Shown: piece after piece, positions 1-64,000 of the stretch | Layout of the letters: the number at the start of each line of letters is the position of its first letter | Position numbering within the stretch: position 1 is the first letter of the stretch | NCBI GenBank assembly: GCA_963663275.1 | Contig: OY760183.1 | Span: forward strand, 3,232,001 to 3,296,000 | Source of the DNA: Chloroflexota bacterium | Lineage (GTDB): Bacteria; Chloroflexota; UBA11872; VXOZ01 | Direction of reading: 5' to 3' | DNA: 64,000 bases | Position numbers and translations under genes: made by a program | Notes under the pieces: generated by a model | What the model was told of the DNA's origin: nothing | Database searches by the model: none | The model's input: only the letters and a program-made list of their open reading frames with translations

Positions 1-606
1 GATGAGGGCAATCAAGGTAGCCGGCGCCGCGGCCCGCGCCAGCCCGCCGCCTTTCACCTGGGAGATGTGTTTGCGTATCGTGTTCACCTCGTTGATGGTC
101 GCGCCGCTGCGCAGCAGCAGGTCCGTGAGATGTTGCAGATCGTCCAGCGTGATGCCGCCCGCCGGCAATTCCATCAGCGCCGAACCGCCGCCGGAAATCA
201 GGCAGAACACCAGGTCGTCCGCGCCGGCATCCGCCGCCAACTGCACAATGCGCTCGGTACCGCGCACGCCGTTCTCATCCGGCACCGGGTGCGCCGCCTC
301 GATCAGCTCGATCCGTTGCGTGGGCACGGCGTAGCCTTCTTTGACGTTCACCACGCCGCCCGCCAGGCGATCGCCCAGAATCTCTTCCAGCGCCTGCGCC
401 ATCGGCCCGCTCGCCTTGCCCGCGCCCACCACGAAAACCCGCCGGTAGGCGTCCAGGTCGTACACAGCGTCCCCCACCGTCAGGCGCTCCCCCTCCCGCC
501 GCACACAGTTCCGCACCGCCTGCGCCGGATCCACCGCCCCCAACGCCGCCCCCAGCACCGCCATCATGTCTTCCCGTTGTGCCGCCGTGATACCCCGCAT
601 CGCCAT
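1..606 (-). CDS. Glycerate 2-kinase (class II, MOFRL/TtuD family), 5' portion; runs off the window edge
   Basis: Not in the ORF track. Manual translation gives MAMRGITAAQREDMMAVLGAALGAVDPAQAV...VFVVGAGKASGPMAQALE...EAAHPVPDENG...CLISGGGSALM...INEVNTIRKHISQVKGGGLA, which carries the characteristic class II glycerate kinase motifs. Confidence 0.9.
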   Translation of the reverse strand, partial: MAMRGITAAQREDMMAVLGAALGAVDPAQAVRNCVRREGERLTVGDAVYDLDAYRRVFVVGAGKASGPMAQALEEILGDRLAGGVVNVKEGYAVPTQRIELIEAAHPVPDENGVRGTERIVQLAADAGADDLVFCLISGGGSALMELPAGGITLDDLQHLTDLLLRSGATINEVNTIRKHISQVKGGGLARAAAPATLIALI

Positions 607-807
607 AACTCATCATGAAATTGACCTGAACGTCTCTTGCCATAGTGTAGCGGAGCGCACTGGGGGATGCGAATGTGGCAAAGTGACGGCTACAATAAGA
701 ACGATGCGGGCAAGAGAGCGAACCCATGTCCCGCGTCTATGGCTGGGACGCATTCACCACACCAAGAAGAATCGATCACAGATCAGTACAACGAAAGGCA
801 CATCCCC

Positions 808-2403
808 ATGCGCGGCACCTGGCGGGCGGGCACGATCGTCTTTATCGCGAGTTTCTGTACGCTGGTCGTCGAGTTGACGGCGGGGCGGATGATTGCGCCG
901 TACTTGGGGGTCTCGTTGTACACCTGGACCAGCGTGATAGGCGTCATGCTGGCGGGCATCAGCCTGGGCAACTACGTCGGCGGGCGCATCGGCGATCGCT
1001 TTCCGGCGGTGTCCACGCTGGGCGTGCTCTTCCTCATTTCCAGCGTCTTTACGCTCACCATCCTGCCGCTGACGGCGATCATCTCCGGCATCGCGCAGGA
1101 CCTGCCCGTGCACCTGATGCTCAAGATCCTCTTCTTTACCGCCGCGGTCTTCTTCCTGCCCAGCGTCTTCATGGGCACCATCACGCCGGTGGTCGTGCGG
1201 CTCGCGTTGGAAGACCTGAGCCGTTCCGGCGGCGTGGTGGGCCGCATCTATGCCCTCTCCACGGTGGGGGCGATCGCCGGCACCTTTGCCACCGGCTTCT
1301 TCCTGGTCTCGTTCTTCGGCACGCGCACGGTGATCCTGCTGGTGGCCGTCATTCTGCTGCTGGTGGCGATACTCTTCGGCAATCTGTGGAACCGCCGCCT
1401 GCTGCTCGGCGGCGGGTTGCTGCTGCTGGCGGGGCTGAGCGTCTACAGCTACGGCCGCAATGCCTACAACCTGCCGCTGGGCTGGAACTACGCGCGGAGC
1501 CTGGCCCAGGACGCCCTGGCGCTGAAGCCGCGCGGCGCGTTTGCCGCGCCCTGCGACGTGGAGACCAACTACTTCTGCATCCGCGTATCCGAGAAGAAAC
1601 TGGCGGAAAACGTCACCCAGCGCCGCTTGGTGCTGGACCACCTGATTCACAGCTACAGCATCCTGGAAGACCCCACGCGCCTGGATTATGATTATGTAAA
1701 GATATACGCCGAACTTATCGCGTACATCGCCGGCGAGCGCAGCGGCATCCGTACCTTCTCCATTGGCGGCGGGGGGTACACGTTTCCCCGCTACCTGGAG
1801 GCGGTCTATCCCGACGCCGTGATCGAGGTGGCGGAGATCGATCCGGCGGTCACGGAAATTGCCCACGCCCGGATGGGACTCCCCCGCGACACGCGCGTTA
1901 TCACCTATAACGAGGACGCGCGCCTGGTGGTGAAGCGCCTGGACGCCGGACAGTACGACGCCATCATCGGCGACGCCTTCAACGACCTCTCCGTGCCCTA
2001 CCACCTGACTACCCGGGAGTTCGCCGAGATCGTCCACGATCTGCTGACCCCGGACGGCTACTATATGCTGAACGTGGTGGATACGTTCGAGCACGGCGTT
2101 TTCCTGCCCTCGCTCATTCTGACTCTGGAGCAGGTCTTCCCCCACGTCTACCTGCTGGCGGAGGGTCCCGGCTGGGAGCAGGAGGGCCGCAATACGTTCG
2201 TGCTGGTGGCCGGCAAGCAGCCGCTCTCCGCGGAGACGCTGCGCGGCCAGGTGGCCGATCTGCTGCCCAACGGCCCGGTGAGCACCTTCCTCAACCCCGC
2301 CCGCCTGCGGGAATACGTGGACAGCCGCCCGGCCGTGATCCTCACCGACAGCTACGCCCCGGTGGATAACATGCTCGCGCCCGTCTTCGCCGAACGGGGG
2401 TAG
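808..2403 (+). CDS. Fused membrane (MFS-like) / spermidine synthase-like SAM-dependent protein
   Basis: About 7 N-terminal TM helices (ELTAGRMIAPYLGVSLYTWTSVIGV, GRIYALSTVGAIAGTF) followed by a Rossmann methyltransferase-like domain (IGGGGYT, EIDP, DAR, IIGDAF, LTDSYAPVD). Start at ATG 808 is preferred over 667. Confidence 0.85.
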   Translation: MRGTWRAGTIVFIASFCTLVVELTAGRMIAPYLGVSLYTWTSVIGVMLAGISLGNYVGGRIGDRFPAVSTLGVLFLISSVFTLTILPLTAIISGIAQDLPVHLMLKILFFTAAVFFLPSVFMGTITPVVVRLALEDLSRSGGVVGRIYALSTVGAIAGTFATGFFLVSFFGTRTVILLVAVILLLVAILFGNLWNRRLLLGGGLLLLAGLSVYSYGRNAYNLPLGWNYARSLAQDALALKPRGAFAAPCDVETNYFCIRVSEKKLAENVTQRRLVLDHLIHSYSILEDPTRLDYDYVKIYAELIAYIAGERSGIRTFSIGGGGYTFPRYLEAVYPDAVIEVAEIDPAVTEIAHARMGLPRDTRVITYNEDARLVVKRLDAGQYDAIIGDAFNDLSVPYHLTTREFAEIVHDLLTPDGYYMLNVVDTFEHGVFLPSLILTLEQVFPHVYLLAEGPGWEQEGRNTFVLVAGKQPLSAETLRGQVADLLPNGPVSTFLNPARLREYVDSRPAVILTDSYAPVDNMLAPVFAERG

Positions 2404-2520
2404 GCAGTTGCGACATTCCATTTCACCCCGCAGCAAGTCACGTCATTCCGAGCGCAGCGAGGAGTCTAAAGCGTAGCCATGGCCTCATGACCAACGGTGT
2501 CGCGGTGGTTTCGCATCACT

Positions 2521-2800
2521 GTAGCGCGGGGACTGGCATTACTGTAGCGCGGGGGCTTGTCCCCCGCCGGAACACGGGAACCTAGGGCCAAGCGTGCAAT
2601 GCGGGGCCTCATTCCCACGTGTCGCACTACCGTAGCGCGGGGGCTTGTCCCCCGCCGGATCACGGGAACCTAGGGCCAAGCGCGCAATGCGGGGCCTCAT
2701 TCCCTATGTGTCGCACTGCCGTAGCGCGGGGGCTTGTCCCCCGCCGGATCACGGAAATTGCGGCCAAGCGTGCCATGCGGGACATGTCTGCAACACTGCC
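2521..2800. repeat. Three tandem 88-89 bp units, each headed by REP family A (GTAGCGCGGGGGCTTGTCCCCCG)
   Basis: Unit starts at 2544, 2632 and 2721. The internal sequence (GGAACCTAGGGCCAAGCG.GCAATGCGGGGCCTCATTCCC) is near-identical in the first two units and degenerate in the third. Confidence 0.9.
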
Positions 2801-2982
2801 GCTGAGAACAGCGCATGAGTGGACGCTTGACCCCACCAAAGACGCAGGTTTGTAACCTGCGCACTCCTACCGTGTCACGGGATAACGACGCCACGGGCTA
2901 CTCCCACCATTACAATAGTGTTGGACCAATTCACTCCCAAACCGCGAAAGCGGCGCATCCTAGCCGAAAGAATGTCACGTCA

Positions 2983-3966
2983 ATGGAATCCCAAACCGAC
3001 GACATAGCCGCCCGCCTGTTGCGCTGCCCGGTGGGGTGCGCCTTTCTGCTGACCATCGCGCGGGACAAGATCCCCGTCGCGGATGCCATCACGCCCCGGC
3101 AAGCGTTCGCGCGCGCCGCCGTCGCTCTGAATGAGCTCAATCCGTGGTCGCCGCTCTTCGAACGGGCCGTCCCGGCCGCGCTTTCACGCGGCGCGGACCT
3201 GGTACACCTGGCGCATGAAGTGGCGGCGCATCCCGCAAGCCGCTGGTGGTCGGCCCCGCTTGACCGCGCCCGGCAGGTACTCGTGGTTGACGACACGGTG
3301 TACCCCGCTCCCGCCCGCGCCGCGCCGTCTCGCCGCGTTCTGACCCGCCTCTTCGGCAGGCTCAAGCGACCGGCTTCCCGCGACACGCCGCCCCAGTCGA
3401 ACATCCACTGGGAGGACTACGCGCAACGCCCGGAAAGCTGGCGGCTAACCTCCACGCTTCACGAAGGGTATGCGTGCGTTGACACCGTGATCGCACACGG
3501 CGTCGGCGACTGGCCGTCGCCCGACGCACAACGCAGGTTCGTTGCCGTAATCGAAGAATCGGCCCGTGTCTACGAGATTTCCGGTCCCGCCGGCTGGCAC
3601 GCGCTCTGCGTCTCCTATCCGCGTGTCAATGAGCACCCCAATAGCCCGGCCGGGGTCGGCACGCTGTCGCCGGACTGGCGCCGCGTTGCCACGGAATGGG
3701 ACGGCGTCCACCTGACATTAATGGGACTCCTGACCGCGCCGTTCGTGCGCCACAGCACGGCGGCCGGAACCACCATGCTCTGGTCGTGGGATACCGAGGG
3801 CACGATGTGGCTGCCCGGCGAGTTCCTGCGCCCGAGCGCGCCGCTCCCATCCTTGTCGGAACGCGACGCCCGGGCGTTCGACGCCATAACCGCGCCATTG
3901 ATGGATGATGACCTGGGAATACCCCAATGGCCGCCCGTCCCCGGCGTCAAACGCTACCACCTGTGA
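2983..3966 (+). CDS. Hypothetical protein (PDW...WDGVHLT...WDTEGTMWL motif)
   Basis: Long ORF with coding-like codon usage. The motif resembles uncharacterised proteins of high-GC bacteria. Function not assignable. Confidence 0.7.
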   Translation: MESQTDDIAARLLRCPVGCAFLLTIARDKIPVADAITPRQAFARAAVALNELNPWSPLFERAVPAALSRGADLVHLAHEVAAHPASRWWSAPLDRARQVLVVDDTVYPAPARAAPSRRVLTRLFGRLKRPASRDTPPQSNIHWEDYAQRPESWRLTSTLHEGYACVDTVIAHGVGDWPSPDAQRRFVAVIEESARVYEISGPAGWHALCVSYPRVNEHPNSPAGVGTLSPDWRRVATEWDGVHLTLMGLLTAPFVRHSTAAGTTMLWSWDTEGTMWLPGEFLRPSAPLPSLSERDARAFDAITAPLMDDDLGIPQWPPVPGVKRYHL

Positions 3967-3969
3967 TCG

Positions 3970-4944
3970 TCACCGCCGCAGCCAGTAGTTTATGCCGTAC
4001 GTCTCGCCGCCGGCTGGGAGCCAATCCGGCCAGGAGGCTTGGAGCGTGAAGCCGTGGGACTGGAGGAGGTCGTTCTTGGGTGAATCGTGGTCGGCGTAAG
4101 CGAAGAGCGGCTTGGGCGGCAGGGGGAGCGCCGCCAGCAGGTCCGCCGCCCCGTGCCAGGCGGCCGGATGCACGAAGAGGTCGAGCAGCGCGGCCCGCCC
4201 GCGCCAGACGGGATCGTCCTCCACGCCGGCCCATCCCACCACCAGGCCGGCAGCGTTTTCCAGCACACGCGCCGCCGGCGAAGCGTCCCCGGCATCCAGC
4301 GCGCGCTTATACGGCACGAATTCGCCCTCGAAATTGCGCTGGCCCCAGACGCCGCGCGCGGCCTGCCGCAGCCGGTCGCCGTGGGGTTGGTGGCAGAGCA
4401 GATTCAGCAGCGGCCAGTGTTCCCAGCGCGGCGCCGCCAAACCCACAACCGGGGCGCGCCAGAGTTCCTCCGCTTGTTCCGGCTGCCGCCAGTACCACAT
4501 GGCGCCGGTACCCGGGGCGCTGCTGCGAAAGCCGTGGCTGTGGTAGATCCAATACGGCGGCGAATCGAAGCCGGTGCCCAGCGTCAGCGCCCGTCCGCCG
4601 CGCGCGCGAAAGTCCGCCATCTGCGCCGCCATGATGCGGCTGGCGATGCCCTTGCGCCGCTGTTCCGGGCGGGTGAAGACGTGGCCCAGGATGCCGATGC
4701 CGCCGTGCTCCACCGTCATGATGTTGCCCGCCGCCTGCCCGTCCACCACGCCCAGGTGGAAGCGTGTCTCCAGGGCGTCCAGCGGCCCGGCCACGGCGCG
4801 CTCGATGTGCCAATGCACGTGCTCGCGCTTGTGCACCAGCAACTCTTGAATGTCCGCGGCCCAGCGCGCCTCCGGCTCCTCCACCAGCAGACACTCCATC
4901 TCCTCACCGCTCTTCAGCGTGACCCGCGCCAATTCCCGCACCAT
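3970..4944 (-). CDS. GNAT family N-acetyltransferase
   Basis: Acetyl-CoA motif A: GHVFTRPEQRRKGIAS; motif B: YWIYHSHGF. Confidence 0.85.
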   Translation of the reverse strand: MVRELARVTLKSGEEMECLLVEEPEARWAADIQELLVHKREHVHWHIERAVAGPLDALETRFHLGVVDGQAAGNIMTVEHGGIGILGHVFTRPEQRRKGIASRIMAAQMADFRARGGRALTLGTGFDSPPYWIYHSHGFRSSAPGTGAMWYWRQPEQAEELWRAPVVGLAAPRWEHWPLLNLLCHQPHGDRLRQAARGVWGQRNFEGEFVPYKRALDAGDASPAARVLENAAGLVVGWAGVEDDPVWRGRAALLDLFVHPAAWHGAADLLAALPLPPKPLFAYADHDSPKNDLLQSHGFTLQASWPDWLPAGGETYGINYWLRR

Positions 4945-4948
4945 GGTT

Positions 4949-5097
4949 TAACAGATACTCCTCGCGCCTGGGTTTACAGACAGTCCCCGCGCCTCGGCTA
5001 ACTGCTAGTCCTCACGCTTCGACTAACAGACAGTCTCCGCGCCTCGGTTTACAGAAAGTCCTCGCGCTTCGACATCGGATAATCCTCGTGCCTATTT
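4949..5097. repeat. Degenerate 25-bp tandem array (5 full units plus 1 partial)
   Basis: Units: TAACAGATACTCCTCGCGCCTGGGT / TTACAGACAGTCCCCGCGCCTCGGC / TAACTGCTAGTCCTCACGCTTCGAC / TAACAGACAGTCTCCGCGCCTCGGT / TTACAGAAAGTCCTCGCGCTTCGAC. Confidence 0.85.
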
Positions 5098-5214
5098 CGC
5101 GTTCGTAGCAAGCAGAACACACACACGCCCGCCGGGTCAAATGCCGTACGCTCCGCTCCCTTACCCTGCAGTACGCTCCGCTCCTTCCCCCTGCCACACT
5201 TCGCTTTTTCTCCC

Positions 5215-5600
5215 TGGGGCTGAGAGGTATGTGTAGGTGTCATTCCGAGCGGAGCGCAGCGCAGCGAGGAATCCAGGGCAGTGACCCGCAAATCCAGCAT
5301 CCTTAGATTCCTCTCTCCGCTGCGCTCCGTTCGGAATGACACTCGCATGCCGTTGTCGGCCCAGGAGAGGGAACCGGATGGCATCCTCTCTTGCCCCATC
5401 TCCCTGGGGAGAGGGCCGGGGTGAGGGGGATTCGCGTAGCGCGAAAATCTCCCCTCAAGGGCGCCACACAAGAGTGGAGAGTTACGAGCAGGATGCTCCT
5501 ACACGGTCTGCCATGCGGCATAGGGGCACGACTTGCCAGCAGGCGCAGAGGCACGACTTGCCATCAGGCGTAGGGGCACGACATGTCGTGCCCCTACGCC
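5215..5600. repeat. Mosaic REP cluster: family B doublet (GTCATTCCGAGCG...CGGAATGAC), family C hairpin, family D palindrome (GTAGGGGCACGACATGTCGTGCCCCTAC)
   Basis: The same motifs recur at 12235, 16061, 26387, 32717, 37323 and 61984. Confidence 0.85.
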
Positions 5601-5800
5601 TGCGGTACGAGAGATCGTTCGTATAACCAGCGCGGATTCGTTGCGCTTATCTATAGCGGATTCGTTGTGCCTATCCACATAGGTATCGCACGCGGCAGCA
5701 TTGGAACATCCCTGCCGCCTCTCAAGACGCCGTAATGTACTATCATAGAGGGAGCGCATCCACCAACAGGGTTTCGACCCAACCCAAGGCCAACGGCACG

Positions 5801-6505
5801 ATGAACACCTCCGCCCAGAACAACGCCCGCCCGCGCCGCGAAAATCCGCTGCTCAGCCTGCTGCTCAACATTGTCGTCCCGGTCATCATCCTTACGCGCT
5901 TCAGCGGCGACGAGTGGCTGGGGCCGGTGAACGGGCTTCTCGTCGCCCTGGCCTTCCCGCTGGCGTACGGGCTGTTCGACTTCTACCAGCGGCGCACGTT
6001 CAACTTCCTGCCGGTCATCGGCGTCGTCGGCATCCTGCTCACCGGCGGCATCGGACTGCTCAAGCTCGACCCCAAGTGGATTGCCGTCAAGGAGGCGGCC
6101 GTGCCGCTGGTCATCGGCCTCGTCGTGCTCGGTTCGCTCAAGACCCGTTTCTCGCTGCTTGCCATGCTGCTGAACCAGGTTATCGACAGCGCCGCCGTCA
6201 GCGCCGCCCTCGACGCCCGGGGCACACGGCCGGCCTATGAAAAGCGCCTGGTGAACGGCACCATGATCGTGGCGGCGTCGTTCTTCCTCTCCGCGCTCCT
6301 GAACTACGTCCTGGCGCGCCTGGTGGTGGTGAGCACGCCGGGCACCACGGCCTTCAACGAAGAGTTGGGCAAGATGACGGCCCTGAGTTTCCCCGTGATC
6401 TCCGTGCCCGCCATCATCATCCTCACGATCGCCATTTTCTACACCGTCTTCGGCATCCGGCGGCTCACCGGCATGGAGTTGGAACGCATCTTTCAGAAGC
6501 GATAG
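5801..6505 (+). CDS. VC0807-like integral membrane protein
   Basis: Motifs NPLLSLLLNIVVPVIIL, WIAVKEAAVP and FNEELGKMTALSFPVI; about 6 TM helices. Confidence 0.75.
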   Translation: MNTSAQNNARPRRENPLLSLLLNIVVPVIILTRFSGDEWLGPVNGLLVALAFPLAYGLFDFYQRRTFNFLPVIGVVGILLTGGIGLLKLDPKWIAVKEAAVPLVIGLVVLGSLKTRFSLLAMLLNQVIDSAAVSAALDARGTRPAYEKRLVNGTMIVAASFFLSALLNYVLARLVVVSTPGTTAFNEELGKMTALSFPVISVPAIIILTIAIFYTVFGIRRLTGMELERIFQKR

Positions 6506-6799
6506 GCTGCGTTGCCGATTCCGCTTTGGCGACCTTGGGGCATCCGCAAGGTCGCGCAAGCGCATGAAAGGCGAACCCGGCTCCCTCCGTTCGTGCTGAG
6601 CGCGTCGGAGCATGAACGGAAAGATGTAGGATTGAAGCGAATGTACGTTTCCTGCACCGTTCACCCTTCGACGGCGCTCAGGGCGAACGGTCTGGCTGCC
6701 TGCTTTCATGGGTATTGCGCGCCTGCCGATTGACGCCGCCCGCGCCTTGCGCCTATACTCGCCTCATCGAGACACGCCCAACGCAAACCGCAAGAAGGG

Positions 6800-8920
6800 A
6801 TGAACGCCGCCATGGCAACCGTCGCCACACCTACAGCCACTGACGCGCTTCCGGCCACCATGCTCCACGACTACCTGATGCAGCAAGCCCACGCGCTGTT
6901 CGATCACGCGGAGAAGGAACGCGCCGCCATAACTACGCCGGCGCAGTGGGAGCGGCGGCGCGAGCGCCTGATGGCCGCCTTCCAGCAAGCCATAGGGCCT
7001 TTTCCGGCGGAAAAGACCCCGCTGAATACCCGCCTGGTGGGCACGCTGGAACGCGAACGCTACACCATCGAGAAGATCATCTTCGAGAGCCGCCCCCGCT
7101 TCTACGTGACCGCGGTGGCCTACGTGCCCAAACACCACGCGCCGCCGTATCCGGGCATGCTCTTTCCGCTGGGACACAGCCGCAACGGCAAGGCGGCGGA
7201 TGGCTACCAGCGCACGCCGGCGGGCTTTGCCGAAAAAGGCTACCTCGTGCTGGCCTACGATCCGCTGGGCCAGGGCGAGCGCTGGCAGTACTGGGACCCG
7301 GAGACACGGGATTCCCCCTTCACCGCCTCCACCCGCGAGCACAGCAACCTGGGCGCGCAATGCCTGCTGCTGGGCGTCAACCTGGCCCAGTACATGATCT
7401 GGGATAGCATCCGCGCGCTGGACTGCCTGCTGGCGCGGGACGACGTGGACCCGACCCGGGTCGGCTGCACCGGCGTCTCCGGCGGCGGCACGAACACCGC
7501 CTACTACGTGCCGTTCGACGAGCGGATTACGGCGGCTATGCCCACCTGCTACATCGCCGGTTTTCCGGCGCTGCTCGATAGCGTCGGCCCCCAGGACGCC
7601 GAGCAGAATCTCTTCGGACAACTGGCCGTGGGTCTCGACCACGACGATTACCTGGCGCTGGTCGCGCCGCGACCGCTCTGCGTGGGCGCTGCCACCGGCG
7701 ACTACTTTCCGCTGGCAGGCGCGCGCCGCTGCGTGGAAAGCGCCGAGCGGGTCTACGCCGCGGTCGGCGCGCCCGACAACCTGGCGCTGGCCGTGGCGGA
7801 ACAGAATCACGGCTACCACCTGCCCATGCGCCAGGCCGCCTACGCCTGGTTCAACCGGCTGTTCGATAAGGAAGAGGAAGGCAGCGGCGAGACCGAGATT
7901 GAACTGGAGCCGGACGAGACGCTCTTTTGCACGGAAACCGGCAACGTGCACGAACTCGGCGGCGAGACCGTCTTCTCGCTCAACCGCGCGCTGCTGGCCG
8001 GCGTGGATCCGGGACTGCCGGAAGTAGGCTCCCAGCGCGAGGCCGCCAAGTACCAGCAGGTCGCGCGCGAGCGCGTGCGCCGGGTGCTCTCCGCCTTTCC
8101 CTTAGCGGGCGATCTGAAAATCTCGCGCGGGCCGCTTGCCGCCAGCGAGCACGTGCGGCGCGAGCGCATCGTCTTCGAATCCGAACCCGGTATTCTCATC
8201 CCCGGCGTGCTGCGCATGCCGTCCGGCCCACAGCACGACACACTCTTGCTCTGGGTAGACGAGGACGGCAAGGACGCCGAGCGCAGCGCGGTGCTGCTGG
8301 ACGCTCTTGCCACTCGCGGCGCGGCTTCCCTGGCGCTCGATCCCCGGGGCATGGGCGAAACCGGCTTTCCAACGGCGGACAATCCGCAGACAAGCGACAA
8401 CGGCCACGTCAGCCACAAAACGGCCTACATGGGCCTCTTGCAAGCCCGGCCTTTGCTGGGAATGCGCGTGCAGGACGTTATCCGCGGCCTGGACGCGCTC
8501 CTGGCCCTGCCGGAGACAACCGCGAAACGGGTCGTGCTGGGCGGGCGCGGCGGCGGCGCGCTGCTGGCGCTGTTTGCCGGCGCCCTGGACCAGCGGGCCG
8601 CCGGGGTGGTGGCCCACGAGTGCCTGGCTTCCTTCCGCTGGCTGGTGGAAAACGAGTACTACGCCTACGACGCCTCGTGGTTCCTCTTCGACGCGCTGCG
8701 CGAGTTCGACATTTGCGACGCGGCGGCGCTGGTCGCGCCCCGCCCGCTGGTGGCCTGGACGCCCCACGACCACCAACGCCGGCCGGCGGCCGCGGAAGCG
8801 GTGGAGGCGGCCTGCCTGCGCACCACCGCCGCCTACCACGCGCTTGGCGCGTCCGACGCGCTGCGCTACCGCGACGACGCCCTGACCTCCGAGCGGCTGG
8901 CCGGCGCGCTGGAGCTTTAG
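6800..8920 (+). CDS. Acetylxylan esterase-like protein with tandem alpha/beta hydrolase domains
   Basis: IEKIIFESRP, PLGH..NGK, YDPLGQGER, nucleophile elbow GCTGVSGGG, LVAPRPL. The second, degenerate domain has DPRGMGET and GRGGGA. Confidence 0.8.
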   Translation: MNAAMATVATPTATDALPATMLHDYLMQQAHALFDHAEKERAAITTPAQWERRRERLMAAFQQAIGPFPAEKTPLNTRLVGTLERERYTIEKIIFESRPRFYVTAVAYVPKHHAPPYPGMLFPLGHSRNGKAADGYQRTPAGFAEKGYLVLAYDPLGQGERWQYWDPETRDSPFTASTREHSNLGAQCLLLGVNLAQYMIWDSIRALDCLLARDDVDPTRVGCTGVSGGGTNTAYYVPFDERITAAMPTCYIAGFPALLDSVGPQDAEQNLFGQLAVGLDHDDYLALVAPRPLCVGAATGDYFPLAGARRCVESAERVYAAVGAPDNLALAVAEQNHGYHLPMRQAAYAWFNRLFDKEEEGSGETEIELEPDETLFCTETGNVHELGGETVFSLNRALLAGVDPGLPEVGSQREAAKYQQVARERVRRVLSAFPLAGDLKISRGPLAASEHVRRERIVFESEPGILIPGVLRMPSGPQHDTLLLWVDEDGKDAERSAVLLDALATRGAASLALDPRGMGETGFPTADNPQTSDNGHVSHKTAYMGLLQARPLLGMRVQDVIRGLDALLALPETTAKRVVLGGRGGGALLALFAGALDQRAAGVVAHECLASFRWLVENEYYAYDASWFLFDALREFDICDAAALVAPRPLVAWTPHDHQRRPAAAEAVEAACLRTTAAYHALGASDALRYRDDALTSERLAGALEL

Positions 8921-8922
8921 CA

Positions 8923-9732
8923 TTGAGCCGGGCGCCCGGCGCGGCCGCGATTGCCGCCGCGCGTGAAGCCGGCGCGCATCTCCGCGCCAACGCGGCCAAA
9001 GCAGCCGTTGTGGAAACCAAAGGCCGGGGCGACTACGTCACCGGCCTCGACCTGGCCGCCAACGACCTCATCCAGGCGCGCCTCCGCGCCGCTTTTCCCA
9101 ATTACCTCTTCCTCTCCGAAGAGGCCGCCAGCGCCCCGCTCTCCGATGAACCGACCTGGATCATCGACCCGATCGACGGCACCCTCAACATCGCCAACCG
9201 CTTTCCGCTCTTCAGCGTCAGCATCGCGCTGGTGGAAGGCAAGCGGCCGGTGGCGGGCGTGGTGTACGATCCCTTGCTCGACGATCTCTTTGCGGCGGAG
9301 GCGGACGGCGGCGCGACCTGGAACGACGAGGCCATTGCCGCTCGCCGAAGCGTCCCCTGGCGGGACGCGCTGCTGGGCTTCGACCTGGGCCACCACGACC
9401 AGGCCGCCCACGACAGCCTGGCGCTCGCCGCGGCGCTGCGTCCCCAGGTAGCGGGACTGCGGCTCACCGGCTCGGCGGCGCTGGCGCTCTGCTACGTGGC
9501 GGCGGGACGCCTCAGCGGATTCTTCCACCACCGGCTCGAACCCTGGGACATGGCCGCCGCGCTGCTGATCGTGCGCGAAGCCGGCGGCCGCGTGACGACC
9601 CTGGACGGTGACCCGGTGACCCGTCCGCAGGCCGGCTCCGTCATCGCGGGGAGCGAATCAGTCGTGCAGAGAATCGCGCTCGCCGAGCGGACGCGCCGCG
9701 CCGCGCAGAAAGAATCTAAAGGCGCTCCATGA
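8923..9732 (+). CDS. Inositol monophosphatase family protein (SuhB-like)
   Basis: Motifs LSEE, WIIDPIDGTLN, GSAALALCYVAAGR, PWDMAAALLIVREAGG. Probable TTG start at 8923 with GGAG at 8911. Confidence 0.88.
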   Translation: MSRAPGAAAIAAAREAGAHLRANAAKAAVVETKGRGDYVTGLDLAANDLIQARLRAAFPNYLFLSEEAASAPLSDEPTWIIDPIDGTLNIANRFPLFSVSIALVEGKRPVAGVVYDPLLDDLFAAEADGGATWNDEAIAARRSVPWRDALLGFDLGHHDQAAHDSLALAAALRPQVAGLRLTGSAALALCYVAAGRLSGFFHHRLEPWDMAAALLIVREAGGRVTTLDGDPVTRPQAGSVIAGSESVVQRIALAERTRRAAQKESKGAP

Positions 9733-10601
9733 TGTTCCGGAGTTTCCCGCTCACCGCCGGCGCGGCGGGATGGTGGGAAAGCGACGTGTTCGCGGCCATC
9801 GTCCTGGGCGTCGTGCAAGGCATTACGGAGTTTCTGCCGATCTCCAGTTCCGGCCACCTCGCCGTCTTGCCGTGGGCGTTCAACTGGTCGTCGCCGGTGT
9901 TGAACAGCCTGCCGTTCACGGTGGCGCTGCACGTGGGCACGCTCCTCGCCGTGCTGCTGGTGTTCCGGCGCGACGTGCTGGCGCTGGCCGGCGCATTCCT
10001 CCGCTCCCTGCGCGAGCGCAACATCCAGGCCGAGCCTGAGCGCCGCCTGGCGTGGCTGCTCGTGCTCGCCACGCTGCCGGCGGTCGCCGCCGGACTGCTG
10101 TTGGAGAACGCCGCCGCCACCGTCCTGCGCGCGCCGTGGATCATCGCCTGCGCCCTTGCCGTGGTCGGCGTCGTCATGTGGGTGGTGGACGCCCGGCACA
10201 CCGGCGAGCGCGCCTGCGACGGCCTCGGCTGGCGGGAAGCCTTGCTCATCGGCCTGGCTCAAGCCCTGGCAATCGTCCCCGGCGTCTCCCGCTCCGGCAG
10301 CACCATCACCATGGGCATGGCGCTCGGTCTCAGCCGGGTGCAGGCGGCGCGGTTTTCCTTCCTGCTCATGGCGCCGGTGATCTTTGGCGCCGGTATCTGG
10401 GAAGCCCGTCACCTGGATAGCGCGGCCTTGGGCGGCAACGGCGGCACGCTCTTCATCGCGGGCTTCCTCAGCGCGCTGGGGGTGGGCTACCTCTGCATCC
10501 GCGTCTTCCTGCGCTACCTGCGGCAAGGCCGCCTCTGGCCGCTGGCGCTCTACCGCATCGCGCTGGCGGCGCTCATCGTCGTCATGCTCGCCACGCGCTA
10601 G
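9729..10601 (+). CDS. uppP: Undecaprenyl-diphosphate phosphatase
   Basis: Motifs LGVVQGITEFLPISSSGH, LHVGT, QALAIVPGVSRSGSTI and AARFSFLL. Confidence 0.95.
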   Translation: MMFRSFPLTAGAAGWWESDVFAAIVLGVVQGITEFLPISSSGHLAVLPWAFNWSSPVLNSLPFTVALHVGTLLAVLLVFRRDVLALAGAFLRSLRERNIQAEPERRLAWLLVLATLPAVAAGLLLENAAATVLRAPWIIACALAVVGVVMWVVDARHTGERACDGLGWREALLIGLAQALAIVPGVSRSGSTITMGMALGLSRVQAARFSFLLMAPVIFGAGIWEARHLDSAALGGNGGTLFIAGFLSALGVGYLCIRVFLRYLRQGRLWPLALYRIALAALIVVMLATR

Positions 10602-10708
10602 CGTTTACGCGCCAACGGTGTTTCGCTATACTGGGCTTCTATCCCCTCTTGCCGGCAACGAGAGTCTCACAGGAGAACCATGCGAAATCTCGCTGTGAGG
10701 CGAGCAGT

Positions 10709-11090
10709 CCCCTCTCCCTGAGGGAGAGGGTTAGGGTGAGGGGGATATTGCGGCGAATCATACGAAGGCCCTGCGAAGTGGGATGGAACCGGCGAAGACT
10801 CACCCTCACCCCGGCCCTCTCCCTTTGGAGACCCTTGCATAACCCCTTCCCCATCGAGGGGGAAGGTTGGGATGGGGGGCGAAATGGCTTGACTTCATGC
10901 AAGCTTTAGTTGTAAAAGCACTCTGGATTCCGGTTTTCACCGGAATGACGGAGTTATGCAAAGGGCTCCTGAGGGAGATGGTTAGGGTGAGGGGGATATT
11001 GCGGCGAATCATACGAAGGCCCTGCGAAGTGGGATGGAACCGGCGAAGACTCACCCTCACCCCGGCCCTCTCCCAAAGGGAGAGGGGGAC
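10709..11090. repeat. Direct ~95-bp duplication built on family C hairpins, bracketing a GGAGACC-ended MITE
   Basis: 10729-10823 recurs at 10980-11074 (GGTTAGGGTGAGGGGGATATTGCGGCGAATCATACG...CCCTCTCCC). Confidence 0.9.
10827..10969. mobile_element. Non-autonomous element (MITE) with TIRs GGAGACCCTTGCATAAC / GTTATGCAAAGGGCTCC
   Basis: Near-perfect 17-bp TIRs; sits at the centre of a family C hairpin; homologous along its length to 37253-37550. The ends resemble IS5-family (IS1106-type GAGACCTTTGCA) termini, which is an inference. Confidence 0.7.
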
Positions 11091-11173
11091 TACTCGTCTG
11101 CCGGGTCTCGTTTTGCAAATATCTCCATTAGTGCGGAAGCGCTCCCCCTGGGATTTGAAAGCGGAGTAGTGTC

Positions 11174-12202
11174 ATGCGCATCGGCATCTTGAACGTTACC
11201 GGCTATGCCGGACTGGAACTCATCCGGCTGCTGGCCTGGCATCCGGAGTTGGAAATCGCGGCCGCCACCGGCCGCAGCCAGGCCGGTAAGCGTCTGGATG
11301 AGGTGTTTCCGTTCACCGGACTCTTTCCCCGGGAGGGTCTGGGGGCAATGGAAATCACGGCGGAGATCACCACCGGCGTGGACCTGGTCTTCTCCGGCCT
11401 GCCGCACAAAGCTTCGGCGGAGGCGCTGCTGCCGTTCATCCAGGACGGCGTGCCCGTGGTGGACATTGCCGCGGACTTTCGCCTGCATGACCCGGAGACC
11501 TACCGGGAGTGGTACCAGGAGCACCCGTGCCCGGAATACCTGGCTGGCGCCGTCTACGGCCTTACCGAACTCCACCGGGAAGAAGTGCGGCAGGCGAAGA
11601 TCGTGGCGAATCCGGGCTGCTACCCCACCGGCGCGATATTGGGAATGGCCCCGGCCCTGGAGGAAGGGCTGGTCGCGCCGGCCGTCATCGTGGACGCCAA
11701 GTCCGGCGTTTCCGGCGGCGGACGCAGCCTGACGCTCACCAACCACTTCTCGGAAGTCAACGAAAGCGTGGAAGCCTACGCGCTGCAGGGCCACCGCCAC
11801 CAGCCGGAAATCGTGCAGGAACTGAGCGCGGTTGCCAATCAGGACGTGGAGGTCACCTTCATTCCGCACCTCATCCCCATGACGCGCGGCATCCTGGCCA
11901 CCTGCTACGCCGGACTCACCCGCCCGATCACCCAACGGGAAGTGGACGACCTCTACCACGCCCGCTACGCCGATGAGCCGTTCGTGGAGGCGCTCACGGT
12001 CTCGCCCAAGACCAAGTGGACGTACGGCAGCAACCACTGCCTGGCGCATCCGGTGGTGCACGAGCGCACGGGACACCTCATCGTCACCACCGCCATCGAC
12101 AACCTGGTCAAGGGCGCGGCCGGCCAGGCGCTGCAGAACGCCAACGCCATGCTCGGCCTGCCGGAGACCATGGGCTTGGAAGCCAAACCGCTCTATCCGT
12201 AA
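11174..12202 (+). CDS. argC: N-acetyl-gamma-glutamyl-phosphate reductase
   Basis: Motifs NVTGYAGLEL, VANPGCYPT, DAKSGVSGGG, HRHQPEI, AIDNLVKGAAGQALQN. Confidence 0.97.
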   Translation: MRIGILNVTGYAGLELIRLLAWHPELEIAAATGRSQAGKRLDEVFPFTGLFPREGLGAMEITAEITTGVDLVFSGLPHKASAEALLPFIQDGVPVVDIAADFRLHDPETYREWYQEHPCPEYLAGAVYGLTELHREEVRQAKIVANPGCYPTGAILGMAPALEEGLVAPAVIVDAKSGVSGGGRSLTLTNHFSEVNESVEAYALQGHRHQPEIVQELSAVANQDVEVTFIPHLIPMTRGILATCYAGLTRPITQREVDDLYHARYADEPFVEALTVSPKTKWTYGSNHCLAHPVVHERTGHLIVTTAIDNLVKGAAGQALQNANAMLGLPETMGLEAKPLYP

Positions 12203-12289
12203 CGGGCGCTGAAGGCTGCCTGAACGCAAAAGGTGTAGGGGCACGACATGTCGTGCCCCTACACCATTCGCGTCCACGTCGGCAGCGGT

Positions 12290-14785
12290 TTACAGTCCCC
12301 GCACGGCCTGTTCCAGCCGTTCCGTCGCTTCCAGGTAGTCGGCGCCGGGCGTAAAGACCAGCGGCTTGCCGAACTGCACCGTTACCGAGCCGCGCCAGGG
12401 GAACGACGCGCCCTCGAACACCCCCGGCTTTACCTGCCTCACCCTAATCGGCACCACCGGCGTGCGCGACTCCATCGCCACGAAGCCGGTGCCGGGCTTG
12501 AACTCCTTGATGTCGCCCTCGGTGCGGTCGCCTTCCGGGAAGATCAGCACCGACCACTCCCGGTCGAGCATATTCCCCAGGTTTTCCAGGCTGCGCCGCA
12601 CCGGGCCGTAGCGCGCGAACGGAAAGGTATTGCCCAGGAGCGGGCTGAAGATCCGCCACCACACCGACGAGAAGTAGTTGTCCGCCGCCGCCGCGATCCC
12701 CAGCCGCCAGCGCGTCGCAGGCGGCAGGCTCAGCAGAATCATGCCGGCGTCCAACCGCAGATTGTGATTGGAGGCGTAGAGCACCGGCCCCGACAGCCCA
12801 TCCAGATTCTCTTTTCCCGTCACCTGCACTTTGTAGAGCAGCCCAATGCCGGGCTTGACGATCAGGTAGTACAAAACCGAGCGCGCCACGCGGCACCACA
12901 CCGTCTTGCTCCAGCCCGGAAACCGCTCGTCCTCGCTGGCGCTGCCTTGCGCCAGCAGCGTCTCCAGGTCTCCCACCGTCGTCTCCGGATTCACCTGGGT
13001 TTCGTCGATGTAGACGCCGAGTTCCTGCTCGATCGCCGAAAGCAACTCGACCCTGCCCAGGGAATCCAGGCCGATGTCCGCGCCCAAACCGCTGCCGGCG
13101 CTCACGTCGGCCGGCGACACCTCGCAGATGCGCACGATCAACTGCTCCAGCGGCGTCAGCGCCTCTTTCGGGCCTTCAGCCGGAGCGGCTACGGGTTCCG
13201 CCGCTCCCTGCGCGTCCGCCATGAGGCGTTCCAGCACGATGTTCTTCTTCACCTTGAGCGTGTGGGTGCGGGGGAAGTCCTCGTCGGGCCAGATGCTGAA
13301 CCCTCTGATTTGCTGGTGCGCGGCCAACTGCGGGTTCACCTCCGCCACCACCGCGCCGCCGTCGGCGCCATCGCCATTCGCGCTCCCCTCGGCCGGAATC
13401 AGCGCGGCGTACACGTCCTCGCCGCCGCTGGGGCTCGGCATTCCCACCACCACCGCGTCCTCGATGGCCGGGTGATTTTGCAGAAATGGCTCGATGTCCT
13501 CCGGGTAGACGTTCTGGCCGTTGGCCAGCACGATCAGGTCTTTCTTCCGTCCCTTGAAGTAGAGGAAGCCGTCCTCGTCGATGTGGCCCAGGTCGCCGGT
13601 CTTGTACCACTCGCCGTCGAAGGACGCCTCGGTGATCTCCGGCGCGTTCCAGTAGCCCGGCGTCACGTTGGGGCCGCGCGTGTGGATTTCGCCGTCATCC
13701 GCGATGCGCACCTCCTGGCCCGGCAGCACCTTGCCCAGCGCGTCCAGCTTCTTGTAGTCGAAGCTGTTGCAGGCCACAATCGGCGCGGCCTCGGTGGTGC
13801 CGTAGCCCTGGAGCACGATCACGCCCAGGGCCTCCCACTTTTCGGCCAGGGGCGGGTCCAGCCGCGCGCCGCCGCACATGACGAACTGCAACTTGCCGCC
13901 AAAGCGCCGGTGCACCTTGCCAAAGAGTTTCTTGCGCAGCCACACCGGCAGGCGCGGCGCGATGCCGAGGATCTTCTGCAGTTGCTCCTTCTTGCCGGTG
14001 CGTTCCGCCTCCCGCTCGATGGCGTTCATGAAGAGTTCCAGCGCCTGGGGCACCAGCACGATGCTGGTGATGCCGTTCTCCTGCATGGTGCGCACCAGGA
14101 TGCTGGGCTGGCGGCTGACGGGATAGACCACCTGGCCGCCGCCATAGAAGACCGCGTAGAGGCCCACCGTCTGCTCCAGCATGTGGCTCAACGGCAGCAG
14201 GGAGAGCAAGCGCCAGTGCGGCTGGGGCGTCACTTCCTGGCAGGCGGCAACCACGTTGGAGACGATGTTGCCGTGTGTCAGAATCACGCCTTTCGGCGCG
14301 CCGGTAGTGCCGGAGGTGAACATGATCTCCGCGACGTCGTCCGCCGCCACGTCAACCGCCGGCGGCGCGGGCCCGTCGTCCGCCAGCAACTCCTCCAGGT
14401 CTTCGATGTTCATACGCGGCACGGCCTCGATTGCGTCGTTTTCCGGTGTGAACTGGGAGACGAATGCAAACTTCGGCTGCGTCTGCCCCAGCACGCCGGC
14501 CACGAACTCCGGCGCGCTGCGGATGTCGAACGGCACCGCGATCGCGCCCAGGCGCAAACAGCCGAAGAGCGCCACCACCCACTCCGGCCGGTTCGGCGCC
14601 CAGATGACGACCCGGTCGCCCTTCTCGATGCCCTGGTCTCGCAGGTAGGCCGCTACCCGGCCGGCGGCTTCCCAAAGCTCGCGGTAGCGCCAGCAGCGCA
14701 CGCGGATACCCGGCTTGATGCTGAGCGCGGTCGCGTCGCCGAAGCGATTGGCCGCGGTCTCCAAGAGGTCGTTAAGAGTCTGCAT
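12290..14785 (-). CDS. Long-chain acyl-CoA/acyl-ACP synthetase fused to ACP and a PlsC-type acyltransferase (Aas-like)
   Basis: AMP-binding motifs IMFTSGTTGAPKG, QGYGTTE, YKTGDLG; phosphopantetheine site GLDSL; acyltransferase motifs NHNLRLD and IFPEG. Confidence 0.9.
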   Translation of the reverse strand: MQTLNDLLETAANRFGDATALSIKPGIRVRCWRYRELWEAAGRVAAYLRDQGIEKGDRVVIWAPNRPEWVVALFGCLRLGAIAVPFDIRSAPEFVAGVLGQTQPKFAFVSQFTPENDAIEAVPRMNIEDLEELLADDGPAPPAVDVAADDVAEIMFTSGTTGAPKGVILTHGNIVSNVVAACQEVTPQPHWRLLSLLPLSHMLEQTVGLYAVFYGGGQVVYPVSRQPSILVRTMQENGITSIVLVPQALELFMNAIEREAERTGKKEQLQKILGIAPRLPVWLRKKLFGKVHRRFGGKLQFVMCGGARLDPPLAEKWEALGVIVLQGYGTTEAAPIVACNSFDYKKLDALGKVLPGQEVRIADDGEIHTRGPNVTPGYWNAPEITEASFDGEWYKTGDLGHIDEDGFLYFKGRKKDLIVLANGQNVYPEDIEPFLQNHPAIEDAVVVGMPSPSGGEDVYAALIPAEGSANGDGADGGAVVAEVNPQLAAHQQIRGFSIWPDEDFPRTHTLKVKKNIVLERLMADAQGAAEPVAAPAEGPKEALTPLEQLIVRICEVSPADVSAGSGLGADIGLDSLGRVELLSAIEQELGVYIDETQVNPETTVGDLETLLAQGSASEDERFPGWSKTVWCRVARSVLYYLIVKPGIGLLYKVQVTGKENLDGLSGPVLYASNHNLRLDAGMILLSLPPATRWRLGIAAAADNYFSSVWWRIFSPLLGNTFPFARYGPVRRSLENLGNMLDREWSVLIFPEGDRTEGDIKEFKPGTGFVAMESRTPVVPIRVRQVKPGVFEGASFPWRGSVTVQFGKPLVFTPGADYLEATERLEQAVRGL

Positions 14786-14917
14786 GCGGCTCTCCTTGCG
14801 TCTTTGTCGAAAGAATATCAAGCGCAACGCGCGGCGCGGTATACGGCGTATTATACGCGCCGCCCCGTCGTATGAAAACCAACGGCGCTGTGGTACGGTG
14901 AAGAAGCGAGCAAACTG

Positions 14918-15212
14918 CGCGCGGGCAGACCCCGCAGCGCGGGGGCTTGTCCCCCGCCTAGCGCAATCGCCCACGGGGCGCACGGGCGTACCCCGTAGCG
15001 CGGGGGCTTGTCCCCCGCCTCGTGCAAACGCCTACGGGGCGCGCGGGCGTACCCCGTAGCGCGGGGGCTTGTCCCCCGCCTCTCGCAATCGCCCGCGGGC
15101 GCACGGGCAGACCCCGTAGCGCGGGGGCTTGTCCCCCGCCTCTCGCAGCCGCCAAGGGGGGCGCACGGGCAGACCCCGTAGCGCGGGGGCTTGTCCCCCG
15201 CCTCTCGCAGCC
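14918..15212. repeat. Five tandem 60-62 bp units containing REP family A
   Basis: REP starts at 14934, 14995, 15056, 15116 and 15178. The linkers are similar to one another (CCTCTCGCA..CGCC...GGGCGCACGGGC). Confidence 0.9.
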
Positions 15213-15261
15213 GCCCGCAGCGCGCGGGCCTGCCGCCAAGCCTGAGGAGCGCAATCACGCG

Positions 15262-15978
15262 GTGCCGGACATTCCATTCTTAGAGCCAATCGCCATCGCT
15301 CCCGGCGTGCATCAAGTGCGCGCCTGGGGAGCGCGCGTCACCGTGCTGCAAGCGCCTGACGGGGTAGTGCTGGTAGACGCCGGCAGCCGGGGCGGCCTGC
15401 CGGTCATCAACGCGGGCCTGGCGGCGCTGGGCGTCGCGCCGGAGCAGGTGCGGCTGATCGCGCTGACCCACTGCCATCCCGACCACGCCGGCGGCCTGGC
15501 GGAGGTGGTGGAGGCCACCGCCGCGCCGGTTGCCATTCACCATTCGGAAGCCGGCATCGTGCGCGGCGACGAGCCGCCGCGCAGTCCCCTCCGCCGTGAG
15601 GCGCTGCCGCAGGTCCAACCCGTCTTCTCCGTGTTCAGCGGCCCGCCGGTAGACGTGCGCTACCCGCTGGAGGACGGCGACTACTTGCCCTCCGCCGAAG
15701 GCGTGCGCGTCATCCATACCCCCGGCCACACGCAGGGCAGCATCTGCCTGCACGTGGAACCGGCCAGCACGCTCATCGTCGGCGACGCGCTCCAGTTCCG
15801 CTTCGGCAAACTGCTCGGGCCTTCATGGCTCTTTACCCGCGATCCCGAACTGGCGCGCGCTTCCCTCGCCAAACTGCTGGACGTGAACTTCAGCACCCTC
15901 TGCTTCAGTCACTTCCCGCCAATCAAGGAAAACGCGCGGGAAATGCTGACGGCGTTCCTCCAGGACGGCGCGGGCTGA
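15262..15978 (+). CDS. Metallo-beta-lactamase fold hydrolase
   Basis: Motifs VLVDAG, THCHPDHAGG, HTPGHTQG, GDA, FSH. GTG start after GAGGAG. Confidence 0.9.
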   Translation: MPDIPFLEPIAIAPGVHQVRAWGARVTVLQAPDGVVLVDAGSRGGLPVINAGLAALGVAPEQVRLIALTHCHPDHAGGLAEVVEATAAPVAIHHSEAGIVRGDEPPRSPLRREALPQVQPVFSVFSGPPVDVRYPLEDGDYLPSAEGVRVIHTPGHTQGSICLHVEPASTLIVGDALQFRFGKLLGPSWLFTRDPELARASLAKLLDVNFSTLCFSHFPPIKENAREMLTAFLQDGAG

Positions 15979-16029
15979 CGCGGCCCGCAAAGGGAGAATA
16001 GCCGGTGAGAAATCCGACGGCGTCTCCGG

Positions 16030-16925
16030 CGGGGTAGGCAAACTTGAATCGGCTTGACGTGTCATTCCGAACGGAGCGCAGCGGAGAGAGGAATCTAGAG
16101 TGGTGAGCCTGCCAAACTCCGCGCAGCGTGGATTCTAGATTCCTCGCTCCACTCGGAATGACATTTACATACCCCTGTCAATGCCCCGGCGGGGGACAAG
16201 CCCCCGCGCTACGTATTCTGGAAATCACCGGCTTACGTCGCGTCGACTCTCCTCGTGTCAGAATCGCCCCAGATTGTGCCTCACGTCTCCGGTAGCGCAG
16301 GTTTGTAACCTGCGTCTTCTCTGCGGTCGATTCCTAATGCGTGGCCGTCTCTCCATCTGTGGCGGGCTGACGTGGTAGGCATTCTCAAATCGGCTTGACG
16401 TGTCATTCCGAACGGAGCGCAGCGGAGAGAGGAATCTAGAGTGGTGAGCCTCCCAAACTCCGCGCAGCGTGGATTCTAGATTCCTCGCTCCGCTCGGAAT
16501 GACATTTACATGCCCCTGTCACCGCCCCGGCGGGGGACAAGCCCCCGCGCTACGTATTCTGGAAATCACGGTTGTCTCCGCGAGCGCAACAGCTTGGAGC
16601 GATTCCCTCCCCGGCAGCAAGCGATCCCCCCCGGTAGCGTAGGTTTGCAACCTGGGATCCGGTAGCGCAGGTTTGTAACCTGCGTCTTCCCTGCGGTCTA
16701 TCCCTAATGCGTGGCCGTCTCTCCCTCTGCGGCGGGCTAACGGGGTAGGCATTCTTGAATTGGTTTGACGTGTCATTCCGAACGGAGCGCAGCGGAGAGA
16801 GGAATCTAGATTGGTGAGCCTGCCAAACTCCGCGCAGCGTGGATTCTAGATTCCTCGCTCCGCTCGGAATGACAATTGCGCACCCCTGTCAGCGCCCCGG
16901 CGGGGGACAAGCCCCCGCGCTACGT
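16030..16925. repeat. Three ~340-370 bp tandem composite modules (CTGACA-type MITE carrying a family B doublet, plus REP A and REP F); the third is truncated
   Basis: Near-identical family B doublets start at 16061, 16402 and 16772. Each is followed by ...CCCCTGTCA and CGGGGGACAAGCCCCCGCGCTAC. Confidence 0.9.
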
Positions 16926-17105
16926 TTATACGGATAATCGCCCGACGTCTACACCACAACCCGTTTCACGTCTATACGACAACCCGTCCTACGTCTACAC
17001 CACAACCCATTTCACGTCTACACGACTATCCATCCTACGTTTACACCACAAACCGCGTTACGTCTACACAATAAACCGTCATGCGTTCACACGAAGACCC
17101 GCCCC
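16922..17105. repeat. Degenerate 23-bp tandem array (8 units, consensus ACGTCTACACCACAACCCGTYYY)
   Basis: Exact 23-bp period with unit starts at 16922, 16945, 16968, 16991, 17014, 17037, 17060 and 17083. Confidence 0.9.
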
Positions 17106-17190
17106 AGGCGTGAAGTTTCCCTCCAAAATATGTACAGTATTCCAAGAGGAAGATTCTCAAGCGCGCAATTACACATGAGGAAGCGGAACC

Positions 17191-18414
17191 ATGGCAGGTG
17201 AACTCACGGCAGGACTGAGCGAAGGCGGCGCGACGCGCCCGGCCGGCTATCTGGCGGACGGTGTCTTTTGCGGCATCAAAGAGCCCGACCCAACCGGCGA
17301 AAAGCGCGACGTGGGCTGTCTGGTCTCGGAGCGGCCCGCCACCGTGGCCGGCGTCTTTACGCTGAACAAAGTGAAAGCCGCGCCGGTGCTGCTGGATCAA
17401 GAACGTCTGCGGCGCGGCGCGACCCGGGGCATCGTCTATTGCAGCGGCAACGCCAACGCCTGCACCGGTGCTCAGGGCATGGCGAACGCCCAGGAAATGA
17501 CGGCCCTGCTGGCGGCGCAGGTGGGCGTGGGCGCCGAGGACATCCTGGTCTGCTCCACCGGCGTGATCGGCCGCCAACTGCCCATGGACACGGTACGGGA
17601 AGGCATTGCGCGCCTCGTTCCGGCCAAAGAGCGCCACCGGGAAGCGGCCACCGCCATGTTGACCACCGACGAGTGGCCCAAGGAAGCCGCGGCCGAGTTC
17701 CAGGCCAACGGCGTCACGTACGCGGTCGGCGGCATGGCCAAGGGCGCGGCCATGATCCATCCCAACATGGCCACCATGCTCGCCTACCTCACCACCGACG
17801 CGCCGGTCGCCGCGCCCTTCCTGCACGCCGCCCTCAAGCGGGCCGTGGACGATTCTTTTCACGTGATCAGCGTAGACGGCGATAGTTCCACCAACGACAC
17901 GGTGCTCGCCTTGGCCAACGGCGCGGCCGGCGGGCCGGAAATCGACGGCGGCGCGGCCGGCGCGGCTTTCGAGGAAGCCCTGCGCGCGGTGGCGGTCTTT
18001 CTCGCCAAGGAGATTGTGCGCAACGCGGAAGGCGCCACCAAGATCTTCGGCGTGGAGGTGCGCGGCGCGGCCACGGTGGACGCCGCCCGCGTCATCGGCC
18101 GCAGCGTGGCAAGTTCCAGCCTGGTGAAGACCGCCTTTCTCGGCTCCGACCCCAACTGGGGACGCATCATGTGCGCGGCGGGATACAGCGGCGTGGACTT
18201 CGATCCCAACCAGGCGTCGCTCTGGCTGGAAGACATCCTGCTCTACCGCAACGGCACGCCCACCGACTTCGACGAGGACGCCGCCTCCGCCCTGCTGGAC
18301 AAGAAAGAGGCCATGTTCATCCTCGACCTGGCCGAGGGCGACGCTACCGCCACCGCCTGGGGCTGCGACCTGACCACCGAGTACGTCATCTTCAACAGCG
18401 ACTACCGCACGTAA
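17191..18414 (+). CDS. argJ: Bifunctional ornithine acetyltransferase / N-acetylglutamate synthase
   Basis: Motifs SGNANACTG, STGVIG, AKGAAMIHPNMATML (autocleavage site), VDGDSSTNDT, DPNWGRI, WGCDLT. Confidence 0.97.
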   Translation: MAGELTAGLSEGGATRPAGYLADGVFCGIKEPDPTGEKRDVGCLVSERPATVAGVFTLNKVKAAPVLLDQERLRRGATRGIVYCSGNANACTGAQGMANAQEMTALLAAQVGVGAEDILVCSTGVIGRQLPMDTVREGIARLVPAKERHREAATAMLTTDEWPKEAAAEFQANGVTYAVGGMAKGAAMIHPNMATMLAYLTTDAPVAAPFLHAALKRAVDDSFHVISVDGDSSTNDTVLALANGAAGGPEIDGGAAGAAFEEALRAVAVFLAKEIVRNAEGATKIFGVEVRGAATVDAARVIGRSVASSSLVKTAFLGSDPNWGRIMCAAGYSGVDFDPNQASLWLEDILLYRNGTPTDFDEDAASALLDKKEAMFILDLAEGDATATAWGCDLTTEYVIFNSDYRT

Positions 18415-18442
18415 ACCCAAGAGGAAACGCCGGAGGCTGGGC

Positions 18443-19213
18443 ATGACAACCGATAGCAATCACAGCGACAAGGGTTTGGAGCCCGTGGTAACCGGACCCG
18501 TGACGCAGGCCCGGCGCGTCGGCAGAGGTCCCGCCGTCTGGCTGGCGGGCGACCCCGCCGACCTCGAGCCCTGGATGGACCGGGGCGCGGCCGGCATCGT
18601 CACCAATACGGTGGTGCTCAACGAGATGGTGAAGAAATACGGCCAACTCACGGAGGTTGTACAACGCTACCTGGACGTCACCGACAAGCCCGTGGTTGTC
18701 GAGGTTGACGGCCACTCCACGGCTGAGTTGCTCGACGTCAGCCGCTGCTTCACGCGCATGTCCGACCGGATAATCATCAAGATTCCCTGCACCGCGCACG
18801 GCCTCGGCGCGTTCCGCCGCCTGGCCGAGGAGGGCGTGGAAACCTTCTGCACCACCGTCTTCTCGCTGCCCCAGGCGGCGGCCGCGGCGCAGGCGGGCGC
18901 TACCCACGTCCTGCCCTTCTGCGAGCCGGTGAAGCAGATGGGCGGCGACCCCACCAAGCTGGTGCGCGAGTGCGTGCGCATGTTCGCCGGCTGGCAGAAC
19001 CGCCCCTACGTCACCGCCGCCCTCGTCAGAAGCGTCGAGACCGCCTACGCCGCCCTCCGCGACGGCGCCGACGGCATCATCATCTTCTGGCCCATCTTCC
19101 AGGAGATGCTGGAACACCCCCTTACCGACACGTGGAACGAGACTTTCATGAGCGAGTGGGTCGCCATGCGCGACGCAGGCTTGCTGGAAGGCGTTCCGGT
19201 GAAACGCGGCTAA
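18443..19213 (+). CDS. Divergent transaldolase / fructose-6-phosphate aldolase family protein
   Basis: GIVTN, Schiff-base lysine in IIIKIPCT, TTVFSLPQAAAAAQAGA, and C-terminal HPLTD. Confidence 0.8.
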   Translation: MTTDSNHSDKGLEPVVTGPVTQARRVGRGPAVWLAGDPADLEPWMDRGAAGIVTNTVVLNEMVKKYGQLTEVVQRYLDVTDKPVVVEVDGHSTAELLDVSRCFTRMSDRIIIKIPCTAHGLGAFRRLAEEGVETFCTTVFSLPQAAAAAQAGATHVLPFCEPVKQMGGDPTKLVRECVRMFAGWQNRPYVTAALVRSVETAYAALRDGADGIIIFWPIFQEMLEHPLTDTWNETFMSEWVAMRDAGLLEGVPVKRG

Positions 19214-19282
19214 CGGTGTATCATGGGGCCTGCGGAACTGTAAACGCCCTGCCGTTTTCATGCAAGAGAGTGGAATTTCCCA

Positions 19283-20134
19283 ATGCCCGGCATTGACCTT
19301 CACCTCCACACTACCGCCTCGGACGGCGCGTTTGCGCCGGCCGTCCTCGCGCGCATGGCGGGCACGGCCGGCCTGGATTGCATCGCCATCACCGACCACG
19401 ACAGCACCGACGGCGTGGCCGCCGCGCAGCAAGCGGGGCAGGCGCTAGGTGTGCGCGTGATCGCCGGCATCGAGTTCAACACCCTCTGGCACGGCCAGTC
19501 GGTGCACGTGCTGGGCCACTTCGTGGATACGCAGCATGAGGAACTGCGAGAGGTCGTCGCGCGGCAGCGTGACGGCAGGCTCTACCGGGCGCAAGAGATG
19601 GTGGAAAAGCTGGCCGCGCTGAACATGCCGCTCGACTGGGAGGAGATACTGGAGCGGGCGGACGGCGGCGCGGTGGGACGCCCCCACGTCGCCAAGGCCA
19701 TGATCGCCCGGGGCTACGTGCGCGATTCCGACGAGGCCTTCGCCAAGTACCTGGGCCATGGCATGCCCGCCTACGTGGAACAACCGAAACTCACGCCGGC
19801 TGAGGCGGTGGCCTTGCTGCATCGCGCCGGGGCCGCAGCCGGGCTGGCGCATCCCTACAACGTGGAAGGCGCGGACCAGGTGGACCTGGAAACGCTCGTG
19901 CCCGAACTCGCCGGGGCCGGCCTGGACGCCATCGAAACCTACTACACCGGGTATTCGGCGGAGCAGCGCGCCGCCATTCTGCGCATCGCGGCCCGCTTCG
20001 ACCTGATCCCCACCGGCGGCAGCGACTTCCACGGCGGCGGCATCCTGCCCCAGGCCGCACTGGGCGCTATCAACGTGCCGCCGGAATCCCTGGCGCGGTT
20101 GGAAGCGGCCGCCCGGCAGCGCGCGACGAGCTAG
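19283..20134 (+). CDS. PHP-domain phosphoesterase (TrpH/YciV-like)
   Basis: Motifs DLHLHTTASDG, AITDHD, GRPHVA, LAHP, TGGSDFHG. Confidence 0.92.
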   Translation: MPGIDLHLHTTASDGAFAPAVLARMAGTAGLDCIAITDHDSTDGVAAAQQAGQALGVRVIAGIEFNTLWHGQSVHVLGHFVDTQHEELREVVARQRDGRLYRAQEMVEKLAALNMPLDWEEILERADGGAVGRPHVAKAMIARGYVRDSDEAFAKYLGHGMPAYVEQPKLTPAEAVALLHRAGAAAGLAHPYNVEGADQVDLETLVPELAGAGLDAIETYYTGYSAEQRAAILRIAARFDLIPTGGSDFHGGGILPQAALGAINVPPESLARLEAAARQRATS

Positions 20135-20508
20135 CGTTCGAAGATGGCATCCAGTTTGCCCACGAACAACCGCACGTCCTCGATGCCGCCCCGCACGGCT
20201 ACTGCCGTCTGGTCCCCCTCGTAGAAGTTGACGTGCAGAGAGTTCGCGCTCCGGAACAGCCTGCCAAGCTCGGCGCTGTCAAGCTCAGCCGAAAACCGGT
20301 CCACGTGCTGGAATAGGTGGGCGTGGGTGTAGTGCTCCCAGCCTCTCTGTTCGGCAATTGCTTTCACGGCCTGCGCCGCCGCGCCCCAGGCTTTCTCAGA
20401 GGCCTGCCGCAAGTCGCCCGCTTCAAGTTCTTCCCCCGCTTGCCGGAGAAAGACGCGGCTGGTCTGCAGGTACTTTTCCGCCTGGCGGTCTCTGCCGTTG
20501 TCTCGCAT
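20131..20508 (-). CDS. PaREP1-family (HEPN-like) protein
   Basis: GDLRQASEKAWGAAAQAVKA...H...ANSLHVNFYE is the PaREP1-type signature. Confidence 0.8.
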   Translation of the reverse strand: MRDNGRDRQAEKYLQTSRVFLRQAGEELEAGDLRQASEKAWGAAAQAVKAIAEQRGWEHYTHAHLFQHVDRFSAELDSAELGRLFRSANSLHVNFYEGDQTAVAVRGGIEDVRLFVGKLDAIFER

Positions 20509-20973
20509 CGCGCGCCTCTCTCTTTCTTTACCGCATGGCGATAGTACCAGCCATGACCCTACAAGCGTCAAGCGAAGTGGGACACTGCGGTTGCGCTCCG
20601 TTTGTCACTGTCCGGCAACGCGGGAAGCCACGCGGGCTGCGCCGCGCGCGCCAATGCCGCCCCGCAAGTTACAAACCTGCGCTACCCGAAAGACTGCATT
20701 CTCGCGCTACCGTAGAAGTCGCAATCCCGCACTGCCATACATTTCGCAATCCTGCGCTGACGTGAAGATTGCAGCCCCGCGCTGCCGTGAAGATTGAAGG
20801 CATTTGCTGCCAAGGATCCGGCTCATCGGTGCAAACGGGCCGCATCACTCGTTCCCGCAGTGGCATAGATGCTAAAGTAAGAAGGGAAGCAGTGCGCGGG
20901 CCACGCGTTCGGGATTTCATGCGGAGCCCGCGCCTCGGATAGCGTTCACGGCAGTGAGGTAAGGAGGCAGACC

Positions 20974-21906
20974 ATGGCCGACTCTGGCGCCACATCCGTC
21001 GCGGCGGCGAGACGAATCACGCTCGACGATCTTGAACTGAGCCCGGGCAAGTACGTACGCTTGCAGCGGCTGCTCTACGGCTACGGCCCCGGTAACGGCA
21101 CCATGATGCTGCTGCCGGTGGACCACGGCATGGAGCACGGCCCGGTAGACTTCTTCGACAATCCCGCCGCGCTGGACCCAGATTACATCTGGCGGCTGGC
21201 GCTGGAAGGCGGCTTTTCCGGCGTGGCCTTGCAGTACGGCACGGCGCTGAAGTACATGCGCCAGTACGCCGGCGCCATGCCGCTGGTGGTGAAGCTGAAC
21301 GGCAAGACGAACATCCCGCCGGACGACGACCCCCTCAATCCGCTCAACGCCACGGTGGAGGACGCCGTGCGCCTGGGCGCGGACGCGATTGGCTACACGC
21401 TCTACATGGGCTCGTCGCGCCAGGATGAAGACTTCGCCCAGTGGCGGCAGGTGCGCCAAGACGCCGACCGCTTCGGTATGCCGACCATCATGTGGGCCTA
21501 CCCCCGCGGCCGGCACATGGAGGCCAAAGGCGGCCGCGACAGCTTCTACGCAATCGACTACGCGGCGCGCGTGGCCGCGGAACTCGGCGCGGACGTGGTG
21601 AAGATAAACGTGCCGAAGATCGACCCGGAGAAGGACAAGCTCTCACCCGCGCCCTACGACACCATGAACGTGACTGCCGAGGAGGCGCTGGCCAAGGCCG
21701 TGCAGTCCGCGGGCAAGACGCTGGTGCTGATTTCGGGCAGTTCCCGCGCCAGCGACGAGGAAGCCCTGGAAAAGGCGCGCCTGGCGGTCCAGTCCGGCGC
21801 GACCGGCTTCATCTTCGGGCGCAACTGCTTCCAACGGCCCTGGAACGAGGGTCTGGCCCTGGTGCACGCCATGCGCGACATGCTCCGCGCCGCGGCCGCG
21901 GAGTAG
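20974..21906 (+). CDS. fbaB: Class I fructose-bisphosphate aldolase (DhnA type)
   Basis: Motifs LPVDHGMEHGP, VEDAVRLGADAIGYT, WAYPRG, ELGADVVK, FIFGRN. SD sequence AAGGAGG. Confidence 0.88.
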   Translation: MADSGATSVAAARRITLDDLELSPGKYVRLQRLLYGYGPGNGTMMLLPVDHGMEHGPVDFFDNPAALDPDYIWRLALEGGFSGVALQYGTALKYMRQYAGAMPLVVKLNGKTNIPPDDDPLNPLNATVEDAVRLGADAIGYTLYMGSSRQDEDFAQWRQVRQDADRFGMPTIMWAYPRGRHMEAKGGRDSFYAIDYAARVAAELGADVVKINVPKIDPEKDKLSPAPYDTMNVTAEEALAKAVQSAGKTLVLISGSSRASDEEALEKARLAVQSGATGFIFGRNCFQRPWNEGLALVHAMRDMLRAAAAE

Positions 21907-21944
21907 CTATTCCAATAGGCTGAACGCAATCGAAGCGAACTTAC

Positions 21945-22580
21945 ATGCCCATCTACACCGGCGGCGGTGACGACGGCGACACGTCGCTCTTCGGCGGCGA
22001 GCGCGTCCCCAAACACGCGCTGCGCATGGAACTCATCGGCACAATCGACGAACTGAGCGCCGCGCTGGGCATGGCGGTCGCTCACGCGCCCGATACGGAA
22101 ACCGCCCCCACGACCCAACGCCAACCCGCGCCGGGCGCTGGCCTGTCCCCTCTCCAGAGGGAGAGGGTTAGGGTGAGGGTCCGACCTCTCGTCCAGCGCA
22201 TCCAAGGCGAACTCTTCGTGATGGGCGCGGACGTTGCCTGCCCGCACGAGCCGCGCGGGTATACCATACCGCGCATCACGCCGGAGCACGCCCAAGCCTT
22301 GGAAGCGGCCATCGACGCTGCCGACGAGCAACTCCCGCCGCTTACGGACTTCGTCCTCCCCGGCGGCACGCACGCCGCCGCCGCGCTGCACTTTGCCCGC
22401 GCCGTCTGCCGCCGCGCCGAACGCATTGCCGTGGCCCTGGCCCAAGAGGAAGATCTCTCCAAACCCATCCTCGTCTACCTCAACCGCCTCTCCGACCTGC
22501 TCTTCACCCTGGCCCGGCTCGCCAACCACCAAACGGGCGCCAAGGACGTGCTCTCGAAAGACGTCCTTTCGCCGGAGTAG
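21945..22580 (+). CDS. PduO-type ATP:cob(I)alamin adenosyltransferase carrying an in-frame REP insertion
   Basis: Motifs IYTGGGDDGDT, GTIDEL, FVLPGG, ARAVCRRAER, YLNRLSDLLF. Confidence 0.92.
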   Translation: MPIYTGGGDDGDTSLFGGERVPKHALRMELIGTIDELSAALGMAVAHAPDTETAPTTQRQPAPGAGLSPLQRERVRVRVRPLVQRIQGELFVMGADVACPHEPRGYTIPRITPEHAQALEAAIDAADEQLPPLTDFVLPGGTHAAAALHFARAVCRRAERIAVALAQEEDLSKPILVYLNRLSDLLFTLARLANHQTGAKDVLSKDVLSPE

Positions 22581-22626
22581 CCAAGCCACACCGACCCCGG
22601 TAGCGCAGGTTTGCAACCTGCGCCGG

Positions 22627-23163
22627 TCAGCCGTTGTTGATCGGGGTCGGCGTTGCGTCGGCGCACGGCGTAATCCAGTCGCCGACGGTGATGCCGTAGC
22701 GCGCCGCCGCGCCGGCCGGCAGTTCCAGCACGTGGGTGACCGGCTCGTCCGACTGATAGCGCGGCAATTGGTCGTCCGGCGTATTTGGCGGTGGGGGCTG
22801 TACCGCGGCGGCGATCTGCGCCACCGTGCCGTCGCGGATCCAAATTATGTCGAGTGAGAATCTCATTCCCTTCATCCAGAACGACGGCCGCGTCGGCTCC
22901 CCAAAGACGAACAGCATCCCCGCGTCATCCGGCAGACCGGGATAGCCGCTCAACCCGGCGGCCCGTTCTTCCGGCGTATCGGCTACCAGCACATTGATGC
23001 GCGCCTCATTGACGCAGAGCGCCGCTTCATAGGGTAGCGGTGTTTGCTCCTCTGACGCGACGCGCGTGACCAGGCCTTCGAGTAACTCCGCAGTGGGATC
23101 CCCACAGCCGAGTAAGCAGAGGACCATCATCGCAAGTAGGAGACTTGGAATTCTTCGCGCCAC
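22627..23163 (-). CDS. DUF192-family lipoprotein
   Basis: Lipobox LLGC; motifs VADTPEERAAGL, GMLFVF, FWMKGMRFSLDIIWI, VLELPAG. Confidence 0.88.
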   Translation of the reverse strand: MARRIPSLLLAMMVLCLLGCGDPTAELLEGLVTRVASEEQTPLPYEAALCVNEARINVLVADTPEERAAGLSGYPGLPDDAGMLFVFGEPTRPSFWMKGMRFSLDIIWIRDGTVAQIAAAVQPPPPNTPDDQLPRYQSDEPVTHVLELPAGAAARYGITVGDWITPCADATPTPINNG

Positions 23164-23297
23164 TTGACTTCTGGCCTCGATTCCTGTAATATGTACGTGT
23201 CAGTGTAACGGGCAAGTCACAGGTCTGCGACCTTGACGCTAGCACTGTACCTAATGCTTATGAGGTGCCCGCTCAAGTTCTACAGGAGGCCGCCGCA

Positions 23298-24545
23298 ATG
23301 GCTGCTGTTTCAGTTTCCGATCTTTCCGTTTCTTCTGCACCTCAGTTGCAGATCCCCGTCAGTCGCCAGCACATACGTAGCATTGAAACCCCTGGTGGTC
23401 TTGATGTTCGAATTCTCCACGCGTATGTCAAGATTGCGGACTTCCCCCACGGCGACATTCCAGAGGATGTTAATCCTCGAAGCCATGACGAAAACGCCCT
23501 CAAGTCACGTGTTGCAAGAGCAATTCAGGAGTCGGTTGAGAGTCGTCCAGAGGACTTTCATCTCCTGAACCGCGGACTGCTCGTTATCGCTTCCCGTGCT
23601 TGGTATGACAACCAACAAGAACTGCTCCACATTCACATCGGCTCCTCTGAGCAAGGAGGCTTAGCCGACGGCGCTACCACCGACCGAGTGCTGAGTCGTA
23701 TCAAGCGAGATGCGAAAGCTCTTGTGAACGAGCATAGTTTACCCGATTTCATCGAGAAAGCGTACGTCCACGTGGAAGTGATAGCTGGTGAAGGAATCGC
23801 CGCCAATGAGGCAGTGCTTAGACTTACAGACGCGAGAAACACCAGCATACAAGTTAAGCCGTGGAGCCTCGCAGACTTGGGTGGGAAGTTCGACTGGCTC
23901 AAAGAGATAATCGAGAACTCGCGGTTCAAAGGAAAGGTGCGGTATGAGGAGAACGGCAAGGAGCCAGTTGACATCAGGCAGATTCTAGGGCTGCTGACAC
24001 TCTTTCACCCCAATTGGGATAGCGCTGGTAGGCAGCCGATCGTTGCCTATACGGGCAAAGGGCGCTTGCTTCAGGGCTACTATGAAAAGCCTGATTGGAA
24101 CAGCGGCTATAGGGCACTTGCGCCCGTCATCCTTGACATTCTTGATCTCTATGAGTACGTCAAGCTTTCTTTTGAGCGAGCCTACAAGGATGCCATTGGC
24201 ACCAACGCTAGGCTTGGAAAGCGCAAGGAAATTGACTATAGGGACAAGCCGATCATACGACTAGAACTGACAGGTCGGTTTACTCAATATGGCATTCCAG
24301 ATGGGTGGGTATATCCGATTCTGGGGAGCCTACGTGGCCTGCTGCATAAGAGTACCGACGGCTCAATGCGATGGGATGTGGATCCCAAGGAATTCTTCAC
24401 CACGTGCGGCCCTAAGCTAGTTCAAGATGTGGTGGAGATGTCCGAGCAACTAGGTCGAAATGCAAATTCAACAGGCAAGTCACGGGTGCTATGGCAATCC
24501 CTACACCAGACTGTGGAACTCCAAAGGCTTAGGATGAGTTCCTAA
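23298..24545 (+). CDS. AIPR-family protein (abortive infection phage resistance, ParB-like)
   Basis: Motifs VNPR, FHLLNRGL, GLADGATT and ARNTSIQV match the AIPR pattern (NNG / DG.QT / N.Q). GC is visibly lower than the flanks. SD AGGAGG precedes ATG 23298. Confidence 0.8.
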   Translation: MAAVSVSDLSVSSAPQLQIPVSRQHIRSIETPGGLDVRILHAYVKIADFPHGDIPEDVNPRSHDENALKSRVARAIQESVESRPEDFHLLNRGLLVIASRAWYDNQQELLHIHIGSSEQGGLADGATTDRVLSRIKRDAKALVNEHSLPDFIEKAYVHVEVIAGEGIAANEAVLRLTDARNTSIQVKPWSLADLGGKFDWLKEIIENSRFKGKVRYEENGKEPVDIRQILGLLTLFHPNWDSAGRQPIVAYTGKGRLLQGYYEKPDWNSGYRALAPVILDILDLYEYVKLSFERAYKDAIGTNARLGKRKEIDYRDKPIIRLELTGRFTQYGIPDGWVYPILGSLRGLLHKSTDGSMRWDVDPKEFFTTCGPKLVQDVVEMSEQLGRNANSTGKSRVLWQSLHQTVELQRLRMSS

Positions 24546-24571
24546 GGCATCCGGTTGCAGTCGCACAAAGA

Positions 24572-24621
24572 GCGGCATCTTGGAAACCCATAGCGCGGTT
24601 TCCGAGATGCCGCCTCCCTTT
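24572..24621 (+). terminator. Probable intrinsic terminator after the AIPR gene
   Basis: Stem GCGGCATCTTGGAAACC / GGTTTCCGAGATGCCGC followed by CTCCCTTT. Confidence 0.6.
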
Positions 24622-24669
24622 AGTACCTGCAGTACTTGAAGAGTCCTCGGCAGCTAAGTGACTCTCACT

Positions 24670-24905
24670 TCAAGCGCAGCCGCCAGCCGGCACGGACTCC
24701 TTATAGCTTTGCAAATCTTCACCGTGCTCCCGCGCCAGGCAGGAATTTTCCGTCGCCGCCAGGCGAACGTAAGCCGCTAGCAAGATTGGAAACATCAGCA
24801 GCGTCATCAGCGTCGGCCACTGGATGAGGAAGCCGACCATGACCAGCGCGCCGCGGGCGCGGTAGACGCTCCGGTTGCCGTTGTGCCAGGACGTACCTCC
24901 CCGGC
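24670..24905 (-). pseudogene. C-terminal remnant of an isoprenylcysteine carboxyl methyltransferase (PEMT/ICMT) family gene
   Basis: Manual translation LVMVGFLIQWPTLMTLLMFPILLAAYVRLAATENSCLAREHGEDLQSYKESVPA matches the family C-terminus. The RHPQY motif and the N-terminal half are missing. Confidence 0.65.
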
Positions 24906-25017
24906 GCTATGCGCGCGCTGACACCTGTTCGCTTTGCCGGTTATCATAGACGGTACCACAGGCTCGCTCCCGTGGTTATGTCCGTAGTGACCGTTCCGCC
25001 AACAGAGGAAAAGACCC

Positions 25018-26217
25018 GTGAAGATCATCGATGTCCAAGCCTACATACCCCACCTGCCGCCGGAGCCGCCCAGTTGGCTCTCGCATATTCGGGTGGCAAA
25101 CCCCATGTCCCGCTATCCGGAGTACGGCGCGCGGCGGGCGCTCTGGCAGGGGCCGCTGGGGCCAATCATCGTGCGCGTCACCACCGACGACGGGCTGGAG
25201 GGTCTCGGACTGGGCGGCGGCGGCAATCCGGCCTGCTTCATCGTGGAGCAGCACCTCAAGCGCCTGCTCGTTGGCCAGGACCCCCGCGACACCGAACGCC
25301 TCTGGGACCAGATGTTCCGCGCCTCGCTCCCCTACGGGCGCAAGGGGCTGCCGCTCATGGCGATCAGCGGCGTGGACAACGCCCTGTGGGACATCAAGGG
25401 CAAGGCCGCCAATCAGCCAGTCTACAAACTGCTCGGCGGCGCCACCAAGCCGGCGATTCCGGTCTACGCCACTGGCAATCAATCCGCAGTCTATCAGTCG
25501 TTAGGCTTCGTGGGCAACAAAGTCGCCATGCCCTACGGCCCGTGGGACGGCGTGGAAGGCATGAAGCTGAACGAAAAGCACGTGGCCGACGCGCGGGAGG
25601 CGCTGGGGCCCGACATGCTGCTGATGCTCGATTGCTACATGGCGTGGGACGTTACCTACACGCTGCGCATGGCCGAGCGCCTGCGCCCCTACGACGTGTA
25701 CTGGATCGAGGAGGCGCTCCCGCCCGACGACTACGAGGGCTATGCCGCGCTGCGCCGCCGCATTTCCTGGACGCGCATCACCACCGGCGAGCACGAGTAC
25801 ACCCGCTTCGGCTTCCATGAGCTGATCCAACGCGGCTGCGCCGACATCCTCCAGCCCGATCTCGCCTGGTGCGGCGGCATCACCGAGGCCCACCGCGCGG
25901 CGCAGATGGCCGAGCCCCACGGCATCGACGTGATTCCCCACGTGGGCGCGACCGCCAGCTACCACTTCTGCCTCGCCCATGCCAACGCGCCGCTGGTCGA
26001 ATTCATCTTCCGCGCTGGCGACGGCAGCGAACTCGTGCCGGTGCAGCCCTTCTTCAGCGGCGAACCCCTGCCGGAGAACGGCCAGGTGCGCCCGCCGGAT
26101 ACGCCCGGTTGGGGCTATGACCTTGCCCCTGAGGTCAAGCTGGAACGTCCGCATCCGACGTCCGAAAGCAAAGCGGACGCCGCGCCCGGCTCGGCGGGCC
26201 TGGGCACAGGCGAGTGA
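25018..26217 (+). CDS. Mandelate racemase/MLE superfamily enolase, L-rhamnonate dehydratase-like (paralog 1)
   Basis: WDQMFRASLPYGRKG, AISGVDNALWD, metal ligands LDCYM / WIEE / TGEHE, and QPD...IPH. Confidence 0.88.
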   Translation: MKIIDVQAYIPHLPPEPPSWLSHIRVANPMSRYPEYGARRALWQGPLGPIIVRVTTDDGLEGLGLGGGGNPACFIVEQHLKRLLVGQDPRDTERLWDQMFRASLPYGRKGLPLMAISGVDNALWDIKGKAANQPVYKLLGGATKPAIPVYATGNQSAVYQSLGFVGNKVAMPYGPWDGVEGMKLNEKHVADAREALGPDMLLMLDCYMAWDVTYTLRMAERLRPYDVYWIEEALPPDDYEGYAALRRRISWTRITTGEHEYTRFGFHELIQRGCADILQPDLAWCGGITEAHRAAQMAEPHGIDVIPHVGATASYHFCLAHANAPLVEFIFRAGDGSELVPVQPFFSGEPLPENGQVRPPDTPGWGYDLAPEVKLERPHPTSESKADAAPGSAGLGTGE

Positions 26218-26328
26218 GTTCCGCCTGCCAGGGCGCAGGAGAGTGAGTTCCGCCTGCCAAGGGCACGGGAGAGTGATTTCCGCCTGCCAGGACGCGGGAG
26301 AGTGAGTTCCGCCTGCCGAGGCGCGGCG
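26212..26328. repeat. Four tandem 29-30 bp units (GAGTGAGTTCCGCCTGCCAGGGCGCAGGA)
   Basis: Unit starts at 26212, 26241, 26271 and 26300. The first unit supplies the enolase stop codon. Confidence 0.9.
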
Positions 26329-26367
26329 CACCCTGGCCTCGGCTATCTAAGTTCCCTCTCCTGGGGG

Positions 26368-26514
26368 CTGACAAGGGTATGTAAATGTCATTCCGAGCGG
26401 AGCGAGGAATCTAGAATTGACGATATTGCAGGGTAGCGCCTTAGATTCCTCTCTCCGCTGCGCTCCGTTCGGAATGACACGTGAAGTCGATTCTATAGTA
26501 CATACCCCTGTCAG
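26368..26514. mobile_element. 147-bp CTGACA-ended MITE with a 12-bp target-site duplication
   Basis: TIRs CTGACAAGGGTATGTA / TACATACCCCTGTCAG. Flanked by CTCTCCTGGGGG at 26356-26367 and 26515-26526. Inserted in a family C hairpin. Confidence 0.85.
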
Positions 26515-26700
26515 CTCTCCTGGGGGAGAGGGTTCGGGTGAGGGGGAAATACTGTCGCATCACCGTAGCGCGGGGGCTTTCCCCCAATTGCTATCGCAAT
26601 CACGTAGCGCGGAGGCATGTCCCCATTGCTATCGCAACAACGTAGCGCGGGGGCTTGTCCCCCGCCGGAGGAATGAAGAAAGTAGCAGCACGCGCCAACC

Positions 26701-27861
26701 ATGAAAATCATCGACATCGAAGCCCTCATGCCCCCAGCGTCCACGCGGCGTAGTTGGCTCGTGGCGGAGCGCATGGCCAGTCCCATGTCGGCCTACCCTG
26801 AGTACGCCGAAACCCGCAGTTCCTGGCAGGGCATGGTACCGCGCACCCTCGTCAGGATCACTACCGACGAGGGCATCGACGGCATTGGCGTGGGCGGCGG
26901 CGGCGCGCCCAGTTGCCACATCATCGAACACCACCTCAAGCCCCTGCTCCGCGGCCGGGACCCCCGCGACACGGAGAAACTCTGGGACCTCATGTTCCGC
27001 GCCACCCTCCCTTACGGGCGCAAGGGACTGCCCATCATGGCAGTCAGCGCCATCGACAACGCGTTGTGGGACATCAAGGGCAAAGCGGCCGGCGCGCCGG
27101 TCTACGCGCTGCTTGGCGGCAACACGCGCGGCTCCGGCAGCCAGCCGCCGCGCGTCTCCCTCTACGCCAGCGGCAACCGCAGCGAGGCCTACCCGCCCCT
27201 GGGATTTACGCGCAACAAGGTCTTCATGCGCTACGGCCCCTGGGACGGCACCGACGGCATGAGACGCAATGAGGCGCAAGTAGCCGCGGCCCGCGAGGCG
27301 CTGGGACCGGACAAACTCCTCATGGTGGACGCCTGGATGGGCTGGGACGTGCCCTATGCGCTGGCTATGGCCGCACGCCTGCGCCCGTACGACGTCCACT
27401 GGTTGGAAGAGCCGCTGCTTCCCGACGACTACGACGGCTACGCCGCGCTGCGCCGGCGCCTGCCGTGGCTGCACATTGCCTGCGGCGAGCATGAGTACAC
27501 CCACTACGGCTTCCATGAACTGATCCAACGGGGCTGCGCCGACGTGCTCCAGCCCGATCTGGCCTGGTGCGGCGGCATCACCACGGCCCGGCGGGTGGCG
27601 GCCATGGCCGAAACCCACGGCTTGCAGGTCATTCCCCACATCGGCGGCGCGCTGAGCTATCACTTCGTCGCGGCGCACGCGGTCTGTCCCATGGCCGAGT
27701 TCATCTTTGGCAGCGGCGACGGCACGCAAATTGCGCCCATCCATCCCTTCTTCGAGGGCGAACCCCTGCCTCAGAACGGCGAGGTTGCGCTGACCGGCGC
27801 GCCGGGTTGGGGACTGTCCCTCGCGCCTGATGCGGCCTTCGCCCGCCCGCATCCGACGTAG
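26701..27861 (+). CDS. L-rhamnonate dehydratase-like enolase (paralog 2)
   Basis: Same motifs as paralog 1 (VDAWM, WLEE, CGEHE, QPDLAWCGG, IPH). Confidence 0.88.
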   Translation: MKIIDIEALMPPASTRRSWLVAERMASPMSAYPEYAETRSSWQGMVPRTLVRITTDEGIDGIGVGGGGAPSCHIIEHHLKPLLRGRDPRDTEKLWDLMFRATLPYGRKGLPIMAVSAIDNALWDIKGKAAGAPVYALLGGNTRGSGSQPPRVSLYASGNRSEAYPPLGFTRNKVFMRYGPWDGTDGMRRNEAQVAAAREALGPDKLLMVDAWMGWDVPYALAMAARLRPYDVHWLEEPLLPDDYDGYAALRRRLPWLHIACGEHEYTHYGFHELIQRGCADVLQPDLAWCGGITTARRVAAMAETHGLQVIPHIGGALSYHFVAAHAVCPMAEFIFGSGDGTQIAPIHPFFEGEPLPQNGEVALTGAPGWGLSLAPDAAFARPHPT

Positions 27862-27902
27862 ACGCCATCCCGCCGCGCCGCGTTTCTTGCCAGGACTTGC
27901 CG

Positions 27903-28664
27903 ATGATCATCGACGTACACGTCCACTACCGGAGCGACGCGCAACTCACGCAGGCGCTGCGCCAGGCCGAGCGGCTCGACGTGACGCTCTGCCTGAACAC
28001 GATCAATCTGGAAGGCAGCGTGTCGCCGCACCATCCGTCGGCGGCATTCGTGGCGGCCTGCAACGATCGCACGGCGGCGGCGGCGCGGGCGCATCCCCGG
28101 CGCGTGATTCCCTTCTGGTACCTCAATCCGGCGCACGGCGCGGCGGCCTGCGCGGAGTTGCGGCGGCGGATTGCGCGCCACCGGGGTTCTCAGGGTGTGA
28201 AACTCTGGATGGCGGCCAAGGCGAACGATCCCCGGCTCGATCCCGTGCTCGATCTTTGCGCGCGGTACAACCTGCCGGTCTTGCAGCACACCAATCTCGA
28301 GGCGGGCGGCACGCTCCCTACCGAGACCACGCCCCAGGAGATGCGCGCGGCGGCGTTGCGGCATCCCGGCGTCACCTTCTTGTGGGGTCACGCCGGCAGC
28401 GACGTGGAGTACGGCGTGAAGTGCGCCCTGGGTGTGCGCAACGTACTCATGGACATCGGCGGCAACGAGGCCACCAACGGCTACACCGAGACGCTCGTCC
28501 GCTACCTGGGCGCGGCGCGGGTCGTCTACGGCAGCGACGCCACCGGCCGGTCGTTCGCGTCGCAACTGGCAAAAGTCACGGGCGCGGACATCTCACCAGC
28601 GGCCCGGGCGAAGATTCTCCACCAAAACGCCGCGACGCTCTTTGCCCAACAGCGGTATGATTAG
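27903..28664 (+). CDS. Amidohydrolase_2 family metal-dependent hydrolase (paralog 1)
   Basis: Motifs IIDVHVH, GVKLW, PVLQHT, GHAG, VYGSD. Confidence 0.88.
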   Translation: MIIDVHVHYRSDAQLTQALRQAERLDVTLCLNTINLEGSVSPHHPSAAFVAACNDRTAAAARAHPRRVIPFWYLNPAHGAAACAELRRRIARHRGSQGVKLWMAAKANDPRLDPVLDLCARYNLPVLQHTNLEAGGTLPTETTPQEMRAAALRHPGVTFLWGHAGSDVEYGVKCALGVRNVLMDIGGNEATNGYTETLVRYLGAARVVYGSDATGRSFASQLAKVTGADISPAARAKILHQNAATLFAQQRYD

Positions 28665-28957
28665 TATGCCAGCGGCGAGCGGGCATTAGCGGCACGGCAG
28701 CGTAAGACAGCGCGGCGCATACGGTGTTCCCTGTACGCCAACCGGCGGGGGACAAGCCCCCGCGCTACGTTAAGACATACGGCAGCGGGCAATTTCCCCT
28801 CACCCCGGCCCTCTCCCAGGGGAGAGGGGGTAAGAGTGGAGGCAAGAGGGCGCGGGGCGCCTCCGGTTCCCTCTCCCCGGGGGGAGAGGGTTAGGGTGAG
28901 GGGGCGCTCGACGCGACGACAGGCGCAGCAACGAAGTCCTTCAACAGGCAAGAACCC

Positions 28958-29737
28958 ATGATCTACGACGTGCACGTCCACTTCCGCAGCGCGGCGATGA
29001 TGAAGCGCGCGCTGGCGCAGGCCGAGCGCCTGGACATGAAGCTCTGCACCAATAGCATCAACCTGGAAGGCAGTGCTTCACCCAACTTTCCTTCCCGCGA
29101 ATTCGTGACCGCCTGCAACGACCGCACGCTGGGCCTCGCGCGTCAGCATCCGCAGCGGGTAATTCCCTTCTGGTACCTCAACCCCACGCACGGGCAGTAC
29201 GCCTGCGACGAACTGGAACGCCGCGTCAAGGGCTATCGCGGACGCCAGGGCGTGAAACTCTGGGAGGCCATCCGGGGCAACGACCCGCAGTTGGACGGCG
29301 TCATGCAAATCTGCGCCCAGTACCGCCTGCCCGTGTTGCAGCACACCTTCGCGGAGGTCACGGGCAACCTGCCCACAGAGACTGGCGGCCCGGACATGCG
29401 GGAGATGGCGCTGCGGCATCCGGACGTCACTTTCTTCTTCGGCCACGCGGCCGGCGACATCGAGGTCGGCGCCAAGTGCGCGCTGGGACTCCCCAACGTC
29501 CTGATGGACGTGGGCGGCAACGAGGCCACCAACGGCTATACCGAGATCCTCGTCAAGTACGTCGGCGCGGAGCACGTCGTCTACGGCAGCGACGCCTCCG
29601 GCCGGTCGTTTGCCTCGCAACTGTCAAAGATTCTTGGCGCAGACCTGACCGCGGCGGAAAAGGACAAGATTCTCTCCACCAACGTGCAGCGCGTCTTCGA
29701 CCGGCAGCAGGCGCTGCGCGGTGCAGCGCCGGAATAG
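28958..29737 (+). CDS. Amidohydrolase_2 family hydrolase (paralog 2)
   Basis: Motifs IYDVHVH, PVLQHT, GHAAG, VYGSD; colinear with 27903-28664. Confidence 0.88.
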   Translation: MIYDVHVHFRSAAMMKRALAQAERLDMKLCTNSINLEGSASPNFPSREFVTACNDRTLGLARQHPQRVIPFWYLNPTHGQYACDELERRVKGYRGRQGVKLWEAIRGNDPQLDGVMQICAQYRLPVLQHTFAEVTGNLPTETGGPDMREMALRHPDVTFFFGHAAGDIEVGAKCALGLPNVLMDVGGNEATNGYTEILVKYVGAEHVVYGSDASGRSFASQLSKILGADLTAAEKDKILSTNVQRVFDRQQALRGAAPE

Positions 29738-29749
29738 GATGACACCCTC

Positions 29750-30583
29750 ATGATCGACGCAAACGCCTTTCTCGGCGAGTGGCCGTTCCGCCGCCTGCCC
29801 TATGCCCAGCCGGCAGACCGCCTGCGCAAGATGGACGCGCTTGGCATCGAGAAAGCGGTGGTCTCCCGCCTGGAAAACGTCTTCTATAAGGACCTCCTGG
29901 TGGGCAACGAGGAACTCCACGCCATCGCGCAGCAGTACCCCGACCGCTTCATTCCGGCGTACACCATCAATCCCGGCTTCCCCGGCTGGGAACACGACCT
30001 GGAAATCTGCATCAACGACTTCGGCATGAAGAACCTGCGCCTGCACCCGAACTACCATCAGTACAGCCGCCTCAAGGGCAACGTGCCGCGCATGGTCGAG
30101 GCCCGGGGTTATCCCAACTACCAGCAATACCACTTCTTGGACGACCAGGCGCAGGCGCTGCTGGGCAAGGCCGAGGAGCATAACCTGGTGGTGCTCATCT
30201 CCATCGGCGTGGAAGACCCCCGCTTTGCCCACTGGCTGATGAAAGTGCCCGCCGTGACCATGATCGACGCGGCGGAGGCGGTCAACGGCTTTCCGGGCGT
30301 GCGCTTCCTGGTCTGCGGTGCGACCTTCTCCGAGGTGCAAAGCCTCTGGTCCTACGCCTACCACCAGGACAGCCTCTACTTCGAGAACTCCCGCGTGCAG
30401 GGGCCAACCGGCGACGTGGACGACCTCTGCGCGCTCATGGGCCCTGACCGCCTGCTCTTCGGCTCGAATCTGCCGATAAACTACGCCGAATCCGCCAAGC
30501 TCAGCATCGAGCACGCCGACGTAGGCGAAGACGTGAAGCGGGCGCTCTTCAAGGGTAACGCGGAGCGGCTGTTCGGCGCGTAA
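29750..30583 (+). CDS. Amidohydrolase-fold protein (IDANAFLGEWPFR type)
   Basis: Motifs INPGFP, LRLHPNYH, RLLFGSNLP, GNAERL. The canonical HxH metal site is absent. Confidence 0.8.
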   Translation: MIDANAFLGEWPFRRLPYAQPADRLRKMDALGIEKAVVSRLENVFYKDLLVGNEELHAIAQQYPDRFIPAYTINPGFPGWEHDLEICINDFGMKNLRLHPNYHQYSRLKGNVPRMVEARGYPNYQQYHFLDDQAQALLGKAEEHNLVVLISIGVEDPRFAHWLMKVPAVTMIDAAEAVNGFPGVRFLVCGATFSEVQSLWSYAYHQDSLYFENSRVQGPTGDVDDLCALMGPDRLLFGSNLPINYAESAKLSIEHADVGEDVKRALFKGNAERLFGA

Positions 30584-30619
30584 GTATTCAGCCGGCACTC
30601 TCATAAGGAGGATCAGAAA

Positions 30620-30952
30620 ATGGACTTCTGGCGCGGTTATGGCGGGTTAGTCACCCTCGGTTGGCTCTGTGCCCTCGTCTTTGTGGCCTCGATCACCGAT
30701 GCCGCGCTGACGGAGAGCGAACTCGCGGCCCGGCTCGCGTACGGCCTTGCCGCCGTAGCGGCCGCGATTATCGTGTTGTCGCTCTTCCTGCAGCGGAGGC
30801 TGAAACGGCGGGTCGAGAGCAAGGTCGCAGAGTCCGAATCCATCAGCCTGGCCGACATCCAAACACTGGCGAAGTCAAACTCGACGCTACTGGAAGACGC
30901 CATTGCATTGCACCACACCCAAAGTGAGGACACGGGCAAGCCCGGCGGCTAG
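30620..30952 (+). CDS. Small two-TM membrane protein
   Basis: Strong SD TAAGGAGG; two hydrophobic helices followed by a basic patch. Confidence 0.7.
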   Translation: MDFWRGYGGLVTLGWLCALVFVASITDAALTESELAARLAYGLAAVAAAIIVLSLFLQRRLKRRVESKVAESESISLADIQTLAKSNSTLLEDAIALHHTQSEDTGKPGG

Positions 30953-31055
30953 GTTTGCGAACAGATTAGCGGCAGGCAAGTTCCACCCCTAGCCGCCGTG
31001 TAGACCCTTATTACCCCTCCTGTCAGCGCCGGTCCGCGCAGCCTCCGGCGCACGC

Positions 31056-31112
31056 CTGTCAATCCTTTAGGGTTGACAGACCTCAGCGGTGAAGCATAGT
31101 GTATGCATACGA
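31056..31112 (+). promoter_or_regulatory. Putative sigma70 promoter with two palindromic operators upstream of the SBP gene
   Basis: TTGACA at 31073-31078, 16-bp spacer, CATAGT. The inverted repeat CTGTCAATCC-TTTA-GGGTTGACAG covers the -35 element; the palindrome GTATGCATAC lies near +1. Confidence 0.5.
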
Positions 31113-31281
31113 GCAACGCAGGAACAGAGAGATAAGGAGGTGGCGGCCCACAATCCGGTCGATGCTCCGCCCGCTTCAGTTACGCTCATCGTCCTCATTT
31201 GGCGATCCCATGCCAATCAGCGCGCAGCATTGTCCCACGACAGTCGGAAGCCTTGAGTGGTGCAAGAACAGGAGACTACCA

Positions 31282-32652
31282 ATGTCTACAACGAAACTTT
31301 CCCGCAGAACGATGCTCGGCGGCGCGCTGGGCGTTACCGGCGCCGCCTTGCTCGCCGCGTGCGGCCAGGTGCAGACGGCGGCCGCGCCGGAAGCGCAGCA
31401 GGAGGAAGCCGCGCCGAAGGAAGCGGCCAAAGAAGCGCCCGCGATGGAGCATACCCCGGTCTGGGCGGTGTGGATGGGCGACGAAACCAGCCAACTGCGC
31501 TGGAACACCGCCATGGAACTATTTGGCGAGGAAAACCCCGAAGTCACCTGGAAGATCACCTGGGAGCACTGGAAGCGCAGCCTGCCGCCATTGCTGGCCG
31601 CCGGTGAAATCCCGGACATTGCCAATACCTCGTCGGCGCCGCACATTCTGGCGGAACAATGGCTGGACGCCGGCCCGATCATGGCCGCGGGCGGCATCAA
31701 TCAGGCCGACTACGCCGGGCGGCTCTTCGACGCCGTCACCTGGCGCGGCAAGACGATGGGTTTCCCCACCGGCTCGAACACCACCGCGCTCTTCTATAGA
31801 GGCGACATGTTCGACGAGGCGGGCCAGAATCCGCCAACCAGCGACATGTCCTGGGAAGAGACCATCGCGGTTTCCGCCGACATCGCCGGCCGCTTGAACC
31901 AAGGCGAGGAGCGCACGCGTTGGGGTATCTCCACCATGAGCTACGCCTGGAGTTATTTCCCCTTCCTCTACGCGGGCATGGTGGACTCCGACGGCAACCT
32001 CAACGTGAACCGTGACATTGCCATCCACCTCACCCAGTTGATCCTGAAAGACTCGATCGAGAAGTTCCGCGCCGCCCCGGACCGCGCCACGCTGAAAGAG
32101 GCGGAGGACTACTACGGCAATCCCAACTTCCCCAACGGGAAATTCGCCATGGTGCCGGGCGGCACGTTCATCATGAAGCCCTTCCGTGAAGCGGATCCGT
32201 TCGAGTTTTCCACGGTGGAAGTGCCCTATACCGACATCACGGGAACCCAGGTGCGCGGCGCGTTCAACGGCCACGAGCAGATGAGCCTGCTGGCCGGCGG
32301 CGCGGAAAACCCGGACGCCCAGGCGTTCGCCCTCTGGACCATGGGCGAGAAGCACCAACGCTGGATGGGCGGCGAGGGCTGGGCCGCGCCGGCGCTGCTC
32401 TCGGCGGGCGACACGTTCGTGCCGCCGGCGGACGATCCCCGTCCGGCCGACATGAGCGCCTTCGTGAAGGCGATTGGCTACGCCACCAGCTTCTTCCCGC
32501 ACCCGGCCTCGAGCCCGCTCTACAAGGCCGCGACGGCGGGGATCATCCAGTTTGTGGATGAAGGCAACATCACCGCCGAGGAGGCCATCGACCAGGGCAT
32601 CGAGGGGATGCAGGTCGAGCTGGATACGTGGGAAAAGGAAAACGCTTCGTAG
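31282..32652 (+). CDS. ABC transporter sugar-type solute-binding lipoprotein with a Tat signal
   Basis: LSRRTML twin-arginine motif, LAAC lipobox, Ala/Glu/Pro linker, and motifs LAAGEIPD, LFYRGDMFDEAG, FPNGKFAM. No permease gene is adjacent. Confidence 0.88.
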   Translation: MSTTKLSRRTMLGGALGVTGAALLAACGQVQTAAAPEAQQEEAAPKEAAKEAPAMEHTPVWAVWMGDETSQLRWNTAMELFGEENPEVTWKITWEHWKRSLPPLLAAGEIPDIANTSSAPHILAEQWLDAGPIMAAGGINQADYAGRLFDAVTWRGKTMGFPTGSNTTALFYRGDMFDEAGQNPPTSDMSWEETIAVSADIAGRLNQGEERTRWGISTMSYAWSYFPFLYAGMVDSDGNLNVNRDIAIHLTQLILKDSIEKFRAAPDRATLKEAEDYYGNPNFPNGKFAMVPGGTFIMKPFREADPFEFSTVEVPYTDITGTQVRGAFNGHEQMSLLAGGAENPDAQAFALWTMGEKHQRWMGGEGWAAPALLSAGDTFVPPADDPRPADMSAFVKAIGYATSFFPHPASSPLYKAATAGIIQFVDEGNITAEEAIDQGIEGMQVELDTWEKENAS

Positions 32653-32926
32653 TTCCCACAACGCCCTTCATGTCCCCTCTCCCCGTGGGAGAGGGTTAGG
32701 GTGAGGGCATAAACGGGTAGGGGCACGGCATGCCGTGCCCCTACCGTCGCGTAAGTGACAAGTGTGCCTCCCGATCGCCGAGACTGTGAAGGCACTGCGA
32801 ACCACCTGCTGTGCACTGGCGTTCCAGGCCGCCTTTGTCATGCGCTTACACTATAATGACTACCATCCAGTCTTTGAGACGAATGAGCACGACACGCGCA
32901 CACAGAAGGCACTCAAGGATCGACCA

Positions 32927-34423
32927 ATGCAAACCCAACTCGATCACACCGAATCCGGCTCCGACACCGCCGCTCCCAGGCTCCGCAACTACGTCGGCGG
33001 CCAGTGGGTCACGCCGCAGACCGCAGACTACCTGGACGTGACGAACCCGGCCACGGGCGCAACCCTGGCGCGCGTGCCGCTCTCCACCAAGGAAGACACC
33101 GACGCGGCGGTGGCGGCGGCGCAGGCGGCGTTTCCCGAATGGCGCGCCACGCCGCCTTTGGAGCGCTCCCGCCTGCTCTTCGCGGTCAAGGCGCGCATGG
33201 AAGACCGCTTCGAGGACTTTGCCCGCGCCATCACCCAGGAGCACGGCAAGACCCTGGAGGACGCCCGCGGCTCCGTGCGCCGCGCCATCGAGAACGTGGA
33301 AGTGGCCTGTGGCATCCCCTCGCTGCTCATGGGCTACGGCCTGGAGGACGGCGCGGCCAAGGGCATCGACGAAGACGTGGTGCGCCAGCCGCTGGGGGTG
33401 TTCGCGGCGGTGTGTCCGTTCAACTTTCCGCTAATGGTGCCGTTCTGGTTCTGGCCCTACGCCGTGGCTTGCGGCAACACCTACATCATCAAGCCCTCGG
33501 AGCAGGTGCCCACCAGCATGAAACTGGTGTTCGACGAGTTAGACCGGTGCGGCTTTCCGCCCGGCGTGATCAACGTGGTGAACGGGTCGAAAGACGCCGT
33601 GGACGCCCTGCTGGATAATCCCCAGGTGCGCGGCGTCTCTTTCGTCGGCTCCACGCCCACGGCCCGCTATCTCTACGCCCGCGCCGGCGAGCAGGGCAAG
33701 CGGGTGCAGGCCCAGGGCGGCGCGAAGAACGTGATCGTGGTCATGCCCGACGCCGCGCTGGACGAAACCGTCGGCAACGTGATCAACTCGGCGTTCGGCT
33801 CCGCCGGCCAACGCTGCCTGGCCAGCTCGGTGGTGGTGACCGTGGGCGCGGGCCGCGAGCGCGTGCGCGACGCCATCGTCCAGGCCGCCGGCGCGCTCGC
33901 CGTGGGCAACGGCGCGGATGAGGGCGTCGAACTCGGCCCGGTCATCTCCCAGACCGCCAAAGAGCGCATTCTCGGCTACATCGAGCGCGGCGTGGACGAA
34001 GGCGCGGCGCTGCTCCTGGACGGCCGCCAGGCCGCGGCGGCGCAAGACGCCAACGGCGCGTTCGTCGGCGCGACCATCTTCGATGAGGTGCAGCCCGACA
34101 TGGCGCTCTTCACCGACGAAATCTTCGGCCCGGTGCTCAGCATGATGCACGTGAATACCCTCGACGACGCCATCACGCTCATCGAAAACCAGCGCTACGG
34201 CAACGCCGCCTCCATCTTCACCCAGGACGGCGCCGCCGCCCGCGAGTTCCGCTACCGCGCGCCCACCGGCAACATCGGCATCAACGTCGGCGTGGCCGCG
34301 CCCATGGCCTACTTCCCCTTCAGCGGCGCCAAAGAGTCCTTCTTCGGCACCCTCCACGGCCAAGGCCGCGACGCGATCGATTTCTTCACCGAACGCAAGG
34401 TGGTAATCACGCGGTGGTTCTAG
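32927..34423 (+). CDS. mmsA: CoA-acylating (methyl)malonate-semialdehyde dehydrogenase
   Basis: Motifs PFNFPLMVP, KPSEQVP, FVGST, GGAKN, AFGSAGQRC, EIFGPV, GINVGVAAPMAYFPFSG, LHGQG. Confidence 0.92.
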   Translation: MQTQLDHTESGSDTAAPRLRNYVGGQWVTPQTADYLDVTNPATGATLARVPLSTKEDTDAAVAAAQAAFPEWRATPPLERSRLLFAVKARMEDRFEDFARAITQEHGKTLEDARGSVRRAIENVEVACGIPSLLMGYGLEDGAAKGIDEDVVRQPLGVFAAVCPFNFPLMVPFWFWPYAVACGNTYIIKPSEQVPTSMKLVFDELDRCGFPPGVINVVNGSKDAVDALLDNPQVRGVSFVGSTPTARYLYARAGEQGKRVQAQGGAKNVIVVMPDAALDETVGNVINSAFGSAGQRCLASSVVVTVGAGRERVRDAIVQAAGALAVGNGADEGVELGPVISQTAKERILGYIERGVDEGAALLLDGRQAAAAQDANGAFVGATIFDEVQPDMALFTDEIFGPVLSMMHVNTLDDAITLIENQRYGNAASIFTQDGAAAREFRYRAPTGNIGINVGVAAPMAYFPFSGAKESFFGTLHGQGRDAIDFFTERKVVITRWF

Positions 34424-34561
34424 GCGCGATGCGCGCGGGAAGCGCCGGCGGGCGCACGGTCATTCGCTTTCAAGCCGCGAAATCACGATCTTCTACGCGC
34501 AATGTCCCTGTGGAGCGTGCTAGAATATGGGTGCGATTCAACCTATAAGGAGAACACGACC

Positions 34562-34897
34562 ATGTCGCGGTTGACGGTAGAGGAACGACTTAGCCGCCTT
34601 GAAGGTGTCTACGAACACCTGGCAACCAAGACGGACATTGCTAACCTGAACACCGAGATCGCTAACGTGAAGACCAGCATAACAAGCCTGGAGTCCGGTT
34701 TGAGAACCGACATGGCAAGCTCGGAGGCCAGGTTAAGAGCCGGCACGGCCAGCCTGGAAACTGGAATGAAGTCCGAAATGGCCAACCTCAGAACGGACTT
34801 GCGCGAGATGGAAGTGCGGCTCACCCGCTGGATGATTGGCAGTATGGCCGTGTGGGCGGCGGTCATCATCGGCGCGATTCGCATTCTCGGCGGCTAA
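34562..34897 (+). CDS. DUF1640/CCDC90-like coiled-coil protein with a C-terminal TM anchor
   Basis: HLATKTDI motif, heptad repeats, and RLTRWMIG before a hydrophobic tail. SD AAGGAG. Confidence 0.75.
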   Translation: MSRLTVEERLSRLEGVYEHLATKTDIANLNTEIANVKTSITSLESGLRTDMASSEARLRAGTASLETGMKSEMANLRTDLREMEVRLTRWMIGSMAVWAAVIIGAIRILGG

Positions 34898-35001
34898 CTC
34901 ACCGTTGGCTTGATGCGCGACATGATTGACGCTGAATCATCTACAGTCTGGAGCACGCGGCGCAGTTGCAGTCAAGGCAGATAGAGAAGTGAGCATAAGA
35001 C

Positions 35002-35301
35002 ATGACGATGCGGGATGAACGGGCGTTGTGGTGCGTGGAGTGGGGCCGGCGCGCCACGGAGGGACGTTACTATCCGGACGGCTACTCGCTGCACACCTCG
35101 CTGGACGACGCCGAGGCGTACCAGCAGGTCAACCTGACGCGCTCCATGGCCGCCACCCAATGGCAGGGCGAGCCGCGCGTGCTCCTGCGCAAGCCCTACC
35201 GCTGCCTGGTGCCCGACTGGCAATACCAGCAAACCCTGGCCAGCGACATCGGCATGCACTTCAGCGGCGCTTCTCCCGTGCCGCTTGCCGAGGCCGGCTA
35301 G
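35002..35301 (+). CDS. Hypothetical protein
   Basis: 99-aa ORF with GC3-rich codons (PDGYSLH motif). Confidence 0.6.
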   Translation: MTMRDERALWCVEWGRRATEGRYYPDGYSLHTSLDDAEAYQQVNLTRSMAATQWQGEPRVLLRKPYRCLVPDWQYQQTLASDIGMHFSGASPVPLAEAG

Positions 35302-35444
35302 AGTCTGCCGCGCTGAACCGCCGCATTGTGCCGTTCATCGAGGGCAGGCGCGAGCGTGCAGATTGAGCCGCCCAGGGTCGTTAGCGTCCCGTCTTCCCTG
35401 ACGAAAGTGCCAAATCGTGCCGCTTCTTGAATCCACAGCGCGCT

Positions 35445-36155
35445 ATGACCCCTGAACTCGTCACCGCAATCCGCCAGGCGCTGGCTGACAACGCCAACCC
35501 GGAGAAGGCGCAGGGCATGAGAGCCTACATGAAGTCGGCCATGCCGTACCGGGGCGTGCAGACGCCCATGCGCCGCAGGCTGGCGCGCGCCGCGTTGCGC
35601 GCCCATCCGCCGGCCGGCCGGGAGGACTGGCTCGCCGCCATCCACGCACTCTGGCGCAACGCCGACTACCGCGAGGAACGCTACGCCGCGTTGGACGTGA
35701 CCGGCGCGCCGCAATTTCGCGCCTTTCGCGGGCTTGAGACCCTGCCGCTCTATGAAGAGATGGTCGTCAGCGGCGCGTGGTGGGACCTAGTGGACGACGT
35801 CGCCACCCACAAACTGCGCGAACTGGTGGATAACCATCCGGCGGAGATGGCCGCCCACATGCGCGCCTGGAGCCGCGACCCGAACCTCTGGAAGCGCCGC
35901 TCGGCCATCATCTGCCAGGTGAAGCGCAAAGAGGCGACCGACCTGGCGCTGCTCCGCGACTGCATCGAGCCGAACCTCGCCGACCCGGACTTCTTCATCC
36001 GCAAGGCCATCGGTTGGGCGTTGCGCGACCTGGCGTGGACCGATCTGGATACGGTGGAGGGCTACGTCGCCCGCCACGCCGACCGCCTCAGCCCGCTCTC
36101 CCGCCGCGAAGCCCTCAAGAACGCCGCCGCCATCCGCGCCGGACGGCCCCGTTGA
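35445..36155 (+). CDS. DNA alkylation repair protein (AlkD-like HEAT repeat)
   Basis: Motifs MRAYMKSAMPYRGV, YREERYAA, GAWWDLVD, WKRRSAI, FFIRKAIGWALR. Confidence 0.9.
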   Translation: MTPELVTAIRQALADNANPEKAQGMRAYMKSAMPYRGVQTPMRRRLARAALRAHPPAGREDWLAAIHALWRNADYREERYAALDVTGAPQFRAFRGLETLPLYEEMVVSGAWWDLVDDVATHKLRELVDNHPAEMAAHMRAWSRDPNLWKRRSAIICQVKRKEATDLALLRDCIEPNLADPDFFIRKAIGWALRDLAWTDLDTVEGYVARHADRLSPLSRREALKNAAAIRAGRPR

Positions 36156-36208
36156 CCGTTCCGCCCAGGCAATCGGACGGCAGCGCAACGCCCATCCACG
36201 TTGTTGAC

Positions 36209-36233
36209 TTAATTGACCCATTTAGTTAAGATA
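36209..36233 (+). promoter_or_regulatory. Candidate Rrf2-family (IscR/CymR-like) operator
   Basis: TTAATTGACCCATTTAGTTAAGATA resembles the IscR type-1 consensus ATASYYGACTRWWWYAGTCRRSTAT. It is an AT-rich patch upstream of a sulfurtransferase gene. Confidence 0.45.
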
Positions 36234-36293
36234 GAAGTAACTCGTTTCCTCGCTCGAACAATTGCACACAGCCCCTATAGGAGGCACAGGACA

Positions 36294-37253
36294 ATGCAGA
36301 GAGGATTTTCCCGACGGATGTTCCTGCACTTCACTGCTCTCGCAGCCGGAGGCGCGCTGCTCGCCGCCGCCTGCGGAGAAGGCGCCGCGCCGGCCGGAGA
36401 TGCGCCGGATGGCCCGCAAGGCTACGCCAATCCCGGCCTGTTGGTGGAGACCGACTGGCTGGCGGAGAATCTCGGCAATGCGGACTTGCGCATCATCGAC
36501 GTGCGTTCGGCGGAAGACTACGCCGCCGGCCACGTGCCCAACGCCATCAACATCCACTCGCGCACGTTCGTCGATCCCGATAACGAAATCAGCGGCATGC
36601 TCATCCCGCCGGAAGCGTTCGCCGCGCTGGTGGGCGAGCACGGCATCAGCGACGAATCCGAGGTCGTGGTCTACGGCAGCGGCAACATCCTCTGGGCCAC
36701 CCGCGTCTTCTGGGCGCTGGAACTCTACGGCAACCGCAACGCCAAGGTGCTGAACGGCGGCTTTGCCAAGTGGGCCGAGGAAGAGCGCGAGTTGTCCACG
36801 GAGGTACCCTCGTTCCCCGCGGCCACGTTCACGATTAACTTCGATCCGCTCCTGATTGGCACGTTCGAAGAGGTGCAGGCCGCCATCGAGAGCGGCGACG
36901 AGAACGCCGTGGTGCTGGATAACCGCTCCGCGGGCGAGTACTCCGGGCGTGACGTGCGCTCCGACCGGGGCGGCCACATTCCGGGCGCCATCAACCAGGA
37001 TTGGGTCGTCTACCTCAACGGCGGCGACGCGCGCACCTTCAAGTCGGCCGCGGAACTGACGGCGCTCTTCGATGACGCCGGCATCACCGAAGACACGGTG
37101 GTCTACGCCCACTGCCAGACCGCGGTGCGCTCCTCGGTGGCCTATTTCGTGGCGCGGCTGCTGGGCTACAACAACGTGCAGAACTACGACGGCGCCTGGG
37201 CCGAGTGGGGCAATAACGCGGACGTGCCGATCAACACCGGCTCCAACCCGTAG
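36294..37253 (+). CDS. Tandem-domain rhodanese / sulfurtransferase, Tat lipoprotein
   Basis: FSRRMFL twin-arginine motif, AAAC lipobox, GHVPNA, GGHIPGA, catalytic loop CQTAVRS, YDGAWAEW. Confidence 0.92.
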   Translation: MQRGFSRRMFLHFTALAAGGALLAAACGEGAAPAGDAPDGPQGYANPGLLVETDWLAENLGNADLRIIDVRSAEDYAAGHVPNAINIHSRTFVDPDNEISGMLIPPEAFAALVGEHGISDESEVVVYGSGNILWATRVFWALELYGNRNAKVLNGGFAKWAEEERELSTEVPSFPAATFTINFDPLLIGTFEEVQAAIESGDENAVVLDNRSAGEYSGRDVRSDRGGHIPGAINQDWVVYLNGGDARTFKSAAELTALFDDAGITEDTVVYAHCQTAVRSSVAYFVARLLGYNNVQNYDGAWAEWGNNADVPINTGSNP

Positions 37254-37550
37254 GAGACCCTTGCACTACCCCTTCCCCATTGAGGGCTGACAGGGGTAGG
37301 CATTCTACATCCGACTTCACGTGTCATTCCGAGCGGAGCGCAGCGGAGAGAGGAATCTAAGGCTTTCGTGGCAAAAACGTCGGTTCTAGATTCCTCGCTC
37401 CGCTCGGAATGACACGTGCCTACCCCTGTCAGCCCATTGAGGGGGAAGGTTGGGATGGGGGTGAAATAGCTTGACATCAAGCTGTGTTTAGTGAGACATC
37501 GCCCTGGATTCCGGCTTCCGCCGGAATGACGGAGATTTGCAGAGGTTTCC
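37253..37550. mobile_element. GGAGACC-ended MITE interrupted by a nested CTGACA MITE
   Basis: Ends GGAGACCCTTGCA / TGCAGAGGTTTCC. Colinear with 10827-10969 once the nested insert and one TSD copy are removed. Confidence 0.75.
37287..37432. mobile_element. 146-bp CTGACA-ended MITE with an 11-bp target-site duplication
   Basis: Perfect 16-bp TIRs CTGACAGGGGTAGGCA / TGCCTACCCCTGTCAG. CCCATTGAGGG is duplicated at 37276-37286 and 37433-37443. Confidence 0.9.
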
Positions 37551-37584
37551 GTAGGGTTGTCGCCGCGCTAAACCCGTCTATCCT

Positions 37585-37621
37585 GAAAGGACGCGCGCTT
37601 GGTCGCGCGTCCTTTCTCTTT
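37585..37621 (+). terminator. Intrinsic terminator
   Basis: GAAAGGACGCGCG-CTTGGT-CGCGCGTCCTTTC followed by TCTTT. Confidence 0.75.
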
Positions 37622-37930
37622 GCCGCTAATCGCGGCAGCGCCAAGATGGCTCCCAGCTTTCGCGGGATTGTACGTGTCAGCGAATTCATTGACAGAATCC
37701 GCTCCTCAAAGGGAGCCTTGAATGTCAATGTCATTCCGAGCGGAGCGAGGAATCTAGGGTCGGCGCCCCAACCTGCATGGTTGGCTCGCCGTCTCTCTTT
37801 CTCTTTGGCTGAGCAACTACCCCCAGTAGAAAGCACACTTGCGCTCCCCCTGTCGTTTGTCCACAATGAGAGCAACGACTCGCTTGTCATTGCCCGTTCA
37901 ATTCCGCAGCCACTGGAGGAGAAACAACCC

Positions 37931-39193
37931 ATGCAGACCGTAGAGCAAGAGCAACTTGCCATCGACGGCGGCCCCAGGACCGTAGACTACAAGTTCCCCA
38001 CCAACAGCGACATCAGCGGCCGCATGTTCGGCGACGAAGAGATCGCCGAACTGACCGACGTGATCCGCTCCGGCAACCTGAACGTGCTCGGCGGGCCCAA
38101 GGTGCAGCAGTTTGAGGAAGAGTGGAAGCGGACCTTTGGCGTCAAGCACGCCGTTACCAGCACCTCCGGCACCGCCGCGCTGCACGTGGGCGTGCTGGCC
38201 GTGGGGCCCAACCCCGGCGACGAGATCATCGTCGCGCCGATTACGGACATCGGCAGCCTGATTGCCATCCTCTACCAGCTTGCCGTGCCGGTCTTCGCCG
38301 ACGTAGACCCGCTCTCGGGCATCATTACCGCCGAGACCATCGAGCCGTGCATCACCGAGCGCACCGTGGCCATCATGGTGGTGCACCTCCAAGGCAACGC
38401 GGCGGTGATGGACCCCATCATGGAACTGGCCCGCAAGCACAACCTGCTGGTAATCGAGGACTGTTCCCAGGCGCACATGGCGGCCTACAACGGCCGCTAC
38501 GCCGGCACTATCGGCGACATCGGCTGCTACTCCTTCCAGCAGAGCAAGCACATGACCACCGGCGACGGCGGCATGACCGTGACGAACAACGACTACCTGG
38601 GCGAGCGCATCATGCTGGCCCACAACAAAGGCCGGGGCCGCAGCGGGCGCGAGAACCAGCCGCCCTTCCTGGCGCCCAACTACCGCATGACGGAACTGCA
38701 AGGCGCGGTCGGCCTGGCCCAGTTGCGCAAACTGCCGACCATCACGGGCCTGCGCACCAAGTGGGGCAACATGCTGAGCGACCTGGTTGAGGACGTGCCC
38801 GGCGTCATCCCGCCGCGCGCGCCCACGCCGGAGAGCACCCACGTCTTCTGGAATTGGTGCCCGCTGGCCAAGCTGGAAGAACTGTCCGTCGGGCTGGACG
38901 ACTTGTCCAAGGCCTTTGCGCACGAGGGCGTGGGCTTCGGCGCGGGCTACACGCGCACGCCGATCTACGAGTACGACGTGCTGAAGAACCGCCGCTTCTT
39001 TGGCGAATCGGCCTTCCCGCTGCTGGATCCCGCCAACGGACGCGACGTGCGCTACTACACCGGCATGTGCCCCAACGCGGAAAGCATCCTGAAACGCATG
39101 CTCGTGCGGCATATCAACGAGAAGTGCACCGAGGAAATGATCCACGACATGGCCCGCGCCATCCGCAAGGTGTTCACCCACTACGCCCAGTAA
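37931..39193 (+). CDS. DegT/DnrJ/EryC1/StrS family PLP-dependent aminotransferase
   Basis: Motifs SGTAALH, VIEDCSQAH, PLP lysine in SFQQSKHMTTGDGG, NYRMTELQGA. SD GGAGGAG. Confidence 0.93.
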   Translation: MQTVEQEQLAIDGGPRTVDYKFPTNSDISGRMFGDEEIAELTDVIRSGNLNVLGGPKVQQFEEEWKRTFGVKHAVTSTSGTAALHVGVLAVGPNPGDEIIVAPITDIGSLIAILYQLAVPVFADVDPLSGIITAETIEPCITERTVAIMVVHLQGNAAVMDPIMELARKHNLLVIEDCSQAHMAAYNGRYAGTIGDIGCYSFQQSKHMTTGDGGMTVTNNDYLGERIMLAHNKGRGRSGRENQPPFLAPNYRMTELQGAVGLAQLRKLPTITGLRTKWGNMLSDLVEDVPGVIPPRAPTPESTHVFWNWCPLAKLEELSVGLDDLSKAFAHEGVGFGAGYTRTPIYEYDVLKNRRFFGESAFPLLDPANGRDVRYYTGMCPNAESILKRMLVRHINEKCTEEMIHDMARAIRKVFTHYAQ

Positions 39194-39372
39194 GGCGCGG
39201 CAGCGAAATCCCACGTCCGAAACACCGCTCGAGACCCTTGCGCAGCCTAAATCGGACATCCTGTCCCCTCTCCCTGGAGGGAGAGGGTTAGGGTGAGGGT
39301 GGCCTCTGGTTGAATATCCCCTAACCGCTGACAGACCGTGACGGTAAGCAGAAGGACGAAGGCGCAACAGCC

Positions 39373-40287
39373 ATGAAAATCTACATCTTTGCCGACCAGG
39401 AGGGCGTGGCCGGCGTCTTCAACCGGCGCGAGGGCTACCTGAACGCCAGCGAATACGCCACCATGGAACTGGCGGCAATCTGCGAGGCGCTCCTGGACAA
39501 CGGCGTCAGCGAGATCGTGCTGAACACGATCCACACCATGGAGTACCACAAGCTGCCAAAGCCGGTGCAAATCATCCACGGCCTGCCCCGGCACGACATC
39601 TTTACCGAGTGCCTCGACGAGACGTTCGACGCCGCCATGCTCGTCGGCTTTCACGAGATGGCCGGCAACCGCGAGAAGGGCTGCTGGCGGCACAGCATTC
39701 TGCCTCACCCCATTACGCGCGCCTATAGCGCCGTGGAAGGCATCTGGCTGAACGACCTGCTGGTGGGCGAAATCGGCATCTTCGTGGCGTTCGCGGGCAT
39801 CCACAACGTGCCGGCGGTGCTGAACACCGGCGACTACTGGGCCTGCCTGGAAGCCGAAGACCTGGTGCCCGGCATCGAGACGGTGGCGGTGAAGAAGGGC
39901 ACCAGCCACTTCAGCGCCATCTCCATGACGCCCCAGGCCGCGGCGGAAGCGGCGGCGGCAGGCGCGGTGCGCGCGCTGGACAAGATCGGCGCGGTGCAGC
40001 CCCTGAAGCTGGCAGGCCCGGTGACGCTCAAGGTGAAATACACCTTCGCCGAGCGCGCTACCGACGCCATGAGCGCGGTGGCCAACGCCTTCCGCATCGA
40101 CGAACAGACCGTGGCCGCCACCTATCCCAACATCGCCGCCGTGCGCGACAATCTGGGCAACCTGCGCGCGCCGGAAATGGAAATCTACGCCAAAGACTCC
40201 GGCTTCAGCCAAACCACCGGCTTCTTCACCCGCACCGGCGGGGAGCCGTACGAGAGCAAACCGACGTATCCGCCGCCACGCAGATGA
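39373..40287 (+). CDS. Peptidase M55 (DppA-like D-aminopeptidase) family protein
   Basis: Motifs MKIYIFADQEG, LVGFH, WRHS, VGEIGI, TGD, VAVKKG. Confidence 0.85.
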   Translation: MKIYIFADQEGVAGVFNRREGYLNASEYATMELAAICEALLDNGVSEIVLNTIHTMEYHKLPKPVQIIHGLPRHDIFTECLDETFDAAMLVGFHEMAGNREKGCWRHSILPHPITRAYSAVEGIWLNDLLVGEIGIFVAFAGIHNVPAVLNTGDYWACLEAEDLVPGIETVAVKKGTSHFSAISMTPQAAAEAAAAGAVRALDKIGAVQPLKLAGPVTLKVKYTFAERATDAMSAVANAFRIDEQTVAATYPNIAAVRDNLGNLRAPEMEIYAKDSGFSQTTGFFTRTGGEPYESKPTYPPPRR

Positions 40288-40407
40288 TGCAGCCGTCAAG
40301 TCGTCTGTTTGCCTATGGCTTCAGCGGCGCGTTCCCTGCGTAGGGGCGGTTCGCGAACCGCCCCTACCGCTGCAGCAGACCCTTGAAGACTGGAAAGGAA
40401 AAGACGT

Positions 40408-40635
40408 TTGGCACCGAATCGTGAGAGATTCTCCTGCGAGGTAGACTCAGATCTCCTGGCCGCTTTACGTACGATCGCTGATCGCGAAGGGCGCAAGTTT
40501 GAGGACGTGCTGGAAGACGCCATGCGCGACTATATTGAAGCGCGCGCACAGGAAGCGCCGCGCGCGTCCGTAATGGCACACTTCCGGGCCAGTCTCGATA
40601 AGAACCGTCAACTCGGTAAGTTGCTCGCCGAGTGA
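40408..40635 (+). CDS. Ribbon-helix-helix antitoxin-like protein with no intact toxin
   Basis: FSCEVDSDLLAALRTIADREGRKFEDVLEDAMRDYI is an RHH pattern. The stop overlaps a GTG-ACG-GAC start. Confidence 0.75.
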   Translation: MAPNRERFSCEVDSDLLAALRTIADREGRKFEDVLEDAMRDYIEARAQEAPRASVMAHFRASLDKNRQLGKLLAE

Positions 40636-40660
40636 CGGACTCATCCCCAAACGTCCGCTC

Positions 40661-40810
40661 AACAAAACAAAAGGAGCGCCCGGTGCACGTGCACCGCTGG
40701 CGCTCCTCTAATTTCCTGAGGCCGCTCCGCAGTCTCGTTACCGAGACCTGACGGAGGCGGCCCTGGATCTACAACTTACATCCATGGGCATCACCTCCTT
40801 TCTCTTGCGA
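40661..40810 (-). ncRNA. Candidate stand-alone small RNA or mini-ORF transcript
   Basis: Promoter TAGACA-18-TATGAT (40843-40814); AGAAAGGAGGTGATG; 15-codon ORF at 40785-40738; hairpin at 40720-40762; terminator at 40672-40707 followed by a U-rich tract. Confidence 0.6.
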
Positions 40811-40979
40811 CCCATCATACACTATGGGCGGCCACGCTGTCTACCCGGCTATCACGCCCAAGAGATGAGCAACCCCGATCGCTTCCTCATCACTCCCTTG
40901 CGGAGGACTTGGGCCGGTTACCAATAGTATCGCACTGACCGCTGCACCGACAGAGGTGGGGCAAGTAGGCGCCGCCGTC

Positions 40980-41740
40980 CCCCGTAGCGCAGGTTCGCAC
41001 GGGACGTGCGCGTAACGTGCGTCCGCTGCGTGGTATGGCGCCGCCGCCCCCGGTAGTGCAGGTTTGTAACCTGCATCTGCTGCATGGCCTGACGCCGCTG
41101 TCACCCGTCAGTCGTAGCGCGGGGGCTTGTCCCCAATACTGTCGCATTAACGTAGCGCGGGGGCTTGTCCCCCGCCGGGGTGTGAAGAGCGAAAAGCGAT
41201 CACCGGCGGTTGCGCATGAGCAAACGGCGCCCACATATCGACCCCGTACCTGCGCAGGTTGCAAACCTACGCTACCGGGGTGTGCGACGCGGTGTTTTCG
41301 CCATGACACGCAATGTGACAGCATTGGGGCCAGCCCCGCGCTACCCTACGCCAGAGGCGGGGGACGAGCCCCCGCGCTACTACCACGCCACAGGCGAGGG
41401 ACAAGCCCCCGCGCTACAATCACGCCACAGGCGGGGGACGAGCCCCCGCGCTACAACCACGCGACAGGCGGGGGACGAGCCCCAATGCTGTCGCATTAAA
41501 CACAATGAGAGTGAAAACAACGCTCGTTTCTCCGGTAGCGCAGGTTTGTAACCTGCGTCTTCCGTAGGGTCAATCCATTTCGTTAGCATTTCTCTTATTC
41601 CGGCGGGGGACAAGCCCCCGCGCTACGTTAATGCGACAGTATTGGGGACGAGCCCCCGCGCTACAATCACGCCACAGGCGGGGGACGAGCCCCCGCGCTA
41701 CAACCACGCGACAGGCGGAGGATAAAGCCCCCGCGCTACG
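40980..41740. repeat. Large REP mosaic: ~37-bp tandem family A units, a ~65-bp inverted repeat, and family F palindromes
   Basis: 41114-41178 is near-perfectly inverted at 41600-41664. GCGGGGGACGAGCCCCCGCGCTACAA.CACG..ACAG is repeated at 41357-41480 and 41644-41738. Confidence 0.9.
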
Positions 41741-41762
41741 TTGCGCGACGGCATCAAGGTGG

Positions 41763-42527
41763 TCACGGCGCTTGTGCCAGGCCCGCGTTGTGGAGGAAGG
41801 CCGTTAGCAGGTTGCGCATCTGTTCTCGGTAATGGGGTTCGTAGCGGGCGAACTCGCGCAGGTGGCGGGCCGCTTCCTCGTCGGGGTCGAACCGGTCGCC
41901 CATCAGGGCGTAGTCGGCGGCCAGTTCCCGGTTCCACACGCGCAACTCTTCCAGGGTGAGTTGCGGCTCGAACTGGAACCCGTAGGCATTGCCGTAGCGG
42001 AACGCCATGTTGATCCTGCGGTAGCGCCCGTCGCGGCAGAGCATGAACCCTTCCGCCAGGCGGGTCGCGCCCTGGGGGATGGAAAAACACTCCCCGTGCA
42101 GGGTCGGTACCAGGGGAACGGCCAGGTTGCCAAAGACCGGGTCGGCGTCGCCGGCGGCGGTCACGTCCAGTTTGCGCAGGCCGAACTGGTAGCCGCCCGT
42201 CGGTTCCACCGTGCCGCCCAGGGCCGTCGCCATGATCTGCGCGCCCAGGCAGACCCCCAGCGCCGGCGTGCCCCGCTCCAGCGCCCGGCGCAGGTACGCG
42301 CGCTCCTGGTGAATGGCGGGGTAATCGTCGTTGGCCGACTGCGGGCCGCCCAGCGCCACAATCAGCGCCACCTGCTCCAAAGGCGGCGGCGCAAAGCGGT
42401 CGAACGCCGGAGCCGACTCGAAGACGTTCAGGGGTTCCAGTTCAAAGCCGTGTTGCGCCAGCACGCCGCTGAAATTGGCGGCCAGGGTCTCCGGCTCGGC
42501 ATGGCGAATGATCAAGGCGCGTTTCAT
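41763..42527 (-). CDS. Class I glutamine amidotransferase-like protein with an altered catalytic triad
   Basis: LGGPQSAND and GVCLGAQ (catalytic Cys) are present, but the sequence reads FQFEPQ where FQFHPE is expected. Confidence 0.85.
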   Translation of the reverse strand: MKRALIIRHAEPETLAANFSGVLAQHGFELEPLNVFESAPAFDRFAPPPLEQVALIVALGGPQSANDDYPAIHQERAYLRRALERGTPALGVCLGAQIMATALGGTVEPTGGYQFGLRKLDVTAAGDADPVFGNLAVPLVPTLHGECFSIPQGATRLAEGFMLCRDGRYRRINMAFRYGNAYGFQFEPQLTLEELRVWNRELAADYALMGDRFDPDEEAARHLREFARYEPHYREQMRNLLTAFLHNAGLAQAP

Positions 42528-42830
42528 CGGTTTTCTTGGGTTGAAACCTTTGCGCAACGATGCCTAATGGCTGAAACGGAATCCAGCCCTTGCCAATTCC
42601 CCCTCACCCCGGCCCTCTCCCCAGGGAGAGGGGGTCGTTTCGCCTGTTTGGGAATCGCTTCAACCGTTCGTGCTGAGCCTGTCGAAGCATGAATGGAGAG
42701 AGGAGTGTTGGAAGTCTTCCCCTTTTCTCCGGCGTTCACTTTGCGATCGTTCACCCTTCGACGCGCTCAGGGCGAACGGTCGCAGCGTAGACGGTCGAAA
42801 GGTGAACGGTCACAGCGCGAATGCGCCCGC

Positions 42831-44339
42831 TCAGAGTTGCTTGCGCGGCGACGGGTCGCGGCGGTTGGGCGGCGGTTCGCTGCGGCCCAGGATGACGTTA
42901 GCGGCGTACTGGCGGCCCGCGTAGGGGTCTTCCAGCCGCAGCATCCAGTCCCACAAACGGTCGGTCAGTCGCTCGCGTACGTCGGCGCAGTGCGGATTCT
43001 GCGCCAGGTTGTACGTCTCGTGCGGGTCGGCCTCCAGGTCGTAGAGTTCGTCGTAGTCGAAGCCGTTGAAGACGAATTTGTAGCGCCCGTCGCAGATCGT
43101 GCGATTCATGAAGTAGAAGATGTTGCCGTGGTCCTGCATGAAGAGTTCGCGGTGCTCCAGGCGGTCCGCGGCGCCGTCCTGGCCTGTCAGCAACGGCGCA
43201 AGCGAGACGCCGTGCGCGCCCTCCAGCGGCTCGGCCCCGGCCAGATCCAGGAAGGTCGGCCCCAGGTCCAGCGTGCGCACGTAGGCGTCGCACACCTGGC
43301 CCGCGGCGAACCCCGCCGGCCAACGCGCGATGTAGGGCATGCGGTGGGTTTCCTCATACGGCCAGATGTCCTTGAACCACAGGCCGTGCGCGCCCATCAT
43401 GTCGCCGTGATCGGAGGTGTAGACCACCAACGTATCGTCCGCCTGGCCGGATTCATCCAGAAAATCCAGCACCGCGCCCACGTAATGGTCGATGAGGGCG
43501 CAGTACGCCCGGTAGCAGGCAATGGACTTGCGGGTGTGCTCCTCGTCGATTTCGCGGAACCACGTCTCCCGCGCCCGCCGCGCGTAGGCCGGTTTAGCCG
43601 CGCCGTCCGTGTAGAAACTGAGGGGAACCGGCACGTCGCGCCAGTCGAATTGCTCGGCGTATTCTTTGGGAACAACGTACGGATTGTGCGGCCCGGTAAA
43701 GTTCATCCACAGGCACCAAGGCGCGCTGCTGGATTCGTCGGCCAGCGCGCGCAACTGCTGCAAACCCGCTTCCGCCTGCATCGCCGTGGTGGTAGCCTCC
43801 GGCGGTTTGTCCTCCACGCCGTAGTGCAGCCAGTAGACGCCGGCCGCGTCGTGGAAGCCCCACGTGCCCGGGCGCGGCCCGCTGCCGGCGCTCGTATTCG
43901 CCCCGCCGCCCTGCTGCTCGGTGCGAATGCGGTGATCGCGCTCGTACGCCGCCCGGTCGAACGCCCGTTCCTCCGTATCAAACCCCAACTCCACCGGCCC
44001 CCGCTCCCAGCCCATGTGCGCCTTGCCCGCGTACCTCATGCGGTAGCCCGCCGCGCCCAGGTTCGGCCCCCAGGTGGGCACGCCCTCCCGGATCTCGCGG
44101 CTGACGGCATAGGGCACGTGGCAGTTGTTCAGCACGTGGTGGGCGTGGGGATAGACCGCCGTGGCAATCGAGGCCCGCGCCGGCGCGCAGGGGGTCGTCA
44201 CCGTATACCCCCGCCGGCACCAGACCCCCTCCCGCGCCAACCGCTCCAAATTCGGCGACCACCCACCCGCCGCCGGCCCCGCCGTGCCATACTGCTGCTG
44301 GTCGGACATGATGAGGAGAATGTTCGGTTGCTTGGTCAT
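42831..44339 (-). CDS. Cys-type (formylglycine-dependent) sulfatase
   Basis: Motifs PNILLIMSDQ, CAPARAS (CxPxR), GKAH, GPHNPY, YTSDHGD, ELYDLEADPHE. Confidence 0.93.
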   Translation of the reverse strand: MTKQPNILLIMSDQQQYGTAGPAAGGWSPNLERLAREGVWCRRGYTVTTPCAPARASIATAVYPHAHHVLNNCHVPYAVSREIREGVPTWGPNLGAAGYRMRYAGKAHMGWERGPVELGFDTEERAFDRAAYERDHRIRTEQQGGGANTSAGSGPRPGTWGFHDAAGVYWLHYGVEDKPPEATTTAMQAEAGLQQLRALADESSSAPWCLWMNFTGPHNPYVVPKEYAEQFDWRDVPVPLSFYTDGAAKPAYARRARETWFREIDEEHTRKSIACYRAYCALIDHYVGAVLDFLDESGQADDTLVVYTSDHGDMMGAHGLWFKDIWPYEETHRMPYIARWPAGFAAGQVCDAYVRTLDLGPTFLDLAGAEPLEGAHGVSLAPLLTGQDGAADRLEHRELFMQDHGNIFYFMNRTICDGRYKFVFNGFDYDELYDLEADPHETYNLAQNPHCADVRERLTDRLWDWMLRLEDPYAGRQYAANVILGRSEPPPNRRDPSPRKQL

Positions 44340-44385
44340 TCAAACTGCCCTTCAAGTCGTTGCCTAAGCACGGCGAGTTGTATGG

Positions 44386-45780
44386 TTACGTTTGAAAGTG
44401 GCCCTTGACAACTTCCTCAATGAAGTTCGTCGCAATTCGCTCAATCTTTAGTTTCTCGCATCTGTTGGGTCCGTAACGCGCCACAAACAACTCATCCTTA
44501 GGCGCGTAACCAATTTCACGCAACTTAGGCACATTTGGTGCCGCAATGTTGTCAAGCCTTTCAAAATAGAAGGATGATGCTGGCTCTTCTCGAGACAAAT
44601 GGAGAGAAACTGACGCATGCTCCGACATTGGGTAGTTTGCGTATCCGAAAAAGTGAAGATACCTTGCTGCCTTGTCTCCACTGCGAAAGTCTAATCGGAA
44701 AAACCAGGTCTTCTTTGCTGACTGTCTCTGGCTCAGGGCTAGATACTTCTCAAACTCAAGGACGCCAAAGACTTTGAAGTAGACTCGACCAAGGGGGGTT
44801 CTCTCATTTATTTGATGTACAAGCTGCTGGTAGTGGTTCACCAAGAGTTCCATAGCACTCCGCCACAACTCATACTCATTTCTAATTCGACCCTTCTCGG
44901 GCTGAGAGAACTTGCTGGCTATTGACTCGGCCCATTCGATCTGCTCCCTTTGCTCTTGCGCTGCTGCTTCGTATTCTTCAAGAGTTTCATCGACGCTTTC
45001 AAGCAACAGTGAAATAAAGGGGGTCAAGTTCGAAATTTGCGACTCCTCTAGGGCATCATAGTAGCGTGCCCTGTCTTCTCTTGTGATCACTGCAATAGGA
45101 AAGCCAGCTCTCATCAGTACCAAGTTCATCAAAATGCGTGCAGTTCTACCGTTCCCATCGGCAAAGGGATGAATCTGGGCAAACCAAGCGTGGCAAGCGG
45201 CGGCAGTCTGAATAGTGTTTTCAGCCAAGTCGAGGGAGGCTGGGCTCAACCACTCTATGAATTCCCGCATTTGGGGTTCGACTTCAATCGGACTGGGAGG
45301 GGAAAAGTCAGAACCTGAGATTGCCACCTCTACATTTCGGTAGGCCCCAGCATTGTCATCATCGATTCCTTGAAGGATTAGCTTGTGGACCTGCCTGATA
45401 TCTTGTAGCGTTATCTGTTCTTCAGTGCTGGATGCCATTTGTTCCAAGAAATCAAGGGCTTGGCTGAGGTTCTTCGCTTCGGCTTGATCTTTCAACGGCT
45501 TTCCTGCAATCGTCAGGCCTACCTCTACAACCTGGCGCGTCTCGCCGATGTCGAGCAGATTGCCCTCTATTGCGTTTGAATGATAGATATTCTTAATTCG
45601 GAAGTGGCGACGAATGTGACCCAGCACCTCTGGTGCCAACTTGCCGACCTTGCGCATTTCACGAACACGCCCGTTAAGCTCTTCAATTTGCTCAAGTAGC
45701 CCCGCATCGTATTCGAAAGGCGTACCTTCTACAGGGGTGAATTCTCGCTCTTCTTTCATTTCACTTTCAATCTCGCTCAC
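44386..45780 (-). CDS. Fic-domain protein with an intrinsic inhibitory helix and a C-terminal extension
   Basis: Intact HPFADGNGRTAR motif and SNAIEGN inhibitory motif. Lower GC than the flanks. GTG start after AGGAGG (45759 and 45813 are alternatives). Confidence 0.9.
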   Translation of the reverse strand: MSEIESEMKEEREFTPVEGTPFEYDAGLLEQIEELNGRVREMRKVGKLAPEVLGHIRRHFRIKNIYHSNAIEGNLLDIGETRQVVEVGLTIAGKPLKDQAEAKNLSQALDFLEQMASSTEEQITLQDIRQVHKLILQGIDDDNAGAYRNVEVAISGSDFSPPSPIEVEPQMREFIEWLSPASLDLAENTIQTAAACHAWFAQIHPFADGNGRTARILMNLVLMRAGFPIAVITREDRARYYDALEESQISNLTPFISLLLESVDETLEEYEAAAQEQREQIEWAESIASKFSQPEKGRIRNEYELWRSAMELLVNHYQQLVHQINERTPLGRVYFKVFGVLEFEKYLALSQRQSAKKTWFFRLDFRSGDKAARYLHFFGYANYPMSEHASVSLHLSREEPASSFYFERLDNIAAPNVPKLREIGYAPKDELFVARYGPNRCEKLKIERIATNFIEEVVKGHFQT

Positions 45781-45894
45781 TCTGCGCATCCTCCTGATCA
45801 TAGGGTGAATCACTCATGCCGCGCGTTCGTGGCTCCGACTTCTCCACAACGGCCAAAGTCAGGCTCAACCAACTTTCGTGGAACATGGCGACAC

Positions 45895-46320
45895 TTAGAG
45901 CCTCACCCGCGGCCAGGTGGTAAGCAAGCCCACCGCCAAGGCGGCGGTGACGACGTGCATGACCATGAGGCTGATGACGGCGGGGATGGTAGCGCCGGGG
46001 GCGTCGACCACCAGCATGAGGACGTTGGGGATGAAGGAGAGCACGAGCAGGACGCCGGCCAGCCAGCGGTAGATGATGACGGCGCGCCGCGTCAGGCGCG
46101 CCAGAATGGCAAAGACGACGGTTGCGCCAAAGACGCCAATCACGGTAAAGACGATGATGCCGCCAAACTCCGCCAGCGCCTGGAAGAGCGGCGAGATGGG
46201 GAAGAACGCCATCACCAGGCTGCGCACGATGGCGTTAGCGAGCAGCGAGAGCACCAGCGCGGCCCCGCCGGCCAGCCACACCCGGCTGATGGCGATGCGC
46301 TCCGTCCGTTCCGTCGTCAT
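45895..46320 (-). CDS. DUF6069-like membrane protein
   Basis: Four TM helices with LVLSFIP and LMVMHVVTA motifs. Confidence 0.7.
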   Translation of the reverse strand: MTTERTERIAISRVWLAGGAALVLSLLANAIVRSLVMAFFPISPLFQALAEFGGIIVFTVIGVFGATVVFAILARLTRRAVIIYRWLAGVLLVLSFIPNVLMLVVDAPGATIPAVISLMVMHVVTAALAVGLLTTWPRVRL

Positions 46321-46595
46321 GTCGGCTCAATTCTCGTGACGGCTTCCGCGGGAGTTGCCAAAGGGTCTCCTCCGGCAGCGCGGGTTTCGTCCATAAGGCC
46401 GTGTACCGCGCGCAACGGCTCCGTTGGCGGGTGTATGCAAGAGCAATGTCGGATCCGGCTACTCTCGCCCGATTCCAAGCGATAGGCCATGTCCTGAGCC
46501 TGCCCACCCTTCGACACGCTCAGGGTGAACGGTACGCTCAGTGCGAACGGTACGCTCAGGGCGAACGGCTGACGTGGACGTGCCGAACACCCTAC

Positions 46596-48209
46596 TTACG
46601 GATTCACGTTCATGTCGTACTTGCCCGGCGAGATCAGGGCTTCGGTGGTCATACCCATCACGCCGCCGCTGACGCCTTTGGTGAGCGACGCGCGCACAAC
46701 CTTGATCGGATCCACGATACCGGCGCGGATCATGTTGACGAACTTGCCGTTGTGGGCGTCGAAGCCGGTGGGATAGCGCCGGCGGTAGATTTCGGCAATG
46801 ATCGCCTCCGGGTCGTAGCCGCCGTTGAGGAGAATCTGGCGCAGCGGAGACTCCGCCGCTTCCGCCATCATGCGGATGCCGTAGGCCTCTTCCTCGTCGG
46901 ACGCCTTGAGCTTGCGCAGGGCCTTGGCGGCGTGGATGTAGGCAATGCCGCCGCCGGGCACCACGCCTTCTTCCAGCGCCGCGCGCACCGCCAGCATGGC
47001 GTCGTCGGCGCGCAGTTTCTTCTCTTTCATTTCGGCTTCGGTATAGCCGCCGACTTTCAGGATGGCGATGCCGCCGCTGAGCTTGCCGATGCGCTCGCGC
47101 ATCTTGTTGCGCTCGAACTCGTTCTTCTCGTCCGGCAGGAGTTTCTTCACCTCCTGGATGCGGCGGCGGATTGCCACCTCGCTGCCCATGCCGCCGACGA
47201 TGGTGAAGAAGTCGCGGTTGCACCAAATGCGCCGCGCGCGCCCCAGGTCGGCCGCCGTGACGTCTTCCGTCAGGTCGCCGGAATCGTCGGAGACGAACGT
47301 GCCGCCGGTCATGATGGCGATGTCTTCCAGGATGTGCACCATGCGATTGCCGGCGCCGGGCGCTTTGATTGCCAAGGTCTGGATCTCGCCTTCCTGCTTG
47401 TTCACCACCAGCGTGGCGAGCGCCTCGGATTCCACGGTGTTCGCGAAGACCACCAGGCTCTTGCCGCCCACCGACTTCACGGCCTCCAGCGCGGGTATGA
47501 CCTCTTCCGCGCGCTTGAGTTGGCGATCGGTAACCAGGACGAAGGGTGATTCAATCGTGCAGTCCATGCGGTCGGGATTGGTGATGAAGTAGGGCGAAAG
47601 GTAGCCCTTGTCCCACTGCATGCCCTCCACGTACTCGCGGTCGACGCGGTTCATGCTGCGGGACTCTTCCACCATGATGATGGCGTCCCGTCCCAGCGTC
47701 TCCACGATCTCGCCGATGAGCGCGCCCATGTAGTCGTCCAGGCAGACCACGCTCGCCAGCCGCTTGATCTCATCGCGGGTATCCAGCGTCTTGGTGAGCG
47801 TTTCAATCTCCGCCATCATCACCGCGGCCGCGCGCTCGATGCCCCGGCGCAGCGCCATGGGATTGAACCCCACCGCCATCGCCTTGTAGGCCTGGTCCAG
47901 GATGGACTGGGCAATCACGGCGGTGGTAGTGGTGCCGTCGCCGGCCTGCTCGCCCACGTGCCAGGCCAGGTGGCGGATGAGCATCGCGCCCATGTTCTCG
48001 AAGCGGTCCGGCAGTTCCACGATGCGGCGCGCGATGGTGGCGCCGTCGTTCATGATCTCCGGCGCGGCGGTGCGCTGCGACATGCTCTCCAGGGCTACGG
48101 TGCGCGCCTTCGGCCCCAGCGTCACCTTCAGCACGTCGGCCATGGTGTCGAAACCGCGCTTGAAGGCTTCTTTCGCTTCCGGTTCCAGTAGCAAGCGTTG
48201 TTGCGGCAT
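46596..48209 (-). CDS. groEL: Divergent chaperonin GroEL paralog
   Basis: Motifs VTLGPK, NDGATIA, AGDGTTT, EGMQWDKGYLSPYF, EEGVVPGGG, GIVDPIKV. No GGM tail. Confidence 0.93.
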   Translation of the reverse strand: MPQQRLLLEPEAKEAFKRGFDTMADVLKVTLGPKARTVALESMSQRTAAPEIMNDGATIARRIVELPDRFENMGAMLIRHLAWHVGEQAGDGTTTTAVIAQSILDQAYKAMAVGFNPMALRRGIERAAAVMMAEIETLTKTLDTRDEIKRLASVVCLDDYMGALIGEIVETLGRDAIIMVEESRSMNRVDREYVEGMQWDKGYLSPYFITNPDRMDCTIESPFVLVTDRQLKRAEEVIPALEAVKSVGGKSLVVFANTVESEALATLVVNKQEGEIQTLAIKAPGAGNRMVHILEDIAIMTGGTFVSDDSGDLTEDVTAADLGRARRIWCNRDFFTIVGGMGSEVAIRRRIQEVKKLLPDEKNEFERNKMRERIGKLSGGIAILKVGGYTEAEMKEKKLRADDAMLAVRAALEEGVVPGGGIAYIHAAKALRKLKASDEEEAYGIRMMAEAAESPLRQILLNGGYDPEAIIAEIYRRRYPTGFDAHNGKFVNMIRAGIVDPIKVVRASLTKGVSGGVMGMTTEALISPGKYDMNVNP

Positions 48210-48436
48210 TACTTAGCTGTCTCCCCCAATCACCTGGCAAATGTGGTCGTATGTCCATCGCCGCGGCCTACGCTCGGCCACGGAGACGGCTCGGTTTTCA
48301 TCGCGACTCGCCTGAACGGCTGGCTTCCTCTGTGTACGATACACAACCGGGACGGCAAACCGCAAGGGCTGGACAAAGAAGAACCGGGGAAGGAGCGCGT
48401 AATCGTACTTTGCAGCGCTTTGTCCCCGGTTAGCGT

Positions 48437-48471
48437 GGGAGGCCGCGCCGCGCGAGCGGGCGCGGCCTCCC
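48437..48471. terminator. GC-rich hairpin between groES and groEL
   Basis: Perfect 13-bp stem GGGAGGCCGCGCC / GGCGCGGCCTCCC. There is no clear U tract in the sense (minus) direction. Confidence 0.4.
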
Positions 48472-48563
48472 GGTTCTGCGTTTCGTGATTGCCAAGCCTC
48501 TGCGGAGACGCCGGCGGCGCAAGCGCCGCGCCGGCCCGCACAGCGGCAATCCTCAGACGCCGG

Positions 48564-48869
48564 CTAGTCCAGAATCGCCAGCACGTCCTTCTCGCTGAGG
48601 ATCAGAAGTTCCTCGTCGCCCAGCTTCACCTCGGTGCCGGCATACTTGGCGAAGAGGATCTTCTGACCCGGCTCCACCGAAACCGACACCTTCTCGCCGC
48701 TGTCGAGGGTGCGGCCCGCGCCCACCGCTACCACCTCGCCCTCTTGGGGCTTCTCTTTGGCGGTATCGGGCAGCACAATGCCGCTTCTGGTCTTCTCTTC
48801 TTGCTCAAGAGCTCGTACAACCACACGATCACCCAGCGGGGTAATCTTGACACTCATCGCAGTCGCCAT
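48564..48869 (-). CDS. groES: Co-chaperonin GroES
   Basis: Motifs [38 protein letters not shown]. Confidence 0.97.
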
Positions 48870-48963
48870 CCGTACCAATCCTCCCGATTCATCGGAGACA
48901 CTACTACACAATACTACCGAGCGCGTGCGCACGCACCGCTCGGTTCAAGGTATCTATACCGCC

Positions 48964-48992
48964 ATTATACTCAGCGCCCTACGCGCGGTCAA
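48964..48992 (-). promoter_or_regulatory. Sigma70-type promoter of groES
   Basis: TTGACC, 17-bp spacer, TATAAT on the minus strand. Confidence 0.7.
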
Positions 48993-49117
48993 GGCACGGC
49001 CTGCCCGGCTGCCCGGGACACGCGGCTGTGGTAGTCACACGTCCATGGCATCATCCCGTTCGTGGTGAGCCTATGGCATCAACCCGTTCGTGGTGAGCCT
49101 GTCGAACCACGAACGCC

Positions 49118-50320
49118 TCACCCCGCCTCCCGCCGCCGCACCAGCGCGGCCACCCGTTCCAGAATGACGGCGGCAACCTCAGACTTGGGCAAGACCGGCA
49201 GCGGCTCCGGCGGGCCGTCCTCGCTCAGGATCACGACCCTGTTCGTATCCGCGCCAAAGCCGCTGTCGGCCCGAGACACGTCGTTTGCCACTATCAGATC
49301 GGCTTTCTTGCTCGCGACCTTCTTCTTGGCGTTGGCGAGCACGTCCTCGGTTTCCGCGGCAAAGCCGGCCTTGACGAGCGTGCGCGGGATCGTGCGGAGA
49401 ATATCCTCGTTTTCCACCAGCGTAATCGTCAGGGGATCGCCGGTGCGCTTTGCCTTTTGGCTGCGGGCCGTTTCCGGGCGGTAGTCCGCCACCGCCGCGG
49501 CCATGATCAGCGCGTCCGCCTGCGCGGTGTGTTCCTCTACCGCGCGCAGCATCTCGGCGGTGGTCGTCACGGACACGCTGCCGATGCCGTGCGGCGCGGG
49601 CGCGGTGGTCGCGCCCTGGATGAGGATCACGCGCGCGCCGCAGTCCCGCGCCGCCTCGGCCAGCGCGAACCCCATCTTGCCGCTGGAGCGGTTGCCGATA
49701 TAGCGCACCGGGTCCAGCGGCTCTTGGGTGCCGCCCGCGGTCACCACCACCGTCTTGCCCGCCAGCGGGCCGTTCGTGCCCAGCGCGGCGCGCATCTCGG
49801 CCACCAGCGCGTCCACCTCCGGCAGCCGCCCTTGCGCCACCAGACCCGACGCCAGCCTGCCGGCCAACGGCTCCACCACGCGCACGCCCCGTTCCCGCAA
49901 TGCGGCGACGTTGGCTTGCGTGGCGGGATGGTTGTACATGCCGCCGTCCATAGCCGGCGCCACCAGCGCCGGCGCCCGCGTGCTCAGGTAGACGCAGGTC
50001 AGCAGATCGTCGGCCAGCCCGTGCGCCATGCGCGCCAGCGTGTGGGCGGTGGCGGGAACGACCGCCAGCAGGTCGGCCTCTTCTGCCAGGTCGACGTGCA
50101 GAATGCGCCCGGGCGTGGGCGTAAAGAGTTCCGCGTGCGTGGGACGCTGCGTCACGCTGGTGAACGAGAGCGGCGTGACGAACCGCTGGGCGTCCTGAGT
50201 GAGGATGGTGGTAACCTCCGCCCCGGCCTGCGTGAGTTGGCTCGCCAACGCCACGGCCTTGAAGGCGGCAATGCTGCCGCAAACGCCCAGCAGAATGCGT
50301 CTTCCCTTGAGCACGCTCAT
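49118..50320 (-). CDS. coaBC: Phosphopantothenoylcysteine decarboxylase / synthetase
   Basis: Motifs GVCGSIAAFKA, APAMDGGMY, TAGGTQEPLDPVRYIGNRSSGKMG, AAVADY, GFAAET. Confidence 0.97.
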   Translation of the reverse strand: MSVLKGRRILLGVCGSIAAFKAVALASQLTQAGAEVTTILTQDAQRFVTPLSFTSVTQRPTHAELFTPTPGRILHVDLAEEADLLAVVPATAHTLARMAHGLADDLLTCVYLSTRAPALVAPAMDGGMYNHPATQANVAALRERGVRVVEPLAGRLASGLVAQGRLPEVDALVAEMRAALGTNGPLAGKTVVVTAGGTQEPLDPVRYIGNRSSGKMGFALAEAARDCGARVILIQGATTAPAPHGIGSVSVTTTAEMLRAVEEHTAQADALIMAAAVADYRPETARSQKAKRTGDPLTITLVENEDILRTIPRTLVKAGFAAETEDVLANAKKKVASKKADLIVANDVSRADSGFGADTNRVVILSEDGPPEPLPVLPKSEVAAVILERVAALVRRREAG

Positions 50321-50467
50321 GCGCCTACACCTCCATGCCGTCGCCGCGCCCACCTGCCATCCTACACCAGTCTTCGATTGGCGGGTAGGCGAACGGACAC
50401 TATCAGGAGACGTCGGTACCGTCAGGAGGTAGCATGCGGAGAGCAAGCGTGGAGCGTCACGGATGAG

Positions 50468-51244
50468 TCATGCGAGGATCTCCGCCAGGTAGCGGGCGAT
50501 ACGCTCCCTATTTGCGGCCAATGTAGAGAATTGCTTCTCACACACGTCGCTAAAGCGTGCAAGCACCTTGCGGTTGATCTCTTCCTGATTCTCGAAAATA
50601 GCCACCGAGTGCGGCGGTCGCGCGTACCACTTCTCAAACTGGAGCAATCCGATCGTGGCGTCGCGCACCTTGTCATCATTCGGCAGCGCGTAGACCAAGA
50701 GCGGTTGATTGCGGTGATCAATCCGGCAATCTACCACGTACATTCCTGCGGGATCGTGATTCGTGTCGCGCCAGTCGAAGATGCGCCTTTCCCCCGGCAC
50801 GTGCTCCATTACAAACGCCTGAAAGTCCTCCATGAATGTAGAGCGCCCGCGCTCTTGCGTCAGATAGGTGACGTCGGCTACTTTCAAGAGCGCCTGCACG
50901 AAACTGTAGAGCGCATCGCCAAAACGCCCATCGGGCACGCGCAGCGTCAGTTCCCCATTGCAATCTTCGACGGCAAATGCGGCCAGTGCGTTGGCAATAA
51001 CACGTGCCCCCGTCCCACTCTGCGTAGACATTTCATCCAAGTCGTAGGAAAGGCGCATGAAGGTATTGCCCTCGTCGCCTAGTGTCCATTCATCAGACTC
51101 GCGGCGAAGGACGATCCCCAGGTGGTCTCCGTCATCGAACACGAATGGGGTAAATACACGAAACCGATCGACGCCCTCAGGCTCTACCCTGATGGCGGCG
51201 CTAACTTTACTCTTGAACTCTTGCTCGATCGTCTGCACGCTCAT
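50468..51244 (-). CDS. DUF1828(/DUF1829)-like protein
   Basis: N-terminal motif FTPFVFDDGDHLGIVL...LGDEGNT. The C-terminal half (Y.VDCRID...LLVYAL) looks restriction-endonuclease-like. Confidence 0.75.
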   Translation of the reverse strand: MSVQTIEQEFKSKVSAAIRVEPEGVDRFRVFTPFVFDDGDHLGIVLRRESDEWTLGDEGNTFMRLSYDLDEMSTQSGTGARVIANALAAFAVEDCNGELTLRVPDGRFGDALYSFVQALLKVADVTYLTQERGRSTFMEDFQAFVMEHVPGERRIFDWRDTNHDPAGMYVVDCRIDHRNQPLLVYALPNDDKVRDATIGLLQFEKWYARPPHSVAIFENQEEINRKVLARFSDVCEKQFSTLAANRERIARYLAEILA

Positions 51245-51261
51245 CGCTCATCACCCTCCGG

Positions 51262-51729
51262 TCAAGGGATGGTCGGGTCGTGCGGCAACGCAAAGGCGCA
51301 GTCTTCCATCATACAGCGAAGGGCGCCGTCAAAGTCCGCAAACCGATCCGTCGGCACGGCAAACGCGTCCTCGCGCAGCCCTGAGTTCTGATAGCGCTCC
51401 GTTGCCAGATGGATGTGAAAATCGTAGAACGTCTGCCGCTCAAGCGTATTGGTGTGCGCATGGTCCTTTCCATTATATCGCCGCAATCGGAAGACTCGGT
51501 TCTCTGTTGTGGGAAAGTAGGCCAGTATCACCGAAAAGCCAAGCGGGTTAGGGATCGACTCACGTAGGATGATGCTGAAGCGCGAACCATGGGCGCCGGT
51601 GATGTTCAGTTCGCGCTCTCTATGCCCGTGTTTTGGCTTCAGCGAGAACCTCCTGCGCCAGTCTTCAGGGAGAGGCTTTGTCTCTTGGATTAGGGCATTG
51701 ATTTCATGGTCAGTCAGCAGCGTTGCCAT
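51262..51729 (-). CDS. Hypothetical partner of DUF1828 (DUF6978-like)
   Basis: LRRYNGKDHAHTN...FHIH His-rich motif; ends 17 bp before the DUF1828-like gene. Confidence 0.7.
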   Translation of the reverse strand: MATLLTDHEINALIQETKPLPEDWRRRFSLKPKHGHRERELNITGAHGSRFSIILRESIPNPLGFSVILAYFPTTENRVFRLRRYNGKDHAHTNTLERQTFYDFHIHLATERYQNSGLREDAFAVPTDRFADFDGALRCMMEDCAFALPHDPTIP

Positions 51730-51750
51730 TAGCTCTGCCTGCCGTTGCCG

Positions 51751-52524
51751 TCAGTGTCGCCCATGCTTGAGCCGCTCGTAGATGATGCGCAGCCCTTCCA
51801 GCGTCAGGTTTGGGTCTACCGCGTCGATCACCGCCGTGTGACGGGCGAAGAGCGGGGCAAAGCCGCCGGTGGCGACCACCTTGCACGTGCCAATCTCCTG
51901 GTGAAAGCGCCGGATCATGCCTTCCACCAGGGAGAGGTAGCCCAACATGATGCCCGATTGCATGGCGTGGACGGTACTCTTGCCCACCACGGTGGCCGGC
52001 GGCTCGAACTCCACGCGGTAGAGCCGGGAGGCGTGCGCCACCAGCGCCTCCGTGGCCAGTCCCAACCCGGGCGCGATCGCGCCGCCGGCGTAGTTGCCCG
52101 CCGCCGAGACCACGTCGAACGTCGTTGCCGTGCCAAAGTCGATCACGATGCACGGGCCGCCGTGCCGCGCAAACGCCGCCGCCGTATTCACCACCCGGTC
52201 GGCCCCCACCTCTTCCGGCCGCTCGATCTCCACCGCCACGCCGGGAACCCGGTGGGGATCGACCAGAATCGGCGTGTGCCCGAGATACTTGGCCGCCACG
52301 TCGTGGACGGCGCGGGCCAAAGGCGGCACCACGCTCGAAATGATCACGTCCTCGCACCGGCCCACGTCCAGCCCGGCGTGCTGCAGGAAGCCGGCGATCT
52401 GCACGCCGTACTCGTCGCCGGTTGCGCCGATGTCCGTGTTGAGCCGCCACGAACCCTTGAGGTCGTCCCCCGCGAAAACCCCTACCGCGATGTTCGTGTT
52501 GCCCACATCGACGACGACAAGCAT
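51751..52524 (-). CDS. coaX: Type III pantothenate kinase
   Basis: Motifs VDVGNTN, SSVVP, VGADR, IDFGTATTFD, GGAIAPG, ATGG, LTLEGL. Confidence 0.97.
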   Translation of the reverse strand: MLVVVDVGNTNIAVGVFAGDDLKGSWRLNTDIGATGDEYGVQIAGFLQHAGLDVGRCEDVIISSVVPPLARAVHDVAAKYLGHTPILVDPHRVPGVAVEIERPEEVGADRVVNTAAAFARHGGPCIVIDFGTATTFDVVSAAGNYAGGAIAPGLGLATEALVAHASRLYRVEFEPPATVVGKSTVHAMQSGIMLGYLSLVEGMIRRFHQEIGTCKVVATGGFAPLFARHTAVIDAVDPNLTLEGLRIIYERLKHGRH

Positions 52525-52544
52525 GAAGCCCCTATCCTCGCACT

Positions 52545-53621
52545 CTACCGCGGCGCGCGCCGTTTGCCGTCCACGCCCGCTTGCTTGTCCCGCGCTTCAT
52601 TCGCGCGCGCGGCGGACTTGGCCTGTGCGCGCTGCCGCCGCACGTGTCCCAGAAACCTCCCCAGCAGGCGCTGGGTGTGGGTGCCGCTGGCGGGATGCAG
52701 GTGGCGTCCCGCGGCTTCCAGGTACGGCTGGCTGATGCGCTGCACGTAGGCCGGCGCGCCTTCCGCGCGGATTGTGGCAAGCGAATCGCGATAGAACGAG
52801 AAGAGGTGGACGTTGCCAAGCTGGATGCCGGCCTGAATCGCGCCGGCCGCCACCAACGACGAGACCGTGAAGAGCGAACGATTCTGCTCGGCCGCGGCCT
52901 TATTCATCTCGCCAAAGACCTGCACCATGTCGCGCGGGTCGGGCAGGCTCTGCGCATTCTGCCGGAACGCGCTCAGGCTGGCCCGCATCTCGTCCAGGGC
53001 CATTGGCGGAATGTCGATCGTATCGGCCATCTGGCCGGACGTGCCGCCCAGCGCCGCCAGCAGGTCGTCCACCGAGGAGACGTCGGCGTCCGCCGCCAGC
53101 ACACCTGAACTCTTGAGTTCCGTAACGAACGTATCCAGATAGGCCCGCGTGCCGCCGGTGACGTCCGCGGCTGCGGCCAGCAGCCAAAGCGGCGACCAGC
53201 CTACCGCGAAGATGCTGGCCATCTCCACGGCGTTGCCGGCCAGCTTGCGCACCGCCAGGTCCTTCGCCTCCATCTCGTCGGCCGGCTCTCCGTCCGCCAC
53301 GCCGCCGACAAACTCGATCACGATGCGCAACATGCGGCCCAGCGTGGATTGATAGAGTTGCGAGCGCCGTATCGGCGGCGGCAGGATCACCTCCGAGGTC
53401 TCGTACACCAGGCCGCCGGCACCCGCCGCGGCCGTGCGCACCAAACGCTCCGGCAGCGTGGCTACGTACTGGCCGGCGTCGAGCGCGCGCTCCTGCAAAC
53501 CCTCTGCAAGCGCCGGCTCTCTCTTGGGATTTGGCGGTGATGCCATCGTCTCTCCCCACTGCGCCGCGAACACTGCGCCCCGCGGCCGCGCTTCATCGAT
53601 CTTCACTTCCTCTACTGACAT
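52545..53621 (-). CDS. Conserved hypothetical protein
   Basis: Coding-like ORF (LPERLVR, AGNAVEMASIFAVGWSPLWLLAAAAD). Start uncertain (53546 or 53621). Confidence 0.75.
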   Translation of the reverse strand: MSVEEVKIDEARPRGAVFAAQWGETMASPPNPKREPALAEGLQERALDAGQYVATLPERLVRTAAAGAGGLVYETSEVILPPPIRRSQLYQSTLGRMLRIVIEFVGGVADGEPADEMEAKDLAVRKLAGNAVEMASIFAVGWSPLWLLAAAADVTGGTRAYLDTFVTELKSSGVLAADADVSSVDDLLAALGGTSGQMADTIDIPPMALDEMRASLSAFRQNAQSLPDPRDMVQVFGEMNKAAAEQNRSLFTVSSLVAAGAIQAGIQLGNVHLFSFYRDSLATIRAEGAPAYVQRISQPYLEAAGRHLHPASGTHTQRLLGRFLGHVRRQRAQAKSAARANEARDKQAGVDGKRRAPR

Positions 53622-53649
53622 CCTACCACGAGCGCCGCGCCAACCACCC

Positions 53650-53900
53650 CCGTTCGTGCTGTACTCAATCTTCCGATCGTGCTGAGCACGTCGAAGCATG
53701 ATCCGCTCTCCGCTCAGTCTTCCGTTCGTGCTGAGCACGTCGAAGCACAAACCGCTCTCCGCTCAATCTTCCGTTCGCGCTGAGCACGTCGAAGCATAAT
53801 CCGTTCTCTGCTCAACTTTCCGTTCGCGCTGAGCCCGTCGAAGCACGAACCGACGCACGCCGATCTCCCCGTTCGTGCTGAGCCTGTCGAAGCATGAACG
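53650..53900. repeat. Tandem array of REP family E (CCGTTCGTGCTGAGCACGTCGAAGCA), ~49-bp period, 5 full copies
   Basis: The linkers are mutually similar (A.CCGCTCTCCGCTCAATCTT). The same motif occurs at 6587, 42663, 46507, 49056 and 63508. Confidence 0.9.
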
Positions 53901-53973
53901 TCGCACCGCTGCGGCAAGGTATAATCGTACCCAAGCAATCCGCCAACACCGCAGAGAAACGAGGCACACTACC

Positions 53974-54792
53974 ATGAGCGCAAACGCCCCTACCCAAGCC
54001 GCCGCCCAGTCGCTCCGCGAGCAGGCGCTCGACGGCGCGCCCTTGCGCGACGCGCTGGTCATCGACAACCACTGCCACCTGGGCCCCGCGCCGCACTTCT
54101 ACCAGACCGACAACGACGCCGACGGCATGGTGCGCACCATGGACCGCGTCGGCATGGACCAGGCCTGCGTCTTTTCCAGCATGGCGATCCTGTTCGACAT
54201 GCGCGAGGGCAACGACATGAGCCTGGAGGCTGCCCGGCAGTATCCCGGCCGCCTGCTGGCCTACGCCGTGCCGGATCCCCACGAGGCCGACCGGGTGCGG
54301 GACGAATTGCAACGCTGCCTGGACGCCGGCGCGGTGGGCATCAAGATGCATACCAGCGTCGCCAACTATCCGTTCGACGGCCCCGGCTACCTGCCCGCCT
54401 TCGAGTTGGCCGACCGTCACCGCCTGCCGCTCATCAGCCACGGCACCGGCACGCCCGACACCCTGCGCCGCATCGCCCGCGACTATCCCGGCGGCCACTA
54501 CATCGTGGCCCACGCCGGCGGCGGCAGCCCCAGCAACAGCCTGGATTTGGTGAAAATAGCCGCCGAGGAACCGAACGTCTACCTGGATACGGCCGCCTCG
54601 GTCGGCTACCGGGACGACTTCCGCGAAATGGTGCGCCTCGCCGGCGCGGGGAAGATCCTCTACGGCTCCGACATGCCCTGGACCTGCGCCACCTACCAAC
54701 TCGGCCGCGTCCTTCTGGCCCCCATCACCGACACCGAAAAGCGGCGCATCCTCGGCGAAAACCTGGCGGAACTGTTCACAACCAAGCGCTAA
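53974..54792 (+). CDS. Amidohydrolase_2 family hydrolase
   Basis: Motifs VIDNHCHLG, GIKMH, ISHG, VAHAGG, YLDTA, LYGSDMP. Confidence 0.9.
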   Translation: MSANAPTQAAAQSLREQALDGAPLRDALVIDNHCHLGPAPHFYQTDNDADGMVRTMDRVGMDQACVFSSMAILFDMREGNDMSLEAARQYPGRLLAYAVPDPHEADRVRDELQRCLDAGAVGIKMHTSVANYPFDGPGYLPAFELADRHRLPLISHGTGTPDTLRRIARDYPGGHYIVAHAGGGSPSNSLDLVKIAAEEPNVYLDTAASVGYRDDFREMVRLAGAGKILYGSDMPWTCATYQLGRVLLAPITDTEKRRILGENLAELFTTKR

Positions 54793-55145
54793 CCCCAGCG
54801 GCAAGAACCCCCTCTCCCGTTGGAGACCTTTGCAAAACCTGGGCCGGCGCGCAATGAAACTCCCTCTCCCGCCGGGAGAGGGCCGGGGTGAGGGGAAAAC
54901 CCCAGTGATTTCGCACAACCGTAGCGCGGGGGCTTGTCCCCCGCCTCTTGGCTCGAGACAGACTTCCGCAAGAACCCCCTCTCCCTGGGGAGAGGGCCGG
55001 GGTGAGGGGGGAAACTCTCGTGACTTCGCACCACCGTAGCGCGGGGGCTTGTCCCCCGCCTCTTGACGCGAATGGCATACACCTTCACAATCCAACAACC
55101 ACAACCGCCCGCATCGCGGCGCACGTGACAAGGCAATCATAGACA

Positions 55146-58004
55146 ATGGCATCACAAGTCAAATCAGCCGAAACCATCCGCGAAGAAGAGGTCAACGTCC
55201 ATCTCGCCCTCCTGCTCTCCCAGCGCGGCGTCACGGCCAAGGCCGAGCGCCGCAGCCGGCGGGGCGTGCCCGACGTGCGCGTCACCTTGCGCAGCGGCCT
55301 CATCCTGCTGGAGTGCAAGTGGCAGGGGTCCGAAACCCAACTGGAAGCCCAACTCCAGGAACGCCAAGCCGCCTTCCCCGAGGCGCTCGCCACAATCGGC
55401 GTGCTCTATCCCGACCGGCTGCGGCGCGCCGAGGATACCCAAGCCGCGCTGGAAGAAGCCGACGACCTCCGGTGGTGGCAGGCGAGATTGCCAACGCTGC
55501 TTAACCTGGCCAAGGACTCTCCGGCGGAGCCACGCCGGACAAGCACCGGGTCTGTGGACGATCTCGCAGACTACTTGCGCATCCTGCCGTTAGACCTGCA
55601 GGGCGTAGATTTGGTGGAAGCCGCCGCTGGGAGTGTGGAGTATGCCTTGGAGCAGGCAGCGTATCAGCTTGCCCAACACGAGCGCATCGCCAGTCGCATC
55701 GCCGACATTATTGCGGAAACGGACCAAGAGAAAAACCGCGCCGCCGCGCTGCGCATCGGTTGCCTCGCGCTATTCAATGCCCTGGCCTTTCAAGACCGCC
55801 TAGCCGTCGTTAACGGGGACGTGAAGACGGTTTCAGAGGCTCTGCGCCAAGGTATTCCTAGCCTACAGCAGACTTGGCGGTACATTTTCGATGAAATTGA
55901 CTACAAACCGGTCTTTGGTTTGGCGGCCGACATTCTGGACGTGCTGATGTACGGGCCGGCTGACGTGCGAACGCCCGTCATCGCGCCTTTGGTCAAGGCA
56001 GTGGCAGAGACGCGCAACGTGGAAGGCCACGACCTCTCCGGACGGCTCTTCCACACGCTCTTGTCCGACGCCAAGTTTACCGGCGCGTACTATACCTCCG
56101 TGCCGGCCGCCACGCTGCTGGCGCGGCTCGTCTTCCACCAATGGCCGGCGGGCGTCGATTGGCGCGACCACACCTTTCCCGGTTCCCTCAGCGTGGCCGA
56201 CCTGGCCTGCGGCACCGGCACGCTGCTCATGGCGGTGGCCGCCGAGGCCGAACGCCGCCACACGGCCGCGGGCGGCCGGCGCGCCGCCGCGCTCCACAAG
56301 GCGATGGTGGAGCAAGCCCTGCACGGCTACGACGTGCAGCTTTCTGCTATTCACTTTGCCGCCACCAGCCTCGCGATGTTAAATCCCCATATCGAGTTCG
56401 ACCGCATGAACTTGATTGTAATGCCTCTAGGTGATGATGGCGAGCGCGTGTCGCTGGGTTCGTTGGACTTTCTGGGTACGGACGAAGCAATTGTGCAATA
56501 CGCGCTCCCACGGGAGATTTCCGGGCCTCCCGCAAGGGATGTGGCTCAGATGAACGTCAGTGGGTCTCACGAGGCGGCAAAAGGAAAGAAAGTGAAGCTG
56601 CCGCCGCTTGACTTGGCGATCATGAACCCGCCCTTTACGCGCTCCAGTCTCATGTTTGGCAGCTTGCCGACTGCGGAGCGACGGCAGATACAAGAGGAGA
56701 TGAAACGACGCTTAGAATCCCAGCAGGCATCGGCAACCGCAGGCATGGGCGCGGCCTTCGTTGCGGCTGTCGCGCCAAAGCTGATACCCGGCGAGGGACG
56801 CTTGGCGTTGGTGTTGCCGCTAACCGTTTGCACGGGGCGTTCATGGTCCCAAACCCGCGCCCTGATCGAACAATACTTCAGTCTCGACGTAGTGATAACG
56901 TCCCACGATCCCCAACGCTGGAACTTCTCGGATAGCACGGACCTCTCGGAAGCACTGCTCATCGCCACCCGCCGTCCCAGCGCATCAAACCGTCATTTCC
57001 GCGAAAGCGGGAATCCATCTTCACCCCGCACCACCTTCGTCAACCTCTGGCAAAACCCGGACGGCGTGCTGGACGCCCACCGCGTCGCCCAAGCAGTCAC
57101 CGCCACGACCCCGGCGTACCTGGAAGAAACCGGCACGGCGCTCTTGGAAGTCGACGGCCAACACGTGGGCGAAGTGGTCTCGCTTGTGGAAGCAGACCTG
57201 TCCGGCAAGCAGTGGTTCGGCGTCCAATTCGCCCGCGCCGACATGATCCGCAGCGCCGCGCGACTGTGGGAGAAAGGGGAAGTCTGGATTCCCGGCGAGG
57301 TGTTAACCGCTTCCGTTCCTCTGTGTCAGCTTGGCAGTATCGGCGTACTTGGCCCAGACCGACGTGACATATTGGACGGTTTCGAGCAAACAGATACGAT
57401 CACGGCCTATCCGATGGTAGTGGGCAACGACACGGAGCAAAGAAAGCGCTTGACCGTTGGACCGGACAAATACCTGGCACCGCTTGCCAAACCTCGGCCG
57501 GGCCGACGCCTAAAGCAGCCCGATCAACTTTGGCAAGGGGCAGCCCGGCTACTTGTGGCTGAACGGCTGCGGCTTGACACTGCTCGAGTGGTCGCTATGC
57601 GGTCGGAGCAAAAGGTGCTGTCGAACGTGTGGTGGGAAGTTCAGGTTGAGGATGCGATAACCGAGAAAGCACTTGCCGCTTGGCTTAACTCCTCATTGGG
57701 ACTATTGACCATTTCGGCACAGCGTACCAGCACGGAGGGAGGCTGGGTTGCCCTAAAAAAGGCTGATCTCAAGGGCTTGTTCGTCCTCGACCCGCGCTAC
57801 CTCTCCGCCTCCCAGATTCAGTCCCTCTCCCACCTCTTCGACAGCCTCGCCGCCGCCGAATTCGAGCGTCTCCCCGGCATGACCCACTGCCCCGCCCGCC
57901 AAGCCCTCGACAACGGCATCTCCCAAATCCTCGAACTCCCCGACCTCACCACCCTCCGCCACCTCCTCGCCTCCGAACCCGTAATCTCCAACCGGCGTCT
58001 GTAG
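55146..58004 (+). CDS. Single-chain restriction-modification enzyme (Type IIG/IIL-like): nuclease, amino-methyltransferase and specificity region
   Basis: N-terminal PD-(D/E)xK motif (PDVRV...LECK); methyltransferase motifs X GAYYTS, I DLACGTG and IV NPPF; LALVLP; C-terminal WLNSSLG typical of a TRD region. Confidence 0.85.
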   Translation: MASQVKSAETIREEEVNVHLALLLSQRGVTAKAERRSRRGVPDVRVTLRSGLILLECKWQGSETQLEAQLQERQAAFPEALATIGVLYPDRLRRAEDTQAALEEADDLRWWQARLPTLLNLAKDSPAEPRRTSTGSVDDLADYLRILPLDLQGVDLVEAAAGSVEYALEQAAYQLAQHERIASRIADIIAETDQEKNRAAALRIGCLALFNALAFQDRLAVVNGDVKTVSEALRQGIPSLQQTWRYIFDEIDYKPVFGLAADILDVLMYGPADVRTPVIAPLVKAVAETRNVEGHDLSGRLFHTLLSDAKFTGAYYTSVPAATLLARLVFHQWPAGVDWRDHTFPGSLSVADLACGTGTLLMAVAAEAERRHTAAGGRRAAALHKAMVEQALHGYDVQLSAIHFAATSLAMLNPHIEFDRMNLIVMPLGDDGERVSLGSLDFLGTDEAIVQYALPREISGPPARDVAQMNVSGSHEAAKGKKVKLPPLDLAIMNPPFTRSSLMFGSLPTAERRQIQEEMKRRLESQQASATAGMGAAFVAAVAPKLIPGEGRLALVLPLTVCTGRSWSQTRALIEQYFSLDVVITSHDPQRWNFSDSTDLSEALLIATRRPSASNRHFRESGNPSSPRTTFVNLWQNPDGVLDAHRVAQAVTATTPAYLEETGTALLEVDGQHVGEVVSLVEADLSGKQWFGVQFARADMIRSAARLWEKGEVWIPGEVLTASVPLCQLGSIGVLGPDRRDILDGFEQTDTITAYPMVVGNDTEQRKRLTVGPDKYLAPLAKPRPGRRLKQPDQLWQGAARLLVAERLRLDTARVVAMRSEQKVLSNVWWEVQVEDAITEKALAAWLNSSLGLLTISAQRTSTEGGWVALKKADLKGLFVLDPRYLSASQIQSLSHLFDSLAAAEFERLPGMTHCPARQALDNGISQILELPDLTTLRHLLASEPVISNRRL

Positions 58005-58043
58005 GGTACCTTCAAGAAAATCCATCTTTTTAGGGAGCCAGAC

Positions 58044-58072
58044 TTGACGCTCTATCAAATGCCTGTTATAGT
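58044..58072 (+). promoter_or_regulatory. Sigma70-type promoter of the TIR gene
   Basis: TTGACG, 17-bp spacer, TATAGT; SD GAGGAGG before ATG 58107. Confidence 0.7.
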
Positions 58073-58106
58073 AGACGTATGGTTGTCTTTAATCAGAGGA
58101 GGCCCA

Positions 58107-59180
58107 ATGTCTCTGCCAATTCGTATCACGCCTGACGACATAAGTGCAGTCTGTGGCTACCTTGTCACCAAGCCCACCGGCGCTAGGCTTGCCGAGGCTA
58201 AAGCCATTGTGGAAAAGAAGCATCTTGAGAGACGCAAACTAACTGCATTAAAGTCATGGGGGTTAGTTGAGGACGACGGGAACAAGATGAAGATCAGCGG
58301 TCAGGGGCGTCAGTACGTGAAGGACTCCGGTGCACATAGTAACGAAGTCTTGCGCATGGTGATTCGCCAAGTAGGGCCATATTTGGCGGTAGTTGAGCGT
58401 GTCGTACATCGTCGTGAGGATAGCATAGACTCAAACGAAGTAGCGGCCCACTGGCATGAGCACTTTAGGGATGAGGCTTCTGACTCGGAGGGCGTTCTCA
58501 ACGAACAGGTATTGTGCTTCTTTCACATTGCGCAGGGAGCTGATCTCGGTAGGCTTACCATCGGGCGGAGGGGCATGCCGACCCGCTTTGAATTCGATGT
58601 TGAAGCAACCCGCCTATTCTTCGACGGCACATCGGCAGTTGCACGGGAACTTGAACTTCCAACAAACGGCCTGGCTGAGTCTGATTACATGTCAGATGAG
58701 GTTGATGTTAATGGGGATGAAGCCGGCTCCGAGCAGACCGTGTCAGCCACGAATGAGCCAGATAACAATCGGGTCTTCATCACACACGGAAAGAACCGCA
58801 AGATTCTGGACCAAGTGAAGGAAGTGGTCACTCTTGGGAAGTTTGAACCCGTTGTAGTCATTGAACACGAAACCTCAGCAAAGCCTGTTCCCCATAAGCT
58901 CATGGATGACATGAGGAGGTGTGAAGCTGCGGTTATTCATGTTTGCGGTGAGAGAGTCGTGATTGATGATGAAGGTGAGGAGGCATGGCAGATCAATGAG
59001 AATGTCCTAATTGAGATAGGTGCGGCCATGGCCTTGTATGGAAGCAAGTTCGTTCTTCTCGTAGAGGAAGGAATAGTCCTGCCTTCCAATCTCCAGGGTC
59101 TCTACGAGTGCCGCTACAAAGGTGATGAACTCAGTTTGAGTGCCGCCATGAAGCTACTACGAGCCCTCAACGAGCTATGA
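58107..59180 (+). CDS. TIR-like (CAP12/Pycsar-effector type) domain protein with an N-terminal winged-helix-like region
   Basis: Motifs RVFITHG, NENVLIEIG (catalytic Glu), LLVEEGIVLPSNLQG. Lower GC than the host genes. Confidence 0.85.
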   Translation: MSLPIRITPDDISAVCGYLVTKPTGARLAEAKAIVEKKHLERRKLTALKSWGLVEDDGNKMKISGQGRQYVKDSGAHSNEVLRMVIRQVGPYLAVVERVVHRREDSIDSNEVAAHWHEHFRDEASDSEGVLNEQVLCFFHIAQGADLGRLTIGRRGMPTRFEFDVEATRLFFDGTSAVARELELPTNGLAESDYMSDEVDVNGDEAGSEQTVSATNEPDNNRVFITHGKNRKILDQVKEVVTLGKFEPVVVIEHETSAKPVPHKLMDDMRRCEAAVIHVCGERVVIDDEGEEAWQINENVLIEIGAAMALYGSKFVLLVEEGIVLPSNLQGLYECRYKGDELSLSAAMKLLRALNEL

Positions 59181-59243
59181 GGCTTGTACGTCTAGGTCTA
59201 TTTAGGGACGATGTCAGACACGCCAACTAGCAGGAGGATACCT

Positions 59244-59540
59244 ATGGCTGACTACATCTATGATTCTCGTGGACGACCAGTCGGCTACGTCAGAGGGAGA
59301 TATATTCACAAGCTTAGCGGTGAAGCAGTTGGACAACTCAATGGCACTCGCGTCCATAAGCTGTCAGGGCAGTATGTCGGCGAACTCCATATGCACATGG
59401 TCGTCGACAAGCCCTCTGCCAATTATGGAAGTATCGGGCACGCGGGCAGTCCTGGCAATGCCGGACATCGAGGTAATCCTGGAATTCGAGGTGTCGTCAA
59501 TTGCGGTTACCGTGAAGTCTTTGGTGATCTCTTATCCTGA
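59244..59540 (+). CDS. 4-fold beta-flower-like small protein
   Basis: Repeats IYDSRGRPVGYV / IHKLSGEAVGQL / VHKLSGQYVGEL and a G..G.PG tail. SD AGGAGG. Confidence 0.75.
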   Translation: MADYIYDSRGRPVGYVRGRYIHKLSGEAVGQLNGTRVHKLSGQYVGELHMHMVVDKPSANYGSIGHAGSPGNAGHRGNPGIRGVVNCGYREVFGDLLS

Positions 59541-59617
59541 AGTAGACAAAACCGCCGCCCTCGTCACACCGCAAATCCTAGCTGGCATTTTTGCCCGTAC
59601 CGAGGCTTCTACGCACC

Positions 59618-59848
59618 TTATCTGCGGAAGATTCCGCCAATGGCTGATCCGTTTCGTTTCCAGGCGCTTCCCGGCCAATCGTAGAAATCATCCTCCCAGC
59701 CCTTGCCAAAGTCGTCGTACGACTGGGTGAGATACCGGCGCGACGACTTCACGAAGTTGCGGAATATGCCAAGAAAGACAATATGCCGCAACAGAGCGGA
59801 GCCCTCCGGCGCGACAATTTTCTCGGTGGGTTTCTCTTTCGATTTCAT
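59618..59848 (-). CDS. Small hypothetical protein
   Basis: 76-aa ORF with a GAGGGG SD and an upstream TATAAT; no recognisable motif. Confidence 0.4.
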   Translation of the reverse strand: MKSKEKPTEKIVAPEGSALLRHIVFLGIFRNFVKSSRRYLTQSYDDFGKGWEDDFYDWPGSAWKRNGSAIGGIFRR

Positions 59849-60141
59849 GGCGCATCCCCTCGTCCGGTCTTGCAGCAAACCATTCTTACTTCACACTGTC
59901 CATTATACTGATGCGCCTTACGCCAATAAGGCCGACGCTTACTGCGCAGTCACCCCGATCCCACGCGGAATCTAGAGATCTCGCACTCTAGATTCTTCGT
60001 CGCTGCGCTCCTCAGAATGACAGATTGAGAAACCGCTCTGGGCGCGAGTTTGATGCGCGTGTCCGAGAGTGTCGCACAGCCGTGAGACTGTCTTCACAGA
60101 GGTATACTGAATACGACAAGCATGCAAATGAGGTTAACGGC

Positions 60142-60366
60142 ATGAAGAACATCACTCTGAGCGCCGACGAGGGCTTGCTCGACGCCGCGCGGCGGCGGGC
60201 TGGGGCGGAGGGGACGACGTTGGACGCGCTGTTTCGGCGGTGGTTGGCGGACTACGTGGAGCGCGGGCGGCGGGCTGAGCGGGCTATAGCGACTATCGCG
60301 GAGTTGCGGGAGACGATTGGCACCGGCGGGCGCAAATTTACGCGGGAAGAGATGAACGAGCGGTAG
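60142..60366 (+). CDS. RHH antitoxin (VapB/DUF6364-like) with a decayed toxin
   Basis: [20 protein letters not shown]...[11 protein letters not shown]...FTREEMNER. Confidence 0.8.
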
Positions 60367-60601
60367 GGTGTTGGCGGGTACGAGCGGGTTGGGTTGCTGG
60401 CTCCGCCGGTCACAAGGGGGTAGGTGTCTAGTAGTCGCCGTGAAGATGGATTCCGGCTCTTGCCGGAATGTCGGACTGCGAACCACCGGTGTCCATAGCA
60501 ACGGCGGTTCACGTTCTTTCAGATTCCCCTATCCTCGAGCGAACGCTCTAAGCGAGGCGCAATGCAAGACACGTCTTGATAAAACCAAGAGGAGCGATTT
60601 C

Positions 60602-60973
60602 ATGGAATTAGGCGCATTTTCGGTCAGTCTGGCGGTCAAGGACATCGAGGCATCGCGGGATTTCTATGCCAGGTTTGGGTTTCAGGTGGTGGGCGGCGAC
60701 GCGGCGGAGCACTGGCTCATTCTCAGGAACGGCACGACCACCATCGGGCTGTTCCAGGGCATGTTCGAGCAAAACATCCTGACGTTCAATCCCGGGTGGG
60801 ACTGGCAGGCGCAGCCGCTGGAGAGCTTTACCGACGTGCGCGAGTTGCAACGGCGGCTCAAGGCGGCAGGCGTGACCCTGATGAACGAGGCCGACGAGGA
60901 CTCCACCGGCCCGGCAAGCTTCGTGGCGCTGGACCCGGACGGCAATCCCATCCTGGTGGACCAGCACGTGTGA
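60602..60973 (+). CDS. VOC / glyoxalase family protein
   Basis: Motifs [50 protein letters not shown]. Confidence 0.92.
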
Positions 60974-61121
60974 GCCCGCGGGCATCAGGCAATCTCCGCA
61001 CCACATTCCGCCGGTTCGGAGCGTCGCCAGCGGCTCGCCACGCCTGGGCTTGTTTTCGCAAAGGCCCATATACGATAATAAGAGAGCCGACTATTATCGT
61101 TTCCGCTAATTGGGCAGCACC

Positions 61122-61265
61122 ATGGCAGCCGCGTCCACAAACAACCGCCATCCTCACGGCCGCCTGGTGAACTGTCCGGGCGGCTACCGGGCCTACGTGC
61201 CGTCCCCCCTGCCGCCGCCGCTGGCGTCCAGTTCGACGCTCGCCGTCCGCCTATCCGCGGCTCCA
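61122..61265 (+). pseudogene. N-terminal remnant of a Fic-family gene
   Basis: GRLVNCPGGYRAYVPSPLPPPL...LAVRLSAA matches the N-terminus of Fic_N-type proteins; the similarity ends after about 47 codons. Confidence 0.6.
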
Positions 61266-61282
61266 AATACTTGCCCGGACGG

Positions 61283-61696
61283 TTACGTGCGCAGAAAGCG
61301 TTCGATCGCCTGGGCGGCAAGTTGATTCACCGTCACGCCGCGCCGTTTGGCTTCCTGTTGCAGGCGCTGCATCAGCCAGGCGTCTTCCAGGGTCACGGTC
61401 AGCCCTTGTTCCGTGCCGGCGGCGGCGGCGGGCGCGGACGGCTGGTCCTGCACCACGATTACCTGGCCGGTATGCTCCACCACGTGGCCGCGGCGAGTTT
61501 GCGTGAGCGAGCGCCATTTTTCCTCGGTCACGGGCCGTCCCCAGGCCTGCTCCACCGCGGAGCGCGTAATCTCCAACCGCTTGCCCTCGATGGTGAGCCA
61601 CGGGCCGTTCTGGTGCAGCACACCCCCGGTTACCTGCTTGAGCACGGCGGCCAGTTCCAGATTGGGCGCGCTCAACTGGATGGTGATACTCGCCAT
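61283..61696 (-). CDS. Hypothetical protein with a C-terminal RHH (CopG-like) domain
   Basis: LTVTLEDAWLMQRLQQEAKRRGVTVNQLAAQAIERFL; SD GAGGAG. Confidence 0.7.
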   Translation of the reverse strand: MASITIQLSAPNLELAAVLKQVTGGVLHQNGPWLTIEGKRLEITRSAVEQAWGRPVTEEKWRSLTQTRRGHVVEHTGQVIVVQDQPSAPAAAAGTEQGLTVTLEDAWLMQRLQQEAKRRGVTVNQLAAQAIERFLRT

Positions 61697-62073
61697 AGCG
61701 AATACTCCTCGCGCGAGGCGTTACGTCAGTACCTTTGTCCATTAGAACACATGCCCGCAAGCGGTACAAGCAATCCCCTTGCCACCGGTGTCGGCGCCGC
61801 GCCTTGACCGTGCGCCAGCATCTCGGTTACGCTCAGTGCCGGAGCAAGGCGGCAGAGTGTTGGCCCGGCGCCGAGCGTATACAGTTCTGAGCCGGTCTTC
61901 TACCGAGGCCAACGACATTTGGCCGCCACCGCGCAAACCAACGCATGGAGCCGATTGCTCGCATAGAGGCAGCTTCTTAATCTGTCATTCTGAGGAGCGG
62001 AGCGACGAAGAATCTTGTGTGGTGAGGTTTCTAGATTCCTCGCTGCGCTCGGAATGACAGTCGCGCGCAATAC

Positions 62074-62217
62074 ACCAATGACAAGAACGTATAACTGACT
62101 AGTGACACTCTCGTAAAACGCACTAGTGACACTCTCGTAAAACGCACTAGCGACGGTCACGCATAACGTACTCGTAACCGTCACGCATCGCTTACCACTG
62201 ACAAGAGTGCACGCCCG
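62074..62217. repeat. Degenerate 24-bp tandem array (6 units)
   Basis: Units: ACCAATGACAAGAACGTATAACTG / ACTAGTGACACTCTCGTAAAACGC (two exact copies) / ACTAGCGACGGTCACGCATAACGT / ACTCGTAACCGTCACGCATCGCTT / ACCACTGACAAGAGTGCACGCCCG. Confidence 0.8.
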
Positions 62218-62300
62218 CAGGGGTCTCAAGTCTCTACCTACTGTTTCCGCGTTGCACGCAATCTGAGAAGTTGAACACACGCTGAGGAAAGGATGAGTCC

Positions 62301-63437
62301 GTGCAAGACATCAACGTTGCCCTGGTGGGTCATCGCTTCATGGGCAAGGCGCACACCCACGCCTACCGCGACGTCAACCTCTTCTATCCGTCGGTGCCCT
62401 ACCGGCCGCGGCTCAAGGTAATCGCGGGGCGCGACCCCACAGCCGTTGAGGAAGCCGCCGCGCAACTTGGCTGGGAAGAATCAACGACGGACTGGCGCGA
62501 GGCCGTCACCCGCGACGACGTCGATCTGGTAGACGTCTCCACGCCGAACCATCTGCACGCCGACGTGGCCATTGCCGCCGCGGAAGCGGGCAAGCAGGTC
62601 ATGTGCGAAAAACCGCTGGCCGTGTCCGTGCCGGAGGCGCGCGCCATGGTGGAGGCCGTGGAGAAAGCCGGCGTGCGCAACACGATTTGCTTCCACTTCC
62701 GGCGCTATCCGGCGATTCGCCTGGCGCGCAAGCTCATCGAAGAGGGTGCGTTGGGCGAGATCTACCACTTTCGCGGCTGGTTCCTGGCGGAGCGTTTCGC
62801 CGATCCGTCCACGCCGCTGGGCTGGCGGATGCAGCAGGAGTACGCCGGTTTCGGCGTATTCGGCGACATCGGCTCCCACGTGCTGGACACCGCGCGCTTC
62901 CTGCTGGGCGACGTGCGCAGCGTCTGCGGCAACCTTGCCACCTACATCAAGGAGCGCCCCACGCCCGAAGGCGGCAGCGGCGCGGTGACCGTGGACGACT
63001 GCGCGCAGGTGCTCATGCAGTTCGCCAACGGCGCGCAGGGCATCCTGGAAGTCACCAAGCTGGCCCGGGGCAACAAGAATAACTTCGGCTTCGAGGTGAA
63101 CGGCAGCAAAGGGTCGGTGCGCTTCTACTTCGAGCGCCTGAACGAGTTGCAGTACTACGCCGGCGACGATCCCGGGCCGCTTGCCGGATTCCGCACCATC
63201 CACGCCTCCGATCCGGCGCACCATGACTACATGTCCGGCTACTGGCCTTCCGCCGCCCACAGCATCGGCTACGGCGAGGCGTTCATCCACATCGTCAAGG
63301 ATTTCCTGGAAGCGGTCGGCAGCGGCGCGCCCATGAGCCCCGACTTCGTGGACGGCCTGCGCGTGCAGGAACTCATGGAAGCCGTGGGCGCGTCGGCGGC
63401 CGCGCGCGGCTGGGTGGACGTGCCTGAACCGGCGTAA
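62301..63437 (+). CDS. Gfo/Idh/MocA family oxidoreductase
   Basis: Motifs VGHRFMGKAH, VDVSTPNHLH, CEKPLA, GDIGSHVLD. Confidence 0.93.
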   Translation: MQDINVALVGHRFMGKAHTHAYRDVNLFYPSVPYRPRLKVIAGRDPTAVEEAAAQLGWEESTTDWREAVTRDDVDLVDVSTPNHLHADVAIAAAEAGKQVMCEKPLAVSVPEARAMVEAVEKAGVRNTICFHFRRYPAIRLARKLIEEGALGEIYHFRGWFLAERFADPSTPLGWRMQQEYAGFGVFGDIGSHVLDTARFLLGDVRSVCGNLATYIKERPTPEGGSGAVTVDDCAQVLMQFANGAQGILEVTKLARGNKNNFGFEVNGSKGSVRFYFERLNELQYYAGDDPGPLAGFRTIHASDPAHHDYMSGYWPSAAHSIGYGEAFIHIVKDFLEAVGSGAPMSPDFVDGLRVQELMEAVGASAAARGWVDVPEPA

Positions 63438-63762
63438 CTCTACATGCCAGTGAGCTATGGACAGTCCCGGCAGTTGCGCGCCAGGAGCAAGCGGGCCGTG
63501 TTCACTCCGTTCATACTTCGACAGGCTCAGCACGAACGGAGTGAACACGGCCGCTGGCACGTAGTTCTCTCTCCAGCGCATCGGCCGCAGGATTACTGGA
63601 AAAGAACTGTCTCAACGCCAACGGTCGATGCGCTGCCATGGGAAAGGCAGCGCGCCTTGGCAAGCGCCCTATGCCCGGCCAGGCGCAACGACAATGGGCG
63701 GCGTGGTACCCTATCTACGACCAAGCCGGTACCATGCACGATTTTGGAAGGGATTGTGAAAC

Positions 63763-64000
63763 ATGTACACCAGGTCCTACGACGGCACGAACAAGAAAGT
63801 CTTCTGGCAGGAGATGTGGCGGCACGAACTCTACGAGGCCTTGAAGCACGACCCGGTAGTCGTCATTCCCGTGGGTTCCATCGAGCAGCACGGCCCCCAC
63901 AGCCCCACCGACATCGACATCAGCATTCCCTACTACCTGGCCGCGGAGGCCGCCACCCGCACCGACGACTATCCCATCATCGTCGCGCCGCCGGTCTGGA
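63763..64000 (+). CDS. Creatininase family protein, 5' portion; runs off the window edge
   Basis: Not in the ORF track. Manual translation: MYTRSYDG...VVIPVGSIEQHGPHSPTDID...VAPPVW. Confidence 0.85.
   Translation, partial: MYTRSYDGTNKKVFWQEMWRHELYEALKHDPVVVIPVGSIEQHGPHSPTDIDISIPYYLAAEAATRTDDYPIIVAPPVW

Follow-up and report, generated by a model that had tools for sequence, protein, structure and literature searches.

Serial nesting of two MITE families in the hairpins of other mobile repeats at a rhodanese locus and across a Chloroflexota genome

Introduction

How did one short, inverted-repeat element come to lie inside another directly behind a rhodanese gene, and did the two arrive together or one after the other? 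The locus lies in a 64,000-nucleotide stretch of DNA (the window; C1:3232001-3296000) from a genome (G000) assembled as one contig of 3,531,182 bases with 64% G+C. An original prediction, made from the letters of the window alone, read the block as a MITE nested in a second MITE, each element using another's hairpin as a landing site and depending on transposases encoded elsewhere. We followed up this reading in the window, in the whole genome, in related genomes, and in public contigs.

Nested "Russian doll" transposons are a classic feature of plant genomes, and MITE-in-MITE nesting has been reported from cyanobacteria. Among the open-access literature, nested elements are mentioned for prokaryotic IS and MITE detection in a pipeline remark (PMC3852290), and a limited word search found no paper on MITE-in-MITE nesting in bacteria beyond this remark, which is weak evidence of novelty. 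The word "nested" occurs neither in a review of prokaryotic MITEs (PMC10969869) nor in a large survey (PMC11602168).

Results

The features on which the analysis rests are as follows (positions in the window).

36213-37253, + strand: two-domain rhodanese-like sulfurtransferase gene, upstream of the elements (open reading frame; Pfam PF00581, 118.8 bits, two stretches)
37250-37252 (left) and 37551-37553 (right), no strand: 3-bp target duplication GTA of the outer MITE, read in the sequence
37253-37550, + strand: outer MITE, 298 bp as found, i.e., 141 bp of its own plus a 157-bp inner insertion
37276-37286 (left) and 37433-37443 (right): 11-bp target duplication CCCATTGAGGG of the inner MITE, two copies with 100% identity
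37287-37432, no strand: inner MITE, 146 bp, from repeat analysis of the region
37586-37615, + strand: terminator-like hairpin of the rhodanese gene, from the sequence and a similar hairpin in 14 same-genus orthologous loci
26368-26514 (contig 3258368-3258514), no strand: second complete inner-family copy of 147 bp, inserted in a CCCTCTCC/GGAGAGGG hairpin and bordered by a duplication of 12 bp, CTCTCCTGGGGG
10827-10969, + strand: paralogous outer MITE with hairpin 1 uninterrupted and a single CCCATCGAGGG, i.e., the empty site for the inner element
10722-10823, + strand: "family C" repeat, ~102 bp, with imperfect ~25-nt ends (GGGAGAGGG-NNN-GGGTGAGGG)

The inner MITE is bounded by perfect 16-bp terminal inverted repeats (TIRs), CTGACAGGGGTAGGCA at 37287-37302 and its exact reverse complement at 37417-37432, and these arms extend to 19 nt when three palindromic flank bases are included. 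Its interior forms a single long "family B"-type hairpin whose arms lie at 37318-37340/37396-37418 and 37342-37359/37387-37404. The two CCCATTGAGGG copies are enclosed by CCCCTTCCCC and GGGGGAAGG arms, which are the halves of hairpin 1 of the outer MITE (~37269-37278 and 37441-37449), split by the inner element. Hairpin 2 of the outer MITE is found at 37506-37530, and its ends run from 37253 (GGAGACCCTTGCA...) and to 37550 (...TGCAGAGGTTTCC), with end regions at 37253-37272 and 37531-37550. Thus, the 146-bp element with perfect TIRs and an exact 11-bp duplication was located as predicted, as was the second element with GGAGACCCTTGCA/TGCAGAGGTTTCC ends around it. The last letter of the rhodanese stop codon (TAG, 37251-37253) is at the same time the first G of the outer MITE, and the terminator-like hairpin of the gene is displaced 301 bp further from this codon (298-bp insert plus 3-bp duplication). 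An Rfam search of 36800-38000 at a permissive threshold returned no family, only sub-threshold matches at chance level (sX14, 27.3 bits against a cut-off of 80; MIR8622, 24.7 against 197; Betaproteobacteria-1, 20.9 against 49.4).

The paralogous outer copy at 10827-10969 had been taken for an uninterrupted homologue with a single CCCATCGAGGG at the centre of a family C hairpin, and so it reads; its own flanking duplication is not intact, however (TTT vs. TGA). It is flanked by CCCTCTCCC and GGGAGA(T/G)GG arms, and a second family C copy follows at ~10973-11074, the terminal arms of the two family C copies forming the hairpin that holds it. When family C was searched against the genome by blastn, 40 of 66 hits were near full length (both strands counted).

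The TIR search proposed by the original prediction was run on the whole genome together with a tally of flanking duplications. The exact inner 16-mer occurs 43 times forward and 49 times in reverse, and 130 left and 129 right ends are found at up to three mismatches. Since a backwards-read control pattern, with up to one mismatch, has 0 and 0 occurrences, these ends are not a product of chance. Pairing of ends 90-400 bp apart defined 97 inner copies, of which 64 measure 144-147 bp. Exact repeats of 10-12 bp border 42 of the 97 (9 of 10 bp, 27 of 11 bp, and 6 of 12 bp), and 11 bp is the modal duplication length of the family. With up to two mismatches, the 11-bp duplication is retained by 58/97 copies compared to 111/2000 shuffled partners (5.5%); the other 39 copies have three or more mismatches over the compared 11 bp. 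For the 49 copies that could be oriented, median identity to the consensus was 95.2%, with 21 at 97% or more, and the consensus folds as a near-perfect long hairpin (-85.3 kcal/mol). The family therefore has the features by which MITEs are recognized: short, non-coding elements with TIRs and duplications over many copies, and with empty sites.

Outer elements are about as numerous. A blastn search with the empty outer copy gave 159 hits, 67 of which scored full length, including ~9 rows for filled copies in which the left end had been extended in error into the inner element. Pairing of the 17-nt outer ends gave 102 elements (a family of ~100 copies), which fall into size classes of ~142 bp (51 elements), ~299 bp with the inner element (22), ~1.2 kb (6), and other sizes (23); the element's own length is 142 bp in most copies and 141 bp at the present locus. 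An exact 3-bp repeat flanks 53 of the 102 end-pairs, against 3.7% of shuffled-partner controls, with CCC before and GGG after it in 37 elements, and 41 elements sit in CCCTCTCC/GGAGAGGG hairpins. Like the inner family, these are short and non-coding, with TIRs and duplications. Their ends had been thought to be of the IS5 type, and this was confirmed by the single IS5-family element of the genome (1241 bp, C1:1441993-1443233). Its 322-aa protein, encoded at L001 1474-2442, scores 297.6 bits on NF033581 (cut-off 140) and also matches PF01609 and DUF772, and the element has ~20 nt at each end in common with the outer MITEs, including the left/right AACCC/AACTCC asymmetry. It, too, is placed in a CCCTCTCC/GGAGAGGG hairpin, with a TGAA repeat. 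Since only the ends are common to the two, the outer element is read as a MITE that borrows the transposase of the 1241-bp element.

Where the inner element lands was determined from the 97 copies: 46 are in CCCTCTCC/GGAGAGGG hairpins, 32 in hairpin 1 of outer MITEs, 9 beside a GGGGGCTTGTCCCCCGC repeat, and 10 elsewhere. The elements do use hairpins as landing sites, as predicted. However, the duplicated 11 bp are not central in CCCTCTCC/GGAGAGGG hairpins, where they are offset to one arm. Because of this offset, and judging from the insertion sites themselves, a preference for an 11-bp sequence of the CCC-N5-GGG kind fits better than "hairpin centre"; the 43 best-preserved inner sites give the symmetric logo T(C/T)CCCC-N5-GGGGGA. 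Uninterrupted sites in the genome number 292 for the form CCCTCTCC-N2-8-GGAGAGGG and 55 for the form CCTTCCCC-N3-7-GGGGAAGG.

Nesting like that at the rhodanese locus has occurred about 30 times in this genome, by independent insertions, because its mobile elements prefer one another's GC-rich hairpins. When 89 outer copies with a near-complete right part were scored at hairpin 1, 30 were filled and 59 empty, the paralogue at 10827-10969 being among the latter. At a median of 80% identity between pairs, the outer copies are older than the inner copies with their 95.2% identity to consensus, which fits an order of outer first, inner second. The predicted three or more tiers of elements using each other's hairpins were borne out, and there are more than three, since elements of the IS30 and IS4 families also target these repeats. 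An IS30-family element of ~1034 bp (NF033563, 237.5 bits against 80) occupies the same position in hairpin 2 of eight outer copies. A resident IS4-family element, present in four copies, splits the RAYT-linked REP and is flanked by a 13-bp repeat, GGGGCTCGTCCCC; its 367-aa transposase (NF033592, 156.9 bits against a cut-off of 115) is the sole IS4-family transposase above NCBIfam cut-off in the genome.

To compare filled and empty alleles, as had been suggested, we examined the same locus in relatives and in public contigs. The upstream rhodanese gene is shared by every one of the 16 other genomes in the genus. All 14 same-genus loci examined are empty, with neither element present and with the terminator-like hairpin beginning ~25-40 nt past the rhodanese stop codon; in the other two genomes, the match likewise breaks off at the boundary of the element. 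In G011, the closest genome, ...TCCGTAGGCGTTGCC... stands in place of the 298-bp insert and 3-bp duplication. Contigs from two sequencing runs are empty as well: a 2240-nt contig of run X7 joins 37254 to 37557 with 5 differences in 555 flank letters, and an 894-nt contig of run X1 joins 37253 to 37557 with 6 differences in 554. Since the letters at both joints resemble G011 and not a precise excision, these are ancestral empty sites. A 2449-nt contig of run X6 extends without differences from the gene through the outer end to the first 11 bases of the inner element; this run may be the source sample and is therefore not independent evidence. Another X6 joint (37281 to 37439, with 157 letters skipped) was considered as an empty allele and set aside, since it has 25 letters on the shorter side and most likely represents a paralogous empty copy. 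Among the public contigs searched, no single one spans the whole nested locus. The outer copy in the window is diverged, yet its site is polymorphic among strains with ~99% identical flanks.

Both transposases had been expected to act in trans from outside the window, and a search for full-length IS elements with the same TIRs had been advised. That search gave the 1241-bp IS5 element for the outer MITE. Both transposases do lie outside the window, but for the inner MITE none was found in the whole single-contig genome either. TIR pairs 600-3500 bp apart in this genome consist only of neighbouring MITEs, and its five PF01609 matches all belong to other elements, none with inner ends. The inner ends (up to one mismatch) were then counted in 41 related genomes. 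They match 140 times in the present genome, 30 times in G011, 4 times in G014, and 1-2 times each in three other genomes of the same genus; all six sampled genomes of g5, a genus in another family of the class, have 4-11 matches each. Solo TIR matches in g5 (L007-L011) were rejected as IS ends, as they adjoin SelA-like, DNA methylase, and SecD genes, not transposases. A scan of 30 PF01609 loci from five relatives for inner ends gave one true match, an element in a g5 genome (L038, 974-2286, in G038) of 1313 bp, whose single ORF, at 1006-2268, codes for 420 aa. Compared with the inner ends over the first 14 bases, its left end matches at 12 and its right end at 13, and 3-4 of 16 positions differ. 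The element is flanked by an 11-bp repeat, CTAATGGTCCC. An 11-bp duplication likewise flanks a further full-length element found in G095, and in G038 the CTGAC end is present on a second copy.

The 420-aa protein has IS4_2 (NF033591) as its best NCBIfam family (E = 1.4e-30); since its 106.6 bits are below the cut-off of 152, we call the transposase IS4-like. It scores 36.1 bits on PF01609 (cut-off 23), and has a YREK signature, YGLRAWIEQGFKLTK, at residue 292 and candidate D/D/E spacings of 62 and 101 (motifs read by eye). A sequence search of the PDB with this protein gave no matches at E ≤ 1, whereas 6879 of 8000 scored metagenome candidates matched at E ≤ 1e-10, with generic names only. Within the class, 10 of 98 genomes contain a match to it, namely eight of the nine from g5, the one genome of genus g20, and 1 of the 16 other genomes of the window's genus; this last genome, G014, contributes a fragment that carries an end similar to a variant form of the MITE end. 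A tblastn-type search of the window's own genome with the protein gave no hits at E ≤ 10. Since no transposase for the inner ends is encoded in the genome, the inner family is stranded there.

The cargo of the inner element had been called a family B REP doublet. The hairpin core of family B, GTCATTCCGAGCGGAGCG, occurs 411 times in the genome, 188 of them within the 97 paired inner elements, and the remaining matches form 126 clusters, ~51 of which have no end-like sequence within 80 bp. Therefore, the cargo is a free-standing repeat family capped by IS4-type ends, and this much of the description holds; "REP" is a loose term for it. The check for a RAYT gene found one in the genome (L006 1399-1887; NF047646, 95.9 bits against a cut-off of 80), flanked by inverted copies of another repeat, GTAGCGCGGGGGCTYGTCCCCCGCC, instead of by family B. 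Only 9 of the 97 inner copies adjoin this RAYT-linked REP.

Discussion

The block behind the rhodanese gene very probably consists of two unrelated MITEs that nested in sequence, an outer one with IS5-type ends and, later, an inner one whose IS4-type ends cap a pre-existing family B hairpin. The outer MITE would have landed in a CCC-GTA-GGG site immediately behind the rhodanese stop codon, with GTA duplicated in the process, and the inner MITE would later have entered the tip of outer hairpin 1 through an 11-bp staggered cut. In the proposed mechanism, an IS4-family DDE transposase would bind the 16-bp inner ends, excise the element (presumably by cut-and-paste), and join it to a target across one helical turn, with gap repair then yielding the 11-bp duplication. 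Its preferred target would be the symmetric site of the logo, with either the sequence or the hairpin structure as the presumed cue. Since it is mostly the tips of other repeats' hairpins that would provide such sites, nesting could be expected to recur. From its ends and duplication, the L038-type IS4-like relative may be considered a candidate mobiliser of the inner MITE.

Could the 298-bp block instead be a single composite that arose once and has spread as a unit on the outer ends? Composites can apparently move, as two outer+IS30 composites (C1:40127 and C1:2919017) agree at all of 1179 bp although the sequences around them are unrelated, and public contigs at the rhodanese locus include both-filled or empty alleles only, with no outer-only allele seen. 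However, the inner element lies in both orientations within the 32 outer copies (8 same, 11 opposite, 13 unresolved), and its duplications differ in sequence, each matching the local hairpin variant. For 22 of the 30 filled outer copies, the most closely related outer copy is empty, and 65 of the 97 inner copies lie beyond outer MITEs altogether. Movement of outer+inner composites as units also found no support among the 26 with both outer ends recognizable, in which the two most similar agree at 91.3% and the window copy is 90.6% identical to its nearest counterpart; no donor for it was found among them. We consider a single composite unlikely at this locus, and as a general route it is largely refuted.

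Two further readings concern how the inner element moves, and we regard both as very improbable. According to one, it is a REP/REPIN palindrome spread by RAYT (Y1) or by hairpin slippage, its flanking repeats being by-products of palindromic targets. That the element is almost entirely hairpin, that the genome has one RAYT, and that ~51 of the 126 outlying family B clusters lack end-like sequence nearby would agree with this. REPs and REPINs are recognized by inverted copies flanking the RAYT and by the lack of a target duplication; here, the inverted repeat beside the RAYT is a different one, and both inner and outer elements have duplications. Y1 transposases produce no target duplications, which counts against this route, as does the fixed 11-bp duplication, present in 58/97 inner copies but in 5.5% of controls. 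Transposase-bearing IS copies, too, have these ends and this duplication length, and two further inner-ended copies in this genome surround other cargo. The other reading would make the resident IS4-family element the mobiliser, in which case the inner family would not be stranded. It has in its favor the only IS4-family transposase above cut-off in the genome, and it also targets GC-rich palindromes; but its ends (CAATGTTGTCGCATTAA...) are unrelated to CTGACAGGGGTAGGCA, its duplication is 13 bp and not 11 bp, and its transposase scores only 27.2 bits on IS4_2, the best model for the inner element's relative. Two sequential MITE insertions, the inner one on ends of the L038 type, thus remain our preferred reading.

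The original prediction had seen IS4-family chemistry in the CTGAC ends and long duplication, and the match of inner ends and 11 bp to the IS4-like element in g5 supports it. By its ends, its duplication length, and its nearest autonomous relative, the inner family is, at the level of sequence, IS4-like. De Palmenaer et al. (2008; PMC2266710) describe for the IS4 family a YREK motif, ranges of D/D/E spacing, and a table of subgroups. With that description, the relative agrees in its single ORF for a DDE transposase, a Y-2-R-3-E-6-K signature, an 11-bp duplication of about one helical turn, and spacings (62 and 101) within the stated ranges, and the target is likewise symmetric. It differs in that CT ends together with 11 bp are a combination not in the 2008 table, besides an NCBIfam score below cut-off. 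In that table, 5'-CT ends belong to subgroups IS10, IS50, and ISPepr1, with repeats of 7-9 bp, while 11-bp duplications go with the different ends of subgroups IS231, ISH8, and IS4 (PMC2266710). Because the table pairs CT ends with 7-9 bp and duplications of 10-13 bp with other ends, the inner ends and their 11-bp repeat may mark an undescribed IS4 subgroup.

Bacterial MITEs with an identifiable parent IS are already known, Nezha and Chunjie among them (Delihas, 2011; PMC3184786). As described there, these are short, non-coding, multi-copy, and intergenic, with TIRs and direct repeats and with filled and empty sites between relatives, as are the elements studied here. In contrast to Nezha and Chunjie as presented in that paper, two MITE families are here nested ~30 times, the inner one has no parent in its own genome, and MITEs and IS have only ~16-20-nt ends in common, with no internal sequence. 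GC-rich extragenic palindromes (REPs) are likewise known as landing sites of IS elements (Tobes and Pareja, 2006, as cited in PMC3184786; ISPpu9, PMC12288879), and the resident IS4-family element that splits the RAYT-linked REP is a case of this kind. The inner element departs from such REP-targeting IS, as these sources portray them, in that it is a MITE with an 11-bp duplication whose main targets are the hairpins of other mobile repeats, not RAYT-linked REPs. With "Russian doll" nesting as remarked on for prokaryotes (PMC3852290), the present case has in common that younger elements lie inside older ones and that their order can be read from divergence; here, in a compact 3.5-Mb genome, it is apparently the specific targeting of short palindromes, and not the mere density of repeats, that drives nesting.

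Each component, i.e., MITEs with a parent IS, REPs as IS targets, IS4 and IS5 chemistry, and nested elements, is thus already known, and these elements leave knowledge of transposition mechanisms unchanged. It is the hierarchy that is unusually dense and legible, the elements themselves being of known kinds. Five element families are involved (IS4-like MITE, IS5 MITE, IS30, IS4, and RAYT/REP), which makes this a clean, countable case of mobile elements targeting one another's hairpins in a compact bacterial genome, with the order of events readable. It further supplies a natural data set from which the target sites of an uncharacterised IS4-like transposase can be read, as well as an instance of a MITE family left stranded. 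In practice, annotators should expect composite repeats that are nested elements.

A broader reading is possible, although we hold it tentatively and think it rather unlikely: the inner MITE would belong to an undescribed IS4 subgroup defined by CT ends, 11-bp duplications, and CCC-N5-GGG targets, the ends of which would circulate in at least two families of the class with differing cargo, reaching ~100 copies in this genus, some identical to the consensus, with no intact transposase in the sampled genomes of the genus. If this were so, the transposase would have been supplied transiently from outside, by a plasmid, a phage, or a neighbouring lineage, and the repeats would act as layered, harmless landing pads on which several transposon families persist without hitting genes. 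In genus g5, inner-type ends cap still other sequences.

Outer MITE insertions and IS30-bearing composites

The stop codon of the rhodanese gene, TAG (window 37251-37253), takes its last base from the outer MITE, whose sequence opens with that G, and since the reconstructed empty site likewise reads TAG, the reading frame and stop codon were unaltered by the insertion. The stretch ahead of the rhodanese terminator is longer by 301 bp, i.e., the 298-bp insert plus a 3-bp duplication. In the single contig (C1) of the genome (G000), eight outer MITE copies were found in which hairpin 2 is interrupted, at an identical position, by an IS30-family element of ~1034 bp with a 336-aa ORF (NF033563 at 237.5 bits). 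None of the eight composites lies in the window.

Composites of outer MITE and IS30-family element (G000:C1)
40127-41305
660176-661330
1342890-1344063
1666766-1667944
2470110-2471263
2814733-2815905
2919017-2920195
3186907-3188085 (L109)

Those starting at 40127 and 2919017 show 100% identity over 1179 bp and have unrelated flanks, as though the IS-bearing MITE had moved as a single unit.

Inner-type ends and IS4-like elements

Ends of the inner MITE type, CTGACAGGGGTAGGTA, cap different cargo in genus g5, which belongs to another family of the same class (L007 and L008 of genome G038, from base 501). This cargo includes a GGATTCCGGCTTGCGCCGGAATGA hairpin, closely resembling hairpin 2 of the G000 outer MITE. 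Perfect inner-type ends also delimit two elements of G000.

Elements with perfect inner-type ends (G000:C1)
1139107-1139343, 237 bp
2214416-2214632, 217 bp

These two are 89% alike, differ from the inner MITE in sub-terminal sequence and hairpin variant, and may represent a second MITE lineage served by the inner MITE's transposase. The IS4-like relative of the inner MITE in G038 (L038, with a 420-aa transposase) contains CGGAATGACAC (L038 1000-1013) ~28 nt inside its left end; this 11-mer is identical to an arm end of "family B", the hairpin cargo of the inner MITE, in the orientation opposite to the MITE's, through either chance or a shared origin.

A second IS4-like element, with ends CTTAATACACGACAC and a 387-aa frame showing 38-40% identity to the 420-aa transposase, occurs in related genome G088 (L051, L058, and L064) and as ten copies in G038. 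The G088 copies examined are flanked by 11-bp repeats, e.g., GCTGCGGCGGG, which lies within a CCCCCC...GGGGGG hairpin. This clade as a whole may therefore share the habit of targeting hairpins and generating 11-bp repeats.

Resident IS4-family element, REP-RAYT locus, and hairpin repeats

G000 also harbors four copies of an IS4-family element with CAATG... ends and a 367-aa transposase (NF033592 at 156.9 bits). It splits the core of the REP, GGGGCTYGTCCCC, where it has apparently made a 13-bp duplication.

IS4-family element copies (G000:C1; L002-L005)
381613-382844
1063147-1064358
1097960-1099226
3018000-3019231

The one REP-associated transposase (RAYT) gene of G000 (C1 382948-383439; L006 1399-1890; NF047646 at 95.9 bits) has 2-3 REP copies upstream and 4 inverted copies downstream, the latter inside a ~124-bp tandem array, and together gene and REPs look like a classic REP-RAYT unit. 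The gene adjoins one copy of the IS4-family element.

The family B hairpin, with GTCATTCCGAGCGGAGCG...GAATC arms and a variable loop, is a common stand-alone repeat with variants (e.g., GTCATTCTGAGGAGCG), and ~51 clusters without the TIR are spread across the genome. "Family C" units of ~102 bp, with imperfect ends of ~25 nt, stand on either side of the empty outer MITE copy.

Hairpin repeats in the window
37730-37747, stand-alone family B; also 62041 and 5238-5341
10722-10823 and 10973-11074, family C units

Free CCCTCTCC-N2-8-GGAGAGGG hairpins number 292 in G000.

What the first reader, a model, noticed from the sequence alone, without database searches (positions are those of the whole stretch)
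40661..40843. Stand-alone ~150-nt transcript with a 15-nt match to the 16S 3' end, a 15-codon ORF and two hairpins
Seen on the minus strand: TAGACA-18-TATGAT promoter; then AGAAAGGAGGTGATG, whose complement CATCACCTCCTTTCT nearly matches the conserved 16S 3' end GAUCACCUCCUUUCU; ORF MDVSCRSRAASVRSR (40785-40738), whose stop falls in the loop of a long hairpin (GGCCGCCTCCGTCAGGTCTCG-GTAA-CGAGACTGCGGAGCGGCC); then a strong terminator with UUUUGUUUUGUU. The peptide is not hydrophobic, so it is unlike a typical type I toxin. The unit converges on an orphan antitoxin, at the place where the toxin gene would be. Inference: a ribosome-binding or sequestering sRNA, a dual-function RNA, or a small mobile RNA cassette.
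Basis: partly seen in the sequence, partly recalled or inferred. Interest (0 to 1): 0.75.

Follow-up and report, generated by a model that had tools for sequence, protein, structure and literature searches.

The report
Tiny translated RNA switch of Chloroflexota
This is a real, stand-alone small gene, one copy per genome and shared across much of the phylum Chloroflexota, whose roughly 140-base RNA combines the strongest ribosome-binding site in the genome, a 15-codon reading frame and two mutually exclusive hairpins that hide or expose that site; no such family is catalogued and its role is unknown.

Summary
On the minus strand, 40843-40661, there is a promoter, a 14-nt perfect complement of this genome's own 16S 3' tail, a 15-codon ORF, a long hairpin and a terminator. 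That 14-mer occurs nowhere else in the 3.5-Mb genome outside the two rRNA operons.

The unit is single-copy and syntenic in 16 of 16 sister species, and its core is invariant. It is not mobile.

It is a divergent member of a wider family. A covariance model built only from other lineages hits this genome once, exactly here (48 bits, E 1.5e-12). The same model finds one copy in 52 of 151 sampled genomes of the phylum. Named records with the family are almost all Chloroflexota.

Three segments define it:
- [1] is the SD plus spacer.
- [2] is an internal anti-SD look-alike inside the ORF.
- [3] is an SD look-alike after the stop codon.

[2] pairs with either [1] or [3]. Both helices covary and the two folds have nearly equal energy. 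The ORF is kept (stop between [2] and [3] in 32 of 33), but [2] is read in two frames, so RNA-level constraint dominates.

Best reading: a translation-coupled bistable RNA switch. Its physiological role is unknown. Rfam 15 and six literature searches gave nothing.

The parts
40838..40843 (-). -35 hexamer TAGACA
   Evidence: Promoter scan. In the genus it reads TAGACA in 15 of 17 and TGGACA in 2 of 17, with an ungapped 18-nt spacer of variable sequence.
40814..40819 (-). -10 hexamer TATGAT
   Evidence: In the genus it reads TATGAT in 13, TATGCT in 3 and TAGAAT in 1 of 17.
40661..40807 (-). Predicted RNA of about 145 nt. The 5' end is inferred about 7 nt after the -10 box, and the 3' end lies in the T-run.
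   Evidence: Invariant columns of the 17-species alignment begin at C40807 (A1 position 7). Model R2 matches 40810-40669. There are no RNA-seq data, so both ends are inferred.
40790..40803 (-). Shine-Dalgarno AGAAAGGAGGUGAU, a 14-nt perfect complement of the whole single-stranded 16S 3' tail
   Evidence: 16S 3' end read. Unique in the genome outside the rRNA genes. Invariant in 17 of 17 species.
40786..40798 (-). Segment [1], GGAGGUGAUGCCC (the 3' part of the SD plus the spacer)
   Evidence: Pairs with [2] in the minimum-energy fold. GGUGAUG is fixed in all 33 rows of A3, family-wide.
40738..40785 (-). Micro-ORF of 15 codons plus TAA (MDVSCRSRAASVRSR). The AUG lies 8 nt after GGAGG.
   Evidence: The in-frame stop lies between [2] and [3] in 32 of 33 family members, against 3 of 33 and 2 of 33 in the other two frames.
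40764..40784 (-). Apical stem UGGAU/AUCCA with an A/U-rich loop (GUAAGUUGUAG), covering codons 1-7
   Evidence: The only two variable positions in this stretch lie in the loop.
40752..40763 (-). Segment [2], GGGCCGCCUCCG, an internal anti-SD look-alike that can pair with either [1] or [3]
   Evidence: Family-wide covariation.
40731..40748 (-). Inner hairpin GGUCUCG-GUAA-CGAGACU, with the stop codon UAA (40740-40738) in its loop
   Evidence: G-C to G-U and C-G to U-G changes occur within the genus.
40720..40729 (-).
   Evidence: It has co-varied with [2] relative to the family consensus CGGUGAUGCC.
40661..40708 (-). Intrinsic terminator: a GC-rich stem followed by UUUUGUUUUGUU
   Evidence: All 13 terminator pairs show compensatory changes across the family.

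Best explanation
The unit is this genus's version of a single-copy, stand-alone small gene that is widespread in Chloroflexota. Its RNA of about 145 nt is a translation-coupled, bistable switch built round a micro-ORF.

Segment [1] is the SD, which here complements the whole 16S tail, plus the spacer before the AUG. Segment [2] lies inside the ORF and looks like the anti-SD. Segment [3] lies just after the stop codon and looks like the SD.

[2] can pair with [1], which buries the SD and AUG (closed). The two folds have nearly equal energy.

A ribosome can load only on the open form. To translate, it must melt [2]:[3], and it terminates in the loop between them. [2] is then free to re-pair with either partner.

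Shown here:
- the anatomy;
- conservation and single-copy status;
- covariation of both helices;
- maintenance of the ORF;
- dominance of RNA-level constraint.

Inferred:
- that the unit is transcribed from the predicted promoter;
- that the ORF is translated;
- that [1]:[2] forms first during transcription;
- that the selected output is ribosome engagement with the RNA, or the RNA's conformation or stability, rather than the peptide sequence.

The physiological role is unknown. My best guess is a sensor or buffer of initiation-competent 30S subunits that limits itself. Ribosome binding at the 5' end would also stabilise the RNA.
For: Genus level:
- The unit is present in 16 of 16 sister genomes, once each.
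- Positions 7-62 of the RNA are invariant apart from 2 loop positions, while the flanks do not align and the neighbouring RHH protein is only 56-69% identical.
- All variation in the genus falls in predicted loops or is a compensatory or wobble change.

Family level:
- A pattern scan of GTDB species genomes gave 120 loci with 122 matches. 58 matches met my ORF filter. I kept 54 as units, and 52 of these carry Chloroflexota names.
- Model R2 was built from 40 of those units, with no genus sequences. It hits the window's genome exactly once, at 40669-40810(-), with 48 bits and E 1.5e-12; the next hit has E 0.04.
- R2 finds the family in 52 of 151 sampled phylum genomes of at least 90% completeness. 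51 of those 52 have a single match, and whole families are positive (10/10, 11/11, 5/5).

Switch:
- [2]:[3] is 92% paired, and 9 of 11 pairs carry double changes (that alignment was fitted to the model).
- On the independent MAFFT alignment, [2]:[3] is also 92% paired.
- 53 of 53 units scored have a [2]:[3] duplex of -17.4 kcal/mol or better (median -24.8), against a median of -13.0 for 68 non-unit pattern matches.
- [1]:[2] is 90% paired, against 30-59% when the partner columns are slid.
- [1] stays fixed. Changes in [2] keep G-U pairing with [1] and are matched by Watson-Crick changes in [3].
- The two conformers are close in energy: genus means -72.3 and -73.2 kcal/mol, and a family median difference of -2.4.

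ORF:
- The AUG lies 8 nt after GGAGG in most members.
- The in-frame stop lies between [2] and [3] in 32 of 33, against 3 and 2 of 33 in the other two frames.
- Loop length differences seen among close relatives are multiples of 3 (read from the A3 rows).

RNA over peptide:
- [2] is read as G-I-T in some lineages and A-S-P in others.
- Ser in codons 2-6 is AGU in 109 of 124 cases.
Against: - There are no expression data at all: no RNA run was listed. Transcription, RNA ends and translation are all inferred from sequence.
- Within the genus the helices hardly vary, so support for them comes mostly from other lineages.
- The pattern-derived set fixes [1] and the core of [2] by construction, and alignment A3 was fitted to the [2]:[3] structure. 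Both inflate the pair counts.
- Near-equal conformer energies partly follow automatically from [1] and [3] resembling each other.
- One sister species (G012) has lost the stop codon through a 1-nt insertion, and its frame runs on to 39 codons. Termination at that exact spot is therefore not indispensable.
- Peptides are similar within sub-lineages: an N-terminal M-[DS]-x-S, and RA[AV]AS in this genus and some Anaerolineae. A peptide function is not excluded.
- No output of the switch has been identified.
- In a few Anaerolineae loci a same-strand gene follows a hairpin that lacks a T-run. There the unit might act in cis.
Confidence: 0.5

Rival explanations
1. It is an ordinary micro-protein gene. 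The 12-20-residue peptide is the effector, and the SD, the [1]:[2] helix and the [2]:[3] helix only tune its expression and its mRNA stability.
For: - The ORF, the start-codon spacing and the stop position are conserved (32 of 33).
- Loop length differences seen among close relatives are multiples of three.
- N-terminal residues recur, with D or S at position 2 and S at position 4 in 52 of 89.
- Sub-lineage peptides resemble each other.
Against: - The most conserved nucleotides, those of [2], are read in two different frames, G-I-T and A-S-P.
- Serine is almost always AGU, in 109 of 124 cases; that this codon is rare in G+C-rich genomes is general knowledge and was not measured here.
- Third codon positions are invariant across 17 species, while the neighbouring RHH protein has diverged to 56-69% identity.
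- The C-terminal halves of the peptides vary freely.
- One species has lost the stop codon.
Confidence: 0.25
2. It is a ribosome decoy, the counterpart for the ribosome of 6S RNA for RNA polymerase. The RNA captures 30S subunits through full-tail SD pairing and holds them. Translation of the micro-ORF is the release step.
For: - The SD is 11-14 nt long family-wide and is the longest in this genome.
- It sits a few bases from the predicted 5' end.
- The unit is single-copy and shows housekeeping-like conservation.
- The RNA encodes nothing else.
Against: - Nothing is known about abundance, and a decoy must be present at levels near those of ribosomes.
- An optimally spaced AUG and a maintained ORF are what a normal, efficiently translated message would have.
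- The family was not found in 99 of 151 sampled phylum genomes, including 13 genomes of two other families of the same class (f4 0 of 4, f6 0 of 9). It is therefore not a universal need.
Confidence: 0.12
3. It is a cis-acting leader or attenuator of a neighbouring gene, of the leader-peptide type, or the 3' end of the upstream gene's mRNA.
For: - It has a short ORF and alternative hairpins, as in leader-peptide attenuators.
- In 33 of 84 loci from other lineages, a small LysM-protein gene ends 67-400 nt upstream on the same strand.
- In three Anaerolineae loci a same-strand gene follows directly.
Against: - In this genus the next gene downstream is convergent, and no LysM gene is nearby.
- A separate terminator follows [3], and its stem covaries across the family.
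- -10-like hexamers lie upstream in the lineages I read by eye; I made no count.
- No one neighbour is shared by all members: RHH, M55 and GATase homologues were found in 0 of 84 non-genus loci.
Confidence: 0.06
4. It is the toxin-side partner of the adjacent ribbon-helix-helix gene, or a type I toxin-like peptide. Alternatively it is a small mobile cassette.
For: - The RHH-like ORF is convergent and syntenic in 15 of 16 genus loci.
- Sequestration of the SD by internal anti-SD stretches is also seen in type I toxin mRNAs (PMC6733600, abstract only, from the listing).
Against: - The RHH match is below the Pfam cut-off.
- RHH homologues were found in 0 of 84 family loci outside the genus.
- The peptide is hydrophilic and only 15 residues long.
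- There is one copy per genome in a fixed syntenic slot.
- The unit itself has no flanking repeats. The REP-like array upstream belongs to a genome-wide repeat with 567 copies.
Confidence: 0.03

Closest known systems
Ribosome-dependent leader-peptide switches (the ermC/ermB leaders and trp-type attenuators; the trpL attenuator RNA rnTrpL also acts in trans: PMC6614838, abstract only)
   Same: A short ORF with its own SD; three consecutive segments that pair in mutually exclusive ways; a translating ribosome that decides which helix can form.
   Different: There is no regulated gene on the same transcript. The switch gates the micro-ORF's own SD. No run of regulatory codons is evident. The unit is a conserved stand-alone gene, not a 5' leader. 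The descriptions of the erm and trp systems are from general knowledge, not from a call.
Dual-function small RNAs (SgrS/SgrT, SR1/SR1P, RNAIII/hld; review PMC12612679, abstract only)
   Same: A small, terminator-ended transcript that carries both a conserved RNA structure and a short translated frame.
   Different: No base-pairing target is known. The peptide is shorter, at 12-20 residues, and is not conserved in frame across the family.
STAB-SD 5' stabiliser (a Shine-Dalgarno-like sequence near the 5' end of Bacillus thuringiensis cry3A mRNA that binds the 16S 3' end and protects the RNA; recalled, not seen in any call)
   Same: A near-perfect extended SD with the core GAAAGGAGG lies a few bases from the predicted 5' end, so 30S binding could shield the RNA from 5' decay.
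   Different: STAB-SD is not followed by a start codon. Here an AUG follows at optimal spacing and opens a maintained ORF, and the SD is gated by an internal competitor.
SD-sequestering metastable folds of type I toxin mRNAs (Helicobacter aapA1; PMC6733600, abstract only)
   Same: Internal anti-SD stretches pair with the SD, and successive alternative hairpins control ribosome access.
   Different: The peptide is hydrophilic and half the length. No antisense RNA is evident. The unit is single-copy and housekeeping-like across a phylum.
6S RNA (a decoy of RNA polymerase that is released by template-directed synthesis; general knowledge)
   Same: By analogy only: a small RNA that mimics the machine's ideal substrate and is 'read' for a short distance.
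   Different: The target would be the ribosome, not RNA polymerase. There is no sequence or structural relation, and Rfam found no match.

Membership tests
Any Rfam 15 family | Score at or above the family's gathering threshold | tested here: not met
   There were 0 matches in the whole window. In E-value mode the best match was ftsZ-DE at 18.5 bits against a threshold of 72.2, E 0.84. Three members from other lineages also gave nothing relevant.
Chloroflexota micro-ORF switch (family defined here by model R2) | A significant full-length match to a covariance model built without any sequence of this genus | tested here: met
   48.0 bits and E 1.5e-12 for the whole genome, covering model positions 1-137. 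It is the only hit below E 0.04.
Chloroflexota micro-ORF switch | An extended SD (at least AAGGAGGUGAU) followed by an AUG about 8 nt after GGAGG | tested here: met
   The SD is 14 nt and the AUG lies 8 nt after GGAGG.
Chloroflexota micro-ORF switch | A micro-ORF of 12-20 codons with its stop between [2] and [3] | tested here: met
   The ORF has 15 codons. The stop lies 11 nt after [2] and 8 nt before [3].
Chloroflexota micro-ORF switch | [2] is complementary to both [1] and [3] | tested here: met
   [1]:[2] forms in the minimum-energy fold. [2]:[3] forms in the alifold consensus and in the R2 alignment, with one non-standard pair. [2] and [3] both differ from the family consensus, in concert.
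Chloroflexota micro-ORF switch | Its own terminator, and a single copy per genome | tested here: met
Leader-peptide transcription or translation attenuator | A regulated gene downstream on the same transcript | tested here: not met
   The next gene downstream (40408-40635) is on the other strand, and a terminator ends the unit.
Leader-peptide transcription or translation attenuator | A short ORF plus mutually exclusive hairpins | tested here: met
Type I toxin-antitoxin | A hydrophobic, membrane-active toxin peptide | tested here: not met
   MDVSCRSRAASVRSR is polar and basic, as the sequence shows directly.
Type I toxin-antitoxin | A cis- or trans-encoded antisense RNA | not tested
   The only promoter-like site in 39800-41800 is the unit's own. 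There are no RNA data.
Type II toxin-antitoxin (RHH antitoxin plus toxin) | An adjacent co-transcribed protein toxin gene, and an antitoxin that belongs to a recognised family | tested here: not met
   The RHH_1 match is below cut-off (16.1 against 20.5 bits) and there is no NCBIfam match. The element is convergent with that ORF rather than co-transcribed, and it is not a protein toxin gene.
STAB-SD-type 5' stabiliser | An SD-like sequence near the 5' end that is not used for initiation | tested here: not met
   The SD lies about 4 nt from the inferred 5' end, but an AUG follows at 8 nt and opens a maintained ORF. Whether bound ribosomes stabilise the RNA cannot be tested with these tools.
Mobile element or cassette | Multiple copies, variable location, terminal repeats | tested here: not met
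   There is one copy. Synteny with the M55 peptidase gene holds in 14 of 16 genus loci and with the RHH ORF in 15 of 16.

The most novel reading that the evidence does not exclude
The RNA is a ribosome-directed decoy and timer, doing for the 30S subunit what 6S RNA does for RNA polymerase. Its SD, which complements the whole 16S tail and sits at the extreme 5' end, captures free 30S subunits. The internal anti-SD look-alike [2] sets how many RNA molecules are open for capture. Translation of the 15-codon frame is the release-and-reset step. The unit would thereby buffer or report the pool of initiation-competent ribosomes in much of the Chloroflexota.
Probability: 0.12. Interest if true: 0.9.

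Novelty: new variant of a known kind. Interest (0 to 1): 0.72.

Why it matters
Chloroflexota are abundant in hot springs, soils, sediments and wastewater plants. My six literature searches turned up no paper on their small RNAs.

Here is a small gene that is kept as a single copy in about a third of the sampled genomes of the phylum. It holds the longest SD in its genome and has a clear, testable three-segment switch. It is absent from Rfam 15 and from the papers I could search.

It separates two things that usually come together, a leader-peptide switch and a regulated gene. That raises the question of what a switch gating only its own micro-ORF is for. Possible answers are sensing ribosomes, stabilising the RNA, or making a peptide.

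It also gives a clean natural system for studying competition between an internal anti-SD mimic and the 16S tail. Cultured members are available for experiments, for example Roseiflexus, Sphaerobacter and Thermobaculum.

Tried and rejected
- Rfam. Gathering mode on the window gave nothing, and E-value mode on 40300-41300 and on three distant members gave nothing usable.
- RNA evidence. The look-up of sequencing runs listed no RNA holder, only one DNA or unknown-type run. Read laying was therefore not used. This says nothing about expression.
- Model R1 (genus only), searched over the 98 genomes of the class, found only the genus. It also gave weak hits that proved to be other small genes sharing the SD and a terminator. 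One example is a 29-aa basic ORF in L048 that I recall as resembling ribosomal protein bL37. R1 was too narrow, so I replaced it with R2.
- First synteny count. One search used stop-to-stop ORFs of at least 80 aa and gave the RHH gene in 8 of 16 loci. That was an artefact of the length cut-off. tblastn gives 15 of 16.
- Rows dropped. Of the 58 pattern matches that passed my ORF filter, I dropped 4 by their record titles: L066 and L173 (Streptomyces), L067 (Thalassobacillus) and L107 (an Actinomycetota MAG). R2 later gave no hit at E <= 0.01 for L066 or L173 and only weak hits for L107 and L067. The remaining 64 matches were not units, mostly lying inside long ORFs, and 68 such matches served as controls. 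A2 holds 40 of the 50 non-redundant units; I left out near-duplicates and one truncated row.
- SOS link. LexA lies near the unit in Roseiflexus loci, and the LysM gene recalls SOS division inhibitors (that resemblance is recalled). A GAAC-N4-GT[TA]C box was found near only 1 of 83 loci, so I dropped the idea.
- CsrA-type sponge. The CAUGGAUGU stretch in this genus resembles the CsrA SELEX consensus as I recall it. The motif is absent from most family members (read), so I did not pursue it.
- Literature. Six searches and passages of PMC2864571 turned up no description of this family.
- Unpublished genome. G132 appeared only as a 38-nt terminator-like hit.
Full report
**1. The observation**

- The promoter is TAGACA (40843-40838), 18 nt, TATGAT (40819-40814).
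- The SD-like stretch is AGAAAGGAGGTGATG.
- The ORF runs from ATG 40785 to TAA 40740-40738 and encodes MDVSCRSRAASVRSR.
- The long imperfect hairpin has the stop codon in its apical loop.
- A GC-rich stem is followed by TTTTGTTTTGTT, ending at 40661.

The promoter is the only sigma-70-like site in 39800-41800, against 0.3 expected.

The genome's own 16S genes end ...GGAUCACCUCCUUUCU. The match is therefore a perfect 14-nt complement of the whole single-stranded tail, at 40803-40790.

This 14-mer, and every 12-mer within it, occurs three times in the 3.53-Mb genome. Two occurrences are the rRNA operons read on the opposite strand, and the third is this locus. The next longest complement is 11 nt, at three loci.

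The 152-nt RNA folds at -81.9 kcal/mol, with z = -7.99.

**2. Conservation in the genus**

The unit is single-copy in its genome. It is present once in 16 of 16 same-genus genomes at 85-92% identity.

Homology starts at the -35 box and stops at the T-run, and the flanks cannot be aligned.

The promoter shows the pattern expected of a real one.
- The -35 hexamer is TAGACA in 15 of 17 and TGGACA in 2.
- The -10 hexamer is TATGAT in 13, TATGCT in 3 and TAGAAT in 1.
- The spacing is constant, but the spacer sequence varies.

Invariance begins at C40807, about 7 nt after the -10 box. It then runs for 56 nt with only two variable positions, both in a loop.

By contrast, the convergent RHH-like protein next door is 56-69% identical between species. 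The M55 peptidase beyond it is 93-96% identical.

The slot is syntenic: RHH is found in 15 of 16 loci and M55 in 14 of 16. The GATase gene is found upstream in 8 of the 16 loci, which are only 3.2 kb long. The unit is therefore inherited vertically, not mobile.

The 1 kb upstream of it is an array of a REP-like repeat with 567 copies genome-wide.

**3. Two folds**

The single-sequence minimum-energy fold pairs GGAGGUG..GCCC with GGGC.CGCCUCC, which buries the SD and the AUG.

One stretch, [2] at 40763-40752, can thus pair with [1] at 40798-40786 or with [3] at 40729-40720.

I forced each conformer in turn by blocking the other partner. Across the 17 species the means were -72.3 and -73.2 kcal/mol, and no species differed by more than 2.9.

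**4. A wider family**

Rfam has nothing. A BLAST over 401 genomes of the phylum found the full unit only in the genus, but it gave short hits elsewhere.

Reading three of those hits showed the same anatomy with different letters.
- A promoter comes first.
- The SD and start region read AAAGGAGGUGAUGCC(C/A)AUG.
- A tiny ORF follows.
- Next comes GGGCAUCACC, complementary to GGUGAUGCCC.
- A second copy of (C)GGUGAUGCC follows, and then a terminator.

I then scanned all GTDB species genomes for GGAGGTGATGCC-N12-42-GGCATCACC.

Those loci held 122 matches. Of these, 58 had a start 8-13 nt after GGAGG, an ORF of 13-19 codons and a stop 3-19 nt after [2]. I kept 54. Of those, 52 carry Chloroflexota names and 2 are unclassified. 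The names include Roseiflexus, Chloroflexaceae, Herpetosiphonaceae, Thermomicrobiales, Sphaerobacter, Nitrolancea, Anaerolineae, Ardenticatenales, Dehalococcoidia and Thermobaculum.

The element of handle G353 is nearly identical to that of a record titled Thermobaculum sp.. This ties the unnamed 'phylum' sample to Chloroflexota.

**5. Membership**

I built model R2 from 40 of these units, with no genus sequence in it. Its structure was [2]:[3] plus the terminator.

In the window's genome R2 gives one significant hit, at 40669-40810(-), with 48 bits and E 1.5e-12. The next hit has E 0.04.

The alignment shows [1] unchanged. [2] and [3] have both changed in concert: GGCCGCCUCCG and CGGAG-CGGCC stand in place of GGCAUCACCG and CGGUGAUGCC.

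In an even sample of 151 phylum genomes of at least 90% completeness, 52 have the family. 51 of those 52 have a single match. Whole families are positive (10/10, 11/11, 5/5, 3/3) or negative. One MAG in the pattern scan has two copies (L065 and L085).

**6. Covariation**

In the pattern set, [3] was not fixed by the search. It is nevertheless complementary to [2] at 92% of cells, and the end pairs covary.

All 53 units scored have a [2]:[3] duplex of -17.4 kcal/mol or better (median -24.8). The 68 non-unit matches used as controls have a median of -13.0.

In 33 matches collected with R2 (A3):
- [2]:[3] has double changes at 9 of 11 pairs. This alignment was fitted to the model, which biases the count upward.
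- [1]:[2] is 90% paired, against 30-59% with slid partners. It has wobble changes at five pairs and double changes at two, CCC:GGG against CUA:UAG.

The pattern is telling. [1] cannot change, presumably because it must also match the 16S tail. [2] changes only in ways that keep G-U pairing with [1]. [3] follows [2] with Watson-Crick partners.

Across the family the two conformers differ by a median of -2.4 kcal/mol, and 20 of 40 lie within 3.

**7. The ORF**

In 32 of the 33 A3 members the first in-frame stop lies between [2] and [3]. The other two frames manage this in only 3 and 2 of 33. The exception is sister species G012, where a 1-nt insertion removes the stop.

The AUG lies 8 nt after GGAGG in most members. 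Loop length differences seen among close relatives are multiples of three (read). The frame therefore appears to be used.

The peptide, however, is not what is best conserved.
- [2] is read as G-I-T in most lineages and as A-S-P in others.
- Ser in codons 2-6 is AGU in 109 of 124 cases.
- The 15 nt after the AUG are 64% A+T, against 44% for the whole RNA.

**8. Context**

In this genus the unit converges on the RHH-like ORF. That ORF matches RHH_1 only below cut-off. No homologue of it lies near the 84 family loci from other lineages.

In 33 of those 84 loci, a small LysM-domain protein gene ends 67-400 nt upstream on the same strand. There is none in the genus, and the best LysM homologue in this genome lies far away. 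I could not turn this linkage into a function.

**9. Reading**

The anatomy fits a translation-coupled bistable switch that gates its own micro-ORF. What the cell gains from it is not shown.

I rank the readings as follows.
- RNA- or ribosome-centred function: 0.5.
- Peptide as the effector: 0.25.
- Pure ribosome decoy: 0.12.
- Cis leader: 0.06.
- Toxin-antitoxin partner or mobile cassette: 0.03.

There are no expression data. Six literature searches and one paper's passages found no description of the family.

Noticed in passing
window 40900-41760: The 1-kb gap upstream of the unit is an array of a REP-like palindromic repeat with core GGGGACGAGCCCCCGCGCTAC, partly in 37-nt tandem register and in both orientations. 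The core has 567 copies (2 mismatches or fewer) in 273 clusters across the genome.
   Followed up: partly
window 40408-40635 (+): This 75-aa ORF converges on the unit. Its match to the ribbon-helix-helix family is weak (RHH_1, E 0.011, below cut-off) and it has no NCBIfam match. It is syntenic in 15 of 16 genus loci but diverges quickly (56-69% identity). No partner toxin gene is visible.
   Followed up: partly
window 40340-40367: A perfect 14+14-nt palindrome, GTAGGGGCGGTTCG/CGAACCGCCCCTAC, lies between the M55 peptidase gene and the RHH-like ORF (pair I18). It could be a terminator or an operator.
   Followed up: no
33 of 84 non-genus family loci; for example L098:3598-4083, L071:4972-5616 and L086:65-496: In 33 of 84 family loci from other lineages, a small LysM-domain protein gene lies directly upstream of the unit on the same strand, with a gap of 67-400 nt. 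These loci span several orders. In Roseiflexus loci a convergent L25/Ctc-like gene and then a LexA-like gene follow (the names come from my reading of the sequences).
   Followed up: partly
L048:1501-1694 (G060): A separate small gene has the same SD and spacer, GGAGGUGAUGCCUAUG. It encodes a 29-aa basic protein, MAGKKVNKIKLSWRSKKANHGVKPNHGKG, which I recall as resembling ribosomal protein bL37. It is not part of the family.
   Followed up: no
L076, L081, L090, L157, L165, L178 (5' leaders): In one Chloroflexia sub-lineage the unit has a leader of about 45 nt. The leader carries an extra hairpin, CACCUCCC...GGGAGGU, which is a further anti-SD/SD look-alike pair.
   Followed up: no
Non-genus family members, the 14 nt after segment [2]: A second SD-like GAGG or GGAG lies shortly before the stop codon in 29 of 61 members. 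The next 16-nt window has one in only 3 of 61. It might pause the terminating ribosome.
   Followed up: partly
L066, L173 (Streptomyces records): These are look-alike units: the same two pattern motifs, an 18-codon ORF and a strong [2]:[3]-like duplex of -28.2 kcal/mol. Model R2 does not match them. They may be an independent analogue in Actinomycetota.
   Followed up: partly
L025, L026 (genus g5, another family of the same class); L047 (G092): These are more divergent units with the same SD, spacer and AUG but other internal anti-SD stretches (CAUUCACCUCG and CACCCUCC). Their ORFs have 21 and 19 codons. R2 scores are 28-30 bits for g5 and 12.9 for G092.
   Followed up: partly
L022 (G012), element at 1532-1685: A 1-nt insertion in the apical loop removes the stop codon, and the frame runs on to 39 codons through the terminator.
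   Followed up: yes
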